From assembly GCF_030539355.1 (NCBI RefSeq), contig NZ_JAUNSF010000005.1:3011-67010 (forward strand): DNA of 64,000 bases, given 5' to 3'. The stretch is from Sutterella sp. (GTDB lineage: Bacteria > Pseudomonadota > Gammaproteobacteria > Burkholderiales > Burkholderiaceae_F). The position numbers were made by a program, and so were the translations under genes. The notes under the pieces are model-generated. The model made no database searches. It was not told where the DNA came from and worked only from the letters and a program-made list of their open reading frames with translations. Positions 1-64,000 of the stretch are shown in pieces. The first letter of the stretch is position 1; every line of letters starts with the position of its first letter.

Positions 1-789
1 CGGGTGTTCGGACTTGTCGAGCGAGAGGCACACGAACTCGCCGGGCTCGACGGGGCGGTGGAGGGCGGCCGAGAGCGTGAGCGACTTGTCGGCGTCCGTG
101 ACCATCTCCTCGGCGAGGACCTTGCCAGAGACGCGCAGGTTCGTCATGCGGAACTCGAGCACCACGACGGCGACCGTGAGGAGCGCTATGGCGACGGTGG
201 CCCACCAGCCGAGTCCCATGAGAAACCCGTCGGGAACGCCCGCGATGCCGTGCGCGGCGCCGATGAGGGCCACGGGCGCGAAGAGGCGGTGAATCTGCAC
301 CCAGCGGGTCTGGCGGATGAACTTCCCGAAGAGGGCGACCGCGATGAGCGCGAACATCAGCCACCCGAGCCAGGCGACGTCATGGCCGAGCCAGCCGATG
401 AAGTCAAAGCCTTCGGCCGCTTCGCGGGCCTTGCGCACGGGCGCCTCGGCGAAGCCGAGCGCGACGACGGTCTCGACGATCTTGCGCGGCATCCACCAGT
501 GGAAGGCAAGAAGGCCGGCGGTGGCGATGCCGAGGAAGCGATGGAAGCGGTAGCTCTCGGGCATGCCGCCCATGAACTTCTCGACCGCGGGGAGGCGCAG
601 CGCGCTCGCGACGAGGGCGAGCATGGCGCCGCCCAGAAGAATGCCGGACCAGAGGTCAAGCGCCTTCTTCCACTCGCTGATGGTGGCGGCGGCCGGATTC
701 CAGCCGAGCCAGGAAACGAGCGGGATCAGTGACAGAACGAAGAACAGAATGAGGGCGCGGGTGATGCGTTTCTTGGCTGCCGGGGTCAT
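1..789 (-). CDS. ferric-reductase-like transmembrane + FAD-binding oxidoreductase family protein (N-terminal 263 codons; 3' end lies beyond the left window edge)
   Basis: Absent from ORF track (no stop inside window). My minus-strand translation from ATG 789-787: MTPAAKKRITRALILFFVLSLIPLVSWLGW..YRFHRFLGIATAGLLAFHWWMPRK..RWVQIHRLFAPVALIGAAHGIAG..VVLEFRMTNLRVSGKVLAEEMV..PGEFVCLSLDKSEHP, open through position 1. Several hydrophobic helices with His pairs, then the start of an FAD-binding barrel. Track ORF 4..732(+) is its antisense shadow. Confidence 0.7.
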   Translation of the reverse strand, partial: MTPAAKKRITRALILFFVLSLIPLVSWLGWNPAAATISEWKKALDLWSGILLGGAMLALVASALRLPAVEKFMGGMPESYRFHRFLGIATAGLLAFHWWMPRKIVETVVALGFAEAPVRKAREAAEGFDFIGWLGHDVAWLGWLMFALIAVALFGKFIRQTRWVQIHRLFAPVALIGAAHGIAGVPDGFLMGLGWWATVAIALLTVAVVVLEFRMTNLRVSGKVLAEEMVTDADKSLTLSAALHRPVEPGEFVCLSLDKSEHP

Positions 790-1432
790 GGCGAAAATCC
801 TGTGGGCCCTGTCTACGCGCGGATGGGGAAAGCGCGTCGGACGGGGCACGGTTGCGGGATCCTCCTTCCGAAGACCCCGTGGGGAGGCGGGGCCGGGGAA
901 GACGGATTCCGGGGGAAACGGGTTTTCGGACGGATGCCGCGGCCTGGTTCGTCCTTCGCGGAGCCGCCCGTCGGCGCCTCCACACTGAAGAATTTATGCG
1001 GGTTTACTGAGCGAAACGTGAGTTTTCGCTGAGGGAATGCTTAGTTTTTATTGGAAATTTCAGGGTTTCCCCGTGCGCTGAGTGCAACAGCGGCGGCTCC
1101 CCGGCGTTCCCGTCCCTCCAGCTCCTTAAGGTTCACGTGAGATTCCTGGGGTATGTTTGTCTCACATGAGGAGATTTCCGAGCGGATCGGCGAGGCAATC
1201 CTTCGTGCGGAATCTGATCTTCGGTGAAGCTTGCTTGGTCGCTTCTTCACTCCGGACTTCAGAGCATCCTCCCTCCTGAGGGGCGGATGACGCGCGGTGT
1301 GTGGCTTCTCTCCACTTTTCTCCCCACTGATTTTCTTGAGGGCTCGCCCGGGTTTCCCGCGGCGAGCCATTTCTTGAGTGTTTCCTGTGTGCGGCAGCGA
1401 TGCCGCCCTCTCAAAGAAGGCAGATTCCCAGG

Positions 1433-1807
1433 ATGTTCACGCGCACTGTTCTCACCACCGCGCTTCTCTCGCTCGCATTCCTCGCCGGCACTGCCGACGC
1501 CGCCCGCGCGCCGACGGGCTTCGAAGGCCACTGGTCGGGCACCCTGGTCTCCGCCTCGGACGAGGCCGCCGGAGCGGAGCTCTCGCTCGACAGCTACGGC
1601 TGCTACGCGCTCTCGATCAAGACTGACCGCGGCATCGAGACGGGGTTCTTTGAGGTGAAGGACGGCCGTGTGCTGCTGAAGAACTCCGGCGGCAGCGTGC
1701 TCCGCGTGCTCGAGCGCCGCGAGGACGGGAAGCTCCACGAGCTCACGGCCGAGGGGAAGCCCCTTGAGGGCAAGCCCGCCGACTGCTGCTCGCTCTACAA
1801 GGACTGA
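1433..1807 (+). CDS. exported hypothetical protein (Sec-type signal peptide)
   Basis: ORF 1400..1807. From Met 1433 it reads MFTRTVLTTALLSLAFLAGTADA/ARAP (n-h-c signal with AxA site). Followed by a hairpin terminator. Alternative start at 1400. Confidence 0.55.
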   Translation: MFTRTVLTTALLSLAFLAGTADAARAPTGFEGHWSGTLVSASDEAAGAELSLDSYGCYALSIKTDRGIETGFFEVKDGRVLLKNSGGSVLRVLERREDGKLHELTAEGKPLEGKPADCCSLYKD

Positions 1808-1841
1808 GCGGAAGGACTCCGGTCCTTTCCTCTTGAAACGA

Positions 1842-1890
1842 AGAACCGCGCCGATCCCAGGGGGAAAAGCGCGGTTCTGTCGTTCTGAGG
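1842..1890 (+). terminator. rho-independent-like terminator
   Basis: Perfect 10-bp stem AGAACCGCGC (1842-1851) / GCGCGGTTCT (1869-1878) followed by GTCGTTCTG. Lies between convergent genes. Confidence 0.55.
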
Positions 1891-1926
1891 GCGGCACAGG
1901 CCGCCGGCCCAGGATTCAGTGCGGCA

Positions 1927-2940
1927 TCAGAAGGTCGCGAAGGCTTCCTTCATCTTCTCGGGCGACCAGCCGAACTGCACGAGCACGAGCATCGCGAGGA
2001 TGCGGCACTTCTGGGGCGAAAGCGTGCCCGCGGGGATGTAGCCGCGCTCCTGCCACTCGGCGAGGCCCGGCGTCACGCAGCCGCCCGGGACGCGGCTCGC
2101 GCGGATGATGAAGACGTTGTCGGCGGCGGCCTCGGCCAGCGCCTTCTCGCACTCCTCGTGGATCGAGCCGTTGCCGGTGCCGGCGTGGACGATCACCTCG
2201 GCACGGGCGGCCACGGCGGCGCGCACGAGCACGCCGTCGTCGTCCGCGTGCGAGTAGAGGATGTCGACGCGCGGCAGGCGGCGGGGGCGCGAGAACTGCT
2301 CGACCGAGAAGGGCGTCCCGAGCCCGAAGGGGCGCTCGGGGCGGCCGAGCCAGACGATGGCGTCGCCGGCGACGAGGCCGAGCGGGCCCTGCACGAGGCC
2401 GGAGAAGGCCGCGACGTTGGTCGGGTTCGTCTTCATAGCGTCGCGCGCCGAGAGGATCACGTCGTTCAAGGCAATGAGCACGCCGCGGCCGCGGGCGGCC
2501 GGGTCGGCGGCGATGCGCACGGCGTTGAGGAGGTTGAGCGGACCGTCGGCCGCAAGCGCCGTCGCGGGGCGCATCGCGCCCGTGAAGACGATCGGCTTCT
2601 CGGTCTTGGCGGTGAGGTGCGTGAACCAGGCGGTCTCCTCCATCGTGTCCGTGCCGTGGGTGACGACGATGCCGGCGATGTCCGGGTCGGCCGCGGCCTC
2701 GGCGATGGCGGCTCCGAGGTCCTTCCAAACCTGGGAGGTCATCGACATCGAGTCGATGCGGGCGATCTCGCGGGCCTCGATGCGCGCGACCTGCGCGAGC
2801 TGCGGGACGGCCGAGAGAAGGGCATCCACCGTGAAGTCGCCGATGCGGTAGCCTGTCATCTGCAGGGCGTCGGCGCCCGAGGAGACGATCGTTCCGCCCG
2901 TGGCGAAGAGGGCGATGCGGGGAAGGCTGGAGGAGGTCAT
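1927..2940 (-). CDS. L-asparaginase (asparaginase/glutaminase family)
   Basis: 337 aa. N-terminal IALFATGGTIVSSG (TGGTI catalytic Thr motif), VVTHGTDTMEETAWF (HGTDT motif), no signal peptide. Confidence 0.9.
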   Translation of the reverse strand: MTSSSLPRIALFATGGTIVSSGADALQMTGYRIGDFTVDALLSAVPQLAQVARIEAREIARIDSMSMTSQVWKDLGAAIAEAAADPDIAGIVVTHGTDTMEETAWFTHLTAKTEKPIVFTGAMRPATALAADGPLNLLNAVRIAADPAARGRGVLIALNDVILSARDAMKTNPTNVAAFSGLVQGPLGLVAGDAIVWLGRPERPFGLGTPFSVEQFSRPRRLPRVDILYSHADDDGVLVRAAVAARAEVIVHAGTGNGSIHEECEKALAEAAADNVFIIRASRVPGGCVTPGLAEWQERGYIPAGTLSPQKCRILAMLVLVQFGWSPEKMKEAFATF

Positions 2941-3431
2941 GAGTGAGTCACTGCCTGAAGGTCTGTAGGAAATCCGGGAGTCACGCGCGGCGCTGCGCGG
3001 TGAAGTCGGAGAGCGATTTTAGACGGTCGCCCGGTCCGGGATCATGTGCATGACCGGGGCGGCGAGGGGCCGGCGGCGTCGGTGGACCGGAACGGGGCGC
3101 GGATGCACCGGGAGAGTGCGTGAGGGCGCGGGAGACGCGAGGAACGCCGGATTTCCGACGCTCTTGAAAAAGCGAAACCCCTGAACATCCTCGCGGACGG
3201 ACAGGGGCTTCTTTGACCTCGCCCGAATACTACGGGAAAAGAAGTGCCCGGGGTTGAATTCGCCATATTGGGAATTACCTGATACTCTTTAATGGGTAAT
3301 GAGGTTGTGTACAACAGGCGGAACCGAACGGAGGGTGGGAAATCGTTCACCCAGGGTCTTCAGGTTGGACGAAGGGAGGCCGCATAGAATTGATCGGATT
3401 GATTCCCACCCATTCACCCGGAGAACGCCCC

Positions 3432-3917
3432 ATGCCGAAATTCGTGAAGGAACTCGGTCTGATTTCCGCCGCCGCGCTTCTGGCCGGCGCGCTCGCAGGC
3501 TGCCAGGCCGTGCCGACGGGCCCCGACGGGGAGCCGCTCTCCGGAGCCGCGGCCGCGCGCTTGATTGAGGCGCCGGCGCCGAAGGTGACGCCCTCGGTGA
3601 TCATCGCCCGCGACCAGATCTTCGCCTACGACTCGACGATCTCGGTCGGCACCGCCTTCGAGCAGTACGGCCGGTGCGACCCGAAGACCCGCCTCTGGGA
3701 GGAGCTCGAGCCGGGCGACGTGCAGTTCTCCTGCCGCTTCGACGACGGCACGATCATCCAGTTCGACTTCCGCGTCACCACGGAGCCCAGGAAGTCCGAG
3801 CTGAGGATGGTCACCTTCACCTCGATGATGGACGCGGAGTTCGCGGGCATCAGCGTCCGCGGCCCCGACGCCGAGGACATGCTGAGAAAGATCTACATGA
3901 ACGAGAAGCTCTTCTGA
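3432..3917 (+). CDS. lipoprotein, function unknown
   Basis: From Met 3432: MPKFVKELGLISAAALLAGALAGC with lipobox LAGC. GGAGA Shine-Dalgarno about 8 nt upstream. Confidence 0.6.
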   Translation: MPKFVKELGLISAAALLAGALAGCQAVPTGPDGEPLSGAAAARLIEAPAPKVTPSVIIARDQIFAYDSTISVGTAFEQYGRCDPKTRLWEELEPGDVQFSCRFDDGTIIQFDFRVTTEPRKSELRMVTFTSMMDAEFAGISVRGPDAEDMLRKIYMNEKLF

Positions 3918-4128
3918 CGCCTGGCTGTCTCGCGTCTCTTGAACAGCGCCGGCCTCGGATGAAAGTCCGGGGCCTCGTTGTCTCAGCAGTCTGCATATTT
4001 GTAGGCTCAGATGTGGGTTCAGATGCAGAAAGGCCTCCCGCAGCTTGTCGCTGAGGAAGGCCTTCCGGAGGTTTCCGCCTCCGCCCGGAGAGGTCCGGGC
4101 GGGAAGTGGGTTCGCTGCAGGGAGTGGA

Positions 4129-5409
4129 TTACTCGATGCGCTCGCCGTGGGCGGAGAGGTCGAGACCGGCGAGTTCGTCGTCGTTCGAGACGCGCAGACC
4201 CATGGTCTTCTTGATGATGTAGAGGATGATGGCGCTCATCACACCGCCGTAGACGAGGGTGGCGACGACCGAGAGGGCCTGGATGCCGACCTGCGTCCAC
4301 ATCGGGGGAAGCTCGGAGCCGGTGACGGCGCTCGAGGCGAAGAAGCCCGTCAGGATGGCGCCGAGGATGCCGCCCACGCCGTGCACGCCGAACGCGTCGA
4401 GCGAGTCGTCGTAACCGAAGTGAGCCTTGACGACGGCGACCATGAAGAAGCAGACGACGCCGGCGAGGAGACCGATGAAGAGGGCGGGGGCGGGTTCAAC
4501 GAAGCCCGAGCCCGGGGTGATGGCGACGAGGCCGGCGACGGCGCCCGAGATGATGCCGAGAACGCTCGGCTTGCCGCGCATCTTCCACTCGGTGAACATC
4601 CAGGCGACGGCACCGGCGGCGGCGGCGATCTGGGTGACGAGGATGGCCATGACGGCGCGTTCATTCGCGGCAAGACCGGAGCCGCCGTTGAAGCCCATCC
4701 AGCCGAACCACAGGAGGCAGGCGCCGATCACGGCGAACGTGAGGTTCGAGGGAGCGAGGTGCTGCGTGCCGTAGCCGCGGCGCGGCCCAAGCATGAGGCA
4801 GCCGACGAGGCCCGCGATACCGGCGTTGATGTGAACGACCGTGCCGCCGGCGTAGTCAAGCGCGCCCATCGTGCAGAAGTAGCCGTCCGAACCCCAGACC
4901 CAGTGGCAGATCGGGGCGTAGACGAGGATGCTCCAGGCCACCATGAAGACGATGAGCGAGGAGAACTTCATGCGCTCGGCGAAGGCGCCGGTGATGAGGG
5001 CGGGCGTGAGGATCGCGAACGTCATCTGGAAGAAGACGAAGAGGAGCTCAGGGATGGAGCCCGAGAGCGTGTTGATCGAGATGCCCGCGAGGAAGGCCTT
5101 GTCGAGGCTGCCGATGAAGGGCGAGCCTTCGGAGAAGGCGAGCGAGTAGCCGAGGAAGTACCAGACGAGGGTGAGCAGGCCGCAGATGGCGAGCGACTGC
5201 GCAAGCGTCGAGAGGATGTTCTTCTTGCGGACCATGCCGCAGTAGAAGAGCATGATGCCCGGGATGGTCATGAGGAGAACGAGCAGGCCGGCCACCATGA
5301 TCCAGGCCGTGTCGGCCTTGTCGAGCGTCGGCTCGTCGCCCGCGAAGGCCGAGGCGCTCGCAAACGCGAGAAGCCCGGCCGCGGGCAGGAGTTTCTTTAA
5401 GGCGTGCAT
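4129..5409 (-). CDS. amtB: ammonium transporter
   Basis: 426 aa, signal peptide then about 11 TM helices. Amt family sequence (AWIMVAGLLVLLMTIPGIMLFYCGMVRKKN; GALDYAGGTVVHINAGIAGL; FGVHGVGGILGAILTG). Directly downstream of glnK. Confidence 0.95.
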   Translation of the reverse strand: MHALKKLLPAAGLLAFASASAFAGDEPTLDKADTAWIMVAGLLVLLMTIPGIMLFYCGMVRKKNILSTLAQSLAICGLLTLVWYFLGYSLAFSEGSPFIGSLDKAFLAGISINTLSGSIPELLFVFFQMTFAILTPALITGAFAERMKFSSLIVFMVAWSILVYAPICHWVWGSDGYFCTMGALDYAGGTVVHINAGIAGLVGCLMLGPRRGYGTQHLAPSNLTFAVIGACLLWFGWMGFNGGSGLAANERAVMAILVTQIAAAAGAVAWMFTEWKMRGKPSVLGIISGAVAGLVAITPGSGFVEPAPALFIGLLAGVVCFFMVAVVKAHFGYDDSLDAFGVHGVGGILGAILTGFFASSAVTGSELPPMWTQVGIQALSVVATLVYGGVMSAIILYIIKKTMGLRVSNDDELAGLDLSAHGERIE

Positions 5410-5506
5410 TTTGTCAATCTCCGAGTAGTTCTTATGGGATTGCTTTGCTTCTTTGAGGGTGAGGAAGGGACTCTTCCGAGGGAATCCGCTTCTTCGCTTC
5501 TGGGGA

Positions 5507-5872
<366 letters not shown>

Positions 5873-5938
5873 TTAGGGGGAAGCGTCGGCCTCCCGGTGT
5901 TGAAACCGGGACTGGCCGGATTTCATGCAACCCTTCTC

Positions 5939-5954
5939 AGCAGGGGCCGTGCCA
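5939..5954 (-). promoter_or_regulatory. sigma-54 (-24/-12) promoter for glnK-amtB
   Basis: Minus-strand TGGCACGGCCCCTGCT matches TGGCACG-N4-TTGCW at 11 of 12 defined positions, with correct GG/GC spacing. About 95 nt upstream of the glnK ATG. Confidence 0.6.
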
Positions 5955-6184
5955 AATGACCGCTTCAGGCACGCGATGACAGGGCTTCTTACCCTGAATG
6001 CGGGATGGCTCTAGGTGAAGAACCTGAGGTGGGTAGGGTGTTTCATTTACCTGACGCCGGGCCGCGCCGGGAGTGTGTCCCCGGTGGCCAGGCCGCCGTG
6101 TCGGGGCGGCCGAGCGGAATGGTGCGCGGCCGCGCACTTTTTCGGGGCACAGGTTTTGAATTAAATTGATTTACAGACAAAAAA

Positions 6185-6211
6185 GTGCATGCATCGGAAA
6201 CGGTGCATGCA
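6185..6211. promoter_or_regulatory. repeated GTGCATGCA elements (candidate NtrC-type enhancer site)
   Basis: GTGCATGCA at 6185-6193 and 6203-6211 (18-nt period), each containing the palindrome TGCATGCA. The span TGCATCGGAAACGGTGCA resembles TGCACC-N5-GGTGCA but is 1 nt longer. About 240 nt upstream of the sigma-54 promoter. Confidence 0.3.
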
Positions 6212-6291
6212 CTTTCCGGGCGCGCCCGGATACGGTGCGCGTTCCGCGGACGGTGAGGTCCCGGTGCGGCGACGGGGCGTCCGCGGCGCGC

Positions 6292-7248
6292 TCAGGACGC
6301 GGGCTCGGGTCTGCGCAGACCGAGCAGCTCCGCGGCCCTTGCCTTCCTCTCCTCCGCCTCCTTCATCCCGTTCTTGATCTCCTCCTCGTCAAGGAGCTCG
6401 AGGAGCCGCGCGACCGCGGGCGGCATGATGCGGTCCTTTTCCCAGGCGATGACGACGTCGGCCGAGAGCGGCGGCGTGAGCGGGAGCCACACGAAGCCGC
6501 TCTTCGGGTCCGGGTTGTAGATGCCCTCGAGCGCGAGCACGTCGCCCGCGCCCGCCTGAGCGAGAAGCCAGGCGTTGTAGATGAGGTTGAAGCGCGCGAC
6601 ATAGCGCACCTTGGGCGAGAGCTCGCCGAACCAGGCGGCGAACTCGTTGTTCGCGTCGGCCTGGATGGAGGTGAGGAGCGGTCGGCCGACGAGGTCCTTC
6701 GGCGAGACGGCGGAGAGTTTCCCGAGCGGCCCGTCCCTGCGCGTGATGACGCCCCAGCGGTTGGAGCGCTTCAGTTTCCGGCGGCTCCAGACCGTCGCGT
6801 CGATCTCGCCGATGAAGACGCCCAAGTCGGTGACGCCCGAGCGGAGCTCCGCGCGCACGGTCTCGGCGCTGCCGCTCACGATGCGCACGGTGACGCGCGG
6901 CGCCTCCCGCTGCAGGCGGGCGATCGCGCTCGCGAGCGGCGCGAGGCAGGGCGTCTCGCCCGCGGCGATGCGGATCTCGCCCGAGAGCGCGTCCTCGGCG
7001 GCGATCTCGGCCTTCGTGCGGTCGAAGAGCTCCGTGATCATCAGCGCCCGCTCGTAGAAGAGCCGCCCCTTCTCGGTGAGCGTCAGCCGCCGGTTGCTGC
7101 GCTCGAAGAGCTTGTGGCCGAGTTCCTCCTCGAGGTCCATGAACTGCCTCGAGAGCGTCGGCTGCGTGACGTGCACCCGGGCGCAGGCCCCGGAGATGCT
7201 TCCCGCCTTCACGGCCGCGATGAAGTAGCGCAGCACTCGTATGTCCAT
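6292..7248 (-). CDS. LysR family transcriptional regulator
   Basis: 318 aa. N-terminal HTH MDIRVLRYFIAAVKAGSISGACARVHVTQPTLSRQFMDLEEELG. Divergent from the MFS gene. Confidence 0.9.
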   Translation of the reverse strand: MDIRVLRYFIAAVKAGSISGACARVHVTQPTLSRQFMDLEEELGHKLFERSNRRLTLTEKGRLFYERALMITELFDRTKAEIAAEDALSGEIRIAAGETPCLAPLASAIARLQREAPRVTVRIVSGSAETVRAELRSGVTDLGVFIGEIDATVWSRRKLKRSNRWGVITRRDGPLGKLSAVSPKDLVGRPLLTSIQADANNEFAAWFGELSPKVRYVARFNLIYNAWLLAQAGAGDVLALEGIYNPDPKSGFVWLPLTPPLSADVVIAWEKDRIMPPAVARLLELLDEEEIKNGMKEAEERKARAAELLGLRRPEPAS

Positions 7249-7518
7249 GCCTCTCTCCTTGAATTTCTATGCCTTTCGAGCATATTGAGCGATGAAAATT
7301 CGGTATTTGACATGATTATACCCGGGAAATATAGTTTTTTCGTCAATATTCATCAGAGGCATAGTCGCCGGCCTCACCAGTGACAGACCCGTGCCGGCGG
7401 TTCTCTTCTTCTTCCGCCCGCCGCTCCGCGAATGCCTGCGCATTCCGCCTCCTCCCCTCAACGGGAGCGGCCGGTGCCGCGGGCGGCCTTTTTCCCAGTC
7501 TCCAGATTGAGAATCACC

Positions 7519-8727
7519 ATGTCGAATACCTCCCAGTCCGTGTCCGACCGCGCCGTGACGCCCGTGACGCTCTCGCTCTTCGCGGGCGTGACCGCCCTGA
7601 TCGCAAGCGAGTTCACGCCGGTGAGCCTCCTCACTCCCATCGCCGGCGCGCTCGGCATCTCGACCGGCACGGCCGGGCAGACCGTCACGGCCGTGGGCGC
7701 GGCGGCGTTCCTCACGAGCCTCCTGATCGCGCCGCTCTTTCCCCGCACCGACCGCAGGCTCCTGATGCTCGCCTTCACGCTGATCGCGGCGGTCTCGAAT
7801 GCCCTCATCGCGGTGACGGAGTCGGTGGCGCTCCACTTCGCCGCCCGCGCGGCGCTCGGCCTCTCCGTGGGCGGGTTCTGGTCGCTCTCGGTCGCCTACG
7901 TGCAGTCCGTGGTCTCAAGAAAGGCGCTCGCCGGCGCCTTCTCGGTGGTCTACGCCGGCGTCTCGGTCGCGACCCTGGTGGCGCTCCCCGGCGCCGCCGC
8001 GCTCTCGGACGCCTTCGGCTGGCGGGCGATCTTCGCCGCGGTCGCCGCGCTCACGTTCATCACCTTCCTCTGGCAGTGGCGGACGCTCCCTGAAGTCCGG
8101 CCAGCGCAGACCGCCGGGCTCGCCGCCTTCCGCGAGGTGCTCGCCGAACCGGCCGCCCGCTTCGGGCTTCTCGCGACTTTCACGGCCTACGCGGGCTACC
8201 ACACGGTCTTCACCTACGTGCGCGCGGTGCTCGAGACGAGCGCAGGGCTCACGGGAAGTGCGCTCTCGACGACGCTTCTCGTCTACGCGGTCATCAACGT
8301 GATCGGCACCTTCGTGGCGGGCCGCCTCTTCGCGAGCGCCTTCCGCGCGGCCTTCGCCGGCACGGCCGTTGCCGCGCTCGCGGCGCCCCTTCTGATGCTC
8401 CTCCTTGAGGGGAGCGTCGCGATCGTCGGGCCCGTCTTCCTCGCAGCCTTCGTCTTCGGCTTCATTCCGGTCGGCTGGTCGGTGTGGCTCGTGAGGACGC
8501 TCCCGCACCGCACGGAGATCTTCGGCGGACTCTCGGTCGCGGTGACGCAGCTCTCGATCGGCGCCGCGGCGAACGCGGGCGGGCTCCTCTTTGACAGCAC
8601 GGGCACGACGTCGCTCTTCATCCTCTCGGCCGTGCTCTGCGCGGGCACCCTCGCGCTGCTCCCCGGAACGATGAGGCCCGCGAAGGCTCCCGCCGGGCCG
8701 CACGAGATCCCCGTGACAGCCGCCTGA
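7519..8727 (+). CDS. MFS transporter
   Basis: ORF 7432..8727; likely start is Met 7519 (MSNTSQSV). About 12 hydrophobic helices; drug/sugar efflux-like MFS pattern. Confidence 0.85.
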   Translation: MSNTSQSVSDRAVTPVTLSLFAGVTALIASEFTPVSLLTPIAGALGISTGTAGQTVTAVGAAAFLTSLLIAPLFPRTDRRLLMLAFTLIAAVSNALIAVTESVALHFAARAALGLSVGGFWSLSVAYVQSVVSRKALAGAFSVVYAGVSVATLVALPGAAALSDAFGWRAIFAAVAALTFITFLWQWRTLPEVRPAQTAGLAAFREVLAEPAARFGLLATFTAYAGYHTVFTYVRAVLETSAGLTGSALSTTLLVYAVINVIGTFVAGRLFASAFRAAFAGTAVAALAAPLLMLLLEGSVAIVGPVFLAAFVFGFIPVGWSVWLVRTLPHRTEIFGGLSVAVTQLSIGAAANAGGLLFDSTGTTSLFILSAVLCAGTLALLPGTMRPAKAPAGPHEIPVTAA

Positions 8728-8848
8728 CGCCGGAAATCAAGAGAATTTCATCGTTTTTCGATCGGAACGGGCGGGTTCGAGCCGCCGGGGACAGGGACAA
8801 TTCAATATGAATCAACTCTTCCGACTGATATCAGAAGGAGCCCAGCGC

Positions 8849-10264
8849 ATGACGACGAAACTTCACGAATTCACCCGGCGGGAACTTCTCGCGGGGCTCC
8901 CCGGCGCCGCAGGCGCCCTGACGCTCGGCTCCTCGATCCTCGCCGCCTCCGGCACCGCCGGGGCCGGTGAAGCCGTCAGCCTCTCCGCGGTCTCCGCGCC
9001 GGCCGCGGGCTCCGGCTGGAAGGCGCCGAAGCCGATTCTCCCCGCGCATCCGCCTCTCGGGCGCGGCATCGGCGTCTGCCCCGGGCGCGTCGCCTGGGTG
9101 CACGACCCGCGCGCCGTCTCCTGGGCGGGCGACGGCTGGTGGTGGAATCCGGAGAACTTCTCCGGGCCTGTGATCGAGGAGATGCTCGGGCGGGTGCTGG
9201 TCGGCCTCGCGGGGCTCGACGCCGGATCGCCCGTCCGCGGTGCCTGGGAAAGGCTTTTCACGGCGCACAACGCCCGCCATGGCCGCTCGGGCGGCTACCG
9301 GAAGGGCGAGCGCATCGCGGTCAAGATCAACATGAACGGAGCGGGCGGCTACGGCGACGACCCCGACGGGCACACCGAGGAGTCCTACGGCAACGCACGG
9401 CTCGTGCGCGCGCTCGTCCTCTCGCTCATGGAGGCCGGCGTTGCCCCGGCGAACATCACGCTCTATGACGCCGGCCGCATCTTCCCGCGCTGGTTCATGG
9501 CTCTGGTGAGCGAGGGCGCGGCCGCGGGCGTCGTGTTCCGCCACCGCAGGCCGGGGGCGCCCGACGACGCCGTCGCCGACCGCTCGCACCCGATCGACTG
9601 GGCGGGCCGCATCCGCGGCGACCGCTCGTACCTGCCGAAGTGCGTGACCGAGGCCGACTACCTCATCAATCTCGCGAACCTGAAGGGCCACAGCTACGGC
9701 ATGACGCTCTGCGCGAAGAACCATTTCGGGAGCTTCGTCAACTCCGACCGCCTGCGCGCGCCGCAGGCGGCGGGCCTCCACGGCAACGTGGCCGGGGCCC
9801 GGGCGGGGAACTACTCCGTCCTCACCGACCTCTCGGCGCGCGCGCACCTGGGCGGCAAGACCGTGCTCTGTCTCCTCGATGGGCTTCTCACCGCGACGGG
9901 CGAGATCGTCTCCACCACCCGCGAGGCCGCCCTCTGGACGATGCCTCCCTTCGCCGGCGGCTTCATGGCGAGCCTCTTCGCTTCCCAGGACCCGGTGTCG
10001 ATCGACTCGGTCGGGGCGGACTTCCTCACGGCCGAGCCCAACATGCTCGAGCGCAACTACACGCTGCGCTCCTCGCCCGGGATGGAGAACTACCTCCACG
10101 AGTCGGCGCTCGCCGACCGCGCCCCGTCGGGCACGGCCTACACGGACGGCGCGGGGAACCGCGTCGGGTCGCTCGGCGTCCACGAGCACTGGCTCGACCC
10201 GGTCTCGAAGTCCTACAGCCGCAACCGCGGCGAGTCCGAGGGCATCGAGCTCGTGCGGGTCTGA
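8849..10264 (+). CDS. DUF362 domain protein with twin-arginine (Tat) signal
   Basis: GAAGGAG RBS then MTTKLHEFTRRELLAGLPGAAGALTLGSSILAASG (RR Tat motif). DUF362-like segments IAVKINMNGAGG.. and ADYLINLANLKGHSYGMTLCAKNHFGSF. Confidence 0.75.
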   Translation: MTTKLHEFTRRELLAGLPGAAGALTLGSSILAASGTAGAGEAVSLSAVSAPAAGSGWKAPKPILPAHPPLGRGIGVCPGRVAWVHDPRAVSWAGDGWWWNPENFSGPVIEEMLGRVLVGLAGLDAGSPVRGAWERLFTAHNARHGRSGGYRKGERIAVKINMNGAGGYGDDPDGHTEESYGNARLVRALVLSLMEAGVAPANITLYDAGRIFPRWFMALVSEGAAAGVVFRHRRPGAPDDAVADRSHPIDWAGRIRGDRSYLPKCVTEADYLINLANLKGHSYGMTLCAKNHFGSFVNSDRLRAPQAAGLHGNVAGARAGNYSVLTDLSARAHLGGKTVLCLLDGLLTATGEIVSTTREAALWTMPPFAGGFMASLFASQDPVSIDSVGADFLTAEPNMLERNYTLRSSPGMENYLHESALADRAPSGTAYTDGAGNRVGSLGVHEHWLDPVSKSYSRNRGESEGIELVRV

Positions 10265-10289
10265 TTCATCAACCGGTTGATCTGAGAGC

Positions 10290-10340
10290 CGCCGCCGGGG
10301 GAGGGATCCGTATTCCTTTCTCCGGCGGCGCTTTCATTCT
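10290..10340 (+). terminator. hairpin terminator candidate
   Basis: 9-bp stem CGCCGCCGG (10290-10298) / CCGGCGGCG (10322-10330) followed by CTTTCATTCT. Lies between convergent genes. Confidence 0.45.
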
Positions 10341-10357
10341 GTCGGCGGGACTGATGA

Positions 10358-12166
10358 TCAGCCGATCGGGAGGGTCTTCCTCCAGAGCCAGCGGCGTTCG
10401 TCCTCGGTCAGCGCCGGTCCGATGCGCTCGAGCACCTCGTGGTGATAGGCGTTCACCTGCTCGATCTCCTCGCGGGTGAGGTCGGCGACGAGGATCGCCT
10501 TTCTTTCGTAGGGCAGGAAGGTGAGCGTGCGGAACCTCAGGAACCGCCCGAACTCCGTCTCCGTATCCTCCTCGACGGCCACCGCGTTCTCGATGCGGAT
10601 GCCGTGGCGGCCCGGGCGGTAGATGCCCGGCTCGTCGGAGAAGACCATGCCGGGCTCGAGCGGCGTCGCGTGCGCCCAGGGGAAGGCCGGGGCGAGCTCG
10701 ATGCTGATCTTGCCCGGTCCCTCGTGGACGTTGCTCACGTACCCGATGCCGTGGCCCGTGCCGTGGTTGAAGCTGATGGCCTCGCGCCAGAGGGTGGACT
10801 TCACGATCGCGTCGAGGAGGTTCCCCGTCGTGCCCGCGGGAAAGCGCTGCCGCGCGAGCGTGAGGTGCGCCCGGAGCACGCGGGTGTAGTCGCGCTTCAT
10901 CTCATCGGTCAGTTCTCCCACCGCGACCGTGCGCGTGAGGTCTGTCGTGCCCGAGCGGTACTGCGCGCAGACGTCAAAGAGCAGGAATCCCTCGGGCCTC
11001 ACGGCGTCGCTCTTCTCCGGCCCCGGGCGGTAGTGCGGGAGCGCGGCGTTGGCACCGTAGCCGACGATCGGGATGTTGCCGGGGTGCAGGTACCCGGGCA
11101 TCTGACGGCGGAAGTGCTCGAGCTGCTGCCCGACCCCGTACTCGGTGAGCTCGCCCGAGCCGGCGTTCTCCTCGATCCAGCGCATGAGCCGGATGACGGC
11201 GACGGCCTCGAGGCGGTTGGCCTCGAGGAAGCTCTCGATCTCGGCCGCGGAGTGGATCGCCCGCAGCCGCGCCGCGGGCTCGGGGCCGCGCGAGACGCGC
11301 ACGCCCGCGGGCACGGCCTCGAGGAACCCGGCCGGGGTGCGGAAGGGGTCGATGCGGAGAACCGTTTCCAGGGGAAGGGCGGAGAGGGCCTCGGGAACGG
11401 CGTCACGGGCCCTGAGTTCCCAGCCGTCGGCCGCGAGCGCCCGGACGATGTCGTCCGTGAACTTCCGGCGGTCCGCGAAGAGCGTCGCGGTCCCGGGACC
11501 CACGAGCGCGAAGGCATGGAAGAGCGGGTAGAGCGGGTGGTCGTCGCCGCGCAGGTTCGTGATCCAGCCGATCTCCTCGAGGCCCGTGAGAAGCGCCGCG
11601 GCCTGCGGGTCGATGCGGGAGAGCTCGGCTCGCTCGGCCGCGAGCTTCTGCACGCGCGGCGTGACGGCCGACTCCCCGGGGAAAGGCCAGACGGGGGCGT
11701 CGGGGAGAGCCGGGCGCTCGGAGAGGGACTCGCGGAGCTCCGCCGCCGGGTTGCCGTCGGCGGTGATCACGACGCCGGGAAGTTCCGCGCGGAAGCTTTC
11801 GAGCTGTGCGACGGAGAGCACCTCGCCAGGCAAAGACAGACGCTCGCCCGGTTTCAAGCGGGCGCGCAGCCACTCGCAGAGCGTGGGCGTGCCGGGAATG
11901 CCCGTCGTGAAGATCGTGAACGCGTCGCCGTCCACTTCGCGCCCGGCCTGCGTCGTGTAGCGGCCGTCCGTCCAGAAGGCCGCCTCGGTGAGCGTCAGCG
12001 CCGCCGTGCAGGCGCTGCCCGTGAAGCCCGAGAGCCACTGCAGGGTCTTCCAGTGCGCGGCCACGGCCTCGCTCTGGTGCGGATCGGCCGAGGTGACGTA
12101 GAGCGCGGCGACGTCATTCGTGCGCATCCATTCGCGCAGGTGCTCAAGTTTCTCCCGGGTGTTCAT
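10358..12166 (-). CDS. M24 family Xaa-Pro aminopeptidase (aminopeptidase P family, long form)
   Basis: 602 aa. Creatinase/prolidase N-terminal domains (MNTREKLEHLREWMRTNDVAALYVTSADPHQSE) and a C-terminal pita-bread fold (FNHGTGHGIGYVSNVHEGP; VFSDEPGIY; GIRIEN). Confidence 0.9.
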   Translation of the reverse strand: MNTREKLEHLREWMRTNDVAALYVTSADPHQSEAVAAHWKTLQWLSGFTGSACTAALTLTEAAFWTDGRYTTQAGREVDGDAFTIFTTGIPGTPTLCEWLRARLKPGERLSLPGEVLSVAQLESFRAELPGVVITADGNPAAELRESLSERPALPDAPVWPFPGESAVTPRVQKLAAERAELSRIDPQAAALLTGLEEIGWITNLRGDDHPLYPLFHAFALVGPGTATLFADRRKFTDDIVRALAADGWELRARDAVPEALSALPLETVLRIDPFRTPAGFLEAVPAGVRVSRGPEPAARLRAIHSAAEIESFLEANRLEAVAVIRLMRWIEENAGSGELTEYGVGQQLEHFRRQMPGYLHPGNIPIVGYGANAALPHYRPGPEKSDAVRPEGFLLFDVCAQYRSGTTDLTRTVAVGELTDEMKRDYTRVLRAHLTLARQRFPAGTTGNLLDAIVKSTLWREAISFNHGTGHGIGYVSNVHEGPGKISIELAPAFPWAHATPLEPGMVFSDEPGIYRPGRHGIRIENAVAVEEDTETEFGRFLRFRTLTFLPYERKAILVADLTREEIEQVNAYHHEVLERIGPALTEDERRWLWRKTLPIG

Positions 12167-12385
12167 GGCGGTTCTTCCCTCACGGTCTGATGAGTTCTTT
12201 CGCGGGCGCTTCGGGCCCGCCTGGGGTGTGAAGGAATTCTAATTCTCAGGAACCGGCATGCCGGACGGAGCTCGGAACGGGGGCAGGAACGGGGAAGGAA
12301 GCGGGCCGCGCCGTTGCAAGTAGAATGAGGGCTCGGCCGGGCGGCCCCGGCGGCATTCGACAGGATTTTTTCAGGAGCGGCGGAA

Positions 12386-12751
12386 TTGGCAGAGATCAGC
12401 GTTCAGGCGGCGGGCACTCAACTCGACACGACCGGCCTTCTCGGCGCCGAGCGCGATGAGACGGGCACGGACGAGAAGGGCGGCGCGCTCGTCAGGGTCG
12501 CGCGCGTCTTTCACACGATGAGCCAGGCGGACATCGCGGCCCGCGCCCGTTTCTTCGCCGCCATGCGCTCGATGTCGGACGCGGACTATGCCGCCGGCAA
12601 GGGCCTCTCGGTCGACTGCACCGTGAGGGAGGACCCCCGCGTGGGGCCAAAGACCGTGCGCTACACGATCGGCGGCAGCCCCAGGGCAGGCAGAACCTAC
12701 GCCGTGATGGAGGCCGAGCTTGTCGCGGCCGTCCGCGCGGCGCACAGCTGA
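12386..12751 (+). CDS. hypothetical protein
   Basis: 121-aa ORF with TTG start preceded by AGGAGC about 8 nt upstream. High GC3; shared hairpin terminator downstream. No family recognised. Confidence 0.4.
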   Translation: MAEISVQAAGTQLDTTGLLGAERDETGTDEKGGALVRVARVFHTMSQADIAARARFFAAMRSMSDADYAAGKGLSVDCTVREDPRVGPKTVRYTIGGSPRAGRTYAVMEAELVAAVRAAHS

Positions 12752-12791
12752 TCCTCACGGAACCCCGGCTCCCGGGGAGTGAACATGAAAG

Positions 12792-12822
12792 GACCCGCTT
12801 CAGGAGAGAGGCGGGTCTTATC
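12792..12822. terminator. bidirectional hairpin terminator candidate
   Basis: Stem GACCCGC (12792-12798) / GCGGGTC (12811-12817) with T-rich flanks on both strands, between convergent ORFs. Confidence 0.5.
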
Positions 12823-12823
12823 G

Positions 12824-13204
12824 TCAGGGCTTCTCCTTCGGAGCGGCCGGGGCGTTGATGCGCGCCGCGGCCTCCTCGATGAACGCCTTCACGACCGGAT
12901 GCTCCTCCGGGCGGTCACGCAGAAGCTCGAGCTCGGCGGCGTCCGGATTCCTCGCGAGGATGGCGTTCAGCAGCCTGCGCAGCCAGGCGGTGCCGCCCGC
13001 GGCATGGTAGATGTCGCGGTCGGGACGGATGAACCGGATCGCCATGATGTTGTCGAGCGGTTTGTCGCCTTCGCACTTGCGGCCGCAGCCCTTGCGCGCG
13101 CCGCCCCAGCCCGGGTGCTTCCTCTGGTTCGGCCTTTTCCTCGAGCACTTGATGGGTCTGATGACAGGCGTCTTCGCTTCGGCTGTTTTCTTCTCTTCGG
13201 GCAT
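12824..13204 (-). CDS. hypothetical basic protein
   Basis: ORF 12824..13291; likely start is ATG 13204 (MPEEKKTAEAKTPVIRPIKCSRKRPNQRKHPGWGGARKGCGRKCEGDKPL...). Lys/Arg-rich N-terminus with 3 Cys, helical C-terminus. No family recognised. Confidence 0.5.
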   Translation of the reverse strand: MPEEKKTAEAKTPVIRPIKCSRKRPNQRKHPGWGGARKGCGRKCEGDKPLDNIMAIRFIRPDRDIYHAAGGTAWLRRLLNAILARNPDAAELELLRDRPEEHPVVKAFIEEAAARINAPAAPKEKP

Positions 13205-13603
13205 GACGAGGTTCCGTTGAATTCCGCGGGGGCACGGGGCTTCCCGGCTGCAACCCGGGGCCGGCGGTCGGTCGGCCGCCCCGGCAGGCATCCATTATCG
13301 CAGGCGATTGGGGTTGACATGAAAGGGTTTGCTGCGGGGAGGCCGTCCGCCCTCCCGTGAGGACGGCGTCCGCGGGGCCGCTCCGGGCATTTCCGGGCTT
13401 TTATGCGGAGGCCCGGCCTCTCCCGAAAGGGCTGTATTTTTCTAACTCTTTTGGCAGTGTTCCCTCACTCTTAAGACTGAGGCGGGAGGAGTTGCGGCGG
13501 GGATATAGTCATTTACAAAGTCCGAGTCTCCTCAAGGGAGCGGGTCACAGAAACCGCCCGGGGGAGACTCCTGAAAAGTACAAGGATTCAACGAGGAAGA
13601 AGA

Positions 13604-14296
13604 ATGACCCCGGCGGAAAACGCAGACATCCCTCAGCCGAGCCCGCGCTTCAGGCGCGACGTGCTCGTGCTCGGCATCGGAAACATCCTCTGGGCTGACG
13701 AGGGCTTCGGCCCCCGCGCGGCCGAGGCTTTTCATCAGCGCTTCCGGGTTCCCGAGGGCGTGGAGGTGATGGACGGCGGCACGCTCGGCGGCTGGCTCGT
13801 CGACGAGATCTGCTCGTCGCGTCGCATCCTTGTCTTTGACTGCTGCGACCTCAAGAGCGAGCCCGGCACGCTGAGGCTCCTGAGGGCGGAGGACATCAAG
13901 ATCTGGTCCTCCACCAAGATCTCGCCCCATCAGTCCGGCTTCAACGATCTGCTCGCCACCGCCGAGATCCTCGGGAGCCTCCCGGAGGACCTCGCCGTCG
14001 TCGGCGTGCAGCCCGCGGAGCTCGAGGACTACGGCGGCAGCCTCTCGAGCGGCATCCGTGCGAGGCTCCCCGAGGCGCTCGAGCTCGCCCGCGGCGTTCT
14101 TCGCGAGTGGGGTCACGAGGTCACCGAGCGCCCCGAGGGCGAGAAGGTCGAGCCCCTTTCCTTTGACGTCCTGCAGATGGACGCCTACGAGGAGGGCCGC
14201 CCCGACGCCGAGGACGCCTGCCGCACGGGTGACGAGCGGTTCCTGAAGCGCATCGCCGGCCACGCCGTCGACCGCGACATCAAGTTTGACGACTGA
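13604..14296 (+). CDS. hupD: [NiFe]-hydrogenase maturation endopeptidase (HyaD/HupD family)
   Basis: 230 aa. VLVLGIGNILWADEGFGPRAAEAF..VEVMDGGTLG..ILVFDCCD motifs typical of HyaD/HupD. GAGGAAG RBS. Confidence 0.9.
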   Translation: MTPAENADIPQPSPRFRRDVLVLGIGNILWADEGFGPRAAEAFHQRFRVPEGVEVMDGGTLGGWLVDEICSSRRILVFDCCDLKSEPGTLRLLRAEDIKIWSSTKISPHQSGFNDLLATAEILGSLPEDLAVVGVQPAELEDYGGSLSSGIRARLPEALELARGVLREWGHEVTERPEGEKVEPLSFDVLQMDAYEEGRPDAEDACRTGDERFLKRIAGHAVDRDIKFDD

Positions 14297-14316
14297 GAGA
14301 CGGAGCGGACGAGAAG

Positions 14317-14643
14317 ATGTGCATTGCCTTTCCGATGCAGGTGATCTCCTGCAATGAGGTGAGCGCGCGCTGCAGCCGCCCGAACCGCGAGGTCGAGGTG
14401 GACATCACGATGATCGAGCCGCCCAAGCCCGGCGACTGGCTCCTCGTATTCCAGGACCGGGCCCTGCGCCCGATCACGGAGGAGGAGGCCCGCGACATCG
14501 AGGCCGCGCTCGGCGCCACTGCGCTCGCGATGATGGGCGAGGCCGGCGAGGACGACATCCGCGCGGGCTTCTCGGACCTCGTCGACCGCGAGCCCGAGCT
14601 CCCGCCGCACCTGCGCGCGCTCGTCGGCAAGCCCCTCAAGTGA
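14317..14643 (+). CDS. hupF: HypC/HybG/HupF family hydrogenase assembly chaperone
   Basis: 108 aa starting MCIAFPMQV (essential Cys2 motif), ..GDWLLVFQDRAL. The C-terminal extension resembles HupF. Confidence 0.88.
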   Translation: MCIAFPMQVISCNEVSARCSRPNREVEVDITMIEPPKPGDWLLVFQDRALRPITEEEARDIEAALGATALAMMGEAGEDDIRAGFSDLVDREPELPPHLRALVGKPLK

Positions 14644-14686
14644 TTGAGAAGAACAGAATTCAAGAAAGACAGGAAACGAGACTCAC

Positions 14687-15157
14687 ATGTCCAAGTTCAC
14701 CCGCGTCGCCGTGATCGACCCCGAGAACAACCCGCTCTTCGCGCGTCTCTGGGGCGAGTCCGGCTTCAAGAAGCTCAATGAATCCACGATCGACGAGTTC
14801 CTCGCCGTCTCCGGTCTCAAGTTCGCGATCTTCGCCGATGATCCGAACAAGCAGAAGGAGACGATGGACATCGTCGTGATCGGCCCGGAGATTTTCAAGC
14901 AGATCTCGAAGGCCTTCACCGGCGCCTGGATGACCGAGCCCGCCGAGGGCCGCGCGCTCGCGGCCCGCTTCGGCATGCGCAAGCTCCCCGCGCTCGCGCT
15001 CTTCCGCGACGGCGTCTATCTCGGCGCCTGCGAGGGCCTCGACAGCTGGGACGGCTACATCACGAAGCTCGCCGAGATCGCGGTGCGCAAGAAGGCGCCC
15101 CCGAGAACGATCACGATCCTGCCGAAGGCGCCGGTCTCCGACTCCGCCTGCGGCTGA
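14687..15157 (+). CDS. hupG: hydrogenase-1 expression protein HyaE/HupG (thioredoxin-like)
   Basis: 156 aa. Position after hupF and HyaE-like sequence (..STIDEFLAVSGLKFAIFADDPNKQKETMDIVVIGPEI..LPALALFRDG). Confidence 0.8.
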   Translation: MSKFTRVAVIDPENNPLFARLWGESGFKKLNESTIDEFLAVSGLKFAIFADDPNKQKETMDIVVIGPEIFKQISKAFTGAWMTEPAEGRALAARFGMRKLPALALFRDGVYLGACEGLDSWDGYITKLAEIAVRKKAPPRTITILPKAPVSDSACG

Positions 15158-15207
15158 GGCACAGAAAAACAAACCCACACAAAAATTCAACGAAGAGGAA
15201 AACCCCC

Positions 15208-16098
15208 ATGGCTATGCAGCCTTATTCCGCGATGGACGCCGCGAAGCGGTGGCTCCAGGCTCCCAAGCTTGACCCCGAGACGGAACGTGCGGCGGCGCTC
15301 GCCACCATCGACTTTCTCACGGACGTGCGCACGCACCTCGAGAAGGCCGTGGCCGACATCGAGTCGGGACGCGCGAGGAAGGACGGAATGGACCTCCACG
15401 AAGTCTGGGACTTCTCCGCCTTTGACGTGAAGCACATTGACTTCCTGCTCGCCACCCTGGGCGAGGGCCAGGTGCGCATCACGCTCTTCGGCGGCGAGGC
15501 GAAGGCCGGCGACACCGGCATCCCCGGCCTCTGGCGCGTGCAGACGGGCCCGGACGGCGCCTCGAACGCCTTCGTGCTCGGCAGGCTCCCCCGCGCGGTG
15601 CTCGTCGTGGGCGACCGCGGCCTCGACGAGATCCCCGATCTCGTGAACCCCGGGCCCGACGTCTTCGCCGCGCCGGCGATCCTCGGCGAACTCAGCCACC
15701 AGCTCGGCGTCGCGCGCGAGGCCGGTGAGTTCGAGACCCTTCCCGAGAAGCCCGCCTTCATGGTGGAGATGCAGCGCCAGCCGCTTTCGCGCGGCGACAT
15801 GAACTCGCTCCTCTCCACGCTCGGCACGGGCGACATCGAGGTCGAGCTCCAGGGCTTCGCGCACTCGCGCTTCAACCGCACCCGCGTGAAGAACGTCTGG
15901 AGAAGCCGCATCATCAACAACGCCGGGAAGACGCTGCTTGACGCCTTCATCATCGCCCGCATGCCGCCGGAGATCCCGGTGACCGCCGACGAGTACCGCG
16001 ACGGCATCGAGAAGTGCACCGACCTCATCGACTGGGTGAAGGGCGACCTCGAGCGCGGCTCGCTCGGCGCTCCGAAGAACGGAGCCGGCCATGCCTGA
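15208..16098 (+). CDS. hupH: hydrogenase expression/formation protein HyaF/HupH
   Basis: 296 aa. Its position in the cassette and its length match HupH/HyaF. 8-nt overlap with the next gene. Confidence 0.8.
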   Translation: MAMQPYSAMDAAKRWLQAPKLDPETERAAALATIDFLTDVRTHLEKAVADIESGRARKDGMDLHEVWDFSAFDVKHIDFLLATLGEGQVRITLFGGEAKAGDTGIPGLWRVQTGPDGASNAFVLGRLPRAVLVVGDRGLDEIPDLVNPGPDVFAAPAILGELSHQLGVAREAGEFETLPEKPAFMVEMQRQPLSRGDMNSLLSTLGTGDIEVELQGFAHSRFNRTRVKNVWRSRIINNAGKTLLDAFIIARMPPEIPVTADEYRDGIEKCTDLIDWVKGDLERGSLGAPKNGAGHA

Positions 16099-16360
16099 CG
16101 GGAAGGACGGTCAGAACCCGCACTTCACGAGCGGGCGCGACATCGCGGATGTGCTCGACCGGCTCGCCGCCGAGCGCATCAGCGACGACACGCGCATGCA
16201 GTGCCGGGTCTGCTGGTACATCTACGATCCCGAGGAGGGGTGTCCCGAGGAGTCGATTCCGCCGGGAACGCCCTTCCGCAAGCTCCCGACGACCTTCATC
16301 TGCCCGGACTGCGGGCACCCGAAGACGTCGTTCCTTCCTGCGGACGACGACATCGGCTGA
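16091..16360 (+). CDS. hupI: rubredoxin (HupI/HoxR type)
   Basis: 89 aa. Two CxxC knuckles MQCRVCWYIYDPEEG ... FICPDCGHPK, the rubredoxin signature. Confidence 0.88.
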   Translation: MPDGKDGQNPHFTSGRDIADVLDRLAAERISDDTRMQCRVCWYIYDPEEGCPEESIPPGTPFRKLPTTFICPDCGHPKTSFLPADDDIG

Positions 16361-16490
16361 GAGATTTGTTCGAGGAGGTGAGATCCCGGCTGTCCGTCCC
16401 GTTCGTCCGCCAGGGACTGCGGAACCTCACGGGATGTGAGGGCGGCTCCCGCAGCCTTTCGGGGAGGGGCGGACGGTCGGGATGCTGCGC

Positions 16491-16518
16491 AAAAAGGGCC
16501 GGATTTTCCGGCCCTTTG
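16491..16518. terminator. bidirectional rho-independent terminator
   Basis: AAAAAGGGCCGG-ATTTT-CCGGCCCTTTG: 7-bp GC stem (16496-16502 / 16508-16514) flanked by an A-run and a T-run. Lies between convergent hupI and the membrane gene. Confidence 0.65.
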
Positions 16519-16553
16519 CATATCTTGGAGAAGCGCTGCCGCAGTCGCGCGCT

Positions 16554-16997
16554 TCAGTGACTGAAGAAGCTGTCCCGGGGAGGCGGGAGCGCGAGGAGGC
16601 CGAGGCCGGCGATCACGAAGAGCACCGGATGCACGATGGCGCCCGCGAAGGCGAGCGTGAAGGGGAGCCTCCGGTCGGCGAATATCTCGAGGCGGAAGAG
16701 CTCGAGGCCGCGCTCGAAGATCATGCCGTCGACCATCAGGATGTCGACGTAGACACAGGCGAGCACGATGAGGAGCGTCACGGCGAGCACCGTGGAGAAT
16801 AGACGCCGGACTTTGTCGTTCGGCGCGAAGATGCGTCCCGAGAAGAGAAACGAGATGAGCATCAGGAAGGCGACGGCGGCCGGGGCGCAGGCGAGGATGA
16901 ACTCCGTGCCGTGGATCCACGGCTCAAGGGTCCAGAGGCTCGCGCCCCAGTAGGCAAGCGTGACAAGTATCAGCGCGAAGGTAAGCTGACGTCGCAT
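16554..16997 (-). CDS. integral membrane protein, function unknown
   Basis: 147 aa with 4 hydrophobic helices (MRRQLTFALILVTLAYWGASLW..). Terminator immediately downstream. Confidence 0.6.
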   Translation of the reverse strand: MRRQLTFALILVTLAYWGASLWTLEPWIHGTEFILACAPAAVAFLMLISFLFSGRIFAPNDKVRRLFSTVLAVTLLIVLACVYVDILMVDGMIFERGLELFRLEIFADRRLPFTLAFAGAIVHPVLFVIAGLGLLALPPPRDSFFSH

Positions 16998-17266
16998 GTG
17001 GGAATTCTCTTGCGATGGTTGGAAAGTGTTGCGAGGGGGAGACGCGTGAGAGTGCCTCTTGTTATCGGAATGAGAGGGTATGCAATTCTAACAGTGAAAG
17101 GTGCAGAGGAACTACATCCCGTGGCACGGGAAAGCGTCGTTTAATCACTTGCACCGCCCTCCCGGAGACAGAGGAACTGCACAGAATGCCTGATGCGGCG
17201 CGCTCCGAGGGGCGATAGGATTGAATTTGCAGTGCCTGAAAAAAACGCGTTTTCCGGAGGTCAAGC

Positions 17267-18136
17267 ATGGGGATCAGAGACTGGCTGAAGCAATTTCTCG
17301 GCGGTGACGAAGAGAAGGCCGCCAGGGCCGTCCCTGCGGCCGAGGCACCCTCGGTTCCGGCCGCCGCCCCCGAGGACGTGCTCATCGACACGCTCGACGA
17401 GATCCCCCGCGCGGGCTTCGGCCGCGCTCAGACGGCGATCGCCGCCTTCGAGGCGCTGCCCGCCGAGCGCTGGCTTGACCGCCCGTTCACGGTCGGGATC
17501 CTGAAGCGCCTCTTCATTGCCTTCGGACCGGGCCGGGAAGGCGTGAGCGAGACGCTCGCGCTCGCCCAGGTCGCCCTCAACCGCTTCTCCAGGATGAAGT
17601 CCGTCGCACAGACGAAGGGTGAGAAGGACCCGCCGCTCGACTGGGTCGAGGGGCTGCTCTTGATGCGCACGGGGCGCTTTGACGCCGCGATTGAAAAGCT
17701 CGCCGAGGGCAACCGGGCGATGAACTTCGGCGAGGTTGAGGACTGGCGCGGGATGCTCCCCACGGAGGGCCGCGATCCGCTCGTGCGCTGCGCGGCACAG
17801 GCCGCCGAGACGCTCGAGAACCTCGGGAACCCGGATCTGCGCTTCTGGGGCGGCGTGGCCTGCTCGCTTCCGGTCGACAAGGAGGCGGTGATCGATCCCG
17901 AGGAGCTTCTGATGGCCGCCGGGGACCTGATCCTCGCGCTCCACGGGGCCGCGGCGCATGCCGTGACGCTCGACCGCGAGGAGCGCCTCGCGATTCTCAC
18001 GCGCGCGGATGCGCGCTACAAGGCGCTCTTCGACGTGCTGCATCCGGAGGCGGACGACTGCCGCCGCATGATGGCCGCGATCGAGCGGCTCTTCGGCGTG
18101 GTGCACGACCGCGACCGCGGCGAGATCCGCGGCTGA
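17267..18136 (+). CDS. hypothetical protein (helical, soluble)
   Basis: 289-aa ORF MGIRDWLKQFLGGDEEK.. with GGAGG RBS about 8 nt upstream and high GC3. No family recognised. Confidence 0.6.
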   Translation: MGIRDWLKQFLGGDEEKAARAVPAAEAPSVPAAAPEDVLIDTLDEIPRAGFGRAQTAIAAFEALPAERWLDRPFTVGILKRLFIAFGPGREGVSETLALAQVALNRFSRMKSVAQTKGEKDPPLDWVEGLLLMRTGRFDAAIEKLAEGNRAMNFGEVEDWRGMLPTEGRDPLVRCAAQAAETLENLGNPDLRFWGGVACSLPVDKEAVIDPEELLMAAGDLILALHGAAAHAVTLDREERLAILTRADARYKALFDVLHPEADDCRRMMAAIERLFGVVHDRDRGEIRG

Positions 18137-18154
18137 GAACCTCCGGGCCGGGCG

Positions 18155-18382
18155 TCAGTTCGACGCCTCGGCGTCCTCGACGATCTCTCTCGTTTCGGCA
18201 TCCTGTCCGGTGAGGGTGGAGCCGTCGCTCGAGATTTCCTGACTCGCCTTCCGCGGACGGCCCGGCTTCACGAAGATGGAGCCCCTGACAATGTCAGTCT
18301 CCGTCCCGTCATCCGTCGGACGCGGGGTGCCGGCACGGGCGGCCGCGGTGTCGTCGGTGAAGAAAATCTGTCCTGATTTCAT
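18155..18382 (-). CDS. small hypothetical protein
   Basis: 75-aa ORF MKSGQIFFTDDTAAARAG.. with codon bias similar to its neighbours. No clear SD. Lies downstream of the G11-spacer promoter candidate. Confidence 0.35.
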   Translation of the reverse strand: MKSGQIFFTDDTAAARAGTPRPTDDGTETDIVRGSIFVKPGRPRKASQEISSDGSTLTGQDAETREIVEDAEASN

Positions 18383-18491
18383 CGGTCTTCAGGGGGCGCT
18401 CCACGCAGTCCGCCCTGCGGAATGCCCGCAGGGGCGCTTGCGGAGCGGAATTTTTGTGAGGGAGCTGCACGCGGCCGGCCGTGAAATCCCG

Positions 18492-18502
18492 CCCCCCCCC
18501 CC
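18492..18502. repeat. homopolymeric C11 tract
   Basis: Counted directly: g + 9 c (18491-18500) + cc (18501-18502). Confidence 0.95.
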
Positions 18503-18591
18503 TGCGGCTTTCCGGAGGAAAGTCAGCGCTCAGGGAGTGCCGGACACGCTTCCGACGCGTGATGTCTGAGGAAAACCCCGGACAAATCTGA

Positions 18592-18621
18592 ACCCTACCC
18601 CCCCCCCCGATGGTCTGTCAA
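18592..18621 (-). promoter_or_regulatory. candidate sigma-70 promoter whose 18-nt spacer contains G11
   Basis: Minus strand reads TTGACA (18621-18616) GACCATC-G11 (18615-18598) TAGGGT (18597-18592). Perfect -35, and the -10 keeps T1, A2 and T6. Points toward ORF 18382..18155. Confidence 0.4.
18598..18608. repeat. homopolymeric C11 tract
   Basis: Counted directly: ccc (18598-18600) + cccccccc (18601-18608). Confidence 0.95.
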
Positions 18622-18909
18622 GTCCCGCCCCCCGCGGAAAGCGCTTCTGTTGCCGCGGCGTCATCAGTCCGACGGGAATGCTGTAGCTTGAGAACAAACA
18701 AAATTGTCCGGTTTATCAACCGGATCATGACAATCGATGACACATGCGCGCTCTGGTGTTGCCTCCGGGGAAAAGTGTCAGAAAACGTAATCATGATGTA
18801 GCGCGTTCATGTTATGCGCCGGGTCATCCTTCCGAATTAGACGGGCTGAGCGGGCCTCCGGCCAGCTGCGGCGGGCATCTGCTGCGGCACCGGGCCGGAG
18901 GAACCGGGA

Positions 18910-21405
18910 TCAGCGCGAGAGGTCGAAGTCGGGGCGGTAGGTCACCGACGAGACCCCGAGGAGTCCGAGGACCGTGTGGTAGAGCGATTCCTGCGTCACC
19001 TTGCCTCCGGCCCCGGCGGCCCGGCCGCGCAGGCGCTCCATGCGGCCCTCGTCAAGTCCCATGGCATCGGGGAAGCCCTCGCTCATCCAGAGCGCCATCG
19101 GCACCTCGACCTGCTCGGCGGGCCTCATGAGCCAGGGCGCGCCGTGCAGCCACAGTCCCGACTCACCGAGCGACTCGCCGTGGTCGGAGAGGAAGATGAG
19201 CGCGGTGTCGGCGTTGCGGTCGGCCTCGAGCGTGCGGATCATCTCCGCCACCGCACGGTCGGTCGCGCGCACCGAGTTGTCGTAGGCGTTCACGACCGAC
19301 TCGCGGGTGCATCCCGAGAGCGCCGGGTCGAGGCACTCGGGCCCGAACGCCTTCTCGTCGCCAGTCGAGCGCTCGAAGTAGGCCGGCCCGTGCGAGCCCG
19401 TCATGTGGAGAAAGATCACCGTCGGACGGTCCGTCGGGAGGTGCGGGAGCTCGGCGCGGAGTGCCTCGGCAAGTGCGAGGTCGCGGCAGGCGCCGTCCGG
19501 GCAGAGCGATTTCGATGCGCCCTTCCTGAAGCCCTCGACGATCTCCGGGGTCAGCGTGAAGTTCTCGACGCCCGCGCAGGTGCCCTTGCAGCCCGACTGG
19601 TTGTCGATCCAGAGGACATTGGCGCCGGCGCGCGAGAGGAGCGACGGAAGCGACTCCTCGGCGAGGATGCGGGAGCGGTCGTAGTCGCTCCTGCCGATGC
19701 GGCTCATCATGCAGGGGAGCGACACGTCGGTGGACGTTCCGCACGCCTCGACGCGGTCAAAGTGGATGAGGGGAAGCTTCGCGAGCTCCGGCGTGGTCTC
19801 ACGGGCGTAGCCCGAGAGCTGCCAGTTCGCCGAGCGCGTGGTCTCGCCCACGGCCACGACGAGCACCGTCGGGCCCTTGACCGGCACCGTGAGGGCCGGG
19901 GCGGGGTCGACCTGGACGCGCGGCCGGTCGGCGGAGGCCGACTCGTCGGCCACGAACGTCATCGCCGTGCTCCAGAGCACGTTCACCGGGGCGATCTGGT
20001 AGCGCAGGCTCTTGTCGGCGCGCATGGCCCCGGCGAAGGGCTGGAAGTTGAGGCCGATCGCGGCGAGGCCCGCGGCGACGAGGAGGGCGATCCTCAGGGT
20101 GCGGAGGGCGGCGCGGCGGCCGAGGGACGCGAGGGGCTTCACGGGCTTCTGAGCAGCGGCATGGAGCGCGAGAAGCAGCATCGGCAGGAAGGCGGAGGCG
20201 AAGACGAAGGCGGCGCGCGCCGAGAGGTAGCCCGTCGCCTCGCGGGGATCGGTCTCGATGAAGTTCCGCACCATGTCCGGGGTCATCGCGGTGCTGTAGA
20301 GGAAGGCCGAGGCGAAGGCGAGCGCCCCGAGGAGGTTCAATACGGTGAGCACCGCGAGGAAGAGCTTCCTCGGAAGCATCGCCAGAAGCTCGATCAACGC
20401 CGTCGAGAGGCAGGCGAGCGCCGCGAGCGTGAGCCCGGCGAGCATCAGAGAGGACGCGGTGACGCGGCCGCCGTCCGTGAGGAGGTGCCCGATCATCGGG
20501 ACGTCGAGCACGAGAGCCCACCAGAGGCCGTTCACGAGCGGCAGGGCTTTCATGAGCGAGGGACGGGAGGCGTTGCCGGTTTTCCCAAGGGCGAGGAACT
20601 TCGCGGCGAGCCCGCGGCGGTCGATCATGAGCACGTAGACCGCGGCCGAGATGAGCCAGTCGGTGAGGAAGGCCGCGGGGATGTGCGATAGGAAGTGGGC
20701 CCCGGAGAGCATGCGGGCGACGCCGGCGGCGGTGCCGAGCGCGATGGCGAGGGCAAGCATCGCCCTGGCAGCGCGGGGGTGCGTGTCGCGCAGCGCAAAG
20801 AAGACCGGAAGGAGCGCGTAGCCGCTCCCCGCGGCGCCCGAGGGCCAGCACGAGCCGGGGCGCGGCAGGAGCGGGAACGACGGGTCGTTCACTGGCGACG
20901 TGCCCCCGAAGGCCTCGACGTTCCAGGGACAGGCGACGCCGGTGGATTGTTTCAGCCACCAGACGACGGTGACGCAGAGCGCGCCCCCGGCGACCGCCGA
21001 GAGCAGTCTCAGACGCAGGCCGCGGGACCGGGCTGCCTCCTCGAGGTCACCCGCGCGGTCGGCCGCGCGGATCACGCTCTGCAGGTACCAGGCCGCGGCA
21101 CCGACGAGGGCGAAGACGATGCCCGTGAGCACCTTCGGCATCAGGTGGAGCCAGAACTGCATCGCGCCGAAGCCGTGCCAGGGCCAGCCCGAGCCGTCGT
21201 AGAAATTGCGCTCGATCGCGAGGTCAAGCGTGTGCGGCGGATTGAGCCAGAGCCACAGCAGGCACCAGGCGGGGATCACGAACCAGAGAAGCAGGCTCCA
21301 GGGGCGCGGGGCGGGGCCGTCGGCCGCGGGCAGATCAAAGGCGCCGGCGTTCGCGACGGGAATCCGCCTGCGGGCGGCGGCGGCGAGCGAGACGGTGCTC
21401 ATCAC
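18910..21405 (-). CDS. eptA: fusion protein: N-terminal PAP2-like membrane phosphatase domain + EptA/MCR-family phosphoethanolamine-lipid A transferase
   Basis: 831 aa versus about 545 for a typical EptA. C-terminal part: VVAVGETTRSANWQLSGYARETTPELAKL, CGTSTDVSLPCMMS, DNQSGCKGTC, HMTGSHGPAYFERS, LSDHGESLGESGLWLHGAPW. N-terminal about 270 aa: LKQSTGVACPW, CWPSGAAGSGY, ARMLSGAHFLSH (PAP2 C1-C3-like). Start is GTG 21405 or ATG 21402. Confidence 0.9.
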   Translation of the reverse strand: MMSTVSLAAAARRRIPVANAGAFDLPAADGPAPRPWSLLLWFVIPAWCLLWLWLNPPHTLDLAIERNFYDGSGWPWHGFGAMQFWLHLMPKVLTGIVFALVGAAAWYLQSVIRAADRAGDLEEAARSRGLRLRLLSAVAGGALCVTVVWWLKQSTGVACPWNVEAFGGTSPVNDPSFPLLPRPGSCWPSGAAGSGYALLPVFFALRDTHPRAARAMLALAIALGTAAGVARMLSGAHFLSHIPAAFLTDWLISAAVYVLMIDRRGLAAKFLALGKTGNASRPSLMKALPLVNGLWWALVLDVPMIGHLLTDGGRVTASSLMLAGLTLAALACLSTALIELLAMLPRKLFLAVLTVLNLLGALAFASAFLYSTAMTPDMVRNFIETDPREATGYLSARAAFVFASAFLPMLLLALHAAAQKPVKPLASLGRRAALRTLRIALLVAAGLAAIGLNFQPFAGAMRADKSLRYQIAPVNVLWSTAMTFVADESASADRPRVQVDPAPALTVPVKGPTVLVVAVGETTRSANWQLSGYARETTPELAKLPLIHFDRVEACGTSTDVSLPCMMSRIGRSDYDRSRILAEESLPSLLSRAGANVLWIDNQSGCKGTCAGVENFTLTPEIVEGFRKGASKSLCPDGACRDLALAEALRAELPHLPTDRPTVIFLHMTGSHGPAYFERSTGDEKAFGPECLDPALSGCTRESVVNAYDNSVRATDRAVAEMIRTLEADRNADTALIFLSDHGESLGESGLWLHGAPWLMRPAEQVEVPMALWMSEGFPDAMGLDEGRMERLRGRAAGAGGKVTQESLYHTVLGLLGVSSVTYRPDFDLSR

Positions 21406-21554
21406 TTCCTCTCCTTGCCAAGGCCGCGGGCGGGGTTCGCAAGGAGCCAGATGCCGCAGAAGATCAGCGTGACAACCGGGGCGGCGAGAAGGACGAGGAG
21501 CGCGGGGATCGCATCGGCGACTTCGGAGGCATGTGAGACGGTCGTGTTGAGCAT
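21402..21554 (-). CDS. small single-pass membrane protein, translationally coupled to eptA fusion
   Basis: Within ORF 21402..21653. ATG 21554 is preceded by AAGGAG and gives MLNTTVSHASEVADAIPALLVLLAAPVVTLIFCGIWLLANPARGLGKERK (50 aa, one TM). Its stop overlaps the eptA start (TGATG). Confidence 0.5.
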   Translation of the reverse strand: MLNTTVSHASEVADAIPALLVLLAAPVVTLIFCGIWLLANPARGLGKERK

Positions 21555-21669
21555 TTCTGAAAAGCTCCTTGGAAGAGGAAGGAAAGCCCGGGACGGGGAG
21601 ACCGGGGAAACTCCCCTCCGGGCACGCTCCGGATCTTCCCGCCCGTCCGTCAACCGCCCGTCAGAAGGG

Positions 21670-21689
21670 CGTCAAAGGGTCGTCAAAGG
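21670..21689. promoter_or_regulatory. direct repeat CGTCAAAGG-N2-CGTCAAAGG (candidate OmpR-family response-regulator box)
   Basis: Exact 9-mers at 21670-21678 and 21681-21689, period 11 bp. Lies in the divergent intergenic region between the small-ORF/eptA operon and the RR-HK operon. Confidence 0.45.
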
Positions 21690-21819
21690 CGCTGACGCGC
21701 GGCAGGGGGACGGCGGTTTTCCTGTTCCCGGGCCTCTCGCGCGTCTTTCCCTGCGGACCGGCCTCCGGCCGCGGGCATAGACTTCTCCCTGTCTCAAGTC
21801 ATTCCTTTCGTCTCCTGCC

Positions 21820-22503
21820 ATGGCTCTCCGTCTTCTTGTCGTCGATGACAACGCGGACATCCGCGAAAACCTGCGTGACTATCTCGAACTGCGCGGCTAC
21901 GCCGTCTCGACCGCCGCCGATGCGCTCACCGCGGGGCACCTGCTAGAGACCGAGGGCGCGGACCTCGTGATTCTCGACATAGGGCTCCCGGGCGTGGACG
22001 GCATGACCTTCTGCCGCGAGCTGCGCCGCGGGCGCGATCAGACGCCTGTGCTGATGCTCACGGCGCGCGACACGGTGGACGACCGCGTCGAGGGACTCAC
22101 GGCCGGGGCGGACGACTACCTCGTGAAGCCCTTCGCGCTCCGCGAGCTCGCCGCGCGCGTGGAGGCGCTCCTGAGACGCGCGCACCGCGGCGACACGGAG
22201 AAGCTTGTGCTGGGCGGCCTGGTGCTCGACCTCTCCGCGATGAGCGTCACGCGGGACGGCGAGCCCGTGAAGGTGAACCCGACGGGGCTCAGGATCCTGC
22301 GCGTTCTCATGGAGGCGAGCCCGAGGATCGTGAGCCGTGCCGAGCTCGAGAACCGTATCTGGGGCGACGAGCCGCCCGCGTCGGACAGCCTGCGCTCGAA
22401 CCTGCACCTTGTGCGGCAGGCCGTGGACCGTCCCTTCGGGCGGCCGATGATCCAGACGCACCCGGGCTACGGCTGGTCGATCCGCGAGCCTGGGGAGGCC
22501 TGA
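21820..22503 (+). CDS. OmpR/PhoB-family response regulator
   Basis: 227 aa. Receiver domain LRLLVVDDNADIRENL..DLVILDIGLPGVDG..LMLTARD and a winged-helix C-terminus (..LEASPRIVSRAELENRIWG..). Confidence 0.92.
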   Translation: MALRLLVVDDNADIRENLRDYLELRGYAVSTAADALTAGHLLETEGADLVILDIGLPGVDGMTFCRELRRGRDQTPVLMLTARDTVDDRVEGLTAGADDYLVKPFALRELAARVEALLRRAHRGDTEKLVLGGLVLDLSAMSVTRDGEPVKVNPTGLRILRVLMEASPRIVSRAELENRIWGDEPPASDSLRSNLHLVRQAVDRPFGRPMIQTHPGYGWSIREPGEA

Positions 22504-22505
22504 TC

Positions 22506-23834
22506 ATGAGCGGCGCTTCACACCGCCCCGCCAGAGGGCTTTCGCAGCGCATCGCGCTCGCCTTTGCGCTCCTCCTCGCGCTCGTCGCCTCGCTCTATGC
22601 GATCGCCGTGATCAGCGCGATCGGCTTCACCGAGCGCGAGCTTCTCACGGCGATGCTCGAGGACGAGCTCACGAACGCGACTGCGGCCTTGAGCCGCGGC
22701 GAGATGCCGCGCGAGACGCCGTCGCTGAAGATTTACGGCGACGCCGCCGGTCTCGCCCCGGTCCCGGCCGCGTTCCGCTCGGCGCCCCGGGGGTTCTCGG
22801 AAATCACCGAGTCCCCGGCGGTCTTCATTCTGCGGGGCGTTGCCGCTGACGGCGCAACAATCATGGTCGTGCGCGATCAGGAGGCGTTCGAGGAGAAGGA
22901 GACGCAGATTTTCATCCTGATCGGCATATCGATTCTCGTGGTGGTGGGCCTCGGCGGGCTCGCCGGGACACTGCTTTCGCGCCGCGTGATGCGGCCTGTG
23001 GAGGAGCTCTCTAGGGCCGTCCGGCGCACGGCGGAGGCGCCGCGCTGGGAACCGCTCCCGGCGGAGCTGCAGACCCGCGACGAGGTGGGCGAGCTCGCCC
23101 GCATCTGCAGCGAGGCGATGCGGCGTCTGAGTTCCGCGCTCAAGCGCGAGCGTGCCTTCACGGGCGACGTGAGCCACGAGCTCAGAACGCCGCTCACGGT
23201 GATCGAGACCGGCGTCGAGCTTCTCTCGATGACTCAGATGAACGAGCGCCAGCAGGCGCAGCTCGCCCGCATCGAGCGCGCGGCGACCGAGATGAGGGCG
23301 CTCCTCGAGCTCTTCCTCGAGTTTGCGCGCACCTCGGGGCGCCCCGGCGAGGACGCCCCGGACACGGTCACGGGCATCATCCGCCGCGCCGAATATGTGT
23401 GGCGCCCCTTCGCCGAGGAAAAGGGACTCGAACTGGTGGTGAAAAAAAGCGGGAAATGTCCGGGGGATTATTCGCCGGGCATGCTCGGCATTGTCATCGC
23501 GAATCTCCTTAAAAATGCCGTCACCTACACCGATTCGGGTTCGGTCACGGTCGAGGAGACGCCGACGGGCGTCATTGTCTCGGACACGGGGACGCCCATT
23601 CCGGAGGCCGACCGCGAGCGGATCTTCCTCGCCTTCGAGCGCGGCGCCGACGCGAAGGCCGGAAAGGGCGCCGGGCTAGGACTCTCCATCGTCCGGCGCG
23701 TCTCGGCCCGCATGGGCTGGACCGTCGCGCTCGCGCCGGCCCGGGCCGGCGGGGGGAACAGCTTCGAGCTCACGCTCGTCACGGGCCGGGGGCGGCTGCG
23801 CGCCGACGAGGCGCCGGCCGCGGAAGGCTGCTGA
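22506..23834 (+). CDS. sensor histidine kinase (two TM, HAMP, HisKA, HATPase_c)
   Basis: 442 aa. H-box FTGDVSHELRTPLTVI, N-box IANLLKNAVTY, G-boxes DTGTPIP..GLGLSIV. Starts 3 nt after the RR stop. Confidence 0.9.
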   Translation: MSGASHRPARGLSQRIALAFALLLALVASLYAIAVISAIGFTERELLTAMLEDELTNATAALSRGEMPRETPSLKIYGDAAGLAPVPAAFRSAPRGFSEITESPAVFILRGVAADGATIMVVRDQEAFEEKETQIFILIGISILVVVGLGGLAGTLLSRRVMRPVEELSRAVRRTAEAPRWEPLPAELQTRDEVGELARICSEAMRRLSSALKRERAFTGDVSHELRTPLTVIETGVELLSMTQMNERQQAQLARIERAATEMRALLELFLEFARTSGRPGEDAPDTVTGIIRRAEYVWRPFAEEKGLELVVKKSGKCPGDYSPGMLGIVIANLLKNAVTYTDSGSVTVEETPTGVIVSDTGTPIPEADRERIFLAFERGADAKAGKGAGLGLSIVRRVSARMGWTVALAPARAGGGNSFELTLVTGRGRLRADEAPAAEGC

Positions 23835-23855
23835 GCCGGTCGTTCAGTTGTGGAT

Positions 23856-23886
23856 CCGCTCCGGTGAAGCGGGGGCACCGGAGCGG
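23856..23886 (+). terminator. GC-rich hairpin after HK gene (no U-run)
   Basis: Perfect 11-bp stem CCGCTCCGGTG / CACCGGAGCGG with a 9-nt loop, 22 nt after the stop. No T tract follows, so terminator function is uncertain. Confidence 0.4.
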
Positions 23887-24221
23887 TCTGTGATACGTCC
23901 AATAACGTCCCGGTTATTAAAAGAATTTGTCATAAATTCTTAACCTTTCGGTCATGCGTGATTAGGCCGAAGGTGCTCGATTACGAATCGAGGAAGGGAA
24001 AAAAACGTAGCCTCTTCCCGACAGCGCCACTTCGTCGTAGAGCTTCGAGGTGGCGATTTTTTTGTGCTTCGAAAATCCGCGCCATTTCCCCCGCGGGGCT
24101 GATCTCCGGGGAAGACCTCCCGCGGCGCCTCCGCCGCAGTGCGGAAGGGCGCGCTCCTGACTGCAGGAAGCGCGCCCCTCTGAGGGTCGCTCAAGTCGTT
24201 TTAAAACGAACCGCTCGGGTC

Positions 24222-27200
24222 TCAGGCGGCTTTGCCGTGCCCGAGGAGGCCGCGCAGCTTCGTGAGCATGTGCTCGAGGACCGAGTAGTAGATCGGCGTG
24301 AACATGATGCCGATGATGCTCGCGAGCAGCATGCCGGCGAAGGTCGTCACGCCGATCGCGACGCGGCTCGCCGAGCCCGCGCCCGTGGCGAAGACCATCG
24401 GCAGCACGCCGAAGATGAAGGACCAGGCGGTCATCATCACGGCGCGGAAGCGCTGGCCGGCGCCGGCCAGAGCCGCCTCGTCGGGCGAGAGGCCGCCCTC
24501 GCGCTTCACCTTCGAGAACTCCACCATCAGGATGGCGCTCTTGGCTGACAAGCCGATCAGCATCACGAGTCCGAGCTGGGCGTAGATCGAGAGCTCGAGG
24601 CCGGCGACCTCGAGGCCGATCAGGCCGCCCGCGATCGCGAAGATCACCGATAGCATCACCGAGACGGGCATCACCCAGCTCTCGTACTGCGCGACGAGGA
24701 AGAGGTAGGCGAAGAGGAAGGCGAGCCCCGTGAAGAGCACGATGCGGCCCGAGTTCTCCACCTGCTGGCGGCTCATGCCGGTCCACTCGATCGTGTAGCC
24801 GTCGGGAAGCTTCATCGACTCGATCTGGGCGAGCACCTCGCCCTCGTTGGCGCCCTCGGCGCACTGGATGTTGATCGAGGCCGAGCGCATCTTGTTGAAG
24901 CGCGAGAGCTCGCGCGCGCCCGTCTCCCAGCTGACCGTGCCGATCGCGGAGAGCGGCACGAGGTTGCCGGCGGAGTTGATGACGGTGATCTCCTCGATCT
25001 CCTTCGGCGTCGCGCGGTACCCGGGCTCGGCCTGCATGATCACCTCGTAGTTGTTGTTCTCGAGCGTGAAGTCATTGATGTAGTAGGAGGCGAGCGCATC
25101 CTGGAGCGCCGAGTAGGCGTCGGACGGCGTGACGCCGAGGAGCTCGGCCTTCCCGCGGTCAAGCGTGAAGCGCAGCTGCACGGTGTCCGCGCGGAAGCTC
25201 GTCATCGCCGAGCGCACCGTGGGCATGGTGAGGAACTCGGCGTTAAGTTCCTCCGCGGTCTTCGCGAGCTCGGCGGGCGAGGCGCCCGACGTGGAGCAGA
25301 GCTCGAAGGAGACGCCGCCCATGGCGCCGAGGCCCATCAGCGCCGGGGGCGAGAAGGCGGTCACCTCCGCGGCGGCCATGTCCGCGGTCTCGTTGTTGAT
25401 GCGGGTCATGATCGCCTGGAGCGACTTCTCGGGCGTCGTGCGCTCGTCCCACGGATCGAGGTCCGTGATGCACATCGCGACGTTCTCGCCCGAACCCGAC
25501 ATCATCGACTGGCCGGACATCGTCATCGTGGACTTGACGCCCGGGATAGCCGCGATCTTCTCGCGCATCTCGGCCATCGCCTTCTCGGTGCGCGCCTGCG
25601 CGGTGCCCGGGGCGAGCTCCATGTTGACGAACATCATGCCCTTGTCCTCGGCCGGGATGAAGGAGGCGGGAATGGTCTGGTAGAGGAAGACGATGCCCGC
25701 GACGACGGCGGCGAGCGAGAGCATCGAGAGGGTCTTCACCCTGAGAAGCGCGCGGACGCCGCCGAGATAGCGGTTCTTGAGCCAGTCGAGCGCCCCCTCG
25801 GCCGCGCGCAGGATGAGGCCGCGCTCCGCGCCGGCGTGACGGCGCAGCACGAGCGCGCAGAGCGCCGGCGAGAGCGTGAGGGCGACCACGGTCGAGAGCG
25901 AGAGCGAAATGCACATGCTCGCCGCGAACTGCTTGTAGATCTCGCCCGTCATGCCGGAGTAGAAGAGGAGCGGCGCGTAGCAGGCGACCGTCACGAGGGT
26001 CGTCGCGATCACGGCGCCCGTGATCTCCTTCATGCTCTCGAGCGCCGCCTCGCGGGGCTCCATCCCCTCGTCAATGAGGCGCTGGGTGTTTTCCACCACC
26101 ACGATCGCGTCGTCGACGAGCGAGCCGATCACGAGGATGAGGCCGAACATCGTGAGCGTGTTGATCGAGAAGCCGATCAGGTAGAGCGCGGCGAAGGTGC
26201 CGAGCAGCGACACCGGAATGGCGGTCGCCGGAACGAGCGTCGCGCGCCAGTCGCCGAGGAAGAGCCAGGTGACGCCGATCACGAGGACGAGGGCCGAGAT
26301 GAGCGTCGTGACCATCTCCTCCATCGAGACCTGGATGAAGAGCGTGGGGTCGTAGCCGAAGATGTAGGAGACGCCCTCGGGGAAGCGGGGCTCCCAGCGC
26401 TTGAGCTCCTCCTTCACGCGGTTCATGGTCGCCATGGCGTTCGCGTCCGGCGCGCGGTAGAGGCCGAGGCCCACGGATTCCTTGCCGTTGTGAAGCGTCT
26501 TGCCCGCATAGGATTCGGAGCCGATCTCGACCCTCGCCACGTCACGGAGCTTCACCTGCCGGCCCGTCTCGGGCTCGGTTCTCACGACGATGTCGCCGAA
26601 CTCCTCGGCGGTCGTGAGGCGGCCGGTGACATTGAGCTTGTAGTAGAGCCACTCGCTCGAGCCCTCGGCGCCGACCGAGCCCGCGGCGGCGGCGAGGTTC
26701 GAGGCCTCGACCGCGGTCTGCACGTCGGAGGCGGAGAGTCCGAGGCCCGCGAGCCTCGCCGGGTCGAGCCAGATGCGCATCGCGGTCCAGCGGTTGCTCA
26801 TGAGTTCCGCCGATGAGACGCCCTCGACGCGGGCAATCGCGTCCTTGAGCGTGTTGTTCACGTAGTTGACGAGCCCGGCGTTGTCGAGCTTCGAGCCGTC
26901 CGTGAGGAAGGCGATCATGCCGAGGTTGTCCGAGCCGCGCTTCGTCACCGAGACGCCCGTGCGGGTGACCTCGCTCGGAAGCTGCGCCTCGGCGCGCTTC
27001 ACCGCGTTCTGCAGATTGACGAGCGCGATGTCGCTGTCGGTTCCCGTGTTGAAGGTGACCGAGCAGCTGTAGGAGCCGTCGTTCGAACTCGTCGAGGAGA
27101 AGTAGAGCAGGTCCTCGACGCCGTTGATCTCGTCCTCGAGCGGCATGCCGACGGTCTGCTCGACCACGTCCGCGCTCGCGCCCGCGTAGGAGGCCGACAC

Positions 27201-27335
27201 GTGGATGGTCGGGGGCGAGATGTTCGGGTACTCCTCGACGGGGAGGTTCATGAGGCCGATCACGCCCGCGAGCGTGATCACGATGTTCACGACCGCGGCG
27301 AGCCTCGGCCGGAGAATGAAGATGCGGGAGAACAT
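24222..27335 (-). CDS. RND multidrug efflux permease (AcrB/HAE1 family)
   Basis: 1037 aa starting MFSRIFILRPRLAAVVNIVITLAGVIGLMNLPVEEYPNISPPTI. 12-TM architecture with two large periplasmic loops. Confidence 0.95.
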   Translation of the reverse strand: MFSRIFILRPRLAAVVNIVITLAGVIGLMNLPVEEYPNISPPTIHVSASYAGASADVVEQTVGMPLEDEINGVEDLLYFSSTSSNDGSYSCSVTFNTGTDSDIALVNLQNAVKRAEAQLPSEVTRTGVSVTKRGSDNLGMIAFLTDGSKLDNAGLVNYVNNTLKDAIARVEGVSSAELMSNRWTAMRIWLDPARLAGLGLSASDVQTAVEASNLAAAAGSVGAEGSSEWLYYKLNVTGRLTTAEEFGDIVVRTEPETGRQVKLRDVARVEIGSESYAGKTLHNGKESVGLGLYRAPDANAMATMNRVKEELKRWEPRFPEGVSYIFGYDPTLFIQVSMEEMVTTLISALVLVIGVTWLFLGDWRATLVPATAIPVSLLGTFAALYLIGFSINTLTMFGLILVIGSLVDDAIVVVENTQRLIDEGMEPREAALESMKEITGAVIATTLVTVACYAPLLFYSGMTGEIYKQFAASMCISLSLSTVVALTLSPALCALVLRRHAGAERGLILRAAEGALDWLKNRYLGGVRALLRVKTLSMLSLAAVVAGIVFLYQTIPASFIPAEDKGMMFVNMELAPGTAQARTEKAMAEMREKIAAIPGVKSTMTMSGQSMMSGSGENVAMCITDLDPWDERTTPEKSLQAIMTRINNETADMAAAEVTAFSPPALMGLGAMGGVSFELCSTSGASPAELAKTAEELNAEFLTMPTVRSAMTSFRADTVQLRFTLDRGKAELLGVTPSDAYSALQDALASYYINDFTLENNNYEVIMQAEPGYRATPKEIEEITVINSAGNLVPLSAIGTVSWETGARELSRFNKMRSASINIQCAEGANEGEVLAQIESMKLPDGYTIEWTGMSRQQVENSGRIVLFTGLAFLFAYLFLVAQYESWVMPVSVMLSVIFAIAGGLIGLEVAGLELSIYAQLGLVMLIGLSAKSAILMVEFSKVKREGGLSPDEAALAGAGQRFRAVMMTAWSFIFGVLPMVFATGAGSASRVAIGVTTFAGMLLASIIGIMFTPIYYSVLEHMLTKLRGLLGHGKAA

Positions 27336-27341
27336 GGCGCT

Positions 27342-28502
27342 TTACTCTCCCTCGACCACGCGGATCGCGCCGCCCTCGCTCGGCTTGTGCGTGCCGTCCG
27401 TGACCACGGTCTCGCCCACGGCGAGGCCCGAGGTGATGACGGCGGCCGAGTCCGAGAGGGTGCCGAGCTCGATGCGGCGCTTCTCAACGGTCTTCGCGCC
27501 GTCGGACGAGTCCTTCACGACCCAGACCCAGGCGCCGTCGGCGTCATGCATGACGGCCGAGGGCAGCACGCCCACGGCGGCGCCGGGATTGGCGCGCGTC
27601 ACGTGCACGGCGACGGTCGATCCGGCGACGAGCGTCTCGTCGGGGTTCGCGACCACCGCGTAGACGTCGAGCGTGTCGGTGTCGGTGCCGGCCTGGTTGC
27701 TCGTGAAGCCGACGGTGTTCTCGGCCGGGAGCTTCGTGCCGTTCGCGAGCTCGACCGTGATGCGCGCGTCCGAGGAGAGCGCCTTCACGGAGCCGAAGAG
27801 CGAGAGGATGTCCTTCATGCTGAGCGCAAAGCGCACGCGGATCGGGTCGGTGACCACGACCGAGGTGAGGGCCGAGGAGCTCGTCGTGATCCAGCTCCCC
27901 ACCGGGTAGACCGAGACGCCCGCGCGCCCGTCGGCGGGCGAGGTGATCTCGCAGTGCTTGAGGTCATCCTCGGCGAGTGTGACACTTGCCTCGGCTTTGA
28001 GCACAGCGGCCTGGGCGGTCTTCTCCGTGCGCACGGCCGAGTCGTAGGTGTCGCGGCTCTCGGCCTGGCGTTCGTAGAGGCTCTTGGCGCGGGCGAGGGC
28101 CGTCTTCGCGTAGGCGAGCTCGGCCTTCGCCTCGGCGAGGTCGCCCTTCGCGTCCTTGAGCGCGGCCTCGTAGCGCACCGGGTCGAGGCGGTAGAGCACG
28201 TCGCCCTTCTTCACGCGTCCGCCCTCGGCGAAGTTCTGCTCGATGATCTCGCCCGAGACGCGGGTTGTGATGTCCACGGCCGCAGGCGACACAACGCGCG
28301 CGGCATAGCGGCGGGCGGGGAGCTCGGAGACCGCGAACACCTTGCCCACGGCCACGGCCGGGGCCTTGCGGGCGGGCATGCCGCCCTCGTTCGCGAAGGA
28401 AACGGAGGGAAGGGCGGTGCCGAGCGCAAGGAATGCGCAGAGAACGAGCGCCTTCGTGGAACTGCCCGGGCAGGGGCGATGAATCGGATTCTGTGCGTGC
28501 AT
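27342..28502 (-). CDS. RND efflux periplasmic adaptor (membrane fusion protein)
   Basis: 386 aa. Signal sequence, coiled-coil hairpin (..YEAALKDAKGDLAEAKAELAYAKTALARAKSLYE..), beta-barrel C-terminus. Ends 6 nt before the RND gene. Confidence 0.9.
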   Translation of the reverse strand: MHAQNPIHRPCPGSSTKALVLCAFLALGTALPSVSFANEGGMPARKAPAVAVGKVFAVSELPARRYAARVVSPAAVDITTRVSGEIIEQNFAEGGRVKKGDVLYRLDPVRYEAALKDAKGDLAEAKAELAYAKTALARAKSLYERQAESRDTYDSAVRTEKTAQAAVLKAEASVTLAEDDLKHCEITSPADGRAGVSVYPVGSWITTSSSALTSVVVTDPIRVRFALSMKDILSLFGSVKALSSDARITVELANGTKLPAENTVGFTSNQAGTDTDTLDVYAVVANPDETLVAGSTVAVHVTRANPGAAVGVLPSAVMHDADGAWVWVVKDSSDGAKTVEKRRIELGTLSDSAAVITSGLAVGETVVTDGTHKPSEGGAIRVVEGE

Positions 28503-28545
28503 GTTTTCTGGGAATTTTTTTTGAGAGGGAGGATTCGTTTGCTCT

Positions 28546-29094
28546 TCAGAGGGCCTTCTCGATGCGGGGACGTCCCTTGATTGCCTGTTTCACCTGACGC
28601 TCCGCGGCGATCTCGTGGAGCTTCTGCGCGGCGTGCTCGATGACTCGCCAGAAGGTCTCGATGTCCTCGCGCGGCAGCCCCTCCGCGGCGGCGCTCCAGA
28701 TGCCGCAGAGCTCGTTGCCCTTCACGGACTCGCGGCCGAGGTCGGTGAGCCGGATGGAATAGGCGCGGTGGTCGTGCTCGAGACGCTCGCGGGTGAGCAG
28801 TCCCCCGCGCTCGAGCTGCGTGACCGCCTCGGAAACCGTGGAGACCGGCAGGCACGTGTGGGTGACGATGTCCTTGAGGCGCATGCCGTTCGGGTACTGC
28901 TGCTCCGTCTTGATGAGGGTGGAGAGCGTGCGCCCCACGGCGATCGGCACGCGGCCCGAGCGCACGTCTGCCTTCTGCCGCGGCGTCTCGGCGCCGAGCA
29001 CGAGGAGCGAGAGCCCGAGATCGATGATGTCGGTGACGTGCAGGTGTTCAGGGGTGAAGGGAGCGGAATCGGAAGGCTGGCCGGATATCGACAT
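28546..29094 (-). CDS. MarR family transcriptional regulator
   Basis: 182 aa. Winged HTH ..MRLKDIVTHTCLPVSTVSEAVTQLERGGLLTRERLEHDHRAYSIRLTDLGRE... First gene of the efflux operon. Confidence 0.88.
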   Translation of the reverse strand: MSISGQPSDSAPFTPEHLHVTDIIDLGLSLLVLGAETPRQKADVRSGRVPIAVGRTLSTLIKTEQQYPNGMRLKDIVTHTCLPVSTVSEAVTQLERGGLLTRERLEHDHRAYSIRLTDLGRESVKGNELCGIWSAAAEGLPREDIETFWRVIEHAAQKLHEIAAERQVKQAIKGRPRIEKAL

Positions 29095-29284
29095 GGAGAC
29101 GGTTGCAGTCAGTGCAATAGAAACAAGGCCGCCCGGGAAACCGCCTCGGGAGGAGACGGAGGTTCGGGGACGGCCTGAGAAAAGAGATGCTTCGGTTTCC
29201 GAAATAATAGTGCGACATTGTTGAACAAGTGCGCTTTATGGGGCGGAAAGTGCTTCAGAGTGCAACAACGAGGCAGTCATTGCC

Positions 29285-29325
29285 CAAAAGCGAAGGCTCC
29301 CGGGCGTGGCAGTCCGGGAGCCTTC
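29285..29325 (-). terminator. rho-independent terminator of VIT-vWA gene
   Basis: 12-bp stem GAAGGCTCCCGG (29292-29303) / CCGGGAGCCTTC (29314-29325). On the minus strand it is followed by GCTTTTGGG. Confidence 0.6.
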
Positions 29326-29355
29326 GGGGGCAGTGTCGCAGCAGGACAATCAGAT

Positions 29356-31797
29356 TCAGTCGGTCCAGTTCTCCACGATCCGTTCGAGCACCTCTCTCTG
29401 ATGCCCGTCGAGGAACTTCATGGCCTCCTCGACGTCGTCCCGGCCGAGTTCCTCGATGAGTTCGTCGAGAGCCGCCGAGGCCGCCGCGTTGAGGCGGCAG
29501 TTCCTGCCCTCGGGTTCGAGCGTGAGGATCCGCGTGAGCCAGATGAGGAAGACCGCGGCGCAGAGCTCCTCCTGCTCGTACTCGAGTTTCTCCTCGAAGA
29601 TGTCCGGATCCTGCTCCTCCAGGTAATCCTGGATCGGCGAGAAGCATTCATACGGGATGTCCCTCACGGCCGCCGCAGGATCGCCGGCCGCATTGATGTC
29701 GCTGACAATCTGTTCAAGAGATGTGATGACATGCTCTTCAGCGGCCGGCTCCTGGTCCGAGTCCGCACCTGAGGAATCGCCGTCCGCTCTGTTCATGTAC
29801 TCCCGGACTCTGTCGGCCAGACTCTTTCCGTTCACGATCCCAAGTCCCTCGGCTGTTGCGCGGTCCAGGGCAGCTCGAGTTCTTGCGGATTCCTTGGGAG
29901 TGGAGACACAGCGATAGTAGATCTTCACGGGGTCGGGCTCCCCGTCGATCGGGGCGTCCACCTCGAAGGATTCAGACGGAGCTTCGAGTTCCAGATCCGT
30001 ACCATCCAGTTCCAGATCCATATCGTCCGTATCGCATTTCATGATCTGGTTGAAGCAGATGACGTCATCGGCAACCATCTGCGGGACGCGGACGAGCTTC
30101 GGCATGCCTTCGGTCTTCTCGGCCTCGGCACGGACCTTCGCGAGGATGAAGCGGGTCTCGGGCGTGAGCAGTCCGTTCTCCGCGGCAAACGCGGCAAGAT
30201 CCTCTTCCTCGTCCGCATCCGTTTCCTCACCGGCACGGTTCCGGAGCGCCCGGTACTGCGCCGCGGCGACAAGCTTGCGGACGGCCTCGGCGAGGGCGCC
30301 CTCGGCTCGGATCACCTCGAGCGGCACGCGGGTCTTCGCCCCGTTCATGCCGTGGGAGAAGACGGGCGCCTTCCCGGGCACTTCGGAGAGCGTCAGCGAG
30401 ACAGAGACGGAGAGCCCCTCGGCGAAGCCGCGGGAGAACAGAAACCCGCCCGACTCGAAGCCGTGGAAGTCCACCATGGCGAAGGGGATCTTCTCGCTTC
30501 TCGCGGCGGCCATCGCACGCGCCACCACCGTGCGCATGTCCTCGGCCGGGTAGACGCGCTCGTAGTTGCCGTCAGTCTCGCGGGTAAGCTCGGCGAGCGC
30601 GCCGCTTCCTGAATGGCTGCCGACCATGATCACGTGTACGGAGCCTTTCTCCGCGATGCGCTCGGTGACTTCGTCGAGGCTGTCCCAGATCGCGCCGTCC
30701 GTGATGAGGAGGATGTCGGCCTTGGAGCGCGGGTTCTGGCGGCTCACGGCGTTGAGCGCCGCGGCCATCTCCGTGCCGCCGAGGTCGGCTTCCATGCCGA
30801 GGCAGGCCGGCAGGAAGTCGCGGCGCAGGAACGAGGCCGTCGCCGTCGTGAGCTTCGGGATCACGGCGTCAATGCTGCTCCCGAAGCGGGTAAGCGAGAC
30901 CTTGTCGTCGCCCCGGAGCTCGTCCGCGAGCGCGGCGAGGGCCTGGCGCACCTGCCGGATGGGAATGCCGTGCATCGAGCCCGAGCAGTCCGTGAGGATC
31001 TTGAGCGCGGCGGGATGAAGCGCCTTCTCCGTTTCGCCGGCCGTCACGACGGCGAGCGCGGCGCAGCCTTCCTCCCGGGGGCTGACCCAGCAGACGTTGA
31101 CGGGCGCGACGTCCTCGAAGCGGAGCGCAATGTCGCGGCTCGCCGCGGCGCGCTCGATCGTCACCTCGAGCGCCCCGTCCTTCGCCGCCACCGTCGCGGC
31201 GTGGGAGAGGGCGGTGAAGCGCCCCTTCGTGCAGGCGCCTTTAACGGTGAGCCTGAGCGACACCGGGATCTCGGCGCGGATGTCGGAGACGATCTGCTGA
31301 TGGGGCTTGAGCGTCCCCTGGCCGCCCGAGGCGCTGTAGCGCTCGCCCACGACGGTCGGGATCACCAGGCGCACGGTGCCGTGATTCAGGTCGAGCATCT
31401 CGGCCGTTGAGATCTCGAGCACCACCTCGTCGCCTTTCTTCAGGTTGCCGAGGTTCGCAGTGGCGATGCCGAGGTGCGGGTCGCTCACCTCGAGCATCAG
31501 CGGGAGGTCGCCCTCGGAGATGCTCTTCTCATACTGGGCCTCGGCCTTCGCCGCGGGGAGGATCCTCGCCTCGAGCTTCTCGCCATTGATGACTGCGGCA
31601 AAGTGCGTGACGACGCTCCCCGAGGAGAGCGGGAAGGAGTAGACGGCCTCCGCCGGGTCGTCGCCCGTGTGGCGGAAGGTCTGGCGGCAGGTGAGGGTGA
31701 GCAGCAGCCCGTTGAGTTCGCCGTCCCAGCGAATCCCCTCGATCGCCGTGGATTCTGGATTTAAGCCGGTGAGCCCGAACGTGTCAGTGTCGAACAT
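29356..31797 (-). CDS. cytoplasmic VIT domain + von Willebrand factor A (vWA) domain protein with long acidic C-terminal region
   Basis: ORF 29356..31833; ATG 31797 is preceded by AAGGAA. VIT-like N-terminus (..LTCRQTFRHTGDDPAEAVYSFPLSSGSVVTHFAAVINGEKLEARI..), vWA with MIDAS DxSxS (ILTDCSGSMHG). No signal peptide or TM helix. Asp/Glu-rich C-terminal third. Confidence 0.85.
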   Translation of the reverse strand: MFDTDTFGLTGLNPESTAIEGIRWDGELNGLLLTLTCRQTFRHTGDDPAEAVYSFPLSSGSVVTHFAAVINGEKLEARILPAAKAEAQYEKSISEGDLPLMLEVSDPHLGIATANLGNLKKGDEVVLEISTAEMLDLNHGTVRLVIPTVVGERYSASGGQGTLKPHQQIVSDIRAEIPVSLRLTVKGACTKGRFTALSHAATVAAKDGALEVTIERAAASRDIALRFEDVAPVNVCWVSPREEGCAALAVVTAGETEKALHPAALKILTDCSGSMHGIPIRQVRQALAALADELRGDDKVSLTRFGSSIDAVIPKLTTATASFLRRDFLPACLGMEADLGGTEMAAALNAVSRQNPRSKADILLITDGAIWDSLDEVTERIAEKGSVHVIMVGSHSGSGALAELTRETDGNYERVYPAEDMRTVVARAMAAARSEKIPFAMVDFHGFESGGFLFSRGFAEGLSVSVSLTLSEVPGKAPVFSHGMNGAKTRVPLEVIRAEGALAEAVRKLVAAAQYRALRNRAGEETDADEEEDLAAFAAENGLLTPETRFILAKVRAEAEKTEGMPKLVRVPQMVADDVICFNQIMKCDTDDMDLELDGTDLELEAPSESFEVDAPIDGEPDPVKIYYRCVSTPKESARTRAALDRATAEGLGIVNGKSLADRVREYMNRADGDSSGADSDQEPAAEEHVITSLEQIVSDINAAGDPAAAVRDIPYECFSPIQDYLEEQDPDIFEEKLEYEQEELCAAVFLIWLTRILTLEPEGRNCRLNAAASAALDELIEELGRDDVEEAMKFLDGHQREVLERIVENWTD

Positions 31798-31917
31798 GAA
31801 GTTTTCCTTGTGCCCGGGGATTTCCGCGGGCAAAAGCGTCCTTGAGGGAGCCGCAAGCCGGGGCGCGGTTCCCTTTCTTCAAAAGGCAGGAGTCACTGCG
31901 GACAGAGGTGCAGCGAA

Positions 31918-32319
31918 TCAGCCGTTGGTCTGCTTCGGTACGATTTCAATGATCTGCCTGATGAATTCACGCACGTCCTGTGCATTCATGCGAGCCTTCT
32001 CCGGATCGATTTCGAGTGATATTCCAGGCGCGATGTAGATGTGACTTCGTACGCTGACGGATCCCGGGCGCGGGGCCGGTTCTGAAGCGGTCTCCGGTGC
32101 AGTCATCATCGAACGGATGCTGTCGAGCGACCGGCCTTCGTCGGTGAGCCGTCGGATGCGGAGGAGCTGCTCGAGGTGCGACGAGGTGTAGTACGCGGCG
32201 CGCCTTTCACCGATGGGCCGGTCAGCGAGGCCGTTCTGGATGTAGAAGCGGATGGTTCTGACCGAGAGTCCGGTGAGGCGGCTCAGATCGTCGATGCTGT
32301 ATCGAATGATGTCGCTCAT
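31918..32319 (-). CDS. MerR family transcriptional regulator
   Basis: 133 aa. MSDIIRYSIDDLSRLTGLSVRTIRFYIQNGLADRPIGERRAAYYTSSHLEQLLRIRRLTDEGRSLDSIRSMM is a MerR HTH plus coiled-coil. GAAGGAAC RBS. Confidence 0.88.
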   Translation of the reverse strand: MSDIIRYSIDDLSRLTGLSVRTIRFYIQNGLADRPIGERRAAYYTSSHLEQLLRIRRLTDEGRSLDSIRSMMTAPETASEPAPRPGSVSVRSHIYIAPGISLEIDPEKARMNAQDVREFIRQIIEIVPKQTNG

Positions 32320-32339
32320 GAGCAGATGTTCCTTCTCTC

Positions 32340-32381
32340 TGACAGCATAATAACACTTCTTCTGTCAAAGTCAAGTGTCAA
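32340..32381 (-). promoter_or_regulatory. promoter/operator of the MerR - VIT-vWA operon
   Basis: Minus strand: TTGACT (32374-32369), 16 nt, TATTAT (32352-32347). Dyad TGACAG-N16-CTGTCA (32340-32367) straddles the -10. AT-rich island in a GC-rich genome. Confidence 0.5.
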
Positions 32382-32411
32382 AAAAAGAATTCACGTGCGC
32401 AGCGCCGGGGT

Positions 32412-33872
32412 TCAGCTGAACTCAAGCTCCTCGGAGGCGATCCTGCTCATGTTCTCAAGCGAGACGTGATCGACCTGCTCGACGAACCAGCCGTTCGCCT
32501 GGTACATCTGCATGAAGTCGGCGATCCGGTTCTGTCCGTCGCGGTTCCTCAGGGTCACGACGATCGAGAAGGGCAGGGCGTTCTCGCGAAGGGGCTTGAG
32601 CCGGTTGTTCGAGATCACGCCGAAGCCGTAGAGATCGCGGTAGTTCTTGAGCCCCTTGCTGATGATCTTTTTGATGACCTTGGTGTTGTTCCACTTGCCG
32701 TCGGAGCGGCGGGCGGTTTTCTCGGATATTTTTTCGCCGGCGTTCCCAAGGGACGAGGGTTGTTCAATTTCTCCGTTCTCCATGATTCTGCCGAACCGCA
32801 GGCCGAGCTCGGTGAGCGTGTAGTCGACGCCCTGTTCTCTCAGGCAGGGCGGGAAGTAGCAGAGCGTCGCCCGCATATTCCAGTTGAACCTGTTGAACTT
32901 GTCGCGCGGGACGGGAAGGTCATGTCTGAAGGTCCTGTAGTTTAGGACCTTTCCCTGAATGACAAAACGGATCTCGCTCGGTTCGCATGAAATGATGCTT
33001 CCGATGTGGGCGGGGACGACGCCGTGTCCGAGTTCCGCGGTGTTCCGGCTGTTCTCCGGGACCCAGCCCTCCGCGCTGTCGATGAGGAGCGCCTTGGCCG
33101 TTTCCCGGGAAAAACCGAGGACATGGATCATGTAGGCGATTTTTCGCGTGATCCAGGGGGCGGCGTAGGAAGTGCCGCTCACGAATCTGGCGCCCTGGCC
33201 GGAGCAGATCTGGACCTTGGTTTCCGGTCTCAGTCCGTCGCCGCCGAAGCAGGCGACGTCGGGCTTGGTGAAATAGTGAAGAACTGGCCCGGTTCTGGTG
33301 TAGGAGGCCGGGTTCCCCGCGAGATCGGTGGCGTTCACTGTGATCGCGTTGATGGAGTCCGCGGGCGCCCCGATTTTCATCGGCAGATCCGACCCTGTCG
33401 CGGGCTTGTTGGTGCCGGCGACGATGAAGATCACGTTGAATTCCGCCTGAAGCGCATCGAGCAGGGCTCCCTCCGGCGAGATGAAGAAGTCGCGGATTTC
33501 CTCCCTCGATCCGAGAGAGATGTTCCAGACACGGATGTCAGTGTTGGTGCGGACAATGTCGCGCACCATCTTCATGAGCGCGAAGGAACTCATCGGCGAG
33601 GCATAGCCGACGCCGAAGTGACGGACGCGGAACCGGCCGCAGCCGTCCTCGCGCCCGGGGTTCCCCGCGGGGCCGTCCACGATGATGGAGGTAACCTCGG
33701 TGCCGTGCTGATAGTCCTTCTCGGTGAGCGTAATGGCGGGGTCGACGAGTCGGTGATACTCCACCCAGTCCCTGAAATAGACGTTCGTGGAGAACTGGGT
33801 GTCGATGACGCCGACGACGGGTTCATTGCCCGGGGGCGGGATGCTGATCAGCCCGGGGGCGCCGCCGGGGGC
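32412..33872 (-). CDS. S8 family (subtilisin-like) serine peptidase, intracellular, 5' end undefined/possibly truncated
   Basis: Part of the 656-aa ORF 32412..34382. Triad motifs VVGVIDTQF (Asp), YQHGTEVTSII (His), VSGTSYAAPWI (Ser), and oxyanion NISLGS. No signal peptide. No ATG/GTG/TTG between the Asp motif and the pepT junction. The portion above about 33873 is antisense to pepT. Confidence 0.8.
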   Translation of the reverse strand, partial: APGGAPGLISIPPPGNEPVVGVIDTQFSTNVYFRDWVEYHRLVDPAITLTEKDYQHGTEVTSIIVDGPAGNPGREDGCGRFRVRHFGVGYASPMSSFALMKMVRDIVRTNTDIRVWNISLGSREEIRDFFISPEGALLDALQAEFNVIFIVAGTNKPATGSDLPMKIGAPADSINAITVNATDLAGNPASYTRTGPVLHYFTKPDVACFGGDGLRPETKVQICSGQGARFVSGTSYAAPWITRKIAYMIHVLGFSRETAKALLIDSAEGWVPENSRNTAELGHGVVPAHIGSIISCEPSEIRFVIQGKVLNYRTFRHDLPVPRDKFNRFNWNMRATLCYFPPCLREQGVDYTLTELGLRFGRIMENGEIEQPSSLGNAGEKISEKTARRSDGKWNNTKVIKKIISKGLKNYRDLYGFGVISNNRLKPLRENALPFSIVVTLRNRDGQNRIADFMQMYQANGWFVEQVDHVSLENMSRIASEELEFS

Positions 33873-33873
33873 G

Positions 33874-34943
33874 GCATCGTCTACGGCTGGATCGAGGCGA
33901 CGCCGGGCTGTGAGAAGGCGCCGGCGCTCGGCCTCATCGCCCACATGGATACCTCGCCCGAGGCGAGCGGCGATCCGGCCCGCTGGCGCGTGATTGATTA
34001 CCGGGGCGGCGACATTGTCTTGAACGAGGAGAAGGGCATCGTCCTCACGCTCGACCGGTTCCCGGAGGTCGCGAAGTACGCGGGCGAAAAGCTCGTCGTC
34101 ACCGACGGAACGACGCTCCTCGGCGCCGATGACAAGGCGGGCGTGGCGGCGCTCATGCAGGCGGCGAAGTACTTCGCCGACCATCCGGAGGTGCCGCACG
34201 CGAGGCTCTGCTTCTGCGTGACGCCCGATGAGGAGGTGGGTCTCGGCACCGCGGACTTCCGTCGCGAGGAGTTCGGGGCCGACTACGCCTACACGATCGA
34301 CGGGGGCGAGATCGGGGCGCTCGACACGGAGACCCTCAACGCCGCGCTCGTCACGGCGCATTTCGAGGGGCTCAACACCCATCCGGGGTCCGCGAAGAAC
34401 AAGATGGTGAACGCGATCCGCATGGCGACGGACTTCATCAGCCGCTTTCCCTCGGAGAGCGTTCCCGAGAAGACTTCAGGGTACGAGGGGTTCTTCCACC
34501 CGGTGAGCGTCACGGGCTCGGTCGGTGAGGCCGAGGTCCGGCTCCTCATCCGCGACCACGACAACGCGAAGTTCGAGGACCGGAAGGCCTACGCCCGCAA
34601 GGTGGGCGAGGAGATGAACCGCGCCTGGGGCGGCCGCGTGACGGTCACCGTCCGCGACCAGTACTACAACCTGAGCAACTACCTCGAGGACTTCCCCGTC
34701 GTCACCGCCAGCGCCCGCGAGGCCATGAAGCGCGCCGGTGTGGAGATCGTCGAGGAGCCGGTGAGGGGCGGCACGGACGGCTGCAGGATCTCGTCGATGG
34801 GGCTTCCGACGCCCAACTTCTTCGCGGGCGGCCTTTTCTTCCACTCGGTCTACGAGTGCCTGCCGGTGAAGTCGCTCGATAAGGCGTACGAGGTCGCGCG
34901 GACCCTCTGCGAAATGTCGGCCGAGATCAGGACGCTGCGCTGA
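33874..34943 (+). pseudogene. pepT: peptidase T (tripeptide aminopeptidase), 5'-truncated (about 50 N-terminal codons and start missing)
   Basis: C-terminal part of the 645-aa ORF. GIVYGWIEATPG..ALGLIAHMDTSPEASG..YRGGDIVL..TDGTTLLGADDKAGVAALM..GYEGFFH..RGGTDG aligns with E. coli PepT from about residue 55 to the end. Sequence upstream of 33874 is antisense S8, with no start or RBS. Confidence 0.8.
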
Positions 34944-35091
34944 GCTTTCTCTGCCCGGGACGACGGCGCCTCGTCCCGGGGCGCCGCCTTGTCCGCCGGG
35001 TGACGTGAAAGAGTCGCGTCCGCCCGCTCCCGGCGGGCGGCCCGTGGCGTAATATCCCGGCACCTCGAACACCCAGCCCTCGCATTCACCC

Positions 35092-36039
35092 ATGACCGCC
35101 CCCGAGCCATCCTCCGTCCGCCGTCCCGTCGATCTCACCGCGTTTCTCATCTGCGTCGTGCTCTCGGCCATCTGGGGCATGCAGCAGACGGCGATCAAGG
35201 CCGCGGGCGTCGACATCTCGCCGATGCTGCAGGTGGGCGTGCGCTCGGGCGCCTCGGCGCTCCTGCTGCTGCTTGCCAACCGCTTCTGGCTCCACGAGTC
35301 CTGGGCGGGGAAGGTGAAGCTGCGCGACGCCATTCTCGTGGGACTCGGCTTCACGGGCGAATTCCTCTTCGTCGCCGAGGGCCTGCGCTTCACAACGGCC
35401 TCGCACATGTCGGTGCTGCTTTACACGGCGCCCTTCTTTGCGGCGATGGGGCTCTCGATCAAACTGCCCGAGGAGCGCCTCAACCTCGTGCAGTGGCTCG
35501 GGCTCCTCACGGCCTTCCTCGGCATCGTGGTCGCGTTCCTCGTGCCGGCGCTCCTCGAGGAGTCGGGCCACGAGGGCATGCTCTGGATCGTGGGCGACCT
35601 GCTCGGTCTCCTCTCCGGCGTCTCCTGGGGCTGCACGACGATCTTCCTGCGCACGACCACGATGAACAACGCGCCGGCGACGCTGATGCTCTTCGCGCAG
35701 CTCGCCTGCGGCTGCGTGATCCTGACGCCCCTGGCGTTCCTCACCGGGCAGGATGTCTGCAACTTCACGCCCGTGAGCATGGCGAGCATGTTCTTCCAGA
35801 TCGTCATCGTGTCGTTCGCGAGTTACCTCGTCTGGAACTTCCTCCTGAGAAAGTACCTCGCCGCGCGCCTCGGCATCCTCGTCTTCATGACGCCCTTCTT
35901 CGGTGTGCTCTTCTCGGTGCTCCTCCTCGGTGACTCGATCGGCGCCACGTTCGTCGTCGGCTGCGCGCTCATGCTCGCGGGCCTCATGATGGTTCAGGCG
36001 AAGAACCTCAGGCACTTCCCCGGCAGGAAGCGCGGCTGA
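35092..36039 (+). CDS. DMT superfamily (EamA-like) transporter
   Basis: 315 aa, 10 predicted TM helices, two EamA-like halves. Confidence 0.85.
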   Translation: MTAPEPSSVRRPVDLTAFLICVVLSAIWGMQQTAIKAAGVDISPMLQVGVRSGASALLLLLANRFWLHESWAGKVKLRDAILVGLGFTGEFLFVAEGLRFTTASHMSVLLYTAPFFAAMGLSIKLPEERLNLVQWLGLLTAFLGIVVAFLVPALLEESGHEGMLWIVGDLLGLLSGVSWGCTTIFLRTTTMNNAPATLMLFAQLACGCVILTPLAFLTGQDVCNFTPVSMASMFFQIVIVSFASYLVWNFLLRKYLAARLGILVFMTPFFGVLFSVLLLGDSIGATFVVGCALMLAGLMMVQAKNLRHFPGRKRG

Positions 36040-36063
36040 TCATCTGATTCCCCAGACAAGGAA

Positions 36064-36098
36064 ACGCCGCCTCCCCGGGCTTCCGGGCGAGGCGGCGT
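36064..36098. terminator. bidirectional hairpin terminator
   Basis: 10-bp stem ACGCCGCCTC / GAGGCGGCGT enclosing CCCGG-GCTT-CCGGG. T-rich flanks on both strands, between convergent genes. Confidence 0.6.
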
Positions 36099-36134
36099 CT
36101 GTTCTCAGGGATCAGCGTTCAGGCAGAGGGGCGG

Positions 36135-37649
36135 TCACTTCGCCATGTCCGCGACCGCGGAGAGGGCGGCGTGGCGGCCCGACCAGGACGACCACCCGAA
36201 GGAGTGGCCGGAGGTCCAGACGGCGTACGTGTCGCCGTAGAGCGGGCCCACGTCCACGCCGGCGGCGTAGAGGCCGGGGATGGGCTTGCGGTCAGGCGTC
36301 ACGACGTGGAAGTCCGGGTCGATGCGGATGCCGCCGAGCGAGGTGTAGTGGAAGGGGAAGAGCTTCACGGCGTAGAAGGTCGAGCCCTCGAGCGTGCGGA
36401 GGTACTTGCGGGACTTGCCGAAGTCGAGGTCGTGACCGTCCTTCGCAAAGCCGTTGTACTCGGCGACGGTGGCCCTGAGGCTCTCGGCCGGGACGCCGAT
36501 CTTCGCGGCGAGGGCGTCGAGCGACTCGGCGCTCACGAAGGTCGAGTTCCCCGCGTCAAGCGCGGCCTTGATCTCGTCCTTGAGCTTCGGGAGCTTGTCG
36601 AGCACCGGCACGATCACGCCGATGCCGTTGTCGATGCCGGCCCTCTGCACGTACTCGATCGAGTTGTTGTCCCAGATCGCCCAGGCGGTGCTGCCGCGCT
36701 GCGCGCCGATGGCGTTGCCGCCGTTCGGGAAGCTGAAGGCCTGCGTCTCGTCGACGAAGCGGCTGCCCTCGGCGTTGACCCACATGTTGAAGGGCTGCCA
36801 GGCCATGCAGTAGAGCGCGCCCGGGAACTCGATGCCCTTGCCCTCGATGCCCGCGTGGAGCATGAGCAGCATCGGCGTCTTGTCGGCGCCCGCCTTCCAG
36901 GCCATCTCGATCCCGTCGCCGGTCTTGTTGAGGGGCACCGAGGCCTTGAAGACCTCGGGGTCGAGGCCGAGCCAGTCGCGGACCTTCTCCTTGGAGTTGC
37001 CGAAGCCGCCCGTGGCGATGATCGTGGCCTTGCTCTTCACGGTGACCGTGTCGCCGTTCTTCTTCGTGGCCTTGACGCCCACCACGCGGCCGTCCTCCTT
37101 GATGAGCTCGGTCACCGGGGTGTTCGTCATGATCCTGACGCCGCGCTCGAGGGCGGCGTCGCGCAGGCACTGGATGTAGGCGGCGCCGTGCTCGGAATTC
37201 TTGTACTTCTGCACGACGTGCCAGGTCGGGGCGTCATGCGGGGTCATCTGGATCGGATCGAAGTCCATGCCGAACTGGTGCAGCCACTCGAGGTTCCCCG
37301 CGGACCCCCAGACGTAGCGGCGCGTGAGCTCCGGGTCGGCCTTGAAGTGGGAGTAGTTCATGAGATACTGGAAGGCTTCCTCGCGGGTGATGCCGATGCT
37401 CTTGCCGCGCTGCCAGCTGCTCTCGACGGCAAAGAGTCCCTCGGCGGCGTTCGCGCCGCCGCCAACGAAGCCGTTCTTCTCGAGCACGATGACCGTGCGG
37501 CCCTTCTCGGCGGCCTGCACGGCCGCGGGCATGCCGGCGGCGCCGCCGCCGATGACGACGAGGTCGGCCGAGAGCTCAAGGTTTTCAGCGGAGGCCGTGA
37601 GCGCGAAGGTGCTCAGAACGGCTGCGGCAAGAAGCGTGTGCTTCGTCAT
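36135..37649 (-). CDS. exported FAD-dependent oxidoreductase (fumarate reductase/succinate dehydrogenase flavoprotein-like, soluble reductase type)
   Basis: 504 aa. Signal MTKHTLLAAAVLSTFALTASA, dinucleotide fold DLVVIGGGAAGMPAAVQAAEKG, C-terminal ..PIPGLYAAGVDVG... Confidence 0.85.
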   Translation of the reverse strand: MTKHTLLAAAVLSTFALTASAENLELSADLVVIGGGAAGMPAAVQAAEKGRTVIVLEKNGFVGGGANAAEGLFAVESSWQRGKSIGITREEAFQYLMNYSHFKADPELTRRYVWGSAGNLEWLHQFGMDFDPIQMTPHDAPTWHVVQKYKNSEHGAAYIQCLRDAALERGVRIMTNTPVTELIKEDGRVVGVKATKKNGDTVTVKSKATIIATGGFGNSKEKVRDWLGLDPEVFKASVPLNKTGDGIEMAWKAGADKTPMLLMLHAGIEGKGIEFPGALYCMAWQPFNMWVNAEGSRFVDETQAFSFPNGGNAIGAQRGSTAWAIWDNNSIEYVQRAGIDNGIGVIVPVLDKLPKLKDEIKAALDAGNSTFVSAESLDALAAKIGVPAESLRATVAEYNGFAKDGHDLDFGKSRKYLRTLEGSTFYAVKLFPFHYTSLGGIRIDPDFHVVTPDRKPIPGLYAAGVDVGPLYGDTYAVWTSGHSFGWSSWSGRHAALSAVADMAK

Positions 37650-37924
37650 GGTCTTCTCCTTGGAATTTGTGCGAAAAGGGCGGTGAGCCCGCAGTTCGGA
37701 CTGCGCCGTCCGGGTGGTCCGGCCCGCGGCGCTTCTCCGGTGTTTCCCGGGGCTTTCCTGCTGAAGAGAAATTTATTTCACCCCTCTGGGGAAGGGAAGG
37801 GCGCGAATGTTGCCCGGGCGACGTTTCGGGAGCCGTTCGCGCGAAAACGTTGGCCAGGCAACACTTCGAGGCCGTAAGATAGGCCGCAGTGATCCGTTCA
37901 GAGTGTCCCGTCCTGAAGGAGTGA

Positions 37925-38668
37925 ATGAGCATGCGTCAGGTGTTTCTCGAGAGTCCGTGGATTCATCCCGAGGAGCCTGAGCGCCTGCGGGCGCTTTTCA
38001 CGACCTACGGCCAGCGGAAGTCCGTGAAGGCCGGCACGGCGCTGCCGCACGGGACGCACGGAGCGTACGTGGGCCTGCTCTTGAAGGGCCTCGGCGCCTT
38101 CCGCTTCACCGACGCGGGCGGGCGCTCCCACATCTTCGCGGTGATTCTCCCCGGGCGCGTCTTCGGGGACCTCGACGCCCTGACGCGGAGCCGCCTCAAT
38201 CTGCAGGGCCTCGTCATCCGCAATTCCGAGGTGGCGCTTCTCACGCGCTCGCGCTGGGAGGAGCTGATCGACGCGGATCCGGGGTTGCTCAAGCTCTACA
38301 CGAAGCACGCGATCGCCAAGCAGGAGGCCCACATGGAGGGCATGATCGCGAACTTCACGATGAGCCTGCCCGCGAGGCTGCGGGCGCTGCTGAGGTCGCT
38401 GATCTCGTCCTGCTACACCGTGAAGCCCGACGACTGGAACCCGCTGCCCGTCAAGCTCACCGTCACCGAGATGAGCGAGGTCGTGGCCGCGAACCGCTCC
38501 TCGGTGAGCCTGCAGCTCTCGGCCTGGATTGACGAGGGGCTCATCCGCCGCGACGGCCGGATGCTCATCGTCCACGGGAAGCTCCTCACCGACATCTACG
38601 ACTGGCAGACGGGTGTCGCCCCGGACGACCCGGCGATCTCGGACCCGCCGCTCTTCCTCGAGGACTGA
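37925..38668 (+). CDS. Crp/Fnr family transcriptional regulator
   Basis: 247 aa. cNMP-binding-like beta-roll (..GLLLKGLGAFRFTDAGGRSHIFAVILPGRVFGD..) and C-terminal HTH (..LTVTEMSEVVAANRSSVSLQLSAW..). GAAGGAG RBS. Confidence 0.85.
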   Translation: MSMRQVFLESPWIHPEEPERLRALFTTYGQRKSVKAGTALPHGTHGAYVGLLLKGLGAFRFTDAGGRSHIFAVILPGRVFGDLDALTRSRLNLQGLVIRNSEVALLTRSRWEELIDADPGLLKLYTKHAIAKQEAHMEGMIANFTMSLPARLRALLRSLISSCYTVKPDDWNPLPVKLTVTEMSEVVAANRSSVSLQLSAWIDEGLIRRDGRMLIVHGKLLTDIYDWQTGVAPDDPAISDPPLFLED

Positions 38669-38743
38669 AGCGGACGCCGGAAATGAACGATGCCGGCCTG
38701 ACGAGTCAGACCGGCACCGTGAGAAAAGGGCGGTTCGCGGGAA

Positions 38744-39394
38744 TCAGCGAGCGTCACGCAGGCGCCTGCGTTTGCCCGGGAGCCCCGCCATCCAGGGGAA
38801 GGCGGCCTCGTGCCTCGCGCGGAAGGCCTCGATCTCATCCATCTCGGAGAGCGTCGCGTCGGTCATGTCCTGCCCGAGGAGCAGCATCTGGCGGTGGCGC
38901 GGGGCGATTGCGAAGTCCCATTCCTTCTGTCCGTCCTTCGTGCGGATCTTCTTCGCCTCGAGATCAACGAGGAGCTCGACGGGCTCGGTCTCGGAGACGC
39001 TCTCGAGAATCTCGCGGCCGGCCTCCGGGGTGACGCGCGCGGCGAGGAGCCCATTGTTGAAGCAGTTCGAGTAGAAGATCTCGCCGAAGGAGGGCGCGAT
39101 CACGGCACGGATGCCGTACTGGAGCAGCCCCCAGACGGCGTGCTCGCGGCTCGAGCCGCAGCCGAAGTTGGGGCCGCAGACGAGGATGCGCGTCTCCTCG
39201 AACCCGGGGCGGTTCAGAACGCACTCGGGGCGGGGCCTGCCCTCCGCGTCCATGCGGAGGTTCCAGAAGAGTCCGGCGCCGAGCCCCGACTTGTCGATGC
39301 CGCGCAGGAACTGCTTGGGCATCAGCTGGTCGGTGTCGAGGTTGTCCATCGGCAGGGGCGCCGCGACGGCGGTGAGGGCGGTGAATTTTTCCAT
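38744..39394 (-). CDS. leuD: 3-isopropylmalate dehydratase small subunit (LeuD type)
   Basis: 216 aa. ..NLDTDQLMPKQFL..GPNFGCGSSREHAVWGL..VIAPSFGEIFYSNCFNNGLL.. is collinear with E. coli LeuD. Confidence 0.85.
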   Translation of the reverse strand: MEKFTALTAVAAPLPMDNLDTDQLMPKQFLRGIDKSGLGAGLFWNLRMDAEGRPRPECVLNRPGFEETRILVCGPNFGCGSSREHAVWGLLQYGIRAVIAPSFGEIFYSNCFNNGLLAARVTPEAGREILESVSETEPVELLVDLEAKKIRTKDGQKEWDFAIAPRHRQMLLLGQDMTDATLSEMDEIEAFRARHEAAFPWMAGLPGKRRRLRDAR

Positions 39395-39413
39395 TTCAGT
39401 TCTCCCTTTCGCC

Positions 39414-40838
39414 TCAGAGGCGCTCGATGGTGCGCGGGTCGGTGATGAAGCCGGTGACGGCCGCGGCGGCGGCGCTCTCCGGGCTCATCAGGTGCGTGCG
39501 GGCGCCGCGCCCCTGGCGGCCCTCGAAGTTGCGGTTCGTGGTCGAGGCGCAGCGGACGCCCTCGCCGAGGATGTCGCCGTTCATGGCGAGGCAGAGCGTG
39601 CAGCCGCTCTTGCGCCACTCGAAGCCGGCGTCCTTGAAGATGCGGTCAAGCCCCATCGCCTCGGCCTCGCGGCGCACGCGCATGGAGCCCGGCATCACCT
39701 GGGCGCGCACGCCCGGCGCGACGTGGCGGCCCTTCAGGATCTCGGCGGCGGCGATGAGGTCCGGCAGACGCGCGTTCGTGCAGGAGCCGATGAAGACATG
39801 GTCGATCTTCACGCCCGCCATCGTGCGGCCGGGCTCGAGCCCCTGGTAGGCAAGGCCGCGCACGGCGGCGGCATGAGCGATCGGGTCCGTGAAGGAACCG
39901 GGCTCGGGGATCGGCTCGTCGATCCGCGTCGCCTGGTCCGGGCTCGTGCCCCAGGTGGTCATGGGGGCGACCGCCGAGGCGTCGATCACGACCTCGCGCT
40001 CGAACTTCGCGCCCGGGTCGGAGAAGAGGGTCTTCGAGTGCTCCGCCATCGCCTCGTACTCGGCCTCGGTCATCCCCTCCGCGTGGGCCTTCACCCAGGC
40101 GAGGGTCTTTTCGTCCGGCGCGATCACCGCGCCGCGGGCGCCCGCCTCGACCGTGAGGTTGCAGAGCGTCATGCGCCCCTCGACGGGAAGCGCCGAGACG
40201 GCGCTGCCGCAGTATTCAACGACCCGACCGAGCGCGCCCCTGGCGGAGACGGTGCGCAGCACCGTGAGGGCGAGGTCCTTCGGCGTGCTCCCCGGCGGGA
40301 GTTCGCCCGTGATCTCGATCCTCATGAAGCCCGGGAGCCTGTAGACAAGAGTCTGCGTGGCGAGGATGTGCTCGATCTCCGAGGTGCCGATGCCGAAGCC
40401 GAGCGCCCCCAGCGCGCCGTGGGTCGTCGTGTGGCTGTCGCCGCATATGACGACCATTCCGGGGCGCACGAGACCCTGCTCGTCCATCAGCACGTGCTCG
40501 ACGCCCTGGTCGGGGTCGTCCGGCCCGTAGAAGGCGTCGATGCCGTTCTCGAGGCAGTTCGCCTTGAGGGTCTCGGCCTGCCTCAGGCTCGCCGCGTCGC
40601 GGATGAGGCGCGGGCTCTCGTCAATGCTCGGGATGATGTGGTCGACGACGCAGAGGTGGGCGTCCGGGACGGCGGCGCGCACGCCGCGGGCCTTCATGCC
40701 GGCGAAGGCCTGGGGCGAGGTGTACTCGTTCGCGAAGTGCGTGTCGCAGTAGAGGAGCACAGTCTCGGCGTCAATGCGCTTCACCGTGTGGGTGTCAATG
40801 ATCTTCTGCGCAAGGGTTCTCGGAGTCGCTTCGGTCAT
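39414..40838 (-). CDS. leuC: 3-isopropylmalate dehydratase large subunit (LeuC type, aconitase family)
   Basis: 474 aa. CGDSHTTTHGALGALGFGIGTSE, GSCTNARLPDL, CTLCLAMNGD, ASTTNRNFEGRQG (Fe-S ligand motifs). Confidence 0.88.
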   Translation of the reverse strand: MTEATPRTLAQKIIDTHTVKRIDAETVLLYCDTHFANEYTSPQAFAGMKARGVRAAVPDAHLCVVDHIIPSIDESPRLIRDAASLRQAETLKANCLENGIDAFYGPDDPDQGVEHVLMDEQGLVRPGMVVICGDSHTTTHGALGALGFGIGTSEIEHILATQTLVYRLPGFMRIEITGELPPGSTPKDLALTVLRTVSARGALGRVVEYCGSAVSALPVEGRMTLCNLTVEAGARGAVIAPDEKTLAWVKAHAEGMTEAEYEAMAEHSKTLFSDPGAKFEREVVIDASAVAPMTTWGTSPDQATRIDEPIPEPGSFTDPIAHAAAVRGLAYQGLEPGRTMAGVKIDHVFIGSCTNARLPDLIAAAEILKGRHVAPGVRAQVMPGSMRVRREAEAMGLDRIFKDAGFEWRKSGCTLCLAMNGDILGEGVRCASTTNRNFEGRQGRGARTHLMSPESAAAAAVTGFITDPRTIERL

Positions 40839-40926
40839 GGGGTTCGCTCTTCTTTTATGGTCCTTGTGATGTTCCTCAGCGGGGCCCGCGTCTCCTCCGC
40901 GTGCCCCGGTTCCCTGAAGTATGCCG

Positions 40927-42129
40927 TTATTCCCAGCCGCGGACGTGCTCTATAACGTCGACGATATGGCCGTCACGCACGAGGAGCAGATGCGCGTAGG
41001 GCGCGACCGTCGGGCAGGCGTGGTTCGGGAGAATGCGCAGCCTCAGGCCCACGGGGAAGTGCTCCTGGGCGAGATCGGTGCCCTCGGGGATCGTGATGAT
41101 GCCGTGCTCCTGGTTCGTGCCGGTGAGGAGGAGCTTGTCGCCCTCGACGGGCTCGCCGTTCATCAGGCAGACGACGCCGTACTGGTAGTCCTTCTTCTGG
41201 CGCTGCGTGCCGCGGTCGCGCGACATCGCAAGGAATCCCGAGTCGGTGATCACGCGGTTCTTCGCCGTCTGGCGGCCGATCACGGTCGTGAGGACCGATC
41301 CGGCGATCTCGTCCATCGAGCAGGCGCCGACGTTCGTCATGAAGAGGTCGAAGAGGGCGCAGACGCCCGCGCGGATCTCGGTGACGCCTTCCTCGCTCTC
41401 GGCGAACATCAGGGTCGGCGTGGAGCCGAGCGAAACGATGTCGATCAAGAAACCCTCGGCGCGCAGGCGCTCCGCGGCGCGCACGATGCCGGCGCGCTCG
41501 GCCTCGGCGGCCTCGCGGATGGCGTCAATGGTCTTGCACTCGTAGCTGTCGCCCGCGTGGGTGAGGACGCCCACGAGCTTCGCGCCGTTCGTGAGGGCGC
41601 GCGCGGCCTTGAGGAGGTCCTCGGACTCGGGCTGGATGCCCGAGCGGTGCCCGTCCACATCGACCTCGAGGAGCACGGGGATCTCAACGTCCTTCACCAT
41701 GCAGTAGTCGGAGACGAGGCGCGCGGCCTCCTCGCTGTCGAGGATGATCTTGAGGTCGCACCCGAGCGCGCGGATGCGCTCGACCTCGGCGAGCTTCTGC
41801 GGCGCGATGCCGACGGCGTAGATGAGGTCCTTCACACCGTTCGCGGCGAAGTAGCGCGCCTCGGCGAGGGTGGAGACCGTGGCCGGTCCCTCGGGGGAGA
41901 CCATCTGGCGGCGGGCGATCTTGATCGACTTGTGGGTCTTCAGGTGGGGTCTGAGCGTGACGCCGAGCGCTTTGGCACGGGCCTTCGCGCGCTCAAGGTT
42001 CGCCTCGAGTTTGCGGTCGTCGATGATGAAGGAGGGCGTCGGCACGCGCGGGTCGTCAAGCGTGAGACCGATCAGGCTCTCGGCGGGAGCGGGGGCGAAG
42101 CCCTCGATGGGATAGGTGAGGTCAGACAT
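40927..42129 (-). CDS. DSD1-family PLP enzyme (D-serine dehydratase-like / D-threonine aldolase / D-3-hydroxyaspartate dehydratase family)
   Basis: 400 aa. Alanine-racemase-N fold with LRPHLKTHKS (PLP Lys) and a C-terminal D-serine-dehydratase-like domain (..LRILPNHACPT..). Confidence 0.8.
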   Translation of the reverse strand: MSDLTYPIEGFAPAPAESLIGLTLDDPRVPTPSFIIDDRKLEANLERAKARAKALGVTLRPHLKTHKSIKIARRQMVSPEGPATVSTLAEARYFAANGVKDLIYAVGIAPQKLAEVERIRALGCDLKIILDSEEAARLVSDYCMVKDVEIPVLLEVDVDGHRSGIQPESEDLLKAARALTNGAKLVGVLTHAGDSYECKTIDAIREAAEAERAGIVRAAERLRAEGFLIDIVSLGSTPTLMFAESEEGVTEIRAGVCALFDLFMTNVGACSMDEIAGSVLTTVIGRQTAKNRVITDSGFLAMSRDRGTQRQKKDYQYGVVCLMNGEPVEGDKLLLTGTNQEHGIITIPEGTDLAQEHFPVGLRLRILPNHACPTVAPYAHLLLVRDGHIVDVIEHVRGWE

Positions 42130-42380
42130 GGATCAGCTCCGGAATGTCCATTGTGAGGAAGTTCTGTAGAAAAAATTCTACCACGTCGCAGCTAAAATTG
42201 TTCTCATTGAAATCTATGAAAAATTAAGGGTTCCTTTGCGTGTCGAAACAGGTGCGGATCTCCCGCTCGAGCATCGGTCGGACTTGACGCATAGAATTTT
42301 TTATGGAAGAATGCAGGTCATCGGGAAATTCTTCCAAGGCTCCCGGCCTTCGTTCCACCAGCGAATTCCTCCTTCTAGCC

Positions 42381-43247
42381 ATGACCGCCTCCTCCAAAGC
42401 AAAAGCCACGCCTCGCGAAACCGCACAGGCCGCGCTCTTCGCGCCCTGGCGGGCCGTCGCGGAACTCGTCGCCCGCGTGGGCGGCCCCGACTGCGAGACG
42501 GTGCTCCATGATCTCTCGGATCCCGTGCACTCGGTGATCTACGTCGTCAACGGCCACGTCACCGGCCGCGCGCCCGGGCAGGGCTTCCGCCACCTCGTCG
42601 CGGAGATGCTCCGCGACGCCGCGGCGAACCCCGAGGGCAGGGATCTCCTGAATGACTGGTGGTTCCGCCACGAGGGCAGGCTCATCCGCTCGATGACGCT
42701 CCTCATCCGCGGCGCGTCGGGCGAGCTCGCCGGCGCCCTCTGCGTCAACCATGACGTGAGCGCGGGCGAGGCGGCCTTCAGGACCCTGAAACAGCTTTTA
42801 CCGGGGCTCTCGAGCGTGAGTCCTGTTTTTTCTTCCGAAGAGGGCGTGGTCACGGTCCCGGCCGCTCCGGCCCGGGAGGTTGCGGCGGCACCGCAGACGG
42901 ACGGCGCCTTCATCGCGCCCCGCGAGAGCGTGCCTGACGCGGTCTTCCGCCTGATCGACCGCATCGTCGCGGACGCCGACGCGAAGGAGAACCGGGGCGA
43001 GGCGCCGCGGTCCCGCGAGGCAAGGCTCGCGCTCATCGCCTTCATGGAGGAGCGCGGCGTGTTCCTCGTGAAGGGCGCGATCGAGCGCGCGGCACTGCGC
43101 CTCGGCGTCTCCAAGGTCACGGTCTACAGCGACCTTGATCAGCTGAGGCGCGATAAGCCCGGTCAGGAAGGAAGCAAAGTCACCAAGCCCGCGCGCAAGC
43201 GTCCGGGCGATGAAAAACCGAACAAATCCACCAAAAAAGATCACTGA
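42381..43247 (+). CDS. YheO/DauR-like transcriptional regulator (PAS-like + C-terminal HTH)
   Basis: ORF 42303..43247; start is uncertain (Met 42381 used). ..CETVLHDLSDPVHSVIYVVNGHVTGR..GALCVNHDVS.. is the YheO-like domain. C-terminal ..LGVSKVTVYSDL.. is the HTH. Confidence 0.7.
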   Translation: MTASSKAKATPRETAQAALFAPWRAVAELVARVGGPDCETVLHDLSDPVHSVIYVVNGHVTGRAPGQGFRHLVAEMLRDAAANPEGRDLLNDWWFRHEGRLIRSMTLLIRGASGELAGALCVNHDVSAGEAAFRTLKQLLPGLSSVSPVFSSEEGVVTVPAAPAREVAAAPQTDGAFIAPRESVPDAVFRLIDRIVADADAKENRGEAPRSREARLALIAFMEERGVFLVKGAIERAALRLGVSKVTVYSDLDQLRRDKPGQEGSKVTKPARKRPGDEKPNKSTKKDH

Positions 43248-43283
43248 ACGATCTTTGACAAACATTCAAGGGGAAAGACCAAT

Positions 43284-43664
43284 ATGAAATTCATTGACCC
43301 AGGCTTCAAGGGGGAGAACCCCGGCCACTACAGCGCCGCCGTCGTCTCGAAGGGCATGCTCTACGTCTCCGGGCAGCTCTCCATCGACCCGGACACGCGC
43401 GTGCCCTGCCAGGGCGACATCCGTGCGCACGCCCGTCAGGCGCTCGCGAACCTCGACCGGGTGCTGAAGGCCGCGAACTGCCGCCGTGACCAGGTCGTGT
43501 TCTGCCGCGTCTACACCCCGTCGAACGAATACTGGGGCCCGATCAACGTCGAGTACGCGGCGTTCTTCGGCGACCACCGCCCCGGCCGCGTCGTCGTCTC
43601 CACGACGCCGCTCCACTTCAACTGTCTCGTCGAAATCGAAGCCATCGCTGAACTTGAGGGGTAA
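43284..43664 (+). CDS. RidA/YjgF family enamine-imine deaminase
   Basis: 126 aa. ..HYSAAVVSKGMLYVSGQLSIDPDT..ARQALANLDRVLKAA..VEIEAIA. Confidence 0.9.
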   Translation: MKFIDPGFKGENPGHYSAAVVSKGMLYVSGQLSIDPDTRVPCQGDIRAHARQALANLDRVLKAANCRRDQVVFCRVYTPSNEYWGPINVEYAAFFGDHRPGRVVVSTTPLHFNCLVEIEAIAELEG

Positions 43665-43670
43665 CTGAAC

Positions 43671-44768
43671 ATGCTGAACTTCGTCTGCACCTGCTGCGGC
43701 AAGCACACCCCCGTCACCACCCGCGCGCCGAAGTGCGAATGCGGCGGCATCTTTGAACTCGACTACACGCCCCCGAAGTGGGACGCGTCGAAGATCGACA
43801 CCAAGGAGTGGAGCCTCTTCCGCTACCGCGAGTTCATGGCCGTCGAGGGCGACGCCTGGAAGAAGGTGACCCTCGGCGAGGGCATGACCCCGATCGTCGA
43901 GCTCGAGCCCGGCGTCTTCGTCAAGGTTGACTACGCGATGCCGACCCTCTCCTTCAAGGACCGCGGCGCCGCCGCGCTCGTCGCCCACATGAAGGCGATC
44001 GGCGTCGAGAAGTGCGTCCAGGACTCGAGCGGCAACGCCGGCAACTCGGTCGCGGCCTACTGCGCCCGCGCCGGCATCGCCTGCGAGATCTACGTCCCCG
44101 AGGGCACGAGCCCGAAGAAGATCGCGATGATCAAGGCCCACGGCGCCGGCGTGCACGTCATCCCCGGCAGCCGCGACCACTGCGCCGACGTCTGCCGCGA
44201 GCGCGTCGCGAAGGAAGGCGTCTACTACGCCAACCACGTCGTGAATCCCTTCTTCTACGAGGGCACGAAGACCTACATCTACGAGGCCTTCGAGCAGCTC
44301 GGCCGCATCCCCGACCACGTGATCCTGCCGCTCGGCAACGGCACGCTCTTCATCGGCGGCGTCAAGGCGCTCGAACACCTCTACGAGTCCGGCGCCATCC
44401 CGAAGTTCCCGAAGATCATTGCGCTGCAGAGCGAGCTCTGCAACCCGCTCGAGCGCGCCCGCGCCGAGGGTCTTGACCACGCCGCGGACGTGACGCCGCA
44501 GCCCACGATCGCCGAGGGCATCGCGATCGGCAAGCCCCTGCGCGACCGCGAGATCCTCGCGATGATGAAGAAGCACGACATCGCCTGCGTGACGGCCCCC
44601 GAGGACAAGCTCCTCGCCTGCCGCGAGCGCCTCGCCCGCCAGGGTCTCTACATCGAGCACACGACGGCCGCGAACTTCGCCGCCTGGGATCACTATCAGG
44701 AGCTCTACGGTCCCGCCTCCGACGTGCTGATCACGCTCTGCGGCGCCGGCATCAAGAGCGACCACTGA
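43671..44768 (+). CDS. threonine-synthase-like PLP-dependent enzyme with N-terminal Zn-ribbon
   Basis: 365 aa. CTCCGK..CECGG ribbon, PTLSFKDRGAA (PLP Lys), SSGNAGNSVAAYCARAG. Confidence 0.85.
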   Translation: MLNFVCTCCGKHTPVTTRAPKCECGGIFELDYTPPKWDASKIDTKEWSLFRYREFMAVEGDAWKKVTLGEGMTPIVELEPGVFVKVDYAMPTLSFKDRGAAALVAHMKAIGVEKCVQDSSGNAGNSVAAYCARAGIACEIYVPEGTSPKKIAMIKAHGAGVHVIPGSRDHCADVCRERVAKEGVYYANHVVNPFFYEGTKTYIYEAFEQLGRIPDHVILPLGNGTLFIGGVKALEHLYESGAIPKFPKIIALQSELCNPLERARAEGLDHAADVTPQPTIAEGIAIGKPLRDREILAMMKKHDIACVTAPEDKLLACRERLARQGLYIEHTTAANFAAWDHYQELYGPASDVLITLCGAGIKSDH

Positions 44769-44796
44769 TACCGCTGAGCCACTGATCTCCTGGAAG

Positions 44797-44844
44797 GAGC
44801 GCCCCGTCTGCCCCGAGCATGCAGACGGGGCGCTCGTCTTTTCT
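44797..44844 (+). terminator. strong rho-independent terminator
   Basis: Perfect 15-bp stem GAGCGCCCCGTCTGC (44797-44811) / GCAGACGGGGCGCTC (44821-44835) followed by GTCTTTTCT. Confidence 0.85.
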
Positions 44845-45101
44845 GGGGCCGTCGGATTTCCGCAGCCGTTGGTATACATGGAAAGCAAATGACTCTCCCG
44901 GAAGACGGAAATCCCCCGGGGGAACACTTCCGGCATTAAAGCGGATTTTCGCGGGATGGGGCGGATTTGTCGGATAAACCTATAATCCGCCGCGACGAAC
45001 GTCCCCGGGAACCGAGCGATGAAGACCTGAAGCTCGGAGGTTCCCGAAAATCCAGAATAAAACCGCGGGGGCGGGCCGCAGCGAAACAAGGAGAATTCGC
45101 G

Positions 45102-48100
45102 ATGAAAGGTGAAACCCAGAGGTTCAGGAAGTCCGTGCTCCTCGCAAGCATGCTCGCGGCCTTCGCCGGCGCCGAGGCGGCGACGGTGACGGATCCCGTG
45201 ACGGGAAGCGGGGACGCGTATGGCTCCGCGGTGAAGACATGTGACGGTGCGGTCTGTACCTATGACTTCGGCGAAACCGTGACGATCTCGGCCGACCGGT
45301 CGGACTTCGAGACCGAAAAAGCTTTCTTCGGCGAATTCGCGAACGGTGTTGTCCGGTTCATAGGCACTTCAAAGAACAAGCTCACCGGGTCGGAGATCAC
45401 CATAGCCAATCCTGTGACCATTGAGGCGACGGATGTGGCTCAGGAAGGCGACTCGTCCTCTGACGAGTTGTTCGGCGTTTATTTCAACTACGCGAACGGC
45501 AATGCTCTGACTTTCAAGGATGCACTCACGATCAACGCAACCCTCGAGAGAGACAGTTCAAGGTCCCTGGCCACGGCCAACGGCATCAACGTCCGTGGTG
45601 CGAATGCCAAGGGGAACACGATCAATGCCGGAGACACGACGATCTCCGTGGATGTGAGCAGTCTGCTCTCAGGTGCGCAGGCCAGAGGTATCTATACCTG
45701 GACAGGAGATAACGGCAACAGCATGACTTTCGGCGATCTGGTGATCCAGGTCTCCGCGGATTCGGAAGGCGGTGTCGCGAATGCATACGGACTCTACGGC
45801 GGCGGCCTTTCACTGACGGCTTCCTCGCTTCGGATTGAGGCGAATTCGAACACCTCGGCAGCCAGGAACGCAACGGCGCATGGACTCTATGCGCTTAAGT
45901 ACTCAGATATTGCCGTCAACGGCACTCTCAGCATTTCCGCCGAGGCGGAGAGCGGCGGTTCAAACGCCACGACCACCGGTCTCTGGGTGTACGGAGGCTC
46001 GGTCTCCGTGACGGGCGGCTCGGCTTCGGACATCACAGCCGTCGCCTCAAGCAGCGCCGGTAAAGCGACTGCCCGGGGCATCTATGTCTACACATCAGGG
46101 AGCGAACTCAACCTCTCGTCGGAATCGAGCCAGATCGTGACCGTCCGCAGCGAGGCCGTGAACACAGGGGGTGTGGCCAAGTCCTATGGCGTGGATCTCT
46201 ACGGCGCAGGCTTCACCTTCGAGGGGAGCCTGAACATCACCTCGACAGCGGATTCCTCAACGGGAGACGGCACTGCCTATGGTCTCAATGCCACGACGCA
46301 GACGGCGGTCATCAGGACTGCGCTCAACATCAATGCAGAGGGCGACGAGGCCTATGCCGTTCATGCATACCGAGGGGTCACGCAGGGCAGCGTCACTGCG
46401 GGGTCGGTGACGCTCTCCGCTGTCGGAACCGCAGAAGCCTGCGGTGTCTGTCTTGAGGGCGGCGCTGCCGATTTTGCCTCCGGCAGCATCTCCGCCTCGT
46501 CCGCGGCGGCAGACGCGACGGTCACTGCGGTGTCGGTCTCGGAGACGGGCGCCTTCGAAATGGGCTCCGAGGGTTCCGCCGTCACGATCATTGCCTAGGG
46601 CGTCGCCGGGGACACGGTCTCCGCGCTGCAGGTCACTGAGGGCTCGGCTACCTTCGACACCGGTGCCTCGGGCTCCGTCTACCTGTCGGCCGGGCTCTCG
46701 GACGACGGCTCCGACTCAAGCACGGTGACCACTGTCAGCGCGGTCGGCTCAGGCTCTTCGGTGGATGTGAGCACAGGCGACCTCCTCATCTTTACCGAGG
46801 CCGGGGATGGCGCGGGCACGGCGGTCTCGGCCGCGGACGGCGCGGCCGTCACGCTCACTGCCTCGACCTCCCTCGTGATTGACGCCAGGGACAAGGCGGT
46901 GAGCGCCACGGGCGGTGCCTCCGTCGAAATTGACTCCAGCAGCTCCTTTATCTGGGGAGACGTGACCGCTTCGGAAGCCGGTTCCGTGAATGTCTCGACG
47001 GGCAGCAGCTCCAGTCTGATCGGCACGCTCTCAGCCGCCTCCGGCGCCGCGGTGAACGTTTCGCTCGGCGCCGCCTCGAATTACTTCGGCCGAACGGCGA
47101 CGGACGCGGCTTCAACGGTCACTCTCACGCTCGGGGAGGGCTCCGAGTGGTTTTGCCTCGGCGACTCCGAACTCACGAGCCTCACAGCCGTGAACTCGAC
47201 GATCGCGATCAACGCGGTCTCGGAGGAGGGCAGTTTCACCACGCTCACCGTCGGAACGCTCTCGGGGAGCGGCATCACCTTCGAGATGAGCGCCGATCTC
47301 GCGGCGGGCCAGAGCGACCGGCTCGTCATCACAAACTCTCCTGCGGAGGGTGTGTCCTATGCGGTTTCGCTCAATCTGATCGGCAGCGAGCCCGCGGGGA
47401 ACGTGAGCGGCATTTCGCTCATATCCGGCGCTGCGGACGCCGCTTTCTCACTCACGGACCAGGTCGCCTACAACGGCTCGGCCGACTCCTGGACGCTGGA
47501 GTACATGACCGAGGAGGAGGGCGTCGCCTCAGCCGGCTGGTATCTCACGCGCCAGTCCGGCACGAACGCCGCCGACACCCGCGAGACCGACACGGTGAAG
47601 AACTTCGGCACCTCGGCCGGGGCCTACTACGCCTGGCGGGCCGACATGCGCGAGATCTCGGCGCGCGTGGCGGAGATCCGCGGGGGCGTGGTGAGCGCCG
47701 CGGGTCTCTGGGTGAAGGGCATCCACGAGCGCGACCGCGTCTCGACCGCACCGGGCAAAGGTCTGCGCCAGAAGACCTTCGGTCTCCACATCGGCGCGGA
47801 CAGCATCGTCGCCGACCGCGGCAATGCCGCCTGGCTCGCGGGCGTGTCGCTCCGGTTCGCGCACTCGGACCAGGATCACCTCGCCTCGGCCGGGAACGGC
47901 ACGGGGAACCTCGACCAGTACTCGGCGAAGCTCTGGGCCTCGCGCGTCGGGCGGTCCGGCGCGTACACCACGGTCGTGCTCACGGGCGGCTTCTATGACG
48001 CCGACTTCGAGGGCGTCTCCAACGCCCGCAACCTCACCGTGAAGTCGGACTACACGACCTTCGGCCTCGGCGCGGCGCTCGAGGCGGGCCACCGCTTCGA

Positions 48101-48530
48101 GTTCGGCGACCGCTCGCCGTGGTTCGTCGAGCCCCAGCTCGCGCTCTCGTACCTCTGGGTGAAGGGGCGCGACTGGACGACGACGACCGGCATGCAGGTC
48201 TCGCAGGAGGATGCGGAGTTCCTCACGGGCCGCGCCGGGTTCGAACTTGGCCGCCGCTTCCCCGTGGGCCTCACGGAGAACGATCCGAGAAGCATGCAGT
48301 TCTCGCTGCGCGCGGGCGTGATCCACGAGTTCATGGGCGACCAGGACGTGACCCTGAACCGCTCCCACAGGTTCGCCTCCGAGATCGGCGGGACGACCGC
48401 CTACTACGGTCTCGGCCTGGACTTCGGTCTCTCCGAGGCCCAGAACCTCTCGGTGAGCCTCGAGCGCGAGACCGGCGCGCACTATCACCGGGATCTCAGC
48501 GCCCGGGTGAACTGGTCCTGGCGCTTCTGA
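45102..48530 (+). pseudogene. autotransporter (type Va) adhesin-like protein interrupted by a single in-frame TAG
   Basis: ORFs 44967..46598 and 46725..48530 are in the same frame and separated only by TAG at 46596-46598; the sequence between them reads on as GVAGDTVSALQVTEGSATF... AAGGAG RBS and signal peptide MKGETQRFRKSVLLASMLAAFAGAEA. Degenerate beta-helix rungs, then a C-terminal beta-barrel ending ..RVNWSWRF. Confidence 0.85.
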
Positions 48531-48532
48531 GC

Positions 48533-48580
48533 TGAAAAAGAGCGGATGCGCCGCATCGTCCGGGCGCGGCGCATCCGCAA
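48533..48580. terminator. bidirectional hairpin terminator
   Basis: Perfect 13-bp stem GCGGATGCGCCGC (48542-48554) / GCGGCGCATCCGC (48566-48578). An A-run precedes it, which gives TCTTTTTC on the minus strand. Confidence 0.65.
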
Positions 48581-48633
48581 TCACAAGGAGTTCAGTTCTT
48601 AGCAAAGGCGTTCAGGACCTCGGTTTTCGGCCG

Positions 48634-49131
48634 TCAGATCCAGGTGACCCGCGCGTCGTCGTAGCGGAGCTTCACCTGCGGCATCTCCCTCGGATGCCCG
48701 ATTGCGATCAGGCAGAAGGGAAGCACGTTTGCGGGAAGACCGAGCGCCGAGATCACGCGCGCCATGCGCTCCTCCTGCGGCGCGATGCTCATCCAGACGC
48801 CGCCGAGGCCCTCCATCGTCGCTGCGAGCAGAATGTTCTCCGCGGCGGCCGAGAGGTCCATCTGCCAGTTCTCGGGGAAGCGCATGTGCGCGGTGTCGCC
48901 CGCGAGCACGAGCACGACCGGTGCGCCGGCGGCCGGATGCGCGTAGGGTGAGGCGAGCGAGAGAAGGCTGCGCTTCTCCGCGTCCTTCACCACATAGAAG
49001 CGCCAGGGCTGCTGGTTGCCCGCCGAGGGCGCCTGCATGGCGGCGGTGAGGAGCGCCGTCACGGCGTCGTCTGAGACGGGCTCGGGCGTGAAGCGGCGAA
49101 CGCTCGCCCTTGAGAGCATCGGGTTCACCAT
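48634..49131 (-). CDS. nitroreductase family protein (cytoplasmic)
   Basis: ORF 48634..49149. Start ATG 49131 overlaps the upstream stop (TGATG). MVNPMLSRASVRRFTPEPVSDDAVTALLTAAMQAPSAGNQQPWRFYVV. Confidence 0.85.
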   Translation of the reverse strand: MVNPMLSRASVRRFTPEPVSDDAVTALLTAAMQAPSAGNQQPWRFYVVKDAEKRSLLSLASPYAHPAAGAPVVLVLAGDTAHMRFPENWQMDLSAAAENILLAATMEGLGGVWMSIAPQEERMARVISALGLPANVLPFCLIAIGHPREMPQVKLRYDDARVTWI

Positions 49132-49772
49132 CACTTCTTCCCCTGCCACTTCTCGAAGTGGACCTGCGCGGGGTTCTCGTAGAGCGCGGAGGCGCTCGAG
49201 ACGGCGTCAGGCGCGGCGTGGCCGACCGCGATCATGATCTCGGGGATGAGATGGTCGGGAAGCTCGAGCGCGGCGCGCACGCCGATCTCGCGGTCCTTGA
49301 GCGGAGCGATGCTCATCGGCACGGTGACGAGACCGAGGCGGGCGGCCTCGACCAGCACCGCCTCGGTTGCGGCGCCCGCGTCAAACATCTGCAGCTCGTC
49401 ATAGCGCGCGGCCTTCGGGTTCGCGACGATCACGAGCGCGGCGGGAGCGCTCGCGAGCGCCATGCCGTAGGGCGTCGACTTCTGCATGGCGGCCATGCGG
49501 GCGCGGTCCGTGACCCAGACGAACTCGAGCGCACGCTGTCCGCCCCCGGTCGGGGCCGAGAAGGCGGCCAGCGTCAGCGCGCGGATCTGCTCGTTCGTGA
49601 GGGCCTCGGCCGAGTAGGTGCGCACGGTCCTGCGGGCGAAGACGTCTCCGTCGGGGACGTCCGCCGGGGCGGCGGACGGGCCGGCGGCGAAGGCCGTGGA
49701 GGCCATGGAGGCGGTGAGCGCGCAGATCGCGGCGGCGAGGATCGTCCGGGTGTTGGTCTTTGTCATCTTCAT
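49131..49772 (-). CDS. nitroreductase family protein with Sec-type signal peptide
   Basis: 213 aa. MKMTKTNTRTILAAAICALTASMASTAFA/AGP, then RRTVRTYSAEALTNEQIRALTLAAFSAPTGGGQRALEF. Confidence 0.8.
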   Translation of the reverse strand: MKMTKTNTRTILAAAICALTASMASTAFAAGPSAAPADVPDGDVFARRTVRTYSAEALTNEQIRALTLAAFSAPTGGGQRALEFVWVTDRARMAAMQKSTPYGMALASAPAALVIVANPKAARYDELQMFDAGAATEAVLVEAARLGLVTVPMSIAPLKDREIGVRAALELPDHLIPEIMIAVGHAAPDAVSSASALYENPAQVHFEKWQGKK

Positions 49773-50017
49773 TCTCCTTCTCCGGGGAATCCCGGCTGGT
49801 GGTTGAGCGAATGTTGGACGACTTTTCTCGAAAAGACAATAACTTACCGATTCGTAAGTACCCGGTTGGCGGGATGCGCGGCCGCGACGGGCAGGCGGGC
49901 GCCGGCGTCGATGCGGCGTCCTTCCCGCGGGACGCCTCAGGTACGGTCACGCCATACAAATCAGCATTCCGGCCTAAGGGTTTCCGACAGGTTTTCCATT
50001 TTTCAAGAGGTGAAAAA

Positions 50018-50040
50018 GTAATACCTGAGGTAATACCTGA
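50018..50040. repeat. tandem direct repeat GTAATACCTGA x2 (12-nt period)
   Basis: Exact copies at 50018-50028 and 50030-50040, followed by the palindrome TCTGACTCAGA (50041-50051). About 120 nt upstream of the ABC-transporter SBP gene. Confidence 0.8.
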
Positions 50041-50158
50041 TCTGACTCAGAGCCGTTTTCCCGCCTGTCCGTAAGCTAGGGTCCGAGGAGGCGCACATTT
50101 CATTCATCAAAACCACTTCATCGCGCCCGAACAGGATTTCAACTTCAGGAGAGAGAAC

Positions 50159-51184
50159 ATGGAACACAATTCTGAAAAGGCGCTGACGCTCTCGCGCCGC
50201 AGGCTTCTCGCCGCCGCCGGCGCCGCCGGCATCACCGCCGCCGCGGGCGCTCTGCCCGGCATCGCGCAGGCCGCCGCTCCCGCCGGCAAGGCGAAGATCG
50301 CGGTGCTTCCGGCCGTTGACGCGCTTATTCTCTACGCCGCCGAAAGTGATGGTCTCTTCAAGGCCGAGGGCATTGACTGTGAAATCGTTCCATTCAAGAG
50401 CGCACTCGAACTCAATGCCGCGATGAGAGCCGGTCGAATTGCCGGCCATTATTCGAACATTCTCACCACCATTGCGCAGCGCGCGAATGGCATTGACTCC
50501 GCCATTGCCGTGACGACCTGGCACACCTCGCCCGACTACCGCGCCTTCGGCTTCGCGGTGTCCCCGGCGAAGGCCGCCGAGCTCACGTCGCTCGACGTGG
50601 TCCGCGCCCGCAGGGGCGTGCAGACCTCGACGAGCTCGGGCACGATCACCGACTGGGTTCTCCACCGCATGGTCGAGACGGCTCCCGTTCCGCCCGAGTG
50701 CCTCAAGTCGGTCGAGGTCGCGCAGATCCCCATTCGTCTGCAGATGCTGAACGCCGGGCGTCTCGACACGGCGCTTTTCTATGAACCGCTTCTCACGCTG
50801 ATCGAGTCGAAGGGCGGCCGCACGATCTGGGATGACCGCGGATTGAATGAGCCGCTCTCGATGGTGGCGCTCCGCGGCCCCTATCTCACGGACGACTTCG
50901 TCGGCGCCTTCCGCCGCGCGCTCGCCGCCGCCGCGAAGCGTATCGACGCCGACCAGCAGAAGTACCTGCCGCTCGCCGTGAAGAAGGGCCTGATTCCGCA
51001 GGCGATCGTCAAGGATTACAGGCTGCAGAAGTTCTCCGGCTTCGCGACCCGTGACGGTCTGCCGCCGCTGCCGACCGACGAGCACGTGCGCGCCGCCGGC
51101 GAATGGCTCGTCGCCAACGGCCTTGTGAAGAAACTCCCGGATCTCGGCCCCGTGGTCTACCGCTCGGCCGCGAACGCCGACTGA
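50159..51184 (+). CDS. ABC transporter substrate-binding protein (NMT1/THI5-like, nitrate/sulfonate/bicarbonate family) with Tat signal
   Basis: 341 aa. LSRRRLLAAAGAAGITAAAGALPGIAQA Tat leader. AGGAGAGAGAAC RBS. Confidence 0.85.
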   Translation: MEHNSEKALTLSRRRLLAAAGAAGITAAAGALPGIAQAAAPAGKAKIAVLPAVDALILYAAESDGLFKAEGIDCEIVPFKSALELNAAMRAGRIAGHYSNILTTIAQRANGIDSAIAVTTWHTSPDYRAFGFAVSPAKAAELTSLDVVRARRGVQTSTSSGTITDWVLHRMVETAPVPPECLKSVEVAQIPIRLQMLNAGRLDTALFYEPLLTLIESKGGRTIWDDRGLNEPLSMVALRGPYLTDDFVGAFRRALAAAAKRIDADQQKYLPLAVKKGLIPQAIVKDYRLQKFSGFATRDGLPPLPTDEHVRAAGEWLVANGLVKKLPDLGPVVYRSAANAD

Positions 51185-51200
51185 CCGCAGAGGACCCGAC

Positions 51201-52022
51201 ATGACTGCAGTTTCCAATTCGCCCGCGCAGGCACGCGGTGCGGCGCTCTCAGTGGAGGACCTCTCCGTCGGCTATGGCGATGTGCCGGTGCTCGCGGACC
51301 TGTCCTTCAGGCTTCCCGCCGGGGCTTCGCTCGCAATCGTGGGCGAGTCGGGCTGCGGCAAGACGACGCTGCTCACCGCGGTCGCCGGCCTCAAGGCGGC
51401 CGCGAAGGGCTCGATCCGCTGGACGGACGCGGAGGGCGGCGCTCTCCCGAAGCTCCGTTCGAGCTTCGTCTGGCAGGGTCTCGGCCTCTTCCCCTGGAAG
51501 ACGGTCCGGCAGAACCTCGCGCTTCCCTTTGAACTGAAGAACTCGGTGATCCCGAAGTCGCAGGCGAAGGACCGTGTCGCCGGGATGCTCGCCGAGCTCG
51601 GCCTCACGGGCCTCGAGGACCGCTGGCCCTCCGCGCTCTCGGGCGGCCAGAGGCAGCGCCTCGCGCTAGGCCGCGCGCTGATCGGCGAGCCCGAGGTGCT
51701 CTTCATGGACGAGCCGTTCTCGGCCCTGGACGCCCTGCGACGCGAGCGCCTGCAGGACTTCCTCGCCGCGATGCGCGTGCGCCGCGGCGTCACGATGGTG
51801 TTCGTCACGCACGACATTCCGGAGGCGGTCTTCCTCGCCTCGCACATCCTGCTTCTCGCGGCCAATCCGCCGAGGCTCCTCAAGCTCTACGAGAACCCGG
51901 CCTGGCAGCCGGATCTGCAGTGCGCGAACCGCGAGTCGCCTTACTTCTATGACGCCATCCGTCACGTGCACTCGACGCTGCGCGAAGCCGCGATCAGCCG
52001 CGGCGAAAGGGAGGGGAACTGA
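51201..52022 (+). CDS. ABC transporter ATP-binding protein
   Basis: Walker A GESGCGKTT, signature LSGGQRQRLALGRAL, Walker B VLFMDEPFSALD. Confidence 0.92.
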   Translation: MTAVSNSPAQARGAALSVEDLSVGYGDVPVLADLSFRLPAGASLAIVGESGCGKTTLLTAVAGLKAAAKGSIRWTDAEGGALPKLRSSFVWQGLGLFPWKTVRQNLALPFELKNSVIPKSQAKDRVAGMLAELGLTGLEDRWPSALSGGQRQRLALGRALIGEPEVLFMDEPFSALDALRRERLQDFLAAMRVRRGVTMVFVTHDIPEAVFLASHILLLAANPPRLLKLYENPAWQPDLQCANRESPYFYDAIRHVHSTLREAAISRGEREGN

Positions 52023-52024
52023 CC

Positions 52025-52774
52025 ATGAACAACATTGCCATCCGCTATCTCGCGGGCACCGCGGTGCTCCTCCTCCTCTGGGAGGCGGGCAGCGTGACGC
52101 TCGGGCCTGAGATCCTGCCCGCGCCCCTGCAGTCGCTCCATGACTTTGCGCTCGCGCTCACCGACGAGACCTTCATCGGACACATCGCGGTGAGTCTCGT
52201 GCGCCTCATCTCCGCCATCCTCATCGCGGTCGGCACCGGCTTCACGCTCGGGCTCCTCTTCGGGCACCTCAAGGCCGCCGACTGGATCGGCGCGCCGATG
52301 ACCTTCATCACGCTGCCGCTGCCGAAGATCGTGCTCCTCCCGGTGTTCTTCACCGTGTTCGGTCTCGGCGACTCCTCGAGAATCCTGCTCATCGCGCTCG
52401 CCACCGGCTACCAGATTCTCGTGATCGTGCGCGAGACCGCGCTCTCGATCGAGCCGGCGTATGAACTGTCGCTGCGCTCGATGGGCGCCACGGCCTTCGA
52501 GCGCGTCCGCCACGCGTATCTCCCCGCGGCGCTGCCGTCGCTCATGACCTCGCTCAAGGTCTCGCTCGGCACGGCCATGGCTGTGCTCTTCCTCGCGGAG
52601 AGCTTCGCGACGGACTCCGGTCTCGGCTGGCTCATCATGGACGCCTGGGGCATGGCCGACATGGCGCGCATGTTCACGGGCATTCTCGGAATGTGCATCC
52701 TCGGCCTCATCTTCTACAGCGGCATCGGACTGCTCGAGCGGATGGTCTGCCCGTGGGAGCGGAGAGGATCCTGA
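52025..52774 (+). CDS. ABC transporter permease (BPD_transp_1 type)
   Basis: 249 aa, 6 TM helices. Follows the ATPase gene with a 2-nt gap. Confidence 0.9.
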   Translation: MNNIAIRYLAGTAVLLLLWEAGSVTLGPEILPAPLQSLHDFALALTDETFIGHIAVSLVRLISAILIAVGTGFTLGLLFGHLKAADWIGAPMTFITLPLPKIVLLPVFFTVFGLGDSSRILLIALATGYQILVIVRETALSIEPAYELSLRSMGATAFERVRHAYLPAALPSLMTSLKVSLGTAMAVLFLAESFATDSGLGWLIMDAWGMADMARMFTGILGMCILGLIFYSGIGLLERMVCPWERRGS

Positions 52775-52821
52775 CCGGAAGGATGTTGAAAACAGGAATC
52801 TTCCTCAAATCCCTTCTCGCA

Positions 52822-52860
52822 GAGGGCGACCGGAGTTTTCCGGCCGTCCTCTTTTCACGT
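52822..52860 (+). terminator. rho-independent terminator of ABC operon
   Basis: 12-bp stem (2 mismatches) GAGGGCGACCGG / CCGGCCGTCCTC, loop AGTTTT, followed by TTTTCACGTTT. Confidence 0.65.
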
Positions 52861-53071
52861 TTCGCGGGATATTTCCTCAGGGCTTGACGAACCCTCATTG
52901 AGGCAAGCAATTGTCCTGATAAGGAAAACCCCGTCTCAGGGATAATCTCTGCTTCATCAGGTGTCCGGGGCTGGCTCACCTTGACCGCTGCGAAGGAAAG
53001 GCTCATTCATTTCACGGCGGCTCACCCCGGTGCCGCAGACCAACCCTCAGCCTAACTTCCAGGAGAATCAA

Positions 53072-54304
53072 ATGGCTGGCAAAGCAAAAATATCCCTCGC
53101 CTGGCAGATGATGATCGGCCTTGCGGTCGGTGTCGTCGTCGGTGCCTTCGTCGACAGCCAGTTTGCGACGACTTATCTTCAGCCCCTCGGCACGCTCTTC
53201 ATCCGACTGATCCGCATGGTCGTCGTGCCCTTGGTGGTCGCCACCATCATCGCGGGCTCGGCTGGCATCTCTGACACGGCCAAGCTCGGCCGCGTCGCCC
53301 TGAAGGTGCTGATCGTCTACGCGATCACGACCGCCATCTCGGTGACCTTCGGTCTGCTCTTCGCGAACGCCATCCAGCCCGGCATGGGCCTCGATCTCTC
53401 GACCGAGGGCCTCGCCGCCAAGGCGGTCTCTGCCCCGGCTCTTTCCGAGACGCTCCTCAACATCGTCCCGATCAACCCGATGGAAGCCATGGCCAAGGGC
53501 AGCATGCTCCAGATCATCTTCTTCGCGGTGATGTTCGGCTTCGGTCTCGCGGCGCTCGGTGAGCGCGGCAAGCCCGTGCTCAACTTCTTCGAGCTCGTCG
53601 GCGACGTCATGATCCGCATGACCGGCTACGTGATGCTCTACGCCCCGATCGGTGTGTTCGGCCTCATCTCCTTCACGGTCGCCAAGCACGGCCTGCAGGT
53701 TCTGATCCCGCTCCTCACGCTCGTTCTCACGTCGCTCATCGCCACCGCCGTCCTCGTCTTCGTGATCCTCGTCCCGATGGTCGCGATCCTCGGCAAGACC
53801 GGCCCGGCGAAGTTCCTCAAGGGCATCTTCGAGCCCTGGCTCATCGCCTTCACGACGTGCTCCTCCGCCGCGGCTCTGCCGGCCAACCTGAAGGCCGCCC
53901 GCATCCTCGGTTCGACCAAGGCCATCGCCTCGTTCTCGATCCCGCTCGGCAACACCGTCAACATGAACGGCACGGCCGTCTACATGGGCGTCTGCTCGGT
54001 CTTCGCGGCTGAGGTGTTCGGCATCGACCTCTCGATGACCGACCAGATCACGATCGTTCTCATGGGCGTTCTCGCCGCCGTCGGCACCGCCGGCGTCCCG
54101 GGCGCGGGCCTCATCATGACGACCGTCGTCTTCACGCAGGTCGGCATCCCGCTCGAGGCCGTGGCGCTCATCGCCGGCATCGACCGTCTGCTCGACATGA
54201 TCCGCACCTCGATCAACGTGGTCGGTGACGTGGCCTCGGCCATCGTCGTCACGAACCTCGAGGGCGACCTCAACAGCGAGCCCTACGAGGAGGGCGAGGC
54301 CTGA
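53072..54304 (+). CDS. dicarboxylate/amino acid:cation symporter (DAACS family)
   Basis: AGGAG RBS then MAGKAKISLAWQMMIGLAVG... Family motifs ..SSAAALPANL.. and ..GVPGAGLIM..IDRLLDMIRTSINVVGD. Confidence 0.92.
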   Translation: MAGKAKISLAWQMMIGLAVGVVVGAFVDSQFATTYLQPLGTLFIRLIRMVVVPLVVATIIAGSAGISDTAKLGRVALKVLIVYAITTAISVTFGLLFANAIQPGMGLDLSTEGLAAKAVSAPALSETLLNIVPINPMEAMAKGSMLQIIFFAVMFGFGLAALGERGKPVLNFFELVGDVMIRMTGYVMLYAPIGVFGLISFTVAKHGLQVLIPLLTLVLTSLIATAVLVFVILVPMVAILGKTGPAKFLKGIFEPWLIAFTTCSSAAALPANLKAARILGSTKAIASFSIPLGNTVNMNGTAVYMGVCSVFAAEVFGIDLSMTDQITIVLMGVLAAVGTAGVPGAGLIMTTVVFTQVGIPLEAVALIAGIDRLLDMIRTSINVVGDVASAIVVTNLEGDLNSEPYEEGEA

Positions 54305-54360
54305 CCGGCTTCTCTGCCTCAAGTCCGGGAGCCTTCGGCTTCCGGATCCGCGCTCCGTAA

Positions 54361-54413
54361 GAAGGAGGCACATCGGGGAGAATTCTCCCGCGAGTGCCTC
54401 CTTCGTCGTTTTT
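54361..54413 (+). terminator. rho-independent terminator of symporter gene
   Basis: 11-bp stem GAAGGAGGCAC (54361-54371) / GTGCCTCCTTC (54394-54404) with inner palindrome GGGAGAATTCTCCC, followed by GTCGTTTTT. Confidence 0.75.
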
Positions 54414-54607
54414 GGAGAATCCGTCTCCCCGGCCAGGGCGGCGCCGCGTTTACAGAGAGGGGCTGCGGAGGCGGGCTGGGCCGGCACCGCACCGTCTCCG
54501 GGCAAAATGAACAATTGTTCGTATGTTGCTTTTGAGTTGTGCCGCAGGACAGGATTGGTCTGAAAGGAGATGCACCCCAATGACTGTCGCCGCAGGGGAG
54601 GGGCCTC

Positions 54608-54648
54608 AACAGGGCGGGTTTCCGCAGGGCTGCACCGCCTGTTTTTTG
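54608..54648 (+). terminator. orphan intrinsic terminator in long intergenic region
   Basis: AACAGGGCGG ..17 nt.. CCGCCTGTT followed by TTTTTT (54642-54647). There is no annotated + strand gene between it and the previous terminator. Confidence 0.5.
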
Positions 54649-54890
54649 AGAAGCGTCTGATAGTTCGGCGATTTTTGCCCGGGGCGGGGCCTCTGACCCT
54701 GGAGAGACAGCGCCTGACCCGCGGGGGAGTGTAGGCGCTCCTTCTTGTTGTATACCTGCAACTGCGAAATTGGGAGCGTGTTCGAGCCCTGATAAACAGG
54801 CAATCTGAGATATAATCGCAAGAACTCAGACTATGTTCGCGCCCTGCGCGACGACTTACCCACAGGATTCCCACTTTTAGAGAATGCGAA

Positions 54891-55367
54891 ATGAATAGGA
54901 TTGCAAAGTCCCTGACAGCGATTGCGCTCATCTGCGGCGCGGCCTGGGCTGTCGCTGCTCCGGTTCAGGAAGCGGCTTTCGCCACCTCCGCCGGCACGCT
55001 GACGCTCACGACCGGTGACGATGGCTCGCTCTCCGTCTCCGACGGCAAGCAGGTCTACGTCGGCGCCCAGGCGCTCGATCTGCTCACGCAGTTCGGCATC
55101 AACCTGAACATCACCTCCGGCGGCGTCATCCAGGGCGTCCGTCTTGACCCGGCCCAGAGCGGCACGAGCGTTGCGATCGCTCCCCGCTACATCCGCTCCG
55201 GGAGCTCCGCCACGATCACCGACGAGAACACCTATGTGAACAGGGCGATCAACGGCACCGAGCTGGTGAACAACCTTCCTGAGAACACCCCGACGGCGAG
55301 CTCGATCTACAGCCAGCGCTACGACGAGGCGACGGGTTCCTCCGCGAAGGATGAGGTCAGCCGCTGA
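54891..55367 (+). CDS. secreted hypothetical protein (first gene of polysaccharide-export locus)
   Basis: 158 aa. Signal MNRIAKSLTAIALICGAAWAVA/APV. Ser/Thr/Gly-rich. Confidence 0.6.
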   Translation: MNRIAKSLTAIALICGAAWAVAAPVQEAAFATSAGTLTLTTGDDGSLSVSDGKQVYVGAQALDLLTQFGINLNITSGGVIQGVRLDPAQSGTSVAIAPRYIRSGSSATITDENTYVNRAINGTELVNNLPENTPTASSIYSQRYDEATGSSAKDEVSR

Positions 55368-55402
55368 TCTCTTCGGTGAGCACTATATTTCAGAGACAAT
55401 AA

Positions 55403-56647
55403 ATGCAGACGAATAATCTGAAAGGACTGAGCCTTGTCGCGGCGGCAGCCCTCATCGCCTCGAGCGCGAACGCCGCTGAACAGATCAAGGAGTCCTATCA
55501 CCCGGTTGTGAACGGCTCGCCCGTCACGCTGATGAAGGACAACCTCATCACGCAGAAGCTCGGCGGCCGGATGCTCAACCTCGACATCTGGGCCGGTGAG
55601 TTCATCACCTTCGACAACAACATCTTCAATTCGCGCACGAACGAGGAGGATGACACGATCCTCTCGACGGCCGCAGGTCTTCTGCTGCAGGCCGGCGAGC
55701 GCGGCCTCTGGGATGTCCGCATCGAGAGCCAGATCCAGCGCAACAACTACTCCGACCACTCGACCTACAACGGCACCGAGGGCTTCTTCCGTGTGCGCGG
55801 CGAGCGTGACTTCAGCCCCGCGCTGAAGGGCCGCGTGAGCGCCGGCTACGACAAGAGCTACGACACGATCCGCAACGTCGACGGCATCTTCGACCTCGAG
55901 CGCTACAACGCCGGCGCCGGCGTTACGGTCGCTCCGTCGCCCTTCTTCACGATCGACGCCGACTACCGCTGGTTCGGCCAGCGCCGTGACCACTACCGCA
56001 CGGACACCGAGTACGACGAGCACGCCTTCACGATCCGTCCGAGCTACGCGATCACGCCGAACACGAAGGTCTACGTGCAGGGCGCGTTCATCTCCACGAA
56101 CGTGCTTGAGAATCATTACAACGACGCCAACACCTGGTCGCTCGTCGGCGGTGCCGCCTGGCACTACGAGGACAGCGCGCAGGTCTTCGGCGAGGTCGGC
56201 GTGATGACGATGGACTTCGACAGCAACGGCACGGTGACGGATCACCGCGGTGACAGCGTCACCCGTCCGACGGCCCGCGCCGGCGGCTGGCTCGCCCTCA
56301 ACGAGGACGTCAAGGTCGGTGCCGAGGCCTCCTACACGGTCGGCATCGGTGCCGTGACGACGAGCTCCGAGCAGAGCTCCTACGTCGAGATCACGCGCGT
56401 CGCCGTCAACGCCGAGTACTCGCCCGGCGCCGGCCGCTTCACCGTGAAGCTCACGCCGTTCTGGACGCACAACTCGCCCTCGCAGAACACTTCGTTCCGC
56501 GAGTACGGCGCGACGCTCGGCGTCACCTACAGCCTGATCGACTGGTTCAACATGAGCGCCGGCTACCGTTATCTCAACACGAAGTACTCGGATGAGTCGA
56601 GCTATGACCGCCACGCGTTCATGCTCGGCCTCGCCGCGACCTTCTAA
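55403..56647 (+). CDS. outer-membrane beta-barrel protein (polysaccharide-secretion porin candidate)
   Basis: 414 aa. Signal ..ALIASSANA/AEQ, alternating-hydrophobicity strands, aromatic girdle residues, C-terminal ..MLGLAATF (terminal Phe). Confidence 0.75.
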   Translation: MQTNNLKGLSLVAAAALIASSANAAEQIKESYHPVVNGSPVTLMKDNLITQKLGGRMLNLDIWAGEFITFDNNIFNSRTNEEDDTILSTAAGLLLQAGERGLWDVRIESQIQRNNYSDHSTYNGTEGFFRVRGERDFSPALKGRVSAGYDKSYDTIRNVDGIFDLERYNAGAGVTVAPSPFFTIDADYRWFGQRRDHYRTDTEYDEHAFTIRPSYAITPNTKVYVQGAFISTNVLENHYNDANTWSLVGGAAWHYEDSAQVFGEVGVMTMDFDSNGTVTDHRGDSVTRPTARAGGWLALNEDVKVGAEASYTVGIGAVTTSSEQSSYVEITRVAVNAEYSPGAGRFTVKLTPFWTHNSPSQNTSFREYGATLGVTYSLIDWFNMSAGYRYLNTKYSDESSYDRHAFMLGLAATF

Positions 56648-56857
56648 TCCGTTCTTTTCACCGTTCCTCTTCCAGCCAGATTCCGTATGCGCCGTATGAG
56701 TGCGGCGCATACGCAGGTGCCGGAAGAGGAGCCGTTTTTTTATGGCGCCCTCCACCCCGGGGATGTGGCCAAGGAAAATTCGATCACCACGGATGCCTTG
56801 GATTACTCCCTGCCGTGCCGGCCTCAGGAAACTCGTATTGCCGTCGGAGCAGTTCTC

Positions 56858-57682
56858 ATGAAATCCCTTGGTGTCCTCGCCGCCGTCACCGTCGCAGCGC
56901 TTTCTCTCGCGACGCCTCTCACCGCATCCGCGGCCGCATACAGCATCGCCTCCGGTGACCTTCTGACGGTGAGCGTCTATCGCCAGGAGGACATGACGTA
57001 CCGCGTCCGCGTCGACACGGAGGGCTTCATCCGCTTCCCCGTCGCCGGCCGCATCGCCGCCGCGGGCAAGTCCACCGACACGATCGAGCGCACGATCGCG
57101 CAGGCGCTCCGCCGCAGCGGCTACAGCCAGCCTGAGGTGGTCGTCTCGGTCGATCAGTACGCCCCGCGCAACGTCTTCGTGCTCGGCGCGGTGACGAACG
57201 CCGCGAACGTGCAGATTCCCGAGGGCGGCGAGATCAGCGCCATGCAGGCCATCTCCGCCACGGGCGGCCTCTCCGAGGACGCGGACATCGACGGCATCGT
57301 CGTGCGCCGCGCCGTCGGGAAGAACGTCCAGACGATCAAGGTTCCCGCGCGCGACATCCTGAACGGCAAGTCGGTGCACGACATCGAGCTCACCCCGTCC
57401 GACACGGTGGTCGTGCCGCGCATGCAGCCGATCTCGGTTCTCGGCACGGTGAAGAAGCCCGGCGAGTTCTTCGCGACCGCCGAGTCGGCCCTCACGGTGA
57501 GCCGCGTGATCGCCCTCGCGGGCGGCGTCGAGCGTCCGAACTCGCTCTCGCAGATCCGCGTGACGCGCGGCGACAAGTCCTTCGAGGTAGACATCCGCTC
57601 GCTGCTCGAGTCCGGGAAGGGCGGCAACGACATGACGCTGCAGCCGGGCGACGTGGTGTACGTCCCCGAGACCCGCTGGTAA
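56858..57682 (+). CDS. polysaccharide export protein (OPX/Wza family, short form: Poly_export + SLBB)
   Basis: ORF 56687..57682; start is Met 56858 (MKSLGVLAAVTVAALSLATPLTASA). ..GDLLTVSVY..VDTEGFIRFPVAGRIAAAGKS..NVFVLGAV..GDVVYVPETRW. No C-terminal amphipathic helix. Confidence 0.88.
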   Translation: MKSLGVLAAVTVAALSLATPLTASAAAYSIASGDLLTVSVYRQEDMTYRVRVDTEGFIRFPVAGRIAAAGKSTDTIERTIAQALRRSGYSQPEVVVSVDQYAPRNVFVLGAVTNAANVQIPEGGEISAMQAISATGGLSEDADIDGIVVRRAVGKNVQTIKVPARDILNGKSVHDIELTPSDTVVVPRMQPISVLGTVKKPGEFFATAESALTVSRVIALAGGVERPNSLSQIRVTRGDKSFEVDIRSLLESGKGGNDMTLQPGDVVYVPETRW

Positions 57683-57770
57683 TCACGGGCATAATTCCTT
57701 ATCTAAGGCACAGGGCCGCTCTCGACGGAGCGGCCCTGTACGGTAGAACACCAAAACCAACATCCAGAAC

Positions 57771-59939
57771 ATGACGACACCCGACAGCCAGAAAGCTGAA
57801 GTGAGTGAAGCCCGGGGCAAGTCCGAGGACTTCCTCGAGATTGATCTGCTCGGCATCTTCCGCGCGGTCCTGAAGCGCTGGAAGCTCTCCGCCGCGATCA
57901 TCATCGCGGTCATCGCGCTCGGCCTTGCGTACTGCTTCACCGCGACGCCGGTCTACCTCGCCTCGAGCCGCATGCTCGTCGAGCCGGGAAGCCTGCGCGT
58001 CACCGAGATCGAGGACGTGTACAACAGCGAGACGGGCCGCGACTCCGTCTCCCGTCGTGACTTCATCAACACGCAGATGCAGATGATCAAGTCCGACCAC
58101 ATCCTCGCGCGCGTCTACGAGCACTTCAAGTTCAACGAGCGCCCTGGCTTCGAGGCCCTCGCCGAGCCCCTGAAGGCGCTCGCCAACCTCGTTGACGTCA
58201 AGCAGGTTCCCAACACGAGCCTCATTGACATCGGCTTCAAGAGCACCGATCCGAAGTTCGCCGCCGAGGTCGCGAACTTCATCGCCGAGGAATACATCGA
58301 CGACTCCCGCAAGCGCTCGTCTGGTTTCTCCGAACTCGGTCTCGAGCGCCTGCGCGCCGAGCTCACGAACATGGAGGCGAACCGCTACAAGGCGATCGCC
58401 AAGCTCAATGACTTCAAGCAGCTCCACCAGATGCTCTCCGTGGAGACGTCCTCGCAGCTGCTGATCTCGCGCCTCACCTCGCTCGAGACCGCCGAGGTCG
58501 CCGCCCGCCAGGCCCTCGCCAACGCGCAGGCCTCCGTCGCCTCCGTCGAGATCTGGAAGAAGGAAGGCCAGCGCCTTGACTCCATCCCCGAGGCGATCGC
58601 CAACCCGACGCTCGCGAACTTCAAGGTCGTCCGCCTCCAGGCCCAGGCCCAGCTCGTCAAGAGCCTGCAGGACTTCGGCCCGACGCACCGCACCGTCTCC
58701 ACCCAGCGCCAGGTCATCGCCGAGATGGACAAGGCGATCGAGAACGAGACCGAGAACAGCCTGATCTCGATCCAGGCCAAGGCCAATGAGGCCAAGGTCC
58801 GCCTCGACCTCATCAGCGCGCAGCGCGTCGCCGCCACTGAGGAGCTCATGGGTCTCGACCGCATCTCGCACGAGTACAAGGTGCTCGAGGACAACCTCGC
58901 CGCGAGCGAGAAGGCCTACCAGTACGTGCTCGAGCGCGTGAGCGAGCTCGAGATCGCCCGCAGCGCCGACACGGGCTCGGGCGGCACCTTCCAGGTGATC
59001 GTGCCCGCTACGCCGCCGGTGCGCGCCGCGTTCCCGCAGAAGGCGAAGACGATGATCATCCTCACGCTCGCGGCCGTCGTGGCGAGCGTGCTCCTCTCGA
59101 TCGTGCTCGAGCTCCTCGACAGGACGCTCAAGAGCCGCGAGGAATTCGAGAACGAGACGGGTCTGCCGGTGTTCGGCGTCATCCCGTTCGTCAAGGATCC
59201 CGGCCAGCGCGGTCCGGACTTCGTCTGCATCGACGCCCCGAAGAGCGAGACGGCGGAGGCCTTCAGGTCTCTGCGTACCTCGATCTCGCTCTCGAAGGCC
59301 GCCTCGAAGGCGAAGCTCCTTGCGATCACCTCTGCGCTGCCGCATGAGTCCAAGTCGTTCGTCAGCTTCAACCTCGCGGTCACCTACGCCCGCAGCGGCA
59401 AGCGCGTGCTGTTCGTCGACGCGGACATCCGCCGCCGCCGCATGACGTCGCTCCTCTTCGGCGACCAGAAGGACATGCCGGGTCTCTCGAACATCCTCGC
59501 CGAGACGATCTCGATCAGCGACACCGCTTCGCTCTTCCAGAAGCCGTTCGAGGATCTGCCGCTCACGATCCTGCCCTCGGGCCCGATTCCCCCGAACCCG
59601 ACGGAGCTCCTCGCGAACGCCGTCTCGAGGGAGTTCTTCGAGCGTCTCGCCGAAGCCTTCGACATCGTCATCGTCGACACCGCGCCGGTGCTCCCGGTCG
59701 CCGACACGCAGAACCTCGCGGCCATCGAAGGCATGCGCTTCTTCGTGGTCGGCCGCATCGAGCAGACCGAGCGTGCCGCGATCCGCGCGACCGTCGACTC
59801 GCTCCAGAAGGTCGGCGCCAACGTGGTCGGCACCGTGGCCCAGCTCGGCGAGAAGACCAAGTCCCAGGGCGGCAGCGACTACAAGTACAACTACAAGTAC
59901 GGCTACCGTTACGGGTACGGCGGACACGGCAAGGCCTGA
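57771..59939 (+). CDS. polysaccharide co-polymerase / BY-tyrosine autokinase (Wzc/GumC-like)
   Basis: 722 aa. Wzz domain with 2 TM helices and coiled-coil. Kinase part ITSALPHESKSF (Walker A variant), VLFVDADIRRRR (A'), IVIVDTAPVLPVAD (B). Tyr cluster DYKYNYKYGYRYGYG at the C-terminus. Confidence 0.9.
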   Translation: MTTPDSQKAEVSEARGKSEDFLEIDLLGIFRAVLKRWKLSAAIIIAVIALGLAYCFTATPVYLASSRMLVEPGSLRVTEIEDVYNSETGRDSVSRRDFINTQMQMIKSDHILARVYEHFKFNERPGFEALAEPLKALANLVDVKQVPNTSLIDIGFKSTDPKFAAEVANFIAEEYIDDSRKRSSGFSELGLERLRAELTNMEANRYKAIAKLNDFKQLHQMLSVETSSQLLISRLTSLETAEVAARQALANAQASVASVEIWKKEGQRLDSIPEAIANPTLANFKVVRLQAQAQLVKSLQDFGPTHRTVSTQRQVIAEMDKAIENETENSLISIQAKANEAKVRLDLISAQRVAATEELMGLDRISHEYKVLEDNLAASEKAYQYVLERVSELEIARSADTGSGGTFQVIVPATPPVRAAFPQKAKTMIILTLAAVVASVLLSIVLELLDRTLKSREEFENETGLPVFGVIPFVKDPGQRGPDFVCIDAPKSETAEAFRSLRTSISLSKAASKAKLLAITSALPHESKSFVSFNLAVTYARSGKRVLFVDADIRRRRMTSLLFGDQKDMPGLSNILAETISISDTASLFQKPFEDLPLTILPSGPIPPNPTELLANAVSREFFERLAEAFDIVIVDTAPVLPVADTQNLAAIEGMRFFVVGRIEQTERAAIRATVDSLQKVGANVVGTVAQLGEKTKSQGGSDYKYNYKYGYRYGYGGHGKA

Positions 59940-60087
59940 TCCCCGCCCGGAGGGAGCCTTTCCCGCGGATTTCCACGGAAGGGCTCCCTTGAGTTGGTTT
60001 TACGGCGAAAGGCTCTGAACGGCGCTCTCCGAAGGGTGTGTGTTCAGAGCCTTCTTTGTCAGGAAAAGGAAGAAAAGGAACGTGCGA

Positions 60088-62898
60088 ATGGATCCCCGTC
60101 ATTCACCGCGCCGGCATTCCATGAGAAGGCACCGGCCGGCGGCGCTGAGAACCTGCGGCAAAGTGCTGCAGAATCTCGCGCGCGTCGCGCTCCTGCTGCC
60201 GATCCTCGCGCTCCCGCTCCTCTGGGGCGGGCGTCACCTCGCCGCGGTCGGCCTCGCCGGCGTCTGCGTGCTCGTCTCGCTCTTCCTCTGGCTCGCCGGC
60301 GCGCTGATGCGCGGTCACCTCGAGCTTCGCCCGGCGCGCGGCCTGCTGCTCTTCGTCCCCGTTCTCGTCGTGGGGCTCCTGCAGTGCTGCCCCTGGGCCT
60401 ACGACGCCTTCGCGCCCGAGGCCGTCCGCGCGCTCTGGGAGGGCGCCCGCGAGGCGAGCGATCCCGGCACGCCCCTGATCGCGCTCGACCCTGCGATTCA
60501 GCGCTACGGTCTCGCCGTGACGGTTCTCGCCGGCCTCTTCTATTTCCTTGCGGTCGAGCTCTTCCAGGGCACGCGCCGCACGCTCATTCTCCTCGTCGTG
60601 CTCGCGCTCGCCTCGGGCATCTCGGCCGCAGTCGGACTCTGGCAGTTCACCGAGCAGGAGGAGTGGCTCCTCTTCATTCACAAGACCGCCGACCGCGTGG
60701 CGAGCGGCGGGTTCTTCAACCGCAACCATTTCGCGGACTTCTGCACGCTCGGCTTCTTCGTCTCGCTCGGCCTCATCACCTCGTTCCTCACGTCCCACAG
60801 GGGCTCGGGCCTCATTGAGGAGACGGGGAGGGCAAGGATGCCGCTCCTCGCCGTGCTCGGGCTCACGGCGCTCCTGACCGCCCTCGGCGTCATCTTCTCC
60901 TACTCCCGCGCCGGAACGCTCTCCGCCGCCGGAGCGCTGCTCCTCTTCCTCGTCTGGATGGGTCTCGTGCGCCGGGGGAAAGGCGTCTCGGTGCCGCTTC
61001 TCATCCTGGTCGCCGTTCTCGTGGTCGCGGGCTTCCACGGCCTCGAACTCGTCGCGGACCGCCTCGGCTTCGCGCTCTCGGGCGAGGACTCGAGCGCGCT
61101 CATCCGTCTCGAGCTCTGGCAGTCGACGCTCGAGATCATCCGCGCCGTCCCCTGGACCGGCGCCGGCTTCGCCGCGGTGAGGGCGCTCCTGCCCTCGATG
61201 GGCACGGGCTACATGCCGGGCTTCATCAGTGCGGACGCCCACAACGACTATCTTGACCTGCTCGCGATCATCGGCATCCCGGCCGCGGCGGCGGTCTTTG
61301 TGATCGGCGCGGTGCTCTACGTGAGGCTTCTCAAGCGCCTCGCCGGATCCGAGCGCAGGATCTCCTCGTGGCTCCCCGTCGCGGTGGGCGGCCTCTGCGG
61401 CATCACGGCGGTGCTCTGCCACGAGTCCGTCGAGTACGGCCTGAAGCAGCCGGCGCTCCTGATCGGCTTCTGCGCGCTCTGCGCCGCCACGACGGCGCTC
61501 GCCGAGCGCGTTGACGAAGGGCGCTCCGAGCGTCCCGCGGAGTTCAAGGGCGTCCCGGGAGCTGTTGTCGCCGTCATTCTTCTCGTCGCCGACGCGGCGC
61601 TGCTGCCTTTCTACGGCCGCATCGCGGGCGAGGGCATCGCACAGGCTCGCGTCGAGCAGACGCGAGACGCGATGGCCGCGACGCCCCAGCTCTCCGCCGA
61701 GATCCGAGCCCGGACGGTGCGCGAGGCCTCGCTCGCCGCGCTTGAGCAATATCCCTCGAACACCGTGATCCTCACCACGGCCATCGACTCGACGATGGAC
61801 TTCGGTGACGTCGAGCGCAGAGCGCTGATCGCGAAGGGCCTGAGCCAGATTCTTGACAGCACGATCGAGCCCACGGCGATTGACCGCCCAGCCTACAGCC
61901 GCTACCGCGCGGCGGCGCTCGACCGCATCCCGTCCGCTGACAAGGCCGGGCCCGCGGCGGTGTACGCCGGGGCCGCGGACCTTGCCAGGCGCCTCGCCGA
62001 CACCGCGCCCTCCAATGCGCTCGATGTCTCGATGGTGGGTCAGATCCTCGAGGAGGAGAGCTTCTGGAGCGGAAAGCCCGCGGAGTCGCTCCCGCTTCAC
62101 GCCTATGCGCTGAAGCACTATCCCACGCACACGACGGTGCTCTCAAGGGCGCTGCGCGGATACGTGCTCGCCGCCATGAATGAAAAGGAGCCGGCGAAAC
62201 GCGCCGAACTCGTCGCCGAGGTGGAGAGAATCGCCGAGGCCCTCGTCTCCCAGGACCCGAGGGAGGTGCAGCGCGTGCTTCCGCTCATCGACGCCGTGCT
62301 CCCCGCGGCCGCCCGCGAGGGGCGGTTCGTGCCGGAGAACGTGACCGCGATGATCCTCTACGCCGACTGGCTCGAGTCCGTTGGTGAGCCGGGCAGGGCG
62401 CTCGGTGCCTTGGAGATCGCTGATGGTCTCAATCAGGACCGTCTCGAGGAGGAGAATCCCTGGACGATGGGAAGGCTCGAGTACCTCGCCCGCGAGCGCC
62501 GCTCCAAGATCGACGTCGCGAAGTTGATCGAGGAGAAGCGCCTCAGGATCTTCAACGCCGGAGGCGACTCCGAGGCCGGCGACGCCGCCGCCGAGCGCCT
62601 GCGCGAGCTGCGCCGCCAGGCGGACGACGCGAAGATCGAGCGCGCCGATGAGCTCCTCGCCGCGGGCCAGTGGGCGCTCGCCGAGGAGGTGCTCGTGCGC
62701 ATCGGCTACGACGATCCGCGGGCGCTCGTGCGCCGCGCCGAGATGGCCGCCGTCACGCGCAAGGTCTTCACGCTCTCGAAGCTTCTTGAGAAGCTTGAGA
62801 CACTCGAGGACGTTATGGACGACGACACGCGGTCAAGATATGAGAAACTACGCTCCGACCGCGGCGAGCCCGTGACCGCGAATACAGAACAGAAATAA
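60088..62898 (+). CDS. O-antigen ligase/Wzy-like membrane protein fused to a roughly 480-aa C-terminal helical-repeat (TPR-like) domain
   Basis: ORF 60040..62898; ATG 60088 has an AAGGAA RBS. About 12 TM helices, with the Wzy_C region ..FSYSRAGTLSAAGALLLF.. and ..ADAHNDYLDLLAIIGIP... The C-terminal half is soluble and alpha-helical. Confidence 0.8.
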   Translation: MDPRHSPRRHSMRRHRPAALRTCGKVLQNLARVALLLPILALPLLWGGRHLAAVGLAGVCVLVSLFLWLAGALMRGHLELRPARGLLLFVPVLVVGLLQCCPWAYDAFAPEAVRALWEGAREASDPGTPLIALDPAIQRYGLAVTVLAGLFYFLAVELFQGTRRTLILLVVLALASGISAAVGLWQFTEQEEWLLFIHKTADRVASGGFFNRNHFADFCTLGFFVSLGLITSFLTSHRGSGLIEETGRARMPLLAVLGLTALLTALGVIFSYSRAGTLSAAGALLLFLVWMGLVRRGKGVSVPLLILVAVLVVAGFHGLELVADRLGFALSGEDSSALIRLELWQSTLEIIRAVPWTGAGFAAVRALLPSMGTGYMPGFISADAHNDYLDLLAIIGIPAAAAVFVIGAVLYVRLLKRLAGSERRISSWLPVAVGGLCGITAVLCHESVEYGLKQPALLIGFCALCAATTALAERVDEGRSERPAEFKGVPGAVVAVILLVADAALLPFYGRIAGEGIAQARVEQTRDAMAATPQLSAEIRARTVREASLAALEQYPSNTVILTTAIDSTMDFGDVERRALIAKGLSQILDSTIEPTAIDRPAYSRYRAAALDRIPSADKAGPAAVYAGAADLARRLADTAPSNALDVSMVGQILEEESFWSGKPAESLPLHAYALKHYPTHTTVLSRALRGYVLAAMNEKEPAKRAELVAEVERIAEALVSQDPREVQRVLPLIDAVLPAAAREGRFVPENVTAMILYADWLESVGEPGRALGALEIADGLNQDRLEEENPWTMGRLEYLARERRSKIDVAKLIEEKRLRIFNAGGDSEAGDAAAERLRELRRQADDAKIERADELLAAGQWALAEEVLVRIGYDDPRALVRRAEMAAVTRKVFTLSKLLEKLETLEDVMDDDTRSRYEKLRSDRGEPVTANTEQK

Positions 62899-62909
62899 GC
62901 ACAAGGAAT

Positions 62910-63656
62910 TTGAGTCCCGTGTCAGCGTTTTCGATCGACATCCATTCACACTTTCTGCCCGGCGTGGACGACGGCCCGGACACGGTCGAGGAATCGGTCC
63001 GGATGGCTGAGATGGCCGTGGAGGACGGAAGGCGCATCGTCTACTGCACCTCCCACCTCTCGGTCTTCGGCTCCGACAGCGTGGGCGCGCGCCCGGAGAC
63101 GCTCGACGATCCGATCAGGGAGCTCGAGCGCCGCCGCGGGATCATGGAGACGCTGCAGCGAGAGCTCGACGCCCGCGGGATCCCCCTTGAGCTCAGGCTC
63201 GGCGCCGAGTGGATGATGGATCCCGACGTGCTCGATCTCCTCGAGCGCTCGCCGCTCGGGTTCCTCGGGGGCTCGAAGGCCTTTCTCTTCGAGCTCTCGT
63301 CCTTCTCGCCCCTTGAGTTCGTGCCGCAGTTCGTCGCGCTCGCCGTCGACCGCGGCTGGCAGCCGGTGCTCGCGCACCCCGAGCGCTATTCGCCCGTGAC
63401 GGCGGAGAGCTTCCGCAGGCTGCTCAAGCCCGTCGTCGAGGAGGGCGGCATCATGCAGCTCACCTCCGGGAGCTTCACCGGGATGTTCGGTCCCCGGGTG
63501 AAGAGCCTCGTCGAGATGATCGCGAAGGAGTTCCCGCGCAGCGTCGTGATCGCGAGCGACGCGCACGAGTCGGAACTGCGCACGCCTCAGATCATCCGCA
63601 CGAGCCCGGTGCCGGTGAACTTCCCCGCCGCGCTTGAGAAGGCGCTCGCTTCCTGA
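62910..63656 (+). CDS. PHP-family tyrosine-protein phosphatase (CpsB/YwqE type)
   Basis: 248 aa (TTG/GTG start). IDIHSHFLPGVDDGPDTVEES..TSHL..LAHPERY..ASDAH is collinear with CpsB metal-binding motifs. Confidence 0.85.
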   Translation: MSPVSAFSIDIHSHFLPGVDDGPDTVEESVRMAEMAVEDGRRIVYCTSHLSVFGSDSVGARPETLDDPIRELERRRGIMETLQRELDARGIPLELRLGAEWMMDPDVLDLLERSPLGFLGGSKAFLFELSSFSPLEFVPQFVALAVDRGWQPVLAHPERYSPVTAESFRRLLKPVVEEGGIMQLTSGSFTGMFGPRVKSLVEMIAKEFPRSVVIASDAHESELRTPQIIRTSPVPVNFPAALEKALAS

Positions 63657-63740
63657 AGGCGAGCCGGCGTGTCATCTGATGACGCGCGGTGCTAGAGTTA
63701 AGGTGGCACCTTCGCCCAGATCCCGTCCGAGAGGATGAGC

Positions 63741-64000
63741 CATGTTCGACACGAAGCACCTTCAGGCCTTTGCAACCCTCGCTGAGCACATGCACTTCGG
63801 CCGCGCCGCGCAGGCGCTCGGCCTGTCGCAGTCGACGCTCTCCGCGCAGATCCGCGCGCTTGAGGAGGAGGTGGGCGGTCCGCTCATCAACCGCTCGAAC
63901 AGGACGTTCTCGCTCACGCCCGTGGGCGAGGTCTTTCTGCAGGACTGCCAGGGCATCCTCTCGATGATGCTGCGCGCGAGGCGCAACACGGACAATGTGC
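63741..64000 (+). CDS. LysR family transcriptional regulator (N-terminal 86 codons; continues past right edge)
   Basis: Not in track (no stop). ATG 63741: MFDTKHLQAFATLAEHMHFGRAAQALGLSQSTLSAQIRALEEEVGGPLINRSNRTFSLTPVGE (LysR HTH). Confidence 0.8.

Follow-up and report, generated by a model that had tools for sequence, protein, structure and literature searches.

What could tie a small DNA-binding protein with a MerR-type helix-turn-helix (HTH) to a large protein with VIT and vWA domains is the question raised by a minus-strand locus in a 64,000-nt stretch of Sutterella sp. DNA (the window). The unit at 29286-32381 is a complete copy of a two-gene bacterial operon that is widespread and conserved but uncharacterised; it consists of one sigma-70-like promoter, a 133-aa HTH gene, an 813-aa VIT-vWA gene and a strong 3' hairpin. 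Neither an annotated or published function for the pair nor a characterised system of this make-up was found in PADLOC, NCBIfam, Pfam, RefSeq product names or the literature searched, in agreement with an earlier note on this DNA, which knew of no characterised system of such composition. The features of the unit and its neighbours are as follows.

32340-32381, minus: promoter and operator, the sole sigma-70-like site in the unit, found by the family matrix and of shared architecture
32369-32374, minus: -35 element TTGACT, 16-nt spacer to the -10
32347-32352, minus: -10 element TATTAT, extended (TG precedes)
32375-32379, 32362-32366 and 32353-32356, minus: operator half-sites GACAC, GACAG and inverted GTGT
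32341-32345, minus: window-specific half-site CTGTC
31918-32319, minus: small regulator, 133 aa (MerR-type winged HTH at aa 1-75, Pro-rich linker, C-terminal module)
31798-31917, minus: intergenic spacer, 120 nt, with the Shine-Dalgarno AGGA of the large gene
29356-31797, minus: large, predicted cytoplasmic VIT-vWA protein, 813 aa plus stop
31408-31737, minus: VIT domain, aa 21-130 (Pfam PF08487, E 1.8e-18; pLDDT >90)
30532-31005, minus: vWA domain, aa 265-422 (Pfam VWA_3, VWA, VWA_2)
30976-30990, minus: MIDAS motif DCSGS, inside ILTDCSGSMHG
30058-30495, minus: beta/alpha region after the vWA domain, aa 435-580, with the conserved EKTEGMPKLVRVPQM motif at its end; common to PARP4 and ITIH
29725-30054, minus: disordered hyper-acidic linker, aa 582-691 (pLDDT <50; 25% D/E)
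29359-29724, minus: C-terminal helical bundle, aa 692-813 (AlphaFold2 pLDDT 70-88; family alignment)
29286-29326, minus: intrinsic-terminator-like hairpin with UUUU (13-bp GC-rich stem, 29291-29326)
32412-33845, minus: remnant of an IetS-type S8 anti-phage protease (PADLOC and NCBIfam), a neighbour outside the unit
33845-33873: deletion scar between the S8 remnant and pepT
33873-34943, plus: 5'-truncated pepT, a neighbour (NCBIfam PepT profile 57-407 of 409)

The unit also adjoins a MarR-RND efflux operon.

Layout and control region of the unit

The promoter TTGACT-16-TATTAT, already recognised in the earlier note, spans 32374-32347 with 10/12 matches; the 3.3-kb unit has no other sigma-70-like site (0.4 expected by chance). 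Across all 64 kb of the window, a 38-nt matrix built from the family scores highest at this promoter (24.7, z = 6.6), and ACAG-N5-[CG]TGT occurs a single time in the window. The promoter/operator consensus, GACAcTTGaTT-ttGACAGT-tgTag-TGTtATAAT, scores above the 99th percentile of shuffles in 55/61 upstream regions of the family, and the window score (18.3) lies inside the family range. The dyad described earlier, TGACAG-N16-CTGTCA, is present, but only its left arm is the family-conserved operator, the right arm being specific to the window. A hairpin/T-run terminator had likewise been proposed; the hairpin is strong (folding z = -5.05; 0/200 shuffles fold equally well), but the U-tract is merely UUUU, and a simple terminator scanner missed 29291-29326 because of this shortness.

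The large ORF is open from a TTG (29356-31833, minus strand). The ATG at 31797, which has the AGGA Shine-Dalgarno 8 nt upstream and is also the start in the public gene call, yields the 813 aa first read from the sequence, and the distance of about 120 nt to the regulator gene was likewise correct. This spacer shows no significant structure in an RNA folding test (z = -1.26) and is atypically long for the family. Elsewhere, gene pairs overlap in 36/71 loci (mode -4 nt, median gap -1).

Synteny with the MerR-like gene is strong: at about 73 of 79 assessable loci the VIT-vWA gene is immediately preceded, in the same orientation, by a gene for a full-length homologue of the small protein (E 1e-20 to 1e-42); the regulator is absent at 6. 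The pairing is also borne out by a search starting from the regulator, at least one lineage of which is an orphan. Among all flank ORFs only the two operon genes are conserved, and no Pfam family recurs in more than four of the 246 nearest-neighbour ORFs. With its own promoter and hairpin and no other conserved neighbour, the unit is self-contained, as had been suggested, and the two genes almost certainly form a conserved, dedicated operon. The protease or ATPase that might have accompanied them upstream is not conserved; the S8 gene in the window is an unrelated, decayed IetS remnant.

Mean GC3 over 47 window genes is 0.904 +/- 0.043. The MerR-like gene has the window minimum (0.74) and the S8 protease ORF 0.80, so that the lower-GC accessory patch of the earlier note holds for these two genes; it is weak for the VIT-vWA gene (0.86), about 1 SD below the mean.

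The regulator and its large partner

The small regulator shares only the winged HTH with MerR and is not a canonical MerR. Its Pfam MerR_1 match is limited to aa 7-73, Foldseek superposes only ~73 N-terminal residues on MerR-family structures, and the best NCBIfam similarities (CadR/PbrR, CueR, HspR) reach at most 32 bits against cut-offs of at least 105, over the HTH only; PADLOC matches it to mad1 across the HTH alone. All family-invariant HTH residues are intact in the window copy. The AlphaFold2 model (pLDDT 78) contains no long coiled coil, and aa 86-126 form a family-specific beta-hairpin and helix module kept in 59 orthologues. Neither a coiled-coil dimerisation helix nor a Cys or His ligand site was found, the latter in keeping with the reported lack of metal-binding Cys in the short C-terminal part. 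The first assignment to the MerR family holds for the HTH only. Activation of the MerR type needs a spacer of 19-20 nt, and activation by DNA untwisting is unlikely here because there is no coiled coil, no ligand site and a spacer of 16 nt.

In the large protein, the predicted VIT and vWA domains were both recovered by Pfam, which also returns a weak VWA_CoxE match, and the metal-ion-dependent adhesion site (MIDAS) is intact: D270, S272, S274, T342 and D367 are invariant in 117 family members. In the alignment of these 117 sequences R556 and M574 of the post-vWA region are nearly invariant as well; the VPQM of the EKTEGMPKLVRVPQM motif lies at 30076-30087. Hydropathy over 19 residues peaks at 1.35 and the N-terminal end is polar, consistent with the earlier view that signal peptide and transmembrane (TM) helix are absent, and the protein is predicted to be cytoplasmic. 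It contains no obvious effector domain such as a nuclease, NTPase or protease, and PADLOC gives zero matches. By sequence, human PARP4 rather than any secreted ITIH protein comes closest among proteins of solved structure: family profile positions 4-606 match PARP4 608-1240 (E 5e-71), and PARP4 is the only match when the window protein alone is searched against the PDB, whereas the top Foldseek match is ITIH1 (6fpy, E 2e-27). The generalisation that VIT-vWA proteins are mainly secreted or anchored therefore fails here, PARP4 being a cytoplasmic vault protein.

The extreme acidity and small helical module noted at the C-terminus are both real. The tail (aa 575-813) is 25% D/E with a net charge of -40, the most acidic among 146 family tails (median 12%), and AlphaFold2 leaves aa 582-657 and 674-691 disordered and folds aa 692-812 into a helical bundle. 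The bundle is found family-wide with weak conservation (helices ...LLxWL..., LSRQAERxLR and ...(D/E)W), and that of the window can still be aligned; it has no significant Pfam or PDB match, the MINT domain of PARP4 included. The window tail has zero sequence relatives among 1.84 billion representatives.

The FtsZ-like peptide and a possible mechanism

In the disordered tail of 40-50% of the family members lies a near-exact copy of the FtsZ C-terminal peptide (...DDFEIPAFLRKQAD). Its form, ...D(D/E)x(E/D)IPAFLR(K/R)Q(A/S)D, hardly differs from the FtsZ tail and preserves the critical I and L residues; SGGMDDFEIPAFLRKQAEDM is one example from a family tail. As a regular expression the motif occurs in 80/196 member tails against 1/196 in the N-terminal 520 aa, and exact PAFLR in 62 tails and no heads. 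A 20-column motif profile run against 177,635 PDB sequences gave seven matches, all FtsZ and always at the extreme C-terminus, among them P. aeruginosa FtsZ DDLDYLDIPAFLRRQAD (E 5e-6). With this profile 102/197 members exceed the reversed-sequence control, and scores above 10 bits are reached by 32 VIT-vWA ORFs and one further ORF out of 9,083 at the loci. The motif is present in 55 of 129 independent representatives (at most 50% identical), in six of them exactly at the C-terminus, as in FtsZ. This likeness, which points to cell division, was not foreseen by the earlier note. We found no non-FtsZ protein family described as using the FtsZ tail peptide.

The motif is missing in about half of the family, including all Desulfovibrio and Mailhella members and most of the Sutterellaceae, and the link to division may therefore not be the family's core function. 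On the window protein the profile finds no tail match, its best score (-2.9) falling in the vWA domain. The linker does contain SFEVDAPIDGEPD (aa 610-622, nt 29932-29970), possibly a decayed relic of the motif; in the closest relative, P0254, the corresponding position reads RFESLPRILRTP.

We favour an autoregulated regulator-effector pair, probably acting on the divisome, and consider the chances of this evenly balanced. The small protein would recognise ACAGT-type half-sites that lie on both sides of the -35 and occupy the 16-nt spacer of its promoter. Bound there, it would control its own operon, most probably by repression; such autoregulation through the mapped operator is reasonably likely. 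Regulator and large protein would be co-produced and may form a complex, which is predicted because of the frequent 4-nt gene overlap and the partner-type C-terminal module of the regulator, and which would resemble the control of TnrA/GlnR by a partner protein or the pairing of an antitoxin with a toxin. In the window the genes lie 120 nt apart without overlap, which speaks against this reading. The large protein would be an adaptor, its MIDAS face holding a protein ligand and its flexible tail docking on other proteins.

The affinity of the FtsZ tail for FtsA or ZipA is 20-50 uM. Given the FtsZ peptide copy in about half of the family, the effector is expected to bind FtsZ-tail receptors (FtsA, ZipA, MinC, SlmA, ZapD, ClpX) and would be located at the divisome or, more likely, interfere with it by competition with FtsZ. 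The E. coli FtsZ tail DYLDIPAFLRKQAD binds ZipA, FtsA, MinC, ZapD, ClpX and SlmA (PMC4117426). For the family, action through these receptors is slightly favoured. For the window copy itself it is unlikely. This copy keeps every conserved structural feature, but the FtsZ-like peptide is absent and the tail is unusually acidic, and the docking target may be different or lost. The peptide could alternatively be a ClpXP degradation tag or a localisation signal without effect on division. As the carrier of a mere decoy peptide, an 800-aa protein of knotted fold would be elaborate, and the favoured reading does not account for the invariant MIDAS site.

Other readings and known systems

A rival reading, in line with the stress- or invader-triggered module suggested in the earlier note, is anti-phage or anti-invader defence. 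In it the vWA/MIDAS protein would detect a protein of the invader; the copied FtsZ tail could lure phage factors directed at FtsZ's own tail, or the effector could arrest division as abortive infection, and the small protein would repress the operon until triggered. The window pair adjoins the decayed IetS-type gene in the low-GC3 patch. Once listed as an orphan S8 protease, this gene is an IetS-like remnant unrelated to the unit, without its N-terminal third and its IetA partner (PADLOC IetS, 3e-61 across profile 251-742; NCBIfam IteS, 159.7 bits against a cut-off of 900, profile 249-742 of 747). Across the family, flanks are hypervariable, distribution is taxonomically patchy, the gene layout is toxin-antitoxin-like, and IS elements, AbiEii and Imm74 occur near some loci; about 17-19/246 nearest neighbours (about 7%) are strong PADLOC matches (ZorA/ZorD, type I and III R-M, DpdE, DUF499, PDC-S01/M05, WYL, NERD-UvrD). 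This is a weak to moderate defence context, set against more than 90% of nearest neighbours that are metabolic or housekeeping and several loci inside core operons (rib/nusB) or just after rpoA/rplQ. Flanks conserved within genera such as Limnohabitans suggest stable vertical inheritance, and none of 50,697 phage genomes carries the module, which is almost never found on viral contigs or plasmids either. With PADLOC blank for the large protein, restricted to the HTH for the regulator, and all obvious effector domains absent, defence is an unlikely function. A little less probable still is that the window copy is a now functionless, decaying passenger of a partly deleted accessory island, whatever the family may do elsewhere. 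A deletion scar 1.5 kb away truncates both ietS and pepT (the latter as first described), the FtsZ-like motif is lost in the window and kept as a variant in the closest relative, and the long spacer, the tail without relatives and the low regulator GC3 fit decay. Nevertheless, both ORFs are full length with all family-invariant MIDAS and HTH residues, promoter/operator score, Shine-Dalgarno sequences and terminator are intact, the C-terminal bundle aligns, and the GC3 of the large gene is largely host-adapted.

A classical MerR-type stress switch, which would sense a metal, oxidant or drug and activate a protective or chaperone-like vWA protein of the CoxE, ViaA or BatA type, unconnected with cell division, is improbable. 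The HTH type with its NCBIfam similarities, the weak VWA_CoxE match and the adjoining efflux operon agree with it, as does the precedent that vWA domains are Mg2+-dependent peptide-binding chaperones in several systems (PMC9503650). It is opposed by the sub-threshold scores, a C-terminal module without counterpart in MerR-family structures, the lack of coiled coil and ligand site, and the short promoter spacer; the surroundings lack a conserved MoxR/RavA-type ATPase or any other conserved client gene, and the FtsZ-tail copy is left unexplained. A secreted or surface-anchored adhesin of the sortase or exosortase target type was also considered, since the best NCBIfam match is TIGR03788 'marine proteobacterial sortase target protein' (E 7.5e-33) and more distant plasmid homologues are annotated likewise. 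It is effectively refuted: at 113.8 the score falls short of the cut-off (551.65) and the match is confined to the VIT-vWA core, the window protein and ten inspected homologues have no signal peptide, TM helix or sorting signal, neither a sortase nor an exosortase gene lies near the unit or among nearest neighbours, and cytoplasmic PARP4 is closer.

Among known proteins, PARP4 shares the cytoplasmic location, VIT and vWA domains with a DCSxSM MIDAS, a weak echo of the family EK..P.l.vpqM motif after the vWA, and a long disordered segment followed by a C-terminal helical docking domain. The window protein differs in being bacterial and coupled to a dedicated DNA-binding protein, with no vault partner, no BRCT or PARP catalytic domains and no detectable similarity of its bundle to MINT. 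No function is established for the VIT-vWA module of PARP4 itself (PMC12280208), and the comparison therefore yields no mechanism. ITIH1 and ITIH4 have the same overall VIT-vWA fold and a MIDAS-containing vWA (profile E 2e-43 and 2e-30), but they are less similar in sequence than PARP4, lack the acidic tail and helical bundle, and, as secreted proteins, undergo processing and covalent attachment to bikunin and hyaluronan. Unlike in FtsZ, the family peptide sits on a non-tubulin protein and is usually internal to the linker. The vWA-MoxR and ternary vWA conflict systems (Kaur et al. 2020, PMC7159879) also have a cytoplasmic vWA/MIDAS protein in a compact accessory operon, but no MoxR AAA+ ATPase or VMAP partner is conserved at the present loci, and VIT and MerR both go unmentioned in that paper.

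Type II toxin-antitoxin modules are similar in their small DNA-binding first gene, frequent 4-nt overlap, operator overlapping the promoter, variable flanks and patchy distribution. In the present module, however, the second gene encodes a multidomain protein of 700-850 aa with no known toxin fold, and plasmid locations are rare. MerR, CueR, CadR and BmrR have a matching winged HTH, both in fold (rmsd about 2 A for ~73 residues) and in signature (RTxRxYxxxGL, wing), but also possess the alpha-5 coiled coil and effector-binding site that the window regulator lacks, and 19-20 nt rather than 16 nt in the promoter spacer. Closer in build are TnrA and GlnR of Bacillus, short MerR-type winged-HTH proteins without a long coiled coil and among the best PDB sequence and structure matches of the small regulator. 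Their activity is set by a partner, glutamine synthetase, which contacts the C-terminal part. Their C-terminal module is unrelated and their operator is TGTNA-N7-TNACA, compared with ACAG-N5-CTGT and a half-site at the -35 here, where the partner is encoded in the same operon. By architecture only, TnrA/GlnR may serve as the working analogy for regulator-effector coupling.

The unit in the window and its surroundings

The regulator, a small MerR-like helix-turn-helix (HTH) protein, and the effector, a large VIT-vWA protein, are encoded in a compact unit with its own promoter and terminator.

Features of the unit and of the adjoining genes
29286-32381, minus strand: compact two-gene unit (promoter, gene 1, spacer, gene 2, terminator)
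32374-32347, minus strand: promoter TTGACT-16 nt-TATTAT, the sole sigma-70-like site in the 3.3-kb stretch
31918-32319, minus strand: gene 1, a 133-aa ORF (regulator) with its own Shine-Dalgarno sequence
29356-31797, minus strand: gene 2, an 813-aa ORF (effector), ATG at 31797 with AGGA 8 nt upstream; product identical to the public gene call
29291-29326, minus strand: terminator, a 13-bp GC-rich hairpin followed by UUUU (folding z = -5.05; 0 of 200 shuffles fold as well)
32412-33845, minus strand: S8 ORF, a remnant of an IetS/IteS-type anti-phage protease (match limited to profile positions 249-742 of 747, at 159.7 bits where the cut-off is 900)
33873-34943, plus strand: truncated pepT (profile match to positions 57-407 of 409 only; first ~56 codons missing)

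The promoter agrees with the consensus at 10 of 12 positions and carries an extended -10 TG, the chance expectation being 0.4 sites in the 3.3-kb stretch. No significant RNA structure was found in the 120-nt intergenic spacer (folding z = -1.3), and an Rfam scan of the window returned no family. The earlier note on this DNA had described the promoter, both ORFs and the terminator accurately, with two qualifications that concern GC content and the operator dyad. In a window of ~67% GC, its lower-GC patch is strongly evident in the regulator gene, whose GC3 of 0.74 is the lowest among 47 window genes (mean 0.904 +/- 0.043), and in the S8 ORF (0.80), but the VIT-vWA gene (0.86) lies just ~1 SD below the mean. 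A second low-GC dip in the window, at 45-46 kb, is due to the passenger region of an autotransporter-like gene, apparently split into two plus-strand ORFs (44967-46598 and 46725-48530), with a signal peptide, Ser/Thr/Ala-rich passenger repeats and a C-terminal beta-barrel ending in ...WSWRF.

The S8 remnant lacks its N-terminal third (profile 1-248) and no IetA ATPase gene is present, so a full IetAS system is not found here. In the 656-aa version of the S8 ORF, the first ~180 residues are antisense read-through of pepT, a gene that is indeed truncated, as the earlier note had it. The ietS and pepT truncations meet within ~30 bp (33845-33873), and this junction is a deletion scar left by the loss of ietA together with the 5' portion of ietS and the beginning of pepT. 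The pair thus lies in an accessory patch that is small and partly decayed.

Conservation of the pair, the regulator and its operator

The two genes form a dedicated, conserved operon with a conserved operator embedded in its promoter. VIT-vWA relatives of 700-850 aa without signal peptides are numerous; the best is 38% identical in a word-indexed search, and an exhaustive scan with HMMER returned 739 representatives at E <= 1e-30, the best of them 47% identical. A one-genome-per-species scan yielded at least 363 relatives, from which 80 loci were fetched, mostly from Burkholderiales (Limnohabitans, Polynucleobacter, Rhodoferax, Oxalobacter, Sutterellaceae), the remainder including Thiobacillus, some Gammaproteobacteria, Desulfovibrio and Mailhella. 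The question whether a MerR gene regularly accompanies VIT-vWA homologues has a positive answer: with the window protein as query, a full-length match to the regulator (E 1e-20 to 1e-42) lies directly upstream on the same strand in 73 of the 80 loci. One of the other seven is cut by a contig end and six genuinely lack the gene, two of these having a WYL-type regulator upstream instead. Clustering all flank ORFs of the 80 loci against each other recovered only the regulator and VIT-vWA genes as conserved, and a Pfam scan of 246 nearest-neighbour ORFs gave 243 different families, none in more than four ORFs. The protease or ATPase that might have been conserved upstream was not found by this clustering or by Pfam and PADLOC scans of the 246 neighbours, and a third conserved member of the operon, MoxR included, is thus ruled out.

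Of 71 gene pairs, 36 overlap, with a mode of -4 nt and a median gap of -1, which makes the 120-nt gap in the window atypical; translational coupling is frequent in the family. The regulator family comprises at least 4,684 sequence clusters, all with only generic names. Among the best 120 regulator matches listed, two of three lineages have a VIT-vWA gene next downstream and the third is an orphan. This orphan (P0172; 65 contigs, regulator at 3321-3737 in L089, with further loci L090 and L091) has no VIT-vWA gene and is surrounded by an AbiEii toxin gene, IS transposases and genes of aromatic catabolism; the regulator can therefore persist or be re-used without its usual partner.

The regulator has three parts across 59 orthologues: a MerR-type winged HTH (aa 1-75), a Pro-rich linker and a conserved C-terminal module of ~50 aa (PGSVEVRSH..A.G.EL.I.PEEA..SPEQ.R.). 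Pfam MerR_1 covers aa 7-73 only (E 3.6e-18). The MerR-type assignment of the earlier note holds for this part, as ~73 N-terminal residues superpose with an rmsd of ~2 A on CadR, PbrR, HiNmlR, CueR, GlnR and TnrA (Foldseek), and the HTH also has sequence-level PDB matches to MerR-family structures. Full-length superpositions on such structures give an rmsd of ~9 A, and Foldseek found no structural counterpart of the C-terminal module in the PDB. The AlphaFold2 model (pLDDT 78) shows a disordered Pro-rich linker (aa 74-91), then two short strands and a 14-residue helix; the long antiparallel alpha-5 coiled coil is absent from the model and from the 59 orthologues. A C-terminal effector site, whether of metal-binding Cys/His residues or a drug pocket, is lacking: the earlier note had seen no metal-binding Cys in the C-terminal part, and the window regulator contains no Cys at all. 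Its scores with the equivalog models of NCBIfam do not exceed 32 bits, all of them with cut-offs of at least 105.

An EM motif search of 61 regulator-upstream regions gave the operator consensus GACAcTTGaTT-ttGACAGT-tgTag-TGTtATAAT, and in 55 of the 61 regions its score surpasses the 99th percentile of shuffled sequences. Next to the -35-like TTGaTT lies one ACA(G/C)T half-site, and an ACAG-N5-(C/G)TGT palindrome lies within the 16-nt promoter spacer, abutting the -10; this spacer length is common to the window and the family consensus. Over the 128 kb scanned (both window strands), the top score of the operator matrix falls exactly at 32344-32381 (z = 6.6), and the palindrome core is present once in the window. 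The dyad TGACAG-N16-CTGTCA, proposed earlier, is half right as an operator: its left arm belongs to the conserved site, but its right arm is not conserved in other loci. MerR-type activation sites require a suboptimal spacer of 19-20 bp in which the dyad lies. As the 16-nt spacer here is near-optimal and both it and the -35 are covered by half-sites, the element looks like the operator of an autorepressor, unlike a MerR-type activation site. If so, a MerR-HTH subfamily of at least 4,684 clusters without the coiled coil would widen the known repertoire of MerR-type regulators.

In ~20 of the 61 loci (L005, L006, L007, L020, L036, L040, L061, L062, L077 and others) the -10 hexamer ends just ~6 nt before the regulator ATG, and the regulator mRNA is therefore probably leaderless there; the window regulator differs in having a leader with a Shine-Dalgarno sequence.

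The effector and its FtsZ-tail-like peptide

In the large protein, Pfam recognises a VIT domain (aa 21-130, E 1.8e-18) and a vWA domain (aa 265-422; VWA_3, E 2.6e-12). Several features noticed by eye withstand measurement: signal peptide and TM helix are lacking (maximum 19-residue hydropathy 1.35), the MIDAS is intact (D270, S272, S274, T342 and D367 are invariant in 117 sequences), and the C-terminal region is acidic (25% D/E and a net charge of -40 in the final 239 residues). AlphaFold2, run on the 117-sequence alignment, is confident over aa 12-580 (pLDDT mostly >90, and above this value over aa 20-580), predicts disorder at aa 582-657 and 674-691, and ends in a helical bundle (aa 692-812, pLDDT 70-88). 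The top fold match is ITIH1 (6fpy, Foldseek E 2e-27), which agrees with the VIT and vWA domains named earlier and extends the ITIH-like fold into the post-vWA region. According to a preprint (10.1101/2023.06.16.545156), a deep 6_3 knot is present in AlphaFold models of VIT+vWA proteins of the ITIH type, among them bacterial proteins and human VWA5A.

The best solved relative of the family profile is human PARP4 (vault PARP), whose residues 608-1240 match profile positions 4-606 with an E of 5e-71; ITIH4 (2e-43) and ITIH1 (2e-30) are far weaker. For the window protein alone PARP4 is the sole PDB match (E 1.3e-11), aa 16-586 aligning with PARP4 620-1209 with a common DCSxSM MIDAS and a weak echo of the post-vWA motif. 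By these profile scores, the bacterial family is markedly closer to cytoplasmic PARP4 than to the secreted ITIHs, which suggests an evolutionary link between it and a eukaryotic vault component. The VIT-vWA part of PARP4 is unresolved in deposited coordinates and of unknown function (PMC12280208). If the link is true, the pair offers a tractable bacterial model for this module.

Behind the vWA core, the C-terminal bundle aligns across the family, window copy included, and gave nothing significant against Pfam and the PDB, including the PARP4 MINT domain. A search for closer relatives with the acidic tail of the window protein gave none, similarity always ending at ~aa 576-600. Many gut-clade tails are Cys-rich, and several divergent members have a second short motif after VPQM, which in the window is KIYYRCVS (~29896-29919, aa 627-634); the variants in the window protein and five relatives (P0254, P0025, P0259, P0097, P0003) are KIYYRCVS, PMYCVES, TRYLRCAS, IDYFRCQ, ACYLRHP and TRYLEACH.

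When the family tails were read by eye, strings resembling the C-terminal peptide of FtsZ were seen, such as ...DDYEIPAFLRKQAD, an example of a motif-bearing tail being SGGMDDFEIPAFLRKQAEDM. Of 196 full-length members, 80 have the pattern [IVLFA]P.[FYW][LIMF][RK] in the tail and one has it in the N-terminal 520 residues, the longer part; exact PAFLR is found in 62 tails and no heads. The E. coli FtsZ tail, DYLDIPAFLRKQAD383, binds ZipA, FtsA, MinC, ZapD, ClpX and SlmA, with I374 and L378 critical (PMC4117426). From 47 family motifs a profile of 20 columns was made; among 177,635 distinct PDB sequences it matched seven, all of them FtsZ and each at the extreme C-terminus (for instance DDLDYLDIPAFLRRQAD of P. 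aeruginosa at E 5e-6 and the E. coli tail at E 1.6e-5). Above a reversed-sequence control the profile detects 102 of 197 members; among 129 independent representatives (at most 50% mutual identity) there are 50 strong and 5 weak motifs, 42 of the strong ones being in the linker, 80-250 aa ahead of the C-terminus, and 6 at the very terminus, as in FtsZ. Of 9,083 ORFs in all loci, 32 VIT-vWA ORFs and one other exceed 10 bits. Judged by sequence, then, 40-50% of family members have an FtsZ-tail copy. The literature searched describes no non-FtsZ family carrying this peptide, and we know the FtsZ tail only as a feature of FtsZ itself.

The lone non-family ORF (L034, 2597-3460, plus strand, from an Oxalobacteraceae MAG; 14.3 bits) encodes an uncharacterised Cys-rich/TPR-like protein with the FtsZ-tail-like peptide PDYIPAFLRRAGSDD and lies immediately downstream of a VIT-vWA gene.

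By taxon, Comamonadaceae, Polynucleobacter, Rhodoferax and one Oxalobacter commonly carry the motif; no member from Desulfovibrio or Mailhella has it, and most of those from Sutterellaceae are without it too. The tail of the window protein has no match to the profile, whose best score (-2.9) falls inside the vWA domain. The RFESLPRILRTP of its closest relative, P0254, corresponds in position to SFEVDAPIDGEPD in the window protein, a possible decayed relic of the motif.

Possible function and relation to known systems

The components come from known superfamilies, yet the system is of no characterised kind: three of four canonical MerR features fail, the effector is not a sortase target, there is no MoxR partner and no PADLOC match, and RefSeq product names are generic ('MerR family transcriptional regulator' and 'VIT and VWA domain-containing protein'). 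Beyond their domains, neither protein matched a functional family in PADLOC, NCBIfam or Pfam, and no MerR plus VIT-vWA system is described in the literature searched. We regard the pair as new as a system, and its function we infer as follows. The small protein would autorepress the operon and, by analogy with TnrA/GlnR and glutamine synthetase or with antitoxin and toxin, may pair physically with the large protein via its C-terminal module. The large protein would act as an adaptor whose tail docks on FtsZ-tail receptors, leading to divisome localisation or, more likely, to competition with FtsZ. Tentatively, and as a possibility short of an even chance, the pair represents a new class of system in which the effector mimics the FtsZ C-terminal peptide to engage FtsA/ZipA, either as a toxin-antitoxin-like regulated division inhibitor or as a decoy or guard that senses attackers of the FtsZ tail; on this view the PARP4 VIT-vWA may derive from this bacterial family, and the window copy would have diverged, its peptide exchanged or lost.

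That the pair is a defence or abortive-infection module, in line with the invader-triggered role first imagined for it, is rather unlikely. Recurrent neighbours in several lineages are a WYL/WCX-domain regulator, a helicase of NERD-UvrD type and a YedK-like SRAP gene (L086-L088, 4293-7764; L018, 4340-5290; L024, 3751-4725), which may point to an association with DNA damage or defence. Strong PADLOC defence genes (Zorya, type I and III R-M, DpdE, DUF499, PDC candidates, WYL, NERD-UvrD) make up ~17-19 of the 246 nearest neighbours, a share of ~7% that is modestly elevated and not decisive. Against PADLOC-DB v2 the VIT-vWA protein matches no family and the regulator only mad1, over the HTH (E 6.6e-8, aa 7-54), so that the pair itself answers to no defence system. 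Elsewhere it is found in a riboflavin/nusB cluster, at the end of a ribosomal-protein/rpoA operon, in IS-rich regions and at an IS-flanked site on a Massilia plasmid. Phage or plasmid carriage is ruled out: none of 50,697 phage genomes has the pair, a single contig does among 2.9 million viral ones, and the plasmids with it number 2, both large and non-mobilisable; the one viral-collection contig (L093, IMG/VR) has the pair at 5577-8238, with a MerR-like ORF at 5577-5990 and a VIT-vWA ORF at 5722-8238.

The window copy lacks the docking peptide and has a uniquely acidic tail, and it may have lost part of its function; its MIDAS, promoter, operator and terminator are in place, and that it is altogether a decaying relic is distinctly unlikely. 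A classical MerR stress switch would account for the winged HTH and improbably for the rest, given the 16-nt spacer and the missing coiled coil. A secreted adhesin, the usual guise of VIT-vWA proteins, is scarcely conceivable. TIGR03788 scores 113.8 bits against a cut-off of 551.65 and TIGR04477 15.8 against 250, which excludes a sortase- or exosortase-sorted surface protein, and secretion is further ruled out by the lack of a signal peptide or TM segment, the soluble helical-bundle C-terminus and the genomic context.

Should the mimicry of the FtsZ tail prove true, an unrecognised module, autoregulated and engaging the hub peptide of division, would be present in hundreds of bacterial species, chiefly of Burkholderiales, with gut Sutterellaceae, Oxalobacter and Desulfovibrionaceae besides. 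A non-FtsZ family copying this tail would reveal a new mode by which division is regulated, inhibited or monitored, and a widespread one would probably surprise cell-division specialists. Nature would have supplied in the effector a ready competitor for an antibiotic target, the FtsZ-FtsA/ZipA interface, where the FtsZ tail binds with a Kd of 20-50 uM. The window copy is of more modest value, as the diverged, motif-less member that led to the family.

Among known systems, canonical MerR regulators share the winged HTH with the small protein, which fails three of their four defining features (coiled coil, effector site, 19-20-bp spacer). vWA-MoxR systems have an adjacent MoxR/RavA-type AAA+ ATPase, whereas the present pair has no conserved neighbour in 80 loci, and AAA-type domains, none of them MoxR, are present in no more than 3 of 125 ORFs from the flanks. 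Type II toxin-antitoxin systems, with a small autoregulating DNA-binding first gene coupled in translation to the second, are resembled in part: across the family 36 of 71 gene pairs overlap and the operator overlaps the promoter, but the window genes are 120 nt apart. The defining feature of proteins bearing the FtsZ C-terminal peptide, a (D/E)-x-(I/V/L)-P-x-F-L-R-type sequence within a disordered, accessible segment, appears in 102 of 197 family members and 55 of 129 representatives, the window copy being without it. With the ITIH/PARP4-type VIT-vWA proteins the window protein shares the order of VIT then vWA with a complete MIDAS (DxSxS...T...D) and, in the predicted structure, the ITIH-type fold including the post-vWA region.
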